64,000 bases of DNA from Pocillopora damicornis (lineage: Eukaryota). Positions 1-64,000 of the stretch are shown here, piece after piece. Location: positions 310,001 to 374,000 of the forward strand of contig NW_020846178.1 in NCBI RefSeq assembly GCF_003704095.1. Direction: 5' to 3'. Under the pieces are notes generated by a model. The model did no database searches and was not told the DNA's origin. It worked only from the letters and a program-made list of their open reading frames with translations. How positions within the stretch are numbered: position 1 is the first letter of the stretch; every line of letters begins with the position of its first letter. The position numbers and the translations under genes were made by a program.

Positions 1-102
1 AGTTCCGCGCAAGTAAAATAAACAAATCAACAATGTGACTTTTTTATTTCATACAATCTGAGCTGTTTTTATACTTCACCTTTATTCTGTTTTGTTTCAT
101 AG

Positions 103-3100
103 GGGCTTCTTTATGCTGATTTTATGAAAGAAAAAGAGAATTGGGAGGAGGAGAAGAAAGCGATCGAAGAAGATAAGGCCTCAACTGAACTTGCCAGAGA
201 ACACGATAAAATCAGGCTCATGGAATTCGAGGTACTATTTCCGCTAAATTCTGCTATTCTTCCCTACGTAGAAGATAAAAAAGTTCTTTTTATATTTATA
301 GATATACCAAATGTAAGGATTTAACCCCAAATTCGACATGTCGCTGATTGCTTTACATTTGTCATATTCAATGAACAAGGGAGCTTATAATCTATTGAAT
401 ATTTTTGCCCGCGCGCGATTGGTCTAAACGCATGACGCGACTGAGCATCCCCTAGCTAAAACTGAGGGATATCCGAGGATACACCCCAAAAGATAATCCC
501 CAGTTTTCAATCATTACGTCCGAAAACTCTGCGCCTAAAATTTAATTCAAGATGAGAAAGTGTTGTATTGTTGTTACTGAAGGAACATGTTTTTTTGTTC
601 ATTTAATCGAGCCAGGCAACATTGAAAAGAACACGGTTAGCTGTTCGTAAACATTTTTCCCGCGTGTTGATAATAACACAGTGGCTTCTTTTTGGTGCGA
701 GATTATGCTCAATTTTCCCGTGCGTTGATAATAACACAATGGCCTCCTTTTGGTGCGAGATTATGCTCGTTTATTGCCCATCTATTAGATTTTGCGCGAT
801 TCCATCGGCTCCTTTTCGTCACGTGGTGCAAAATTACCGGGCAGTTATTACGCAGTAACCCGCGTTTGCGTCGATATTTGTCCAGCGAATATTTCCGTCG
901 TAAATAAAGAAAGCCAGCGGAAAAAAGCCAGTTCAAAAGTTGCACTGTTTCATCGTTTTTAGTTTACATGTAAGAAAAACGAACTCGATTTTTAGAGTCC
1001 AGTGATAGTAACATTCTTAAATCTGTTCTTAAATACTGCACCGGAAAGTACAAAAAAGTCCATAAAATAAGCTGTCAACTAGCCGATACAAAAATTAATG
1101 AGGGGGGGGGGGGTTTAAAACAAATGAACACCCTTCTGGCGGCTGGCATGTCGGCTCATATGTCCTTGGCTGAGAGATTGTCTTAAAATTTTCTCCTTTT
1201 TCCCTCGAAGCTTCGCCTCTCGGCCTTATATTCATTTTATTTTTTCGGAAAATATCTTGGCCGCGGACATGATTATTAGCCGACATATCAGCCGCCAGAA
1301 GGGGTTTATTTTCTAAATATTTGTCCTTGGAATTGATCTGTTCCTCCAAGCTCAGAGTTCGCTCGAACTGTTCGCATCCCGTAAAAGATCATGTCCGGAG
1401 ACAAATATCCATTCATATTTTCGCGCTTAATGGGGGCTGCTGCTTAGATATACTTAGATATACGCGTGGGACGCGTAAGACGAAGTATGATGACTCCAGG
1501 CGTTTTGAGCCTCGCTACTCGATGGTGTTCTTAGCCAGATGGTTTTCACCACAGCGTACAAATTAATATATTCAGAATTGCGGGCGCTACTTGAAGGTAT
1601 CTGAAATCAAACCTGAGATTGCAGGTTTGACTAATGGGTAAAGAGACTGGAAGCAGGCCCCTATCCTCTGGGAATAGGAGCTTGGTAAGTCACCAGGAAA
1701 CCGGGTCAGATTAGGTGGTGTGGGTGCTGAGTCGAGTTCATTGATTCGTTCAAATGACATTCTTGGTTGAAGACATACGTTTTTTTACAGTTTTTGTTTT
1801 CATTTCTTTAATTTATTGTGTGAATTTATGGAGAAGTTCGATATTTTGGACTTTCCTTTCCGCAGAGATTACTCGATACCCTGGAAAAAGACGAGGACAA
1901 GCAGAAAAAGAGACTTGGAGAAATGACAAGAAAGGTTACAGTTTTGAGAGTGAACGAGAAGTCGCTCAGCAGGAGATACACGGCCATGCAAGAGGTGGAA
2001 GCTGCACTCAGGAAAGAAAACAAGAGATACAAAAATGATGTTGTTGCCATGGAGACCGCAATTACCGAGAGACTGGGTTACCTTCAAAGACACAAAGTAC
2101 GAAATGCTCAGGGTTTTGTTTCTTTTTGTCTTTAACCTTCATCCTCCTCAATTTTCAACACTATATTTTGTTCGTTTGTTATAGTAGAAGAATTTAGAGT
2201 GGCGTGGCATGTAGTCTTGTGCATGAAGTTTGAACAACGCATCTTTATTACTTTGAAACCTGACAATATTGACTTAGTATTTTCAATCACTTTCATACTT
2301 TGTTGAACTCACTTATATTTAAGGAAATGTCCACGTACAAGATTGGAGTATTACAGCAAGCTTTAGATGAGAGTGTTCTTGCAACAGAACTAGAAGCAGC
2401 CAACAAACAGTATAACGAACTCACGGCCAAGTATCGCGACGTTATACAAAGGGAAAACAGCCTCGTGGCACGATCAGCCATAGTCGACAATCTAGAGGTA
2501 TGAAGTGCTTTTAGCAATTTATTGAGCGTTAAGCCTGCTTTTCTTGTCTAGCTGGTTCCTTTCGATCTTGTCATAGCTTTGATCTATCAGAGTAATGAAG
2601 TAATTGTCTCCGTGTGGTTATTACTAATGATGCGTGGTTAAATTTATCAGTTTCTCCTCTTAGTGTGGTTGGCTACTCCACAATAAGCTGCGTTTTAAAA
2701 TTGATACATGTACCTCTTGCTTGCGAAACTTCCGTTCTCGCTGAAAACAAAAGACCCATACTGTAGTGGACATTGTATGGCTTGATCTTGCCCATCAGAC
2801 CTACTTGTTTTATGATGTAGAAAGCCTCCTGAATACTTTGTTCATATCACTGCAAGTTACTAAGGATTTTTTTTTCCTTCAGGCCGACTTGAAGGCTTTG
2901 GAAGAAAGAGAAGCTGATCTGAAGAGGGAGATGACCTCACTGAAGGAAAGAAACCACAGTTTAGAGCAGATGGTGAATGAACTGCTATCGAAAGGTGACA
3001 AAGATTAGCGCTGTCGATTTGTAGCTCCTATCTTAACGAAATCGTAGGGGTGATAAAAACTCGCTCTTTCCATAGTAAAAGAAAACAATAACCTCTTTCC

Positions 3101-6100
3101 TCAATTAGATACGAATTCCACTGATACCTGCCGAAAATCATTTGTTTCATTGGCCTTCTGTCAGTCACTGCGGCGTTTAATGTTTCTCTTTGACTCTTGT
3201 GGTAGGTGAAACAAATTTCACCTGAGAAAAATGAAACATTTTGCTTTTTCAGAGGGTGGAGAGGGTGGAGGAGACACCAGCATTGTGCGGCAGGAAGAGA
3301 TAGACAGGATATCAAGAAAACTCGCCACGTTAGAAATGAAGGTATATCGTGATACATACAGGCTGTGTTTAGCTGTGTTTTGGTAACCCAACCTATCCCT
3401 TTGTGTGGTGCACGATAACTGATGAAGCACCCAGAAAAGTGTAGATCACGGTGATGTTGATGTTGATATATGATTCAACTAAACCTTAACTTTACCAGGA
3501 ACTGAATGAGAGAGAGCGTGCCGACCATGCCACGAGGAAATATGAACAAGTTCAGTCTCTTATCAAGCAACTAGAGGAAAGGAATGTAGAGTTGGAACAA
3601 AAATTTGCAGAGGTCAGTGTGTACTGAATTGTCTCATTCCTAGATATTTCATAACGCCATCTCGGAATTTAATTTCTGATGACGACGAGTTCTCTCTTTT
3701 TTACAGATCAGCAAGTTGAATCTTGAATCTCAGAGAGTTGAGCGGCAGCTTAGGGACGAAATATCCAGTAATTATTCACCTTATGTCTTTCATAAAGGTT
3801 AACTTAAGACATGTAGACGTCTCTCTGATTGTAGAAGTCACACAGCTTGTGACCTTGTGACTCAGTTCGTAGTTACGCCCAACTGCTATCTAGGAGGTTC
3901 AAGGTCAACCCTCTTCGAAGTCTGATGGCACCGCGGTTCCCAACATAGACAAAAGTACATTTGCGGGACTAATGACGCCATTAACCTTAATTTCCGCTCA
4001 TACAAAGTCGTCACCCGACATTTCACACCATTCACCGTTACCAAATAACATTCCCCGTCACTAGACAGCATTTTAAATTAAGTGGTTGTATTTTCGCTTA
4101 GACTCTGTCACACAGGATACTCATGTGGCTGTCACGCGTCGTGTCCAGTCTCTGGAGGAGTCCGAATCTAAGCTAAAGGTGGAAGTGTCACGATTGAAGG
4201 AGGTGGCGGAAGTGGCTTCGCATCAAACCGAAGCCATCAAAGCGCAGCAGGAGTCACAGGACAGAGAGCTGACATCTCTCAGGAAGCAACTTTACGACAT
4301 GCAGATGGAGAGTGATGACAAGACCATTATAGGTATAAATATTTGATGTAAATTTAAAACCATTTTGGGACTAACTAAAATATTAACTTTGCGACTTGGT
4401 TAGTAACATGGAGGGTAACACGACATGTCTTCTTTGATCCATGAAAGCAATCACCTGTACATTTTTAATGAGAATTGTTAATCTTTAACTACAGTATTAG
4501 CGGATAAGAAAGTAAAGCAGAGGGCCGATTTGATCCTAAACTAAAAATACGTCTTAAAAAATTATTTTTTTGGACGTTCCATCAATATTAAAAGGATATG
4601 TTTGACGATCTTCAGGTAAACTGCACCACCATATCGTGGCCCTTCAGGTGAGTGAAGGTACAGCCGTGAGGAAACTGGAAGCTGCTATGCAGAAGCTGTC
4701 CAGACAGGAAGCTCATGTGTTACGGCTCGAGCGGAAAATCGATGAAAAAGACCAGGCTTTGTATCACGCTAAGACGGAGGCCAGGAACAAGGCAAAGTTC
4801 CTTAAGAGAACCATTCAAGATCTGAGGAGGCAGTACAGCGGAGCTCTGCCACTGATGAAACAGGTAATTAAGCACATTTACGTCAATATAACAACACGTT
4901 GACCTACCCCGGAACGGATAAAGATCTGTTTTCGCCCACCTGTTTTTCTCTGAAACCATTTGCGCTGTATAGGCTTATCATTTTTTGACGCATGTAAAAA
5001 AAGGGATCTGGTCAGTTTGGAAAATAGACATTGAAAATATTGAAAATGATGATGGGAACTGGTGCTCCTCCCTTTAACCAAGATTAATGTTCAAAGTATT
5101 GAAAGAGGAGTTGAAACATATCTTACAGGTTGTCGTTTCTCGTCAGATTAAATGTACAATTTGAACTGCTTAACCTCCACTCCAATTTGCTCTCTGTTCA
5201 GGAAAAGTTTGCCGAGACTATGCGTTCGTTACACGAAGACAAGCACAAGCTTGAAGGAGAGCTTAAGAAAGCTAGAACCGACAGAGAAGCAGCTGAAGAC
5301 AAGCTTTCTGAGCTTCAGCTTCAACACGATGGGTTACAGGAACTGATGGGTACGTTAAAGGATGGCAAAGGGGCAGCTAAAGTCACTGAATGGCACGCAA
5401 AGATGGGCGAAATACGACTGCAGGACCTTAAACTGAACCGTGCTATTACCAGGTTGCAGGAAGAGGTATTAGAAATGGAAGCTTTGTTTGCAATTTCCGT
5501 TTGATGAAATATATATGTTTGCACAGTTTTGTAGTGTAGAACAGTAAAGCATTTTTGAGTGTCAGCAAAGGAGTTAATTACGATGTTAGGTTTTCTAACC
5601 GGCAAACTGTGCTCGTTTCGGAAGTAAACTTTCAGATATAACGGAGACCTCTGGATGCTATTTCGTTGGGCGCTATTAGGTTTGACGGTTGGTCACTCAC
5701 ATACAAAAACTGTAGAGAACTGAGTTCTCCCTCAAATCAGTCTTCCTTAGTTCATTTCTAGATTACAATCATGCGTTTTCTTGCTTTACTTCAGTTGAAA
5801 CACCTGGAAAATATGACAAAAGTTCAGGAACGCACCATCTCGGATCTGGAAGATGAAAATGTCCAGCTTGCCAAAGAGCACGAAGAGAGGCAGTTGCTAT
5901 GGGAACAGAGGGAGGTGGAGCTTGAGCGCACGATTGACAAGCTAGAAAAACAACAGGAACAACTAGCAGACGCAGCTGCTAAGTTTGAGGAGGCTACTGG
6001 CTCGATACCAGACCCTGATCTTCCAGTAGCAAATCAGCTTGAATTGGCGATTAGAAATATAAAGGAGCACATAAGGATTATTGTAGGAACGAGAGAGGAA

Positions 6101-9100
6101 AGCAGAGCTCTTAAAAAGGTAACAATACTTAAAAAAAGGAACAGGAAACCAGAAAATAAGGGATTATGGAGAGGAGAATGTGCAAAACTGTGGAAAGCGT
6201 TAAGTAGATCAGCCGAATAAGGTGTTTTTTTTTTATTGCTTTTGGATATGTATATTCTGTTGGTATATAAAGCTGTCTATTGCATGTCTATTTGTATATT
6301 GTCGTCACACGTCAAATTGAAAAACAACAATGCTTCATCGCAGAAATACGAAGAGCTGGATCAAGCTTTCAAGCAGTCAGAAGAAAGGCTGACCCAGAAA
6401 GATAAGGTAGTTTGATTAGTTAATTCAGGAATAAAATAACCTCATGAACTAACTGTTTACGACTGATTTCTTATTAAAGTATCAGCCCAAAGATTACCAT
6501 TCAATTTTGTGTACACGAATTCATTCAGAGGAAGAAAACCGGTTAAGTATATTGAAAATATGAATTCGGTTTGAATAGAACAGTTTTAGAACTTTTCATC
6601 ATTGATTTTTTTTTATTTTGTTTGTTTGTTTTTTTTTTTTTCAAGAGGACAATGAATAGGGTACAATTACTGCAACTAATTACACTTCATCTTCATTTTA
6701 TGTTTTTTAATGAAATAAATATTACGGCGTCAGGCTTCTTTTCTGTAGTTGCTTTTAAATTGAAACTCAACTGCGAGAATCATTGCTTTTCTTTATTATA
6801 ATGTGCAGGTCAAATAAATTTATTTCAGTAAAAATTATGATCAAATTCCTCCTTGGGAAAGAAAAACCCTCTAAAATGCATCCTGTTCTCAACTTGTGGC
6901 TTCGCAGCTCGGTGGTTAGTTTCGTCCAACTAGTATCCAGGAGGCACGAGTTCGAATCTCATCAAAGCCTGAATTTTTTCACGCTTCTTGTCTGCAATTA
7001 GTTAAATTGTTGCTCACCTGCGAGAATAATTTCTTTACTTTCTTTTCATTTTCTTGTAGCTGATAAACGAGCTGCGCCTCCGTCTCCCTCTGTCAGAGCG
7101 CGGGGAGATCACAGCAGAAGCCAAGAAAGCTGCTGGATTAGTAGAAGAGGACTATGAATCAAAACGAGCCCTGAAAGTGGCGCAGGCAACTGTCTCCAGT
7201 CTGCAAGTACGTTCTTTTTATTAAAATTGTGTGTTGATTCAGTCTCAGTAAAATCAAAGTCAAGGTAATCACGACTTCCAATCAGATCATGGGGAGTTAT
7301 GTCAAGGAGCCTATGAGAACTCAGACCTTTTAAATACCTGTAGTGCTCTGAAAAACACGAGTGACCAAGTCGCGGTTGGTGTAATTTCTAGATCAGATTG
7401 GATTAGAAAGTCGCGCACGTTTATCAACATAGCATAAACCGAATCTACTGCTCACGTAGGCTTCTTATCGAGGCAAAATAACGCATGCCGCTGGTCTAAA
7501 TATTTATTTATTAGTTTTCCACACCACGATAAAAATTAATAAGGACGCATGATAATTTAAGTAAGATATAACGATGTGTATGGCGAGGAAACCTAAGTGA
7601 GACCACGAGGCTCATACAACGTTTTGGTTCAAAGAGAATACTGTCTCAAATGTGAATTGTCACTGGTGNNNNNNNNNNNNNNNNNNNNNNNNNNNNNNNN
7701 NNNNNNNNNNNNNNNNNNNNNNNNNNNNNNNNNNNNNNNNNNNNNNNNNNNNNNNNNNNNNNNNNNNNTTGTTTGTTTGTTTGTTTAACATACAGGAGGC
7801 CAAGACTCAAAACGAACAACACAAAGCAGAAATTCAGCTCCTACAAGACAGGTTACATCTGGAGACGGACGAGACATTTAGAAGGAAGAAGACTTTCCAC
7901 ATGGTCAGTTTTTAACAGAGTTATTTGGATTATGGAAAGTTTGTCTTGATAGTAAACGCGAGATTTAGTATCAAAGTTATTACATATTAGTGCATTGTGT
8001 TTACAGAATAACAAAGTTATAAGATTGAAACTTTTTAAAATGATAAACTACAGAGCAGTACTGCACGAAAATGGTAAAAACTTGTTTTAATCACTTATGC
8101 GTTTTGTCTGACAATAGCAGACTTCGTTTTAATAAGTGGGGAAAATAAGCTTACTTATATACCATGGTAAATACGATGTCTATTGCCGACCTTTAAACAT
8201 AATGTGAAGGAAACAGAAAGTATCCGTATTGTGTGACAAAGGTGCTGAATAAGCGTGACATTTTTCGGACGGTACATGTAGTAAATCTGTGACCTCCAAA
8301 CTGGCTTTTCGACATCCCCAGTGGAATTCATCATTACAGTGAAGCGAAGAGTTATTTGTCTATGGAATGTTGTGGTCAAATTAATAATTCTACCTTAATG
8401 GTATTAGCTCTATATTGATTTTGATTAGTAAATTTCGATCCGTCAGTAAAGTCAATTAGTTCAGTTTGGTCACTTGGTAGTGTCAATGACATGGATAAGT
8501 CGCTGTTGGAGCACTGATTACTGTTTACATCTGTTCAGATGAGTCTTTTCTAAGTTACTCCTTCAGTTACTTCATCGTAGAGCTTTGATAACTCAGTTTC
8601 CACCCTCAACAGTGTTAACACTACACATAGAGTGTTGGAACTACCCCTCGTCCTCAACTGACGAATTCACCATTCTTATACCTCTTCCTCTCATTTCTTC
8701 CTTTTTCTCCCAGGATTCCGTGAATGACGATGGTCCTCCAGTTCCTTCTCACAAACAGGTTTGTGTGGTTACCGTCTGCTAATGGTATTTATCTTCATCA
8801 AATTAAATAAAAAGTCTAGCGGCCGATGGGAGTTGGAATTAACACCGAACCAATGATGTAAACTCTGACATTAGACAGACAATCTCAGATGTTTTTGCTT
8901 TCGACGAAACGGATGCGACGTGATTTTTACCAGCACTGATTATCTCCATACGTTACAAATTTATACTTATTACATTATATATTTCATTAATAGCTGGCAC
9001 GTTTGTCAGAGTTGGAGGAAATGGTGACAGAACAGGACAATGCCTTGGCCGTGGCGGCAGAGAAGTACAAGAAATCACGAAATGAGATCAGCAAAATGAA

Positions 9101-12100
9101 AAAGGATCATGAAGAGGAAGTAAACAGTCTCAAACAGCAGATGGCCAGGTAAAACACTAACATACATGTCAATTCAAGTACATGTTCCTTCTCGAACATG
9201 TGTCTAAGTTTACGGTCAGTTATTTCATTTATTGTTCGAGTTATTTTCACTCATAACAGCTACACCTTCAGTCTCCTTATTTCGTACTTGGCACTCCTGA
9301 AGCCACCAAGATGGCCAGGCTCTAATTGCTTTTTTCATAAGATCCAACCCGTGTGATGAAAGGGACAAAATTCGTATTCTTCACTAAATATACATGAACT
9401 GTCCCGTTTTTGTTTTTGTTTTTTTTACCAGGAAAAACGAGGATCATTCAAAAGAAATTACGAGACTTAACAACGAGAAACTAGAACGAGATGACAGAAT
9501 AATGGAACAGAGTAAGGAGGTTAGTCTTGAAGCTACTTACCTAGCGAATCATTTGCCTAGGATTACTTCCTAACTCTTAAATCACCAGGCTTTTAAATAC
9601 TGCTATCTTCATTTCCATAATCATTGCGCAGAAGCATTACACATCGACATATCTATCCTAACAGTATGTAGGAAGTTTGTCACCATGGACTGAATTAAAT
9701 GGCCTGGCCTACCACGAGTCTCCTGTAGCTCAGAGGTAGAGCAACCGAAGTAATAATCGGAAGGTCGAATGCTATTGGGAACACTCGGATTTCTTTTTTC
9801 CGAGTATGTTCTTTGCACTATTTGTTGATTTTATCATTTTACGCGTAGATCGAGGTACTTAAGGATGAACTTGAGTTAGCAAAGGAAGCCTCCCAGCGTG
9901 CTCCTAGTAAAACCATGAAACATTTGGTGGAGAGACTTAGGAACCAGTTGGCATTGAAGGAAAAACAACAGAAGGTATTTATGCCGCCCTCATGATGCCC
10001 AATTGAATTCCATATCCTTTGCTTTTTCTTCATTGTCATATACGTGTTCTTTCCGTCCTGTTCCAACTTTTCATTTTTTATCTTGGTACAACAAACAAAT
10101 CTGGTTCCTGTATGTAAAGCTTTCACAGATACACAGGTGTATATGTACTTACACAGAACTCATCACCGTGGCCGCAAATAAGTAAATATATCGACCTCCC
10201 CGCCTTTTCACTCAGTATACTTGATACTCTTTTATTTTACCGCTTGGTTCCCTGTTTAAATTATATTCACAACTACTGTTCGTTTACTTTTCCTTTCGTT
10301 CGAGTTTTCTGATACACCCTCTCTCGTAAGAACAATATATATATAATATATTCTTTATGCTTCCGTGCACTGACATGTGATAATGATCTTATTTTAAGTC
10401 CTTGAGTCAAGCTCTCCTGCAGCTCAGAGCTGACATGGTTACGACTGCAGAGGAAAATGTTCAGGTGAAGTAATTCCCATTAAATGTCTTCTTTCCTGTT
10501 TAGCGTAGTTTATGTAGGCTCTTGGTTAGAAGAGACGAGCGAAATAGCGCGCAGTCGACGCTTGACTGAAACTACAGCGTCAGACTGTCCCGCCATTTTT
10601 CGCTTGCTCGCATTTTTCGCTTGCTCGCATTTTTCGCATGTCACCGCTGACTAAGAGGCTGGCACAGACTGAAAAGTAAATGACTGTGGAATGTGGTAAT
10701 TATCAAGACTATGTATTTCTCGCCAAGGACTCATAGCCCTTTTCTCTTAACAGCAATATAGTATGCAGTTTTGTTTTTTTTTTTTTACCATTTTAATTTT
10801 GTTTTCGTTTGGCTTAAGTCCGAAAAAAGGGGATGTTTCATTGTTAAACATTTCAAATTAATGATGCTGATGTCGAAAATACAAAATTCCTCAAGTAAAA
10901 CTTTAGCTGCCGTCTTGGTCGATATGTTTGTCAGTGCAAGTCATTTGCACAAACCACAGACTATTCCACGTCCTTTTACCGGATACATATTTCACTTTTT
11001 TCTTTCTTCAGGCTCACGCTAAAAAGGCTGAGCAACAGGCCAATGTACAACATATTGTGGAGAAAGAAACTGCTGGTCTTCAGGTATGCTGTACAGACTG
11101 AATTTCTTTTTTTATAAAATATTATACGGTGCAATAATTTCATGGAAAAATACATCGATTAATCGTAAAATCTTCCTATGATGATTTTAAGGCACGTCTC
11201 GAAGAGCTCCAAGAGAGAATGGAAAAACTCAAGAAAGAGCTAAGGAAACAAAAGGAGAAGGAATCGAACTTTTTAGGGGAAAGGGACAAACTGAAGCAGG
11301 TATAAACAGAATTTCAGCGTGTTTCTCTCCCTAAATAGCTCTTACAGTTGAGGGTCAATGTCGTCTTGTGTTACTTTTTGTTATTGTTGGCAATTAGTTA
11401 TGTGGGGAGTGTTTGCCTTGCTCATTGATTAACCAACCAACCGAATGACTGACTGGCTGACTTATTTTTTGGCTCTTGGTTAATGAGAACATGTAAAGGT
11501 CGCGTTTGGAACGTTAATAGACTAAACAACTTGAATGGATTTCCCCAAGCCACTGCCGACCTCACCGCTTTATGAGAGAACTTTCCCTGAAACGTTATCA
11601 GTGGGGAAATGAAAACAGTTCAATTGGTTAATCTATAACGCGCTTAAATTTGAATTTATGTGCAACTGAAAATTACTCGGCCGTAGCCTCTGAGGAATAT
11701 GTCTGGTTTGTATGCAAATTGAGAGTCTGTTTTTGTAGTGTACAAATATTAATGTGTCCTAAATTTAGACATTTCTGTTCTGACCTTAAAATATTGCAGT
11801 TAGGTAAGTTAACGGAGTAATGGGGTCCTCAAGAACCGCACCGTTTGATAGATCATTTGTGCTGAAATGCGTTAGGCGCTTGTGGTAGGTTTTTTAGACA
11901 GCAAAATGTTTTTCAGGTTTCGCAAACAATGCTACAGTAGAATACCGCTAACTTGAACTCGGTTAACTCGAACTCCTCGGTAAATTGAACAAAATCCGAT
12001 TTCCCTTGACCCATTTTTTCCGTCATTTACTATCAGCTTACTCGAACCCCCGCTAACTCAAACCGGGAATCGACTCTATAGAATTCGAGTTAGCGGGGTT

Positions 12101-15100
12101 CTACTGTCGTTTTAAAATTGTCACTATACTATCACCCATAAACAACAGTTTTGATGTATTGGATATTGTATTTTTAAGTACATTCTGGATGCCTAATCTA
12201 ATTGCCCTCATTTAGGAACTTTCAAAAAAGGACTCTGCGCTGTTAAAGCTTGGGCGTGAACTGAAGGAGTTAGAGACTGTGCAAGAACAGTTGGAGAAAA
12301 AAGAGGAAGAATTGAGAACTGAGAGGAACACGGTCAGTGGCGACGATAGCTCTTAAAATACTTTGGTAGTAAATTGTAGCACCTTTCGTCACTTTTTTTA
12401 CCTTGCCAGCAGGAATATTGCATTTACAGATTTTCATGGGGAATCGCAAGAGTTGAAAGCTTAAGTTTTATTCTAAAGGTACGTTTTTCCTTCCATAGCT
12501 TGCTCAGGAACGAGCTGAATGTGAAAAACTACGAGAGAGAGTGAAAAGCCTTCAAGAGAAAATAAAGCAGTTCAAACAGAAGAGCTCTGAGGACTCTGAA
12601 GGGGGAGCTGGTGACGATAAACCGATTGTTGAGGAAGTGATTAAGGAAGATAGGGTGAGAACGCAAGGATTGTTTGTTTGAAGCTTCCTCTAAGTTGCAC
12701 TCCAAATTAAAACTCCTCTCACTACTAGTAGACTATTAGCTACTTCGTCAATATGCCGCTACTAAAAACTTTTTTATTTTTGTTTTCATTTTGAGATTGT
12801 TCTGTAGAGCTGGGATTAACTTGAGATAGTGTAAATTATAATACTGTTTCGGGAGTCTTTGATCAAGTTACCCCGATGTATTGCATGTTGTTTGCTCATT
12901 CTTATACGGTTTTGTTGCTTAGTGTAAAGCTTCACCCGTTTCGGTTACTGTTCGATCTCTACCATCTGGCAGATAGTGGAGATCTCAGGCTTGATTTAAA
13001 ATGTCTTGCGTTTGACGTATAAGCAAAGAGCTTACTATCCATGGGTAGAACATCAATGCTAGGACCATTCTTGTTTACTCTTAATCGGCATGTGTTTCAG
13101 GCGGCAGTGGTCTCTGAAGGAGTTGCGCGATGGGAGGACAACAAGAAGTGGCAACAAAAAGTAGAAACACTTAAGGGAAAACTGGCGGAGAAAACACGAG
13201 AGCTGGAAAAAGCCGAAAAGACCATCGGTATGTTACGAGACGCAGTAAGCAGGGCTGAGAAGGACAAAGCAGGACTTCACAGTAGATTGAAAAGGTATGT
13301 CATGGTCCGTTGATATTTCATTTCTTCTAAACTGATATTGTACGCGCTCATTACTTATATTCATTGCAGTTCTGCCAAGTCTTCAACAGGTGGACAAGCT
13401 CTTGTCACTAACGAAGTTGTTCAGGATCTTAGACAGAATATTTTTAAGCTGGAAGAAGAGGTATCGTTCTTTTTTACATATTGTAATGACGATCAAATAC
13501 ACAGTTAAATGGTCCTACATGAATTAATTTCATATTTCCTGAAGTGTAAATACCATAAATGGGCAAAAGTCGTTGTTGAGTATGATTTCATTTCTGTTGT
13601 AAAAGGACCTGGAATCTCGTCACTTTATTTACCCATTTGTACGTATCTATGAGCGTTCAGCTAAGTTGTGAAAGACGCAGGGCTAAAGCACATTGGTGAA
13701 ATTTTACTTCTATTCATCATTCGCTAATGCTCTCACTCACACATGCACTAACTCGTTCATTTTCTGTCTTTCATTCTTTCCTTCCTCTATTCATTCATTC
13801 ATTTAGTCATTCATTCAGTGATTAATTCGTTCATTTATTTACTCAGTTCTCTGTTTACCTACTTATTTATTTCACAGAATCAGGAATTGAGACGTCAGAA
13901 AGTTCTGGGTCATGACAAACAAATGGAAGCACTTGAGCTTCGAAACAAACAACTAGTGGAGCATATTGAAGATTTAGAGAGAGACCTTGCTGGCAGAATG
14001 GCTGAGCGGGTAATTATAATTATTAGATAAGATGTATCATGATAAACCTAACTTCCTATATTCTAACCCAACGATGGTGATTTCATGTTTCCATCTAAAA
14101 TATCGTTACAATTAGGTAAACCGTAGAACTGAGCTAATTGTAGTTAAGGCCTACAATAACAAAAAATGCAGTTAAGGAAATGAATGCAGTTTTGTCGTTC
14201 TTCGCTTAGTCGCTCTTCTCTTAGATATACCCATGGGTGGGTTGTAGACTCGTGGGCTGCACGATATCCATCACGCCTGCTTAACGTGGCGCTCGTTAGA
14301 CCTCTTTCCTTTTAAGCTCTTAACAGCCAATTAACTTTATGCCTTTATTTTTCCTAACGACAGCGTACAGTGGATCATGCTGATGCTGATATGTATCGTG
14401 ACATGTATCAGAGAAATCAGTCTCTTCAAAAACAGCTCTTAGAGGCAAAAGAGGTTAGTTAAGGATTATGATATCACACACAACAGTTTTAAAAAGGCTT
14501 TAGGAGAAATGTAAAAATTGCTTTGATGACATATAATATGTACCCGGCCAGAACTCATAAACACAGTAACATTCCTTTGCAGGAAAATATGGAATTAAGA
14601 TTCGAGTATGAACAAGCTCGAAAGGAAAACCCTCGACTTAAGGTATCTAAATAGATATTTCGCTGTATAAATGTATGCTAACAGAGCTGGAAATTACAGT
14701 CGATCTTTGGAAATTGCCCGACCAAATTTTGAATATGTCCGGCCAATTGCACACTGTGATGGACACGATCTTCGAATATTTCATCAACACACTTTGACTT
14801 CTTCCCTTGAAGTTCTTGTTCATCCATCAAAGTTCTTCAAATAAATTGTTTGACCTATATTTAAAAAGTACTTAATGAAAGTGTCTTTCATTTCTTGTCC
14901 GATTTTAGACATTCAAATCGTATTTATCTACGATCTTTTTTTGTCAAGGCTCGTGTAGAAGATTTACAAGAGTATGTGGAAATTTTGAAAGCAGAACTTG
15001 AAGCAAGCAAAAAGAGGGAGAAAGCTCGCAAGGTAAAAAGTGTATTCTAACAAATCAAACGGCTACAGTAGAAGATAACAGCTTATTACTCCAGCAATGG

Positions 15101-18100
15101 TTACAGTGTACTTACCACTACTTTGATTTGACAGAAGAGTCTGGGCACTGGTATGGGTGGTCAGAGCGTAGAGGATCTGGAGAGAGTAATAGCAGCCATG
15201 AGACGAGTTGTGGAGAGACTTCAGGGAGAGAATGATCAGTTAAAGAAGACTGTTGGAGCAGGAGGCCCTCAGTATGGTGAAGTGTTAAAGGAAAATAAAC
15301 GGCTCAAGGTAAACCACCTGTTTCAGTTTTAAGGTAGTTACAACGATAACAGGAAGGCAGTGAATAGTGCCAAAAAAAAACCTTTTTTGTCACATTTTTT
15401 GTCTGTTATGATTGTTGTTGTTTGGTTTTTATTGTTTTTGGTGCTGCTCTGTAAGGTACAAAGGGGTCATACATAGGATCGTCCTTGTTTATTTGATGAC
15501 TAAAAAGGAAATGGAATGGAACAACTCTGTAAGCGGAGGTAGTTAGCTTTTTCTCCAACCAGTATCGAAATTTTCAGGAGCCTTTCTTTTTGGTCACTGT
15601 ATTCCCCTTTTGTTGTTTTGGCCTTCCCATTAAGGACCCACCTATTGGAGGAAGGTAAATCCACTTTGTCGTTGGTATTTCTCTCTTTTCCACTCCCCAA
15701 TCTCAACTTCACGCATGGTGCATAGACGCTCGAGCACCTTCTCAAGAGTATGGATATGTTTACACCCCATTAATTGTCCACTTTTCTTGCTCTACATCTT
15801 TACTTAAATGCATTTTTCTGTCTGCTATACCAGCATGAGTTGGAGAAGGCAAAAGTTAGCGAGAAGACCCAGTCCTCCCGTGGAGGTAGTAGTCAGGGAA
15901 ATACAGCTAGACTGGTGACTGAGAACGAGAAACTACTTAAAGATTTAAAAAAGGTACATTGAAACTTGGTCATTGAGTTTGCAGAACAGTTCTCGCGAAT
16001 GTCTAGTCCTTTGTTTGATTTGCTGTCCTTTTCCTCACAGGAAATGGAGAAGGTAGAAAAGTTAAAAACAGCAAACGCTAATCTGGAACAGAGAAAAGAA
16101 GAGCTTGTGAAAGAATTAGAACAGGTAACAAAACTTTGGGCTTGATTTATTGTGTGTTTGGGAAATTTCAATCCACTAAGAAGCGCATAGAATCACCTTG
16201 TTGCTACACTCAGGACAATATCGATAAAAACTAGTTTCCTTTTCTCACAACACGTATCTCTGTTTTTCCTTACCATTTGCCATTGGTGTGATATGAAAAT
16301 CTATTTTGGAATACGTTCTGTATCATTAGTTACATCAAAGACTTTCCGCCTCAAACATGGATGGACTTGATAGTAAAGAATGGAAATCAGTCGTTTTACC
16401 AAAGATATACGAAGAGAAGATGCAAAAACTAGAGGCAGAACTGGAGAAAAAGGTAAGCCTGTCCTCAAATGTGCCTAGAAGCTTCCTGAGGTATTGATAT
16501 ACAGCTATATTTTGAACATCTTTGTCCTAACATCCGATCAGTAATTCGCCAATCTACCTGCTACATTTTTCCTTTTAAATCAGTCGAGAGACGTTGTTTA
16601 TTATATCCAGTTATCCAAAAAACGCTCTCAATCCCAAGTTTGTCTATTCTCATCTCCTTTTCGGTGGATAATGGAGTGGCCCTATCTGTGAATGTTGATT
16701 CCTCTGTGGGTATCATTTTGCCCTCCACCTCCCCACCCATCTCTTGCCTGAATAGCACTGATAAGGTAAGTGGAGAGAAAGGCAGAGAGGAAGGGAAATG
16801 ACAAGGTTTTTCAGAACACCTGACCATGTTTATTTTCCTCAGACAAATCTGTTGAAAGATATCAAGACGTACTTGAAAGCAGCTGCAAACAGAGAAACTG
16901 AGTTAATGAAGAAACAGCAAGAACTTGAGGAAAAGGTTTGTTATTAATTTTGTGTCGATAGAACACTCATTAAAAGAGACTCGGATGTGTAGGTTGGTGC
17001 AGACCCCCAGTGGTTATCTTTTGGAACACCAAAATGACTAGAGGCAGATGTTACGAAAGCGGACAGTATGTATGTAGGGGTTTTGTAGGGGTTTTGTTAA
17101 AAGAACCTGAGCTAGTTTCACTAGTGTTCGCTCATTATGCCCGTTTCTCGATATAAATGTAGGTGCTATTTAAGTAATAGCCGTGATGCTATGTACCATA
17201 GTTTAAACAACTGATCCTGACTCTGCTAATTTTACCTGTGTTTGGTTTTCATTTTATTGGGAACATTAATTCCTTTTTTTTTTGTAGGTTACAATTTTGG
17301 AGCGGTTTCCCGCAAATATAAAAGGTGACAGTGATCTGGTCAAAGAACTTCAACAGACAAGGTAACGTTACGTTTTATCTTTCTGGAAACTTTGAAAAAA
17401 AATTGGAATGATTGCAGCTCAGACTACGCATTGGTGGAGTTTGTTTTGCAGAAATCGTACCTAGCATTTTGTAGACGGGTAACTAGCCTCTGTTACCATG
17501 CTATACCACGCGTGAAGCCTTAGGCTGCCTATTTATTGTTGTTCTTATCGTTTTCTCTCTCGTCGCCTTGGTCGTTATTGTCATTGTGACTGCTTGTTCT
17601 GAAAATTATCCTGTAAAAATTTAATTTTACTTGTTAGATCGTTTATTTAGTCGTTGTTGTCTAGGTTGCGGTTGGCATCTCTCGAGTCAGAGAAAGAAGA
17701 AATTTTACACGAGGTACGGCAACTCAGAAAGATGGGACAGGCAGGTGATCTACCACGTGACTTGGTAAGTTGTGTCTTCTTGGTAGTTTAAGAAACTTTA
17801 CTATTAGATTTTCCATGTAGAAGGATTTTCTCTCGGGTTGTCGATCGTTGGAAGCAACTTACCGAAAGTAACTATGACTTCAGTTATTGAAAGAACGGTT
17901 TAACTAAGAATGATATAAATCCATGTGGGTGACTGACACCAGCACAGCCTGTTCGCTTTAAAAAGGACTTAGTTGCTCTGAGCGTTGATTTTGAAGGTCA
18001 GTAAGTAGTCTAAAAGATGGGTACTTTACACGACCAGTGTACTGTTTCTTAAAACGTGGCATTCTTCTCTTGACGTTCTAGGATAATGAAGAAGTTCTAG

Positions 18101-19147
18101 AGAAATTACGAAACTACGACAGAATGATGGCCGAGGACGTGGAACTGAGGTAACTATTTGAGATTTTTCTTCAACACATTTTCCTAAATGTCAAATTAAG
18201 GATATACAACTTAACAAATCTTTTTGCTACTGTAGCAGTTTTCGTATCAAATACATTAACAGTGATAACTTTCTGATTTCTTTGTAGAACGAGATTGAAA
18301 ACTGTAGAGTTGGAGCGCGATCGAACGTCGCATGAAGTCTCCAAGGTTTGTCTGAGGCAGTTAATTTGTATCTACTCAACCTACACGAGATAGATAGGAC
18401 GAGGCATTTACCCTGTGCCATAGTATATTGAGTCTTGTCACCTTGAAAGGTTGGGTTCTCAATTGTCGGAGCTTTGAAAATCAGATTTGTGCCATCGTCG
18501 TTTAGGAAAAGTGGGGTGTGTCGAACCATTTATCGATTGGACTTTGAAGTTTTCAACTTCTAGCGCTATTTTAATTTCATGGCGAAAAGCTAGTGCGCGC
18601 CTATGCATTCTAAATTGAATAGAACCTCAAAATGCAGTTCTCCTTAACCGCCTAATTAGCACATTTCCGAATACACATTATTCTTGTTCCGAAATGGATT
18701 CTTTTTTCTCATTCTTTCATACCAAAGTTACATTCATTCACATCCAAAATGATCTCGTCTCGACGAATTGTTTTACCCCAGTCTTGCTTTGATAGAGAGG
18801 GTTCAAGGTAACTCGCAGGTGGAATATTCGAGACATCCATGATTATTTTCTTTGTTCCCGATTTCCCCCAAGTTGGAGTTTTAATTAAAGGTCTGGGTCA
18901 TAGTTATTTGTTAGGCGCATCGGGAGAATCATGTATTTTGATACAAATATGTATAAGTGGTTAACTATATCACTTTTTTCAGCTACGAAAAGAACTCGAG
19001 GCCTTTGATCCCGCTTTTTTCGAAGAGATCGAAGACTTGAAGTACAATTACCAAAAGGCTGTTGAAAGGAACGTGTTGTACGAGCGACAGTTAAGGCAGA
19101 TGTCTCGACAGTTTGGAGTTGATGTGAACATTCCTACGGAGGATTAA
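103..19147 (+). CDS. CEP290: Centrosomal protein of 290 kDa (ciliary transition-zone coiled-coil protein), 5'-partial; 39 visible coding exons, about 1645 aa
   Basis: Phase-consistent GT-AG exons: 103-231, 1866-2096, 2324-2497, 2883-2994, 3253-3341, 3499-3612, 3707-3767, 4102-4332, 4616-4863, 5202-5465, 5795-6118, 6344-6406, 7060-7206, [gap], 7796-7903, 8714-8758, 8994-9148, 9432-9519, 9849-9974, 10399-10464, 11012-11083, 11192-11299, 12216-12332, 12499-12654, 13101-13294, 13370-13460, 13878-14009, 14364-14453, 14583-14642, 14949-15032, 15135-15308, 15834-15953, 16041-16124, 16330-16452, 16843-16935, 17288-17361, 17665-17764, 18082-18149, 18288-18345, 18983-19147 (TAA). Recognisable CEP290 motifs: ERLGYLQRHK, TLEMKELNERERADH, EERQLLWEQREVELER, LINELRLRLP, RAPSKTMKHLVERLRNQLALKEKQQK, RWEDNKKWQ, and C-terminal LRKELEAFDPAFFEEIEDLKYNY. 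Confidence 0.96.
385..1460. mobile_element. Composite non-autonomous repeat in a CEP290 intron, with internal direct and inverted repeats
   Basis: Direct duplication of about 57 bp (about 655-710 and 713-769) and an inverted repeat of about 45 bp (1122-1165 vs 1266-1312). No coding capacity; boundaries approximate. Confidence 0.6.
6893..7045 (+). mobile_element. Degenerate tRNA-derived SINE, with a second 3' fragment at about 6725-6795
   Basis: A-box-like TGGCTTCGCAGCTCGGTGG and B-box GAGTTCGAATCT, followed by a non-tRNA body (gcttctt...aaattg...ctgcgagaat) that recurs at 6730-6790. Confidence 0.7.
7669..7768. other. Assembly gap (100 N) inside CEP290
   Basis: Run of N. Confidence 0.99.
9620..9812 (+). 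mobile_element. Degenerate tRNA-related SINE-like repeat
   Basis: tRNA-like 5' half GTAGCTCAGAGGTAGAGCA at about 9725-9743, decayed T-arm, short CTCGGA...TCCGAG hairpin. Not a complete cloverleaf. Confidence 0.55.
11935..12106. mobile_element. Tc1/mariner (pogo/Tigger-like) MITE in a CEP290 intron
   Basis: Imperfect TIRs CAGTAGAATACCGCTAACTTGAA ... TTCGAGTTAGCGGGGTTCTACTG, TA on the left flank (TC on the right), internal repeats of the AACTCGAAC motif. Confidence 0.8.
13715..13872. repeat. Degenerate (TCAT/TTAT)n simple repeat before a CEP290 acceptor
   Basis: Visible TCAT/TTCA runs. Confidence 0.7.
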
Positions 19148-20087
19148 ATTTTTGTGAGCCAGATTCTCCACAGGAAGCAGCGAAAGTTCTACTGCCAAAA
19201 ATACGTTGGCAAATTTCTCAACACTTTCCTAACGAGGGACCTTGCCAAAGACGCGCCCATTTTGCAAAGGCCTTCAGCTGAGATTTTCGTGGGCATAGAA
19301 ATATGCGCCCAAAAGTGCCGCCGCAGTTTTTAATTGAGAAGGCTTGTGAAGAAAAGAATTGCTTTCCCAGAAAAGATTTTGAGAAAAGTGTGTTAAAAAT
19401 GCCATCGAGACGCTGAATTTCTATAGACTTACTGATATCGTGTCAGTCAAAGGAATTCATTGGAACGGACGTGTTCACGATTGAAACGTAAGCTGTGGAA
19501 ACACGTCTTCTTGGCAGAATTAATATTGTTCAGCAATTGTTTGAGGAATGAAATCGAAAAAAAGGGATATACGAACGTATTTTAAGCGGTTTAGAATATT
19601 TATAACTAATTTATTTTTAGAGATAATATTTTTATTGTATAAAAGTCTGGAATTGTGATAATTTTTTTTACAAGAATATAGTAATTGAACATTTGTTGAG
19701 TTCTTAGTCCCCTTAGCTTTGTCTTTATTATTTCCTTTTCGTGTCTTGCCGTCTTTCTCTTGAGTTCCCTGTTACCTTTCGTCTTCTTCGGACATCTCGT
19801 GTCCCTTTGTTTTAATTGTGAATCATCATGTATTCACTTTCCCTTTCCTTCGTCTTAGACATCTCAGTTTTGTTTTATGTGGAGCGTTTTCCGTCATGTT
19901 CCCCACTACCTATCGGCTTCCTTTACTTGTCTCGAGTGAGAAGGAAGCGCAGATGGGATCGTTTGTTTCCAGGTTATTTGTTCCCTTCTTTTTCTGAGAT
20001 TTTTTTCTGATCTATTGGCTTTCACGTTTTCTCTTGACCATTTTGTTACTCATTTCCCTACGTAATCACATTTTCGTTCTCATTGAG

Positions 20088-20093
20088 AATAAA
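20088..20093 (+). terminator. Candidate polyadenylation signal for CEP290
   Basis: First canonical AATAAA I found after the stop at 19147. A TATAAA variant at 19638 followed by T/GT-rich sequence is an alternative. Confidence 0.35.
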
Positions 20094-20531
20094 ACTAAAC
20101 GAACACTCACAATGTGTCGATATTATTTGATCAACATTATTTTCTGGCTGGATGTTCGATTCGTTTGTGACGAGTGAGGCCCAAGAAGGCCATGCAAAGA
20201 AGACTCGAGGAGCCAAACTGAACCCTCTGTATGAAACTCACTTGCTCAGATGATTATAGAGGTGCACACGTTCTGACTGGTCAAATGTACGTTGCATGTC
20301 TAGTGCGATATCGAGAACTAAGAACTGAATGTCTTTAATGAAGAAACATGTAAGACGAAAGGAATGCAGTTTCTCGGATAATCACCTTAGCACTTATACG
20401 AGAAAAATAATCCTTATCAATCTCAGCGATTGATATCGAGTAGTCCTGGTGACTTTGTCTCAAAAATGATCATGTCTACAATATTCATTGTCATCAAACA
20501 TCATCCGACGTCGTCACAGGTAATAGATAGG

Positions 20532-21090
20532 GTAGATAGTTGTACCTACTGTAGACAGTGTAAATAGCTGTACCTAATATAGGCAGTGTGGATAGTTTTA
20601 CTTACTGTAGACAGTGTAGATAGCTCTACCTACTGTACACTGTGTAGATAGTTATACCTCCTGTAGACAGTGTAGATAGCTGTACCTATTGCACTCTGTA
20701 GATAGTTGTACCTACCGTAGACAGTGTAGATAGTTTTACCTACTGTAGACAGTGTGGATAGTTGTACTTACTGTAGACAATGTAGATAGTTGTACCTATT
20801 CTGGACAGTGTAAATAGTTGTACCTACTGTAGACAGTGTAGATAGCTGTACCTACTGTAGACAGTGTAGATAGATGTCCCTACTGTAGACAGTATAAATA
20901 ATTGTACCTACAGTAGACAGTGTAGATAGCTGTACTTACCATAGACAGTGTAGATAACTGTAACTACTGTAGACAGTGTAGATAGTTGTACCTACTATAC
21001 ACAGTGTAGATAGCTGTGCCTACTGTAGACAGTTTAAATAGTTGTACCCGCTGTAGGTAGTGTAGATAGTTGTACTTACTGTGGAAAGTT
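20532..21090. repeat. 28-bp minisatellite, about 20 copies
   Basis: Consensus GTAGATAGTTGTACCTACTGTAGACAGT repeated head to tail with scattered substitutions and no spacers. Confidence 0.95.
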
Positions 21091-21992
21091 GTAGCTACTG
21101 TTACACAATGATACGTCTTACATAAAGCTTCCACAAAATGGCTATATGATGACAGAAAAATACAGCCTACACGAAGGATTTTTACAAAGTGACTGTGTGT
21201 TGTTCTGCTATGCAGCATACACCTTGAAAACGATGGATGCAAACTGTGCGTTCTGTTCCCCAGACAGGTGTATAAACAACAGCTTAAGTAACAGTTGCCT
21301 TTCAATACATTTTGGCTCTTGTTTGACGGTATTTGGGTCGGAAAAGGGCGTCACAGTGGATGAAAAACTGAGATGGAGACCTCCTGTGACGGTCTGTTCA
21401 CCTACACGCTAGAGGTAAGGAACAAACATGATCGTAATTAAAATAACCTTTCTCTGAGCACAATAATCTTGAATTCGAAGCTATAAGATTTTGAGTCTCT
21501 TATCTTTAAAAACTAAGCTGCATATTAGTGACTGGGTACAAACGTCGGACTGAGAACAGCCGTGTAAATCGATCCTATATGTAAACAGTATTTTTTCCAC
21601 AATTTGTTACATTTTATTTTAACTTGCGTATTGTCGCCCAATCACCTCCCTGAGGTAGTCTATCGCGGATCTTTTTGGCCTATTCCTTAGTGGTAAAGAT
21701 AAGCTCTTTTCAGGCCTCAGTCCGACATGAGATGAGGCCTGGAAAGAGCTTGATATTTGTTTATCAATTGAAATAGCGACTGACGCAGAAATTGTGCGAT
21801 GCACTTATCACAAATAGACTGGACTTTCTGACATAATGTGATTCTAATCTATTTGTATTTATATGATAAGTTGAATTTTACACACATTTTGACTGGTTCT
21901 TATCTATGTTCTATTTGAGGATAGATGCAAAGATGACACTGCAACCAACAAAAATTTGCTTTTTTAAGATATAAAACAATTATATTGCCATT

Positions 21993-22118
21993 CGTCTGTT
22001 CTGTCATAGATCACAGGAGATGTTAAAATGTATAAGGAACAAGTGGCTGGGCCTTGTGTGCTACTCTTTTGCTCTTACCACATTTTGACATCATCTTTGA
22101 TCTTTTACTGAACAGACA
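21993..22118. mobile_element. Fold-back (hairpin) interspersed repeat
   Basis: Imperfect inverted arms: gtctgttc...agatcacaggagatgttaaaatgt versus acattttgacatcatctttgatct...gaacagac. Confidence 0.55.
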
Positions 22119-22345
22119 CTAGTGTCCAATAGCAAAATTGGACAGAAGTGTCAAAAATAAAAAGTTGGGCTCTAGTGTCCAAAATAAAAAATTGGTTAGT
22201 ATTGTGTGAAATTAAAAATTAGACACAAGTGTCTAAAATCTTAAATTAGACGTTTGTGTCCAAAATCAACAATTGCACTCTAGCATCTCAGTGTCTAAAA
22301 TAAAAATTGGACACTAGTATCTAAAAAATTGCCATTTTGACTCTT
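22118..22345. repeat. Degenerate tandem repeat of about 30 bp
   Basis: Recurring AGTGTC(C/T)AAAAT...AAATT(G/A)GAC motif. Confidence 0.65.
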
Positions 22346-24352
22346 GTAGCATTACAGCAAGAACTGTAATGAAAGCAGTTTGCTCATTCAAAGTTTCCTC
22401 GATAAGCTGCTTAAATCTATGTAATTTTTGTTAGAAGAGAAAGTTTTATCTTTTTAGTTTTTATTTTGAGCACGTGGCACAGACAAGAAGCAATGGGAAA
22501 ATAAGTTTGAATGAATTGACAATTGCAAGCAAACACTGAGAAAATTATATATTGGATTAGGCATACAATGATAGATGTCTTAAAAGAAATTAGTGGTGCT
22601 GTGTTATTTGATGAGCAAATCTTGATGAAATTTGTTGGTAAGCAAAAACTGTGTAAAGTTAAGACCACAGGGGTAAAAAAACAAACACAACCATAAGAAA
22701 CAATTGACAGATATCTGGTGCAGTTTAACCAACCGTTTTTACTGCAAATACAATGCCCATTGAAATAAACAAGGACAAAACAATCATTTAGCTCAAACGT
22801 TATCTCAGTAGTAGTAGTAGACACCTCAGAGTAGACAGGTATGGTTTGGCTGCCAAAACTAGTCTGTGTCTGGTCTGAGATTTGTTCTATACAAATTTGA
22901 TGTGCATGATTTGGTCCCCTTATCTTTGAGGTGCACTGTAGTTGACTCTGGTGCAGTTAAGTGGTTTGATGAAATTTTCTACATCACTAGTTACACTATT
23001 TTGGATGATTTTGAAATATTTGTCATCTTGCAGTAGACAAAGCTGTAAAACATTTGCACATATTAGGACTTTGGTGGGCTCACATTTGAAGCAATAACGA
23101 CACTATATGTAGTCTCATAGAATTTGTGAAAAATTTAAAAGCAGCATGGTTGTTCCTTAAGCAAAGAGGTTAAGCTTATAACTTATGCTACAGTCTGTTC
23201 TTCAACAGGGGTGCAAAATATATTTTTCACACAATAGTTAGGTATCCTCGCACACTTGCTGAAATTTAGCTACAAACTGATGTATTTCAATCAGGAAATG
23301 CATTTTGTGTAGGTTGCACAAAATTAATGTAATGTACTGCTATATTGATTGATTTATTCTGTGCAAATGTTATTCGGCTCTGTCCTGGTAGTATCACTGC
23401 CAAATACCACTACTAGTCATGCTGTTAACTAAAAAATTTCAATGTCTTGCCTTTTTTTCACCAATATTGTTATTTTGTCTTCCAAGTATACTTTTACTTC
23501 TAAGGGTATTAAGAAGTTCAGATAAAATAAATAGAAGGGGCCATTTTCATATTATGATGAAAAAGTGGTACACTGTGTATAAATTGTCAACAGTCAGAAG
23601 GATTGCCACTCCAAGAATATTTTTTATTTTACAGGCAGGTACATAGGGAAGAATAAAGACAAGCCTCTAACAATGAGAATTTTGGATAAGATTTGGTAAG
23701 TGATCAAAGCTGTGTTTGGATGATAGTTACCTCTGGATAACCACCATATTGAGTAGATTTTTAGACTGGAGATTTATCAGTAACTGGGAAAAAGAAAAAT
23801 TGGTGATTGCTCAACAGTTTGATTTCATTTTTACACGTAAAAGTGAAGAACACCCTTTCTTGCACAAAGGGATGCCTTTCAACAGTAAAGTGTTGGAATG
23901 TTGAGCTGCTAGCTTCAGCTTTTTACTACTTACCACATTTTACAACGTAGCACTAGCAAAATACATTTTCCCCACATCCTCTCCCACAGCATCATTTGAA
24001 TATTGATTGAGTAGCCCATGGAATGTGTGATTCCGTAATGATTATGTTTACTCTCATTAAATATTAAATTAACTTTTAACTGTTTCAGTATGTTCATATG
24101 TAGAGCTTTGACCTTGAGGTGACTGTGTGGCTGAAAGCTCCTTGAGTTACAGTTTGTTGCTGAACAAATTACCTCCTTACATTTCCTTGACAGTCTAAGC
24201 TCCTCACGGTTAGTTGGTCGAGTGATGTTTTTTCGAAATGTAACAGCCTCTGCATTTGGGTCAACTTATTTAATCTGTGAAGTGACAAAGGTGGACTACT
24301 TTGAACTCATCTAGGTTTAAGAGTTCATTTGTCTTCACCACAATAGATGTAA

Positions 24353-24716
24353 TGACTGACAGACTGACTGGCAGACTGACTGTCTGATTGACAGACTGAC
24401 TGACTGTCTGACAGACTGACTGACTGGTAAATTGGCTGGTTGGCTGGCTGGATGACCAACTGACTGACTGGCTGCCCTGTCTGCCCAGTTGACAGACTGA
24501 CTGACTGACTGACTGGGTGACTGACTGGCTGACTGACTGGCTGACTGGCTGACTGACTGGCTGACTGATTGGCTGACTGGCTGACCGACTGACTGACTGA
24601 TTGACTGACTGACTGACTAACTAATTGCTGACTGGCTGACTGGCTGACTGATTGGCTGACTGACTGAGTGACTGACTGACTGACAGGCTAGGTGGCAGGC
24701 TGGTTGACTGATCAAC
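24353..24716. repeat. Compound (GACT)n/(GGCT)n tetranucleotide microsatellite
   Basis: Directly visible GACT/GGCT/GACA runs over about 360 bp. Confidence 0.95.
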
Positions 24717-25159
24717 TGAATTTATAACATAGTGAGTTACTGAAAGAGTAACAAATTGACTTATTCAGAAATGTTGAATGATTACAGACCGAACCTACCT
24801 GTACATGCACTAGGGTTTTAAATTGATTTATTGCCTTTCCATTTGCCTATTTCTGTCTCAAAGGATCAACATTGTTTTCACTTTTGGGGTGGTCTGTGAA
24901 ACTGAAAAGGGCAATCATTGATAAGAAAAAATGTGCATGCCTCTTTCAATTTAAAGGAAAATGCGTACCACTGTATCACTTGATTCAGATGCACCACCTG
25001 AATACTGCTTCATTTGGGTTGTTGTGAAAGTAAATTGTCGAAACTTGGCAACTGTCTCCTTTTTCTCTCTCTCTACGTGTTTTTGTTCAAGGGCTGACTA
25101 TAGCAGTATTTCAAGCATTCAGCAGTATTTCAAGCATTCAGCAGTATTTCAAGCATTCA

Positions 25160-25850
25160 GCAAATAAAGCAGCTTATTTCGAAGGCGAGAAAACGCGTAG
25201 GAATGCTCGGCAGGCTTCGTAGAAGCGTCATTAGAGAGAGTGCAAATATAGTTTATTGTAGTCTAATTAGGACAATATTAGAATACTGTGTAAGTGTGAG
25301 GGGCTACTGCGGGGAAGGTCACAAACATGGCCTTGAAGCTCTCAAAAACCGGGCTGCCAGAATAGTTGCAAGAACTGTGCGCAGCAACCCGGCAATGGAC
25401 GTTTTGAAATGGCCCACGCTGGAGGAGCGCCGTCGTAAAACTGTTTTTAAACTCGTTAAGAAATGCCTGCAAGGTCAATGTCCCCAATATTTTAAAGAAT
25501 ATTTTAAACGTAATAATACAATTTACGCCCGCGCCACTAGACGAAGCAACCTTTTACATCCACCTGCTGTGAGGACTGAGATCGCAAAACGATCTTTCTG
25601 TTACTATGGGTGCACTCTTTTTAACGAACTATCTTGATGGTATTGCGTATTTATTTACTTCTAAATTTTTTATTTGTACATAGTTTTCTATCTATAATGC
25701 TATCAGTATCAGTGTAATGCATATGTATACCATAGTTTTAGTACATTGTTGTGCTCAGGGCTCCCATTGATAACAGACAGCTTTTTGCATCTGAAGGGGC
25801 TACCCTGAGCGGTATAAGTCAATAAAGGTTCTTCTTCTTCTTCTTCTTCT
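25160..25850 (+). mobile_element. 5'-truncated non-LTR retrotransposon (L2/CR1-like LINE): ORF2 C-terminus, 3'UTR and (CTT)n tail
   Basis: ORF 25203-25637 with post-RT motifs (YCSLIRTILEYC, LKNRAARIV, LKWPTLEERR, CPQYF, RTEIAKRSFCYYG..LFNEL), a 3' stem-loop at 25753-25810, AATAAA at 25821 and a (CTT)7 tail at 25829-25850. Confidence 0.9.
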
Positions 25851-25938
25851 AGTAGTTTCACACTTTATTACAAGTCTTAAAATCAAATAAAAATAAGCCC
25901 AATAACTCAAACTGTATCCAAACTGTTTCTGTTTTCAG

Positions 25939-27138
25939 GTCCTTCTGACGCAAACAAAGGAAGCCACGCCTCAAGTCACATTAAGACTACAACTTCACAT
26001 AACAAGGTCGCATATTTCTTTCAAGTGCAAGTCACAAACAGGTATTTTAATAGTATTATTACAGTGCCACTTAAAAGTGGCACTGTATGTTCTCACTTGA
26101 GTTTGATTCTGTGTATTTAATCTCATCTTCGCACATTTCTATACAAAAAAAAAAACGAGATGTGGCCTTTAGTACGCGAGATTTATTCTAACACTATCGG
26201 CTCTACCGAGTGAATTTGGGGGGGAGGGGGGTGGTTAGGAGTCGTGTACGTTAGACAGGTTATCATTCAATTAACCCTCAAAACGTAGATGGATTACTGT
26301 AAGGAATCTAGAATATAGGAAGTCAAATCAGAGTATATGGGGCTAAATGAAACGATCGAGAACAGTTTGAAAACGCGTGCATTTAAGTAAAAAATGTTTT
26401 CCAGTAAAACGAATTGTCATACAGTTGTTAGAATATAGTTCGTTACTATAGGCAACAAGGACGTGGCCAATGAAAAACTTTTAGTGAGCGCATCAATTGC
26501 TCAACACGTGCTAATAAAATTGTATACATTTCTTAGCTGTCCTCTGCAAAACAACAACGTTAAGTCGCCAAAATTTACGTAACTAAATCTACCCTTTAGC
26601 GAAATTCTGAAGAACACATAAATTCTTTTTTACATGATCATGTATCATACAAATTCCATGCAAAAATTAAATTCCATGCTACCCGAGGGATTGAAGTGTT
26701 ATCCAAATTCTCAAATGCAATGACAGCACTTGGTCTGTTGTTTTTCTATGTCCTCAGTTTTCTTGTCATTGCTTTTTCCTTTCTGTTATGCTGATAGACT
26801 TTTACTGTCCTCTCTTGTAGTTAATGTTGTTGATAATTTGCTGCCATTTTATTTCTATGAAATACGATGATTGGGTAAATAATGACACAGAGAAAAAGCT
26901 CATTGCATTCTACGTTGTAATTTTAATTTTCTCTTGACAGCTTATTTATTCATCAATGATTTTCAATTTACTTCAGATTGACAAGAAGAAAAGCAAGAGT
27001 CCAGAGAAAAATGTCAACCTTGAGAAAACACAAGTTAAGGTCGATACGCCGTCTTCCCCGTCCACACACTCCATCGGACAAGAAGTTAAAGCTGTGTACC
27101 TTGTGGTAACAACAGCTTGTAATACGCATGTGTATTAA
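25939..27138 (+). other. Two possible exons of an unidentified or decayed gene
   Basis: 25939-26006 (tttcAG...AAG|GT; PSDANKGSHASSHIKTTTSHNK) joins in frame to 26977-27138 (ttcAG; IDKKKSKSPEKNVNLEK...HVY*), followed by AATAAA near 27175. No consistent upstream exon found. Confidence 0.25.
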
Positions 27139-51100: not shown

Positions 51101-53677
51101 TCATGCTCCAGCGACTTTGGGACAACAAATCACAGTCAGTGTCTACATCTTAGTGAGTAACTTGTTTCTATATTAGAATCCCTGAAAAACTCATTTGCAC
51201 GAGTTAAAAATGAATGTTCTAATCCCGCATCATAAAACAGTACTCCATTCACTGTATATAGATGTTACCAGTACAGTCAAACCTTGATTGTCCACACCTT
51301 GATTATCCGGATTTCTCAATTATTCAGACTTTTTCTCTGATCCCAGTTTTGTCATGAATATTTAGAAGTCATGATCAAGATTTGTAACCATATTTTTCAA
51401 AACTAGAGCATTAAAAAGTGAAATAAAGGCATGTTTGTTTCACTTTCAAAAAGCAAAAGCATGTGTCGTAACTAATGAAGAACATTTGAATGAGGTCTGA
51501 TTGGCTTAGACTTGCTTTGTTGCTAAGTGAGATTTCACACTCTATTGGCTCGTTCAGTGTGGTATGCAAGATAAACAAGCTACACAGCATCACAAACGTT
51601 TATTCACGATCATCATGTCCTTGATTTGTAAATGTTTCGTCTCACAATTAAATGTTACTTTCTCAATTTCATCAGTTTTTGTTCCTCATTAATGTTCATG
51701 TTCTTGATTATCCAGACCCTCGATTATCCAGACAGTATTTCATCTAGTCCTAACTAGTCTGGATAATCAAGGTTTGACTGTAGTTTAAAATGAGTAACTT
51801 TCATCTACATTATCTACATTATCTACTTTCTCTAGAAAATATAATTCTGCTTACCATCTGACAGGTTTGCTGTAGTACCACCTGTACATCCACAGTGACT
51901 TGCTGTCAACTTTGTGGTTAATTGATCTATACTATAAAAAGACATGGAAAGGATTTGGATTTGCATGTACATAGAAATACATAATAAGGGTTATTTATCA
52001 TGCCACTCATACAGTGACGTGTGTGTTATTTAAACCTTTAACTCCCTGATCAAATTTTTAATTCTTCTTATTGTCAACCATAAAATCATAATTCTTATAA
52101 TGTTACTTCAGATAATTTAGCATTGGATTGACTAATTATTCCCAAATTGATATTTTTCTTTATTCTCATCACTTATCTGGTTAATATTGGATTGAATTCT
52201 ATGGAGAAATTCTGTCCTAATCACCTTTGGGAGTTGAAGGGTTAAAACTGTTATGAAAAAACTCCCTGTATAACTGCTGTACTCAACAAAAGCCCTATTG
52301 CCTCACATATGACCCACAGATCCACAATGCAAAAAGAAAGGAAGAAAGAGAAACAGAGGCTGCCATATAACAGAAAGCTTATTGGCTGAGTACTGTTGAG
52401 CTGGATGGAAAAATATTTTGCCCTCAGTCTTCAGGGATGTACATCTCTGTGCTTGGTATATACAGTACATCATATCGTCACAAGCCAAATAATTCTCATC
52501 TGCCCCTTCAATAACTACACAGTTAAGATCCCAGAATGTTAATGACAAGAGGTTTAATGGAGAAATCTGAAGGACACCATTGAACAGTTAAGACAGAGCT
52601 GCTTTTTTATGATTTATAGCACAAATTTCTCCTTTTTTACAAATAAAGGAATAAATTTAAAACCAGTTCACAGCTAATGCTCACCCCTAGCAAAACCCTA
52701 AATCTCACCTTCTTGGTTGAAAGAAAGATGTTCTCCACATCTCTGGAAAACAACCCAGTACAAAGGCATGATATTTGATAGAGGATCCTACAAGGTGGTT
52801 TTCTCTCTAATTGTTTCTTGAGGGAGGGGGAGAAAGGGGCAAATTTTGTTTTATCATTTGACCACTACAAGAGTTATGCCTTCCTTGACCTTAACAGTAT
52901 AAAATACATGAAGAGGTGAGGGATATGGAGAAGTTAATCACTATCCCCATCCACTACTTCCTAGTAATTTTTGTTGTTGCTCCAGGCCTCTCCCTTCTGG
53001 ACTACGAAAATTCTTCTTATTTCACTACAACTGGCCAAACCAAAATTAGGAAACACAATGACAATGAACTAACAAAAAAATTGGAGATGGCCTCATTACC
53101 TGTGCTGCATCTTCTACAAACACAGCTGCCTGGTTAATTGCATGTCCTGATATATCTAAAGAAAGATGAACAATATAAATACAAACAATTTTCAACCCAA
53201 ATTTCGGCTTAAAAGTACAATCTAATGCAAAATAAATCATGCACTCCTTTAATTTTTATTAAATTGAACACTGGGCTAACAATCAGCGAAAGGATAGCGT
53301 CGATGGCATGCGGAATTAAGGGATTATACATAACCCCTTCAAATGAGTTTTGACTCGTTGTTGGACAAATATATATATTACAAGACCTTTAGGAAACCAT
53401 CATCATAGAAAGGACTAATATGTAGTATTTTAGGCTTTTAAAGTCGATTTTTGACTTAAATGCATTCAAGATAGCATTCTTGGAGTCAAATCGTCAATGT
53501 TGCAAATTAAGAATCGCCAGTGCTAATCGATAATATGAGACAAAGCACTTCTGTTCCCAATCTATCGAGGTTTGATTTTCCACAATTATGAGTAAAAACT
53601 CGCAGAATGATCACAAATACTTTACCATCGTCATTAATTAAAAAACTTTGGATATTCTGCACCTCCATTTGTTCCAT
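36126..53677 (-). CDS. TPCN2: Two-pore channel 2 (endolysosomal PI(3,5)P2/NAADP-regulated cation channel); 29 coding exons, about 809 aa
   Basis: Minus-strand phase-consistent exons 5'->3': 53677-53626, 53155-53100, 51931-51855, 50195-50130, 49616-49505, 48849-48733, 48465-48397, 47553-47516, 47437-47371, 47102-47076, 46934-46802, 46154-46089, 45319-45255, 44837-44740, 44480-44399, 43260-43051, 42300-42244, 41859-41818, 41321-41274, 40684-40646, 40228-40182, 39929-39812, 39502-39431, 39114-39029, 38745-38676, 38252-38170, 37969-37888, 37452-37384, 36407-36126 (TAG). TPC2-type motifs: QAAVFVEDAAQYRSINHKVD, RPFFLIQNSSLMKK, pore I LLTTANNPDVMMPAY, YNQFRGYL..SLQASFFRRR, CGSFDQLQYYANNFDDF, pore II LMVVNNW, INLFIALILE. 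The start codon is the least certain element (in-frame upstream ATG at 53827). Confidence 0.95.
38300..38400 (-). mobile_element. Penelope-like terminal fragment with a decayed hammerhead-ribozyme core; related fragment at about 45380-45480
   Basis: Minus strand reads CTGACGA-agggctaacgctc-AGAAC-gtcagc, a CUGANGA...GAAAC core with the GAAA mutated. The ggggtaagtt...taattt motif is shared with 45383-45445. Confidence 0.5.
40838..40919. mobile_element. Short hairpin MITE remnant
   Basis: Perfect 16-bp inverted repeat TACTTATTGACTGAGT (40838-40853) / ACTCAGTCAATAAGTA (40904-40919). Confidence 0.7.
42603..42747. mobile_element. Fold-back MITE-like element with about 70-bp imperfect arms and a 3-nt loop, in a TPCN2 intron
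   Basis: Left arm atgatttctggtg...aaattgcacaagccc pairs with right arm ggactcgtgtaattt...cacttgaaatcat. Confidence 0.8.
43436..43912. mobile_element. Composite MITE made of two adjacent inverted-repeat modules
   Basis: TGGTAATTGAAC...GTTCAATTACCA (about 43440-43532), then TTTGTTACATCCATTTTGAAATC (43534) ... GATTTCAAAATGGGTGCAATAAA (to 43912). Confidence 0.65.
44066..44278. mobile_element. About 200-bp MITE family with TTAACCCT...AGGGTTAA-like ends (piggyBac-like); related copies at about 37720-37848, 38900-39002, 40460-40606 and 52030-52246
   Basis: Shared internal sequence (gcatct.atttctccttacaa...tcctgaatca.acac/ttaagg) between 37735 and 44095. The 40460 and 52030 copies retain ttaaccct/aagg(g)ttaa-like termini. 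Confidence 0.6.
51274..51780. mobile_element. Tc1/mariner (pogo/Tigger-like) MITE in a TPCN2 intron
   Basis: 20-bp TIRs CAGTCAAACCTTGATTGTCC ... GGATAATCAAGGTTTGACTG (1 mismatch) with TA target duplication on both sides. Confidence 0.88.
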
Positions 53678-53735
53678 TACACGATCGAATGAAATTGTAT
53701 TCGTCGCAGTCCCGAAAGCTTCGACCTTGGGAAAA

Positions 53736-53845
53736 CAAAACACGGGGTGGGGGACTACTGCTGACCATTTGCGGTGTTTACCGTCATAATCAAGCAAAAC
53801 ACGGAGTGGGGGACTACTGCTGACCATTTGCAGTGTTTTCCGTCA
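53736..53845. repeat. Tandem duplication (59-bp period, about 51 bp near-identical) just upstream of the TPCN2 start
   Basis: caaaacacgg(g/a)gtgggggactactgctgaccatttgc(g/a)gtgttt(a/t)ccgtca occurs at 53736 and 53795. Confidence 0.9.
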
Positions 53846-55162
53846 ATCAGGGATGCTGGGTTAAGGAACTTTTAGATCGGGACCAGCAAAGCTTTTCACA
53901 GAATCAAGGATAAGACTGATAATAGATAATAAATAAGATAATAAATGTATGTTTTTATTTACATGGCATGTGTTAAGTTCGTGTACAATATTTGGAGCTG
54001 ATGCTGGTTGGTCAAGCAAGAGGTGATAACCATTTGAAATGCCAATTATTACTGAGACATTGGCCTTTCTACCTCAAAACACATGCCCTGAACGTAACAA
54101 CAAATCCGGATGGGATTTTGGGGGGTCACTTTGAATAAACAAATAAATTATAGAAAAACGAAGTGTAAATGTTTTTGGGAAGGAATGTTCCAGTTCCGTA
54201 GTTTGAGAACCTTTCGACCACTCGTCAATCCAAGTCTCGGATGTCTTCTTATTACTATCTATCGAAATTTTCCTTTAAAACTTGCAAAAAACGAACATTC
54301 ATCCGTCTTCTCCAAATGTTTAGGGGCTAATGTCTGGTAAAATCCTCAAGAAAGAACGAGGAACGGGCGTTGTTTTCCGTGATCAAAGTCCTCACGGCGT
54401 CAGCTAGACTAAATGGAGGTGTTAAGAGAAGATCGACTCCTTTGAAATGCCCGGCGGTCACGGAAAGATGTCACTGAGGGCCCACCTCAATGTATTCTAT
54501 TTGATCTGTAGTTCTTGGCCCATATCAGTGTCGCACCCCGGATTGAGGGTTCCACTTTCCAAAGGGGCTTAGAGGGAAATTCTTAAAAATCTCCTGCTTC
54601 TTGTTTGAACGTCTAGATTATTTTATATATTGGACTCTTTTGCCCTTTTAACCTCCTAATAATAACTATAACTGTATTCTAAACGCGTACTATATTACTC
54701 CACCAGAAAGAATTCCAAGCAAAAATTATTTACAGTCATTTCACAAGATATATATAATACACCACATCTTAGAAACCTACACGATTTTCAAGATTTTTGT
54801 ACATAAATTTCGTATGGATAGCTGATCTGTCAGTATGAGATGATTCAAAACACTTACCCTATTGATATAGGGGCTAAATTCCTTGAGCGAGGTTAGATAA
54901 ACTTATTGCAAAGTCATTGTCTTTTTCACATAGTGAACCCATATTCAACGTGCAGTTAAGTTATTTAGAAAAACCAATACATCAATTATTCTTTTAGATG
55001 ACTTCTTTCTCAACAGCCGGTGAATGTATTCCATCCTCGTCTCTCTTTTTCTCTATGTAGGTTTCCCACACCATCATATAAATACATCGTGCGAGAACTA
55101 CTAAGATCGGCCTTGATCTTTAGGACAGGAACTGTTTGGAAGCCAATTATAATCTCCTCGGC

Positions 55163-58100
55163 TCATCTATGTGTTTCAAGCTTGTGCAAGCTGTAAGGCT
55201 GAGATGTGCAGAGGTTGTTATTTTGTCGGAGATGTTCCAGTCTTGCTAGGTTTTGCTGTTTGTAAACGGCGTTTCTTTTCTTGAGACTGAGTCGGTAAAA
55301 GGTGAAAGCAAAACGAAACAAAAGTTTGTCAAACTATACATTTAGAAAATTTCTCCAGTGGAGCTACATTTTATTACGATAGAGTGCGAACTCTTTCGTT
55401 TGGAAAAGTAGGTAAGGGGGACCTGCACTAGAAATATAACCTGTGTAGGAGAGGAACTGTGGGGGTTTCCGCGTATGAGAATTGTTAAAAATACCAGTCT
55501 TAACTATTCTAAACACGAAAACTGGCCTTTGAACCAATCGTCTAGACTGATACATCAAAACAATGGAGACACATATGGGTTTTAATAATGATAATCATTA
55601 AATAATCGTTTGATATATTTTGCTTTAGAATGTAGAGTGGAATATGGGAGTATCACTTATTTACTCAAGTTAAGCTTGGTCGGTTCTTACCATTTTAGGC
55701 ATGTGCCCGTCTGAGTTCCTTTACTTCTCATTTCAGGTCTTTCTCTTCCCTGTTTCTCCAGAGAAACTTTACGTAATCTATTTAGCTCTGTCAGCAACGC
55801 CCTAAAAATTTAAGAAATAAAATTTACTTTCATTTTTTCCCCCAGCCTGTCAGCAAAACTTTTTTCAACTTTAAGGGTTTTACATTTGGTGTAACCAAGA
55901 TACGAGAGAGATGGTTCTTTGGTGAAGATAAAACTCACCATAAGGTAAATTAAGATTTATTAGGAAGCACACTCACACAACTATTTATTTCTACACTCTC
56001 GGTTACAAATGCTCTAGTTATCTAAAAACAAGCACCAAATTGATTTTAGTCCTAATGATGTAAAAAATAATGCAAAGTTTTGAATAACAATGGAAGAAAT
56101 GAAGACAAACGAACAATTTGAACCTAATCAGACATATTTTTTGGGTGACCAGAAATAACCGTGATCTAAACAGTGGTCTGAATTCAATTGTACGAAAACT
56201 TCAATTTGCACCTATACTTTAGGTGGCAACTCTTATTGTGCATTCTATCTTCATCAAGGACCTTAATTCACGAATGTAAAATTTTCTTTTTGTCTTGTTT
56301 TTACAGAGGAGCTTAGCTTGGTTGTTAAAATTTTAGTCTTTTCAACAGGTATATTAATAGATATCAGGCAAATAAAAGACGAAGAGGATAATTATCTTTC
56401 TTTCATTCAATCTCCTTGCCTTTCATAATTACAATATCCTTAATGAACTTGTGCGAGCCAAAGCAAAGTCATAAGCATACGGTTTGTGAGTTCTTTATTA
56501 ACTAATCCTTGTCTTTGTTCTCCCTCCTTAATTAATGATTTAAATTTCTGATAACCACTTTGTGTTTTCTTTGTAGAAGAAAAACATTGTTTCAGACTTA
56601 ATTATGATCTACTCTGACTGAGATAATTTGTATGATTATTGAAGGCTTCTTCTATGTTACCTTACGGTCGATTCAAGGGAGTCTACTTTTTGTCGAAGTA
56701 TGCTGTTTTCTGAGTTGCACGTCTCCACCCTGAAAAAGAATGGCACGTACCAAACTAAATCAAAATGAAAGTTCGGAGAGCATCGCTTTACGATAATATC
56801 CTTAGAGCAATTCTGTGACACTTGAACGTCTTAAATAAACTTTTAGCCGGCGCAAGGGTGAAAACAGACAAAAGCAGGCCAAGAAAAAGTTACTTACAAA
56901 GTAAATAAAGCGAATCCTTAGCGTGCAAGACTGCCTACTTATATTTGTTTCAGTAATAATCCCAGTTTGCATTAAATTAATCAACAATGGTCACATCGCA
57001 TGGCCATACTTAAACATACTATTTTCCCCCAAAAGTGTCACCACTGACTGCTTTTTTAAGGGCTAAGTGGCTAAGGATCACAGTAACTTTATTGGTAGTT
57101 TTTATTTGTTACTATGCAACTTACCTTTTCTCCAAACCTTCGACGTACTCTTTTTTCTTTCGCCTGCTTTCTTGTGCAGAGAGCTTGGGAAAAAAAAAAA
57201 CATACCATCTCTAATTTTAGTTTATTTTATTTTACAACCGCTCCTCAACTTATTATCGTGTTTAAGCTGTGGATGTGCTAGAACTCGCATACGTGTTCGA
57301 CACGTACCGACCGGAGTAGAATATTCAGGACAACTGACAAAAAACTGATACGAATTGGGAAGCAAGAATAAATCCTTACCTTGTTTTTAATCTTACGCCG
57401 AATCCTTTTGAGGGCCCTCTCTTCTGCCTAGAAATAAAATATTGCTGCCTTTAGTAGTCGTTTCGTTCTAGGTACTAACCAACAAAAGATAATTTCTAAC
57501 GGTTACTAAGACCGCGTCATCGACTAGCAAGAGGACGCCGGTTATATGTATCATTTCTGTCATGCAAAATGCAGGATTTCAAGGTTCACTTCCCACTGCT
57601 ACCTTAGGGCTATTATCCGGTCTCCAGACGAGAGTTCAGTAGCCATATTAATACTATAAATATACCTTTGTCAATGGTATCCTGCTTGGTACCGGAAGTC
57701 CTTCAGAAACGAAAGTTTCTTTTTCCTCATCTGTGAGTTTTACTTTATCATCGCAGCCTTTCTCAGTGAAAATGACGTCCTTCTCAACCTAGGAAAAAAA
57801 AAATCAATATTCGGTAACAACAATCAATATTTCATTTTATGATTCACGTCACTCCAAAGTAAATAGGAATGAAGACAGCAGCAGCTGAGTAATTTTAATC
57901 ACATTTTGTCGTCCACACCTGATCGCATTCGTCATCATTGAGTGAATAACCTTGTTCTCCACTGACATCAATGTCGCTGCTGTCTGAGTGCTCTTGTTCT
58001 TCAAAGATATCTTCTGGGTAAGATGCGACTTCTATCTCTTTCTGAGAAGAAAGTAAAAGCGTTAGCTAGTATAGCCACATGATGATAAATTTAATATATT

Positions 58101-60110
58101 TGGGTGTACACTTAAAATAGGCTTCTTTCTGTTCTGGTTCGAAAGGCAATGCACTGCTTGAGGTCGCGAAGGACCTTAGACCAGAAAGGATTCTGCATCT
58201 TACACCCTCGTCAGTTCGAACGTGGTTAGCAACCTCACAGCTGACAAAGCTAACGTTTATGCTATACTGTTTCTGACTATGTTTCTTGCGACAAAAGCAA
58301 AAAAAAAAATTTGCATAGAAAACGTTCACACCTTTTCTAGCAGAGAAGAGATCTTGAAAAGAAGTTTTCTGTCTTGCGAACGGTCCTTTGGAGAACTTTT
58401 CAGGCTGAAAGCATGACAGCCTTTCGATGAATTTGCATTCTAAAGGAACGGAAAAAAGGAATATCAAATGTGACGAAGCCTTTTGTTATGAAAAAAGCAA
58501 TTTCATGGACCAAAGAACAACGACAATGAATAGGAAAGAACTGAACTCGATGGAAAGAAATCCTCGTAAAGCAAAAACAATCCAGACTGGCCCTTAATAA
58601 AACTCGTTCTCTCTAAAAACCCACTTATCATGACGCGTTAACATACGCTGAATGCCACACCTTTCTAGCTAATATCCTTATTCACAGTACATCGTAAAAG
58701 GATCTGAGCACATCGTTGAACTAAATTGATTTCGAAGGATATCATGAAACAACGTTTGATTATGAGACCAAATAATCATGAGACAAACCCTGATCACATA
58801 GCAATAGATTTTTTTATGTTTTTTCGTACGTATACTCATACTCGAACCACAGAATCTCCTTCACAGCTCTCTGAAAAGCTCTTTTTCTTTGGAATTCGGT
58901 TTTATCTGACCTCATCGCTTTCAAAACCTGGGATAAATGTATTTAAAATTTGCCCCGTATTTCTTCTTAAAGATCTCAGAGTAAATGAAAGCGGATTTTT
59001 GCTAAAAAATATTGCAAATATCAGAGCAAGAACAATATGGATTGATAGGAAATGTTGAATTAGGTGTGATCGGTGTAAAAATTTCATCCCGGACTCTATC
59101 CATCTATTTACAGTAAGGAGAACGGTGCTATGCTGAGTATGAAAAAGAACGGTCGAACCTCCTCTTTTGTCAACAACAGCCACTTTTGCATTGTTTTAGC
59201 GTGCAGTCCTTATTTTAACCTCTCCACATTAGCAACTAAGCCTTCACGTTTTCAAGAGGACAACCCTTTGCAGCTTTATTTCACCTAAGAGAAGAGAAAT
59301 CATCCTCCTGGAAAGGGCAAACGTTTCACACACCTTATTCACAGTACCTTAACTCGTTTTGTTTTGTTAGCAATTTTTTGCTAATAATAGATTTTTGGTT
59401 TCTTCCTTACTTACATATGATTTTGGATTGTATTTCTCAATCTTTTCCCTATATATAACTGCCAACCATCTACAACGGCCTTTTCCTGCCGAACTCAATG
59501 CGGCCGTAATGAAGATACTTGAATGCACTTGCAGATGATCGAACTTTGCGTGTTAAGATTCATTATCATATAACAAATAGAAAAACGAAAAGTAGAATTT
59601 CGCAATCTAAGTATCGAAGCAAAAAAAAAAAAAAAACCAAACGCGGCCAGAAATATTTTGTTACAACCTTTTTACGGATAAAAAACGCAGAGGTGATTCT
59701 TTCTTCCGAAGGGAATTTCATGCAAACCCATTTCCGATTGCAGCATCAAGACAAAAAAATTCTAAACAAAACCAAACCAAACTGAATCTTTTAAAGATAT
59801 ACCTCTCGACGTAGACAAAGCAGCGTGTTATAAATTACGGCTGCGAGTTTGTCACCAAAACAAAGTATTTAAATCGAGAATCAAAAATTTAAAAATGAGC
59901 ACCACAGCTGAAAATTAAGAACAGACTTGGAAGGATGTCTATGAATTAATTAAGTAGTCCTTTTTTTTCGTATCAGTACCATCAAATAAATATCCCAATA
60001 TAATTTGCATAAACTTTCAGCTTTGTGCACTTGTAAAATTATCCTATACAACTCACCTTGAGAGAATGAACACCCGTAAATTCGTCGTAAGCTTGGTTAA
60101 ACGCCTCCAT
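55163..60110 (-). CDS. CREB3/OASIS-family (CREB3L/CrebA-like) bZIP transcription factor, about 236 aa, with no predicted transmembrane anchor
   Basis: Exons 60110-60057 (ATG with in-frame TAA upstream), 58041-57919, 57788-57666, 57427-57380, 57183-57125, 56729-56661, 55801-55691, 55286-55163 (TGA). Translation has an acidic N-terminus, the family adjacent-to-bZIP motif [40 protein letters not shown], basic region LSAQESRRKKKEYVEGLEKR, a leucine zipper and GTQTGTCL. The last exon choice is less certain than the bZIP exons. Confidence 0.88.
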
Positions 60111-63100
60111 CGCCTCGTCTTCGTCACGTAGCAGTTAGAAACTACAAATTGAAGTGCATACATAATTTTGTTTAAATTTCACGTACATCTTCTAGCGACG
60201 TAAAAAGTGACACATGAAAGAACACGATAAAGATGAATGACGCAAATAGAAATTTAAGGACAACTTGAAAAGTAAACTATGAATTCAAACAACGTAAAAT
60301 TGACTTCAGATTATCTTTTACAGAAAACAGTTATTTTGTAATGGATACTGATATTATTACTGAAAGCAACGTCGTTTCAATACCATTAAAATAGTATGAA
60401 AACTGACCATCTATCGTCGGGTCGCAATGCAGAGCAAAGCGTAATTATTTCGCGGTTAAAATCATAGCTTTTCATGGTGGTCCATAAAAATGCTATATTA
60501 ATGTTCAAGAATTGAAAGATACTTAATCATGCTGATTTTAAGCGTGATGCGAGTACAATTACTTTTACCCTTAATGAGTTTTTTCGTCTATGACGGATAC
60601 ATCTCAAATAGAAGTTGTTATGAAACTGGGACTTCCTTCATCACAACTGTTTTGGTAATTCTCATTTAAGAATATGGTGTAACATTTTGAACACGTAGCG
60701 GGCAGAACTTCTTCACTCGCATTATAAACAACATTATCGACCTTGAGTTGTCCCCTGGAAATATGCATATGGAATATGAAGCGAGTTTTTTTTTTAGGCA
60801 ATTAGAGTGCGAATGATGTACTCATCTTGAATCAGTAGAGGAAAGGTAATAAATCTTCCCTTTATAGGGCAGTTTCTCCTGCATCTCCTCCCATATTCAT
60901 TCCACATCAAAAATTTCAGCATAAGTGTTCCCTTTTAGCGGCGAACTCTTTCGTTTTGGCTTAAAAAGTGGACAAGTTGCTATGCAATCTTTATGTGAAA
61001 ATAACCTCGAGCGTTGGTACATTGCTTCAACTACGGTTGTGCAAAGCGAATCTCAATTTTTTCGAAATATATTTTGCCCGTAAGAAGTTAGTCTGCCTTA
61101 CCTCCGTTCAAAACAGAATCTGAATACTCTAGGTAATAAACCGAAAATTCTTCAGTCAACCAAGTTCTTCACACTTTACTGTAAACCTTTACTCTAAATC
61201 TGACTGTGTATAGGAGTGGCGTTTACAAGGTGTATGCAAATAAGGATAGAAGTCGAGTACATGTTAACCAAAAACACGTTGAATACCTTTTTACACGTGA
61301 ATAAGGTTTCTTATTTCCTCACTTCAGTCAAAGACAAATGCAAACGAATGTCCGGCGTATCGGTCATTAGAGGACGTTTCTATGGTGCAGTAAGATCTGC
61401 CTGGAAAAAACGTCATCTAGTCCACAGAAGAGGGCTAATTAGTGCAGTTAACTTTAGTCAAAATACGAACGACTTTTTTGCTGTTAAAACTTAACTGATT
61501 ATTTCTAGCAAGCTTGCTCACTTTTTTTCTAATACTTCGCTTTTATCAATAAATCTTAAGAAAAAAAGAAAGTTCTGTAGACAGCTTTTCATTAGGTACT
61601 TGTTAAGCACGAATTCAGTAACCGTCGTCATGTAGAAAGAATCTCCCGTGCACACGTTTGTGTTTTATTTAGCTACGTGCTTCGACGTGTTGCCACGAAC
61701 CAGAAGATATCGTGGTATTAATTAAAGATTAAAAAAAAAAAAAAGAGTTACTTTCGCCATAAGCTGAAGTTGTTTTCAAAATAAATCTGTAGCCATGACC
61801 CAAACAGTGCAAACGAGAAAAACTATAAATGAAGTAAATATATACAAAAAAACTACGTTTTAAAAATGTTGATGTCTCGTGTACAATTAGAAGAAACATA
61901 AACAATGCGCCTTTGCTTTATTTATACATATAGGTAGAAAAACCTTAAAATTCTGAACAAAGTTATATTTTAAATTAAATGAGAACGCGGTTCTTTTTCA
62001 AATTAAGAAAAGCAGTTGCGATAGTAGAAAGAATTACGTTGCAAAACTATGAGGTATTTGACGTTGCTTACTAAAATGGGCATTTGCTAATTTTTTTTTT
62101 TTTGTCTGCTGAAAAATCATACAACTCCCATGAAATCTCCCTCGATATCATCCAAACAGCGTTAGCAACTAGTAAACGTTCTGCTTATATCAGGATTTCT
62201 ATAATTAACATTTGGAGAATTTTCCTTTATTTTACTGACCAAAGCTAAATGGGTGATGTAATTACGAATGTCTCCCCTGTTTAATCCTGTAGAACTGCAG
62301 GGTTCCTACCCGATCCTGTTTAAACAGCTGTCTATAATAAAAGCCCAGTTTACAAAGCAAGAAACATATTCGCAAATTTACATCTCTTAGAAGGTAAAAC
62401 GTTCCGCCAGAAGACACAGGGTTCGTGTCATCTCCGGTCCACGACAAACAGCAAGCACATAATGCAGTAATTAATTTTCTCGACAGCACTCAAAGTTTCT
62501 ACATAAAGTTGCGAGCGCCGCTTTAGTCGCCGCTTTGAAGGGAGAACTATTCATTTTGAAAAGTGATTTTTGAACAGAATTTCCCGTGATCCTGTCCCTC
62601 GAATACCAATTGTTTTGTGAACTACCATACCCCAGAGAAAAAGAGAGCGAGACTATTTAAAGCTATCACGCGTGGACCTTAAGATGTAAATAATAGTTAA
62701 ATACATTTATTTTTCTGCTGATCTCAACATTTAAAAAGCTAATTTTTTTAAGCCAGAAATGAAAATCAATCTCCAATGAGACCGGACGGAAGTTATAGAG
62801 AAAATTCAGAGGTAAACTCTTCCGCAAATATCTCCAATTTCGACCACCTTGAATTTCGTCCATCGAATGAACGGAGCTTCCAAATGTTACAAAGCAACGC
62901 TTAGAAATAACTACATAACGATTTCTTTACTTTAGTGACAATTGGCAAGAAAACGGTGGATGGAAAAAAGCCGATTTTAATCTCATAAGTGAAACGCCAC
63001 TAAACCATACCTTATTAAGGCCAAGTTCATATTGGAATTGCTATAGAGTAATTAATTCCGATTCTTTTGCTATAAAATAAGCGACTAATTCAAGTAGGTC

Positions 63101-63139
63101 TCAACCATGAGAAGAAAAAGAGTAAATTGAAGATTTTAC

Positions 63140-63300
63140 CTAGCTTTAGCGAGGTCCACAGAGAACGCTGATGTACTTCCTTCCTCGTGATTTGCTTTGG
63201 TAATTTCCCACAAGTCGATCGAATGTCGAGAACAAACTCAAATCAAAATTTTCTTATTTACCTCTTGTCATGCAAATAGATCCCATTAGCGATGCTGGCC
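63140..63300 (-). other. Probable non-coding first exon of the CREB3-like gene
   Basis: Minus-strand donor (GCTAG|GTAAAA) at 63140/63139 next to a CpG-richer promoter-like patch. The ATG-containing exon starts at an acceptor at 60141, so an upstream UTR exon is required. The upper boundary is a guess. Confidence 0.4.
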
Positions 63301-63439
63301 ACCCGCGCTGGACCGGCTACGAGACAATGAAAGTTCAAGCAATAAGAAGGGGATATGGTTATTTATTCAACAGTTCCTTATTTTCTCAATTTCACGCCAC
63401 AGTTAACACGTTGTCGAGTCAGTTTGCGGACGGCAGGCG

Positions 63440-63704
63440 GACACGTGGCACAAACTCACGGTGGACTCGTTCTCGAGTCATGAGTACAAACGTGGCGTTT
63501 TCAACAAATAAAAAAACAGGATTCGACGACCGTCGGATTAAAAAAAAAAAAGATCGCATGGTTGAATCATAAATGAAATTAATGATACTGAAAAGAGCGT
63601 TCAAAAGTCATTTCGGTATTTTACAGAGGATTTCCTTCTGAAATTCGAGATTTTTTTACCATTCTTTACGTTTTGCGCCAAGCTTACGCCAAACCATACG
63701 TGGC
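63440..63704. promoter_or_regulatory. Cluster of three ACGTGGC (GCCACGT) CREB3/ATF6/XBP1-type elements
   Basis: GACACGTGGCA at 63440-63450, ACGTGGC at 63490-63496 and ACGTGGC at 63698-63704, all upstream of the putative first exon of the CREB3-like gene. Confidence 0.4.
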
Positions 63705-64000
63705 GTGTTAATCTATTGTGTAAGGTAATTAAAGCTGTTGTATTGTGGGAATTTTTTTGATTCTCATCCACCAGACAAAGATTTCTTATTCTTGAACTTT
63801 TGAAGGTTTTCCCGCAGGAAAAGATCATGTGAGGCCAAATCAATTCCTATATGATATAGAAATACGAAATGACAATGACAACAGCTTACACTGCCTGAGC
63901 TAGCCGGCTATGAAATGAAACTACAACAAAATCTGCATTATTAATTCAGATTGCCAGTATTTTCATTAGTTTCCTAGCAATTTAGTTTCAACCAATGGAA

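Follow-up and report, generated by a model that had tools for sequence, protein, structure and literature searches.

A CREB3L1/2-type bZIP paralog of anthozoans that lacks a membrane anchor

The closest described relatives of the gene reported here are the class A CREB3 factors CREB3L1 (OASIS) and CREB3L2 (BBF2H7), in which an ATB (adjacent-to-bZIP) segment, a basic region with the CREB3/OASIS signature NKxSAxxSR (PMC4736632) and a leucine zipper are followed by a TQT-G/S-T-C-L motif, a transmembrane helix and a luminal domain containing an RxxL site for S1P. Truncated human CREB3L1/2 proteins are described as nuclear and as switching on secretory genes (PMC3003312). Drosophila CrebA and other anchor-less class A proteins of arthropods are described as dispensing with intramembrane cleavage altogether (PMC6598459, PMC3003312), and CrebA induces secretory genes (PMC3003312, PMC6598459, PMC6616197). 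The CREB3 family is thus well described, as is the existence of members that have no anchor, CrebA among them; the anthozoan paralog is apparently undescribed. No account of it was found in searches of the CREB3, CrebA and cnidarian literature, although the Barbosa 2013 survey of CREB3 proteins, from sponges to humans, may mention it. The bZIP of its Acropora ortholog is listed as plain "OASIS" in a supplementary table of PMC4736632, in the main text of which the word "transmembrane" does not occur.

The gene lies on the minus strand of the window, the whole stretch of 64,000 nucleotides of Pocillopora damicornis DNA that was analyzed. A nine-exon model gives a 272-residue CREB3L1/2-type bZIP protein, identical at 272/272 residues to an automatically annotated RefSeq protein of the species. 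Exon 1 (60057..60144), the first coding exon with its ATG at 60110, encodes a short N-terminal helix (residues 2-12 in the structure model) that is conserved in hexacoral orthologs; its joint to the next exon (60057/58439) was seen in one of three RNA runs. Exon 2 (58332..58439) is present in RNA contigs and encodes an amphipathic helix (residues 39-52) conserved in the alignment and present in the structure model. This D-x-x-L-L-x-K-I-S-S-L-L-like helix is conserved as far as anemones, but several isoforms, whether annotated or assembled, leave the exon out (P0127, P0015, P0016), among them an annotated one of 236 aa; the helix is a possible splice-controlled cofactor site. The acidic, low-confidence linker of exon 3 (57919..58041) may be an activation region. 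Exon 4 (57666..57788) encodes the ATB segment, the family marker; exon 5 (57380..57427) the first half of the basic region; exon 6 (57125..57183) its second half and the start of the zipper; and exon 7 (56661..56729) the leucine zipper, with Val194 (56665-56663) at a position that is Asn in other CREB3 proteins.

Exon 8 (55691..55801) encodes the end of the zipper, a disordered linker and the motif S-K-G-T-Q-T (residues 221-226; 55708..55725), a predicted binding motif for the dynein light chain LC8, and closes with ACG GGC ACA TGC CTA AAA TG before the GTAAG of a phase-2 donor at 55691. The codon of the second cysteine in C229-L-K-C232 (55691..55701) is split by the intron, with TG in exon 8 and T at the acceptor, 55286. 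The coding part of the last exon (55163..55286) supplies a hydrophilic, variable 40-residue tail in place of the transmembrane and luminal exons, its stop codon ending at 55163, and is followed by a 3' UTR of about 1.2 kb (53934..55162) that runs in RNA contigs to a poly(A)-like loose end near 53934. In the monomer model (pTM 0.35), a long helix is accompanied by disordered parts: the zipper extends to about residue 214, the linker after it is of low confidence, and a further helix begins with the CxxC.

The original prediction was that this is an expressed CREB3-family bZIP whose transcript runs from donor 55691 into the hydrophilic tail and encodes no ER anchor. RNA contigs bear this out, and the gene is of the CREB3L1/2 type. 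The 55691-55286 joint is present in contigs from all three RNA runs (three studies) and absent from a fourth, DNA-like run; this evidence comes from contigs, which drop rare isoforms, rather than raw reads, and from 4 of 22 listed runs. Transcripts joining donor 55691 to an exon with a transmembrane helix and an RxxL site, the contrary case named in advance, were not found among the RNA contigs. Every AG acceptor between 55690 and 53000 was also examined, in all three frames, for a hydrophobic stretch of 17 residues beginning no later than residue 15. The best score within the transcript span was 1.58; all scores of at least 2.0 came from 53336-53091, which lies past the poly(A) end in the region of the neighbouring gene. 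Over the whole 272-residue protein, the peak 19-residue Kyte-Doolittle mean is 0.37, compared with 2.06-2.25 in all seven anchored cnidarian-type paralogs. The transmembrane helix that follows the zipper in CREB3 factors activated by regulated intramembrane proteolysis is thus absent by hydropathy and by acceptor scan, and there is no luminal domain with an RxxL S1P site, the 40-residue tail having no membrane span that would make it luminal.

Only bZIP families exceeded the Pfam cut-offs (bZIP_1, E=4e-15). Because an ATB segment that aligns with those of anchored paralogs (its counterparts being degenerate in the records from Exaiptasia and the octocoral) precedes a basic region reading NKLSAQESR, the protein is placed in the CREB3/OASIS family. 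Class A together with the anchor-less proteins was separated from six class B rows, chosen by motif, with support of 100/98. Searches of the ESM Atlas returned generic bZIP clusters only, under 0.9, and a PDB sequence search returned bZIP relatives only, with no match for the tail. Identity with the OASIS-L/CREBZF-like proteins, which have an NAIxAxxNR basic region (PMC4736632) and no ATB, was rejected, since both basic region and ATB differ. A bZIP of that type (NAIAAKENR) is encoded by a separate gene of the same genome as a single 340-aa open frame (L011, G000:C2912:20738-23989).

The same genome also retains a canonical anchored class A CREB3L1/2 gene (contig C138, about 226450-235450, minus strand; L004-L005), in which C-L-M at the exon end is followed by a transmembrane exon and the RxxL site RSRVLL, and a class B gene with a hydrophobic segment on contig C3536. 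Like CREB3L1 and CREB3L2, the C138 gene shares with the window gene the ATB, a near-identical basic region, the zipper, TQT-G/S-T-C-L and four introns; the window protein differs from CREB3L1/2 in its missing transmembrane helix, luminal domain and luminal RxxL, in V/I/L for the zipper Asn, in C-L-K-C for C-L-M-V and in a short, unrelated N-terminus. All four introns of the ATB-bZIP region agree in position and phase between the window and C138 genes, which shows that the two arose by duplication at the DNA level. The fifth donor, in phase 0 in the anchored gene, is in phase 2 in the window gene, where it lies exactly 2 nt later (CTA AAA TG|GT as opposed to TTA ATG|GT).

A 2-nt insertion had been proposed as the origin of this junction. 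The offset itself stands; the insertion as the means by which the anchor was removed is not supported, since the tail exon does not resemble a transmembrane exon. The local nucleotide score between the last exon and the paralog's transmembrane exon was 14, a value reached by 722 of 1000 shuffles in a comparison of low power at such an age. In the same test the basic-region exons were recovered as related (0/1000) and the penultimate exons were not (81/1000), so the test is weak at this divergence. In addition, no frame of the last exon is hydrophobic, and no frame of either exon resembles the other. The idea that the tail exon is a frame-shifted remnant of the transmembrane exon was rejected on these grounds; the exons for the helix and the luminal domain have instead been lost or replaced. 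As the event is old and common to Anthozoa, its nucleotide route is not readable from the P. damicornis genome.

Anchor-less orthologs are found in stony corals (Pocillopora, Oculina, Desmophyllum, Orbicella, Acropora and Porites), in anemones (Nematostella, Actinia and Exaiptasia, the record of the last stopping before the motif) and in the octocoral Dendronephthya. Among the 17 full-length proteins of this clade, which are related sequences and not independent draws, all contain Q-[TS]-G-[TI]-C-L-K-C, followed by a variable 5 to 69 residues, with only five in Nematostella. The split Cys codon also occurs in a genomic contig of another coral, the one contig matched in a pattern scan of genomic contigs. 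A survey of the family took the 150 best representatives after clustering at 50%; the basic motif is present in 148. A transmembrane segment is present in 68 of the 148 and absent from 80, an overcount of anchor-less proteins because truncated models and intron-retaining isoforms are included. A CxxC after the zipper occurs in only six of these 80, all in the anthozoan clade, and in none of the 74 others; similarly, among 312 proteins with the basic motif, the 56 with a CxxC after a TQT-like motif all belong to the clusters of the anchor-less clade. From these sequence comparisons, anchor loss is recurrent in the CREB3 family and the CxxC architecture is specific to the anthozoan clade.

Trees were built from the ATB and bZIP only, excluding the TQT/CxxC columns. 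In a 165-row tree, the 17 anchor-less proteins of the clade form one side of a branch with SH-aLRT 78, two short-tailed rows having been dropped. In a 45-row tree, the nine hexacoral-type rows have starred support of 96/89, and all eleven rows of the clade 55/71, a value for which the bootstrap was not settled; the two octocoral-type proteins sit in the clade on long branches at this weak support. A single origin that includes octocorals is supported by an independent shared character: a zipper "a" position with Asn in 139 of 141 representatives outside the clade has V/I/L in 18 of 18 clade proteins. Union with seven anchor-less arthropod-type rows (four named arthropods and three picked by position in the first tree) was rejected (AU p=0.013), in keeping with the suggestion that the anchor was lost independently of arthropod CrebA. 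Union with the cnidarian class A proteins was not rejected (AU p=0.256); the groups in both comparisons had been chosen after the first tree was seen. By these alignments, the duplicate is old and kept across Anthozoa. CrebA differs from it further in that its zipper Asn is kept (supplementary row in PMC4736632), and the anthozoan gene, unlike CrebA, is found in a genome that has also kept anchored genes of both classes, A and B. A Hydra OASIS-type bZIP (NCBI 449683034, also a supplementary row in PMC4736632) has Ile at the clade's zipper position and is a possible medusozoan ortholog by sequence; if truly so, the gene would be pan-cnidarian.

The linker sequence S-K-G-T-Q-T resembles VSRGTQTE, the phage-selected LC8 consensus, for which affinity rises strongly once the ligand is dimerized by a zipper (PMC3078936). 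As in LC8 clients, the TQT anchor lies in a disordered linker and its flanks are permissive, with a suboptimal +2 position. LC8/DYNLL clients such as EML3 (PMC3078936) likewise combine a dimerizing coiled coil with S-K/R-G-T-Q-T in an adjoining linker predicted to be disordered; the predicted site differs from theirs in having Gly rather than D/E/P at +2. That Gly is found in 17 of 17 clade proteins, Lys or Arg at -3 in only nine of 17; many TQT peptides fail to bind LC8, and P, D or E is preferred at +2 (PMC6607443). A 2:2 complex, with unscored zinc included, was modelled from a coral LC8 (one open frame, same genome) and an ortholog of 98% identity (P0003, residues 192-250). It scored 0.81 as opposed to 0.01 for the best control, passing a mark that 51 of 78 solved complexes attain but only two of 108 mismatched pairs do, a calibration that does not extend to peptides and disordered chains. 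Over three runs at least 90% of contacts agree, partner pLDDT is at least 72, and residues 217-231 lie in the LC8 groove; because LC8-TQT complexes have already been solved, and memory of them is possible, the pass may show likeness only. The xQT is found in 44 of 68 anchored representatives, but of the 56 other anchor-less representatives whose tails are long enough only 14 retain it, so the TQT may be a relic. With the model and the motif taken together, binding of LC8 by the window protein is modestly favoured.

Elsewhere in the genome, two genes for the LC8 dynein light chain stand in tandem, 2.6 kb apart, each matched in a single open frame (G000:C787:73554-76385; L015, L016). The pattern [KR]xTQT is an LC8-binding one, and R-S/G-T-Q-T stands just ahead of the transmembrane helix in all seven anchored cnidarian-type class A proteins, including that of the C138 gene. 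The TQT of anchored class A proteins is, by its sequence, a possible unreported LC8 site. Among the LC8/TQT papers listed by a literature search, none mentions CREB3L, although the predicted human LC8 partners in the supplements of PMC3078936 may bear on this.

Taken as a whole, the gene is an anthozoan-wide, spliced CREB3L1/2 duplicate whose product would probably bind CRE-like sites as a soluble homodimer, with no need of S1P or S2P, and is predicted to be clamped by an LC8 dimer at the TQT. In such a model, duplication would have been followed by replacement of the 3' exons, the new phase-2 junction creating C-L-K-C. That the protein is soluble and independent of cleavage is very likely: with no anchor to be cut free, no S1P/S2P release would be needed. 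Action on CRE-like targets is also likely, if less firmly so. In bZIP pairing, an Asn facing an aliphatic residue at position a is unfavourable. Since the aliphatic residue of the window protein would face the Asn of the canonical factor, homodimers would be expected by these rules, and the change of Asn to V/I/L, along with an added E-R g/e pair in most hexacoral clade proteins, may favour them over pairing with the cleaved canonical factor. The output would probably be to regulate genes of the secretory pathway, as CrebA does, with transcription in place of ER/Golgi proteolysis as the point of control.

The original prediction also had the paralog constitutively nuclear; the unvarying CxxC and the LC8-type motif argue instead for some other control. 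It may be that LC8 holds two linkers in parallel, which would make neighbours of their CxxC motifs and allow these to bind one zinc ion jointly or to form disulfides. Inter-subunit CxxC zinc sites are found in the Rad50 hook and the Get3 dimer, where each chain of a symmetric dimer likewise contributes one CxxC, a resemblance that is offered as an analogy only. By this analogy, a zinc or redox switch formed by the cysteines is conceivable but doubtful. A fuller version, in which an early-cnidarian duplicate exchanged its ER anchor for an LC8-aligned CxxC switch and became a secretory factor that answers oxidant or metal rather than ER-to-Golgi traffic, is unlikely; were it true, an LC8 site would also have gone unrecognised in every CREB3L1/2 protein, at the TQT that precedes the transmembrane helix.

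A simpler, somewhat unlikely alternative is that the protein is an unregulated, constitutive soluble activator like CrebA, in which the TQT and C-L-K-C are structural leftovers of the juxtamembrane region. CrebA does function without an anchor (PMC6598459, PMC3003312), and the TQT and the first Cys are already found in anchored relatives (xQT in the 44 of 68 noted above). However, the Lys and the second Cys arose within the clade and are present in 17 of 17 proteins, even in Nematostella, where just five residues follow them, and the split Cys codon is preserved in another coral genome. A further, improbable alternative would make the protein a repressor or competitor, lacking a real activation domain in its short N-terminus and either occupying CREB3 sites or sequestering the cleaved canonical factor. 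The region before the ATB is indeed about 110 aa, where the anchored paralogs of corals have about 250 aa, and only about 26 aa in the octocoral, and the HCF-binding motif D/E-H-x-Y is absent from all 18 clade proteins, as it is from all seven anchored cnidarian-type proteins. Against this, the N-terminal region is acidic (D+E 0.24) with conserved helices, the ATB, reported as necessary for activity (PMC6598459), is intact in stony corals, and the zipper substitution would disfavour heterodimers under the pairing rules given above.

An assembly artefact or decaying copy, in which a homopolymer error or recent frameshift masks a normal anchored gene, was worth considering, as the junction adjoins a run of four A in exon 8 (55696-55693) and the donor is 2 nt away from its canonical position. 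Contigs from all four runs compared have no indel at the run, which answers the concern raised about it in the original prediction. RNA and DNA-like contigs agree with the assembly, the RefSeq protein is identical, orthologs occur across Anthozoa, and no transmembrane exon in any frame precedes the next gene, so that this explanation retains virtually no weight.

This is a second, independent anchor loss among class A CREB3 factors, and the gene has been kept across Anthozoa with invariant residues of its own. Anthozoans depend on the secretion of mucus, skeletal matrix and venom, and in Nematostella or a coral the contribution of regulated intramembrane proteolysis to a CREB3 factor could be tested directly. 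If LC8 binding holds, LC8 would also be a candidate partner for human CREB3L1/2.

Downstream of the gene, a neighbour on the minus strand starts about 200 bases beyond the poly(A) end and extends from about 53718 to below 43000. Its exons look like those of a two-pore-channel-type ion channel; Pfam searches with four single exons returned nothing significant. Between the 3' end of the bZIP gene and the first exon of this neighbour, at 53740-53850, there is a direct repeat of about 45 bases in two copies.
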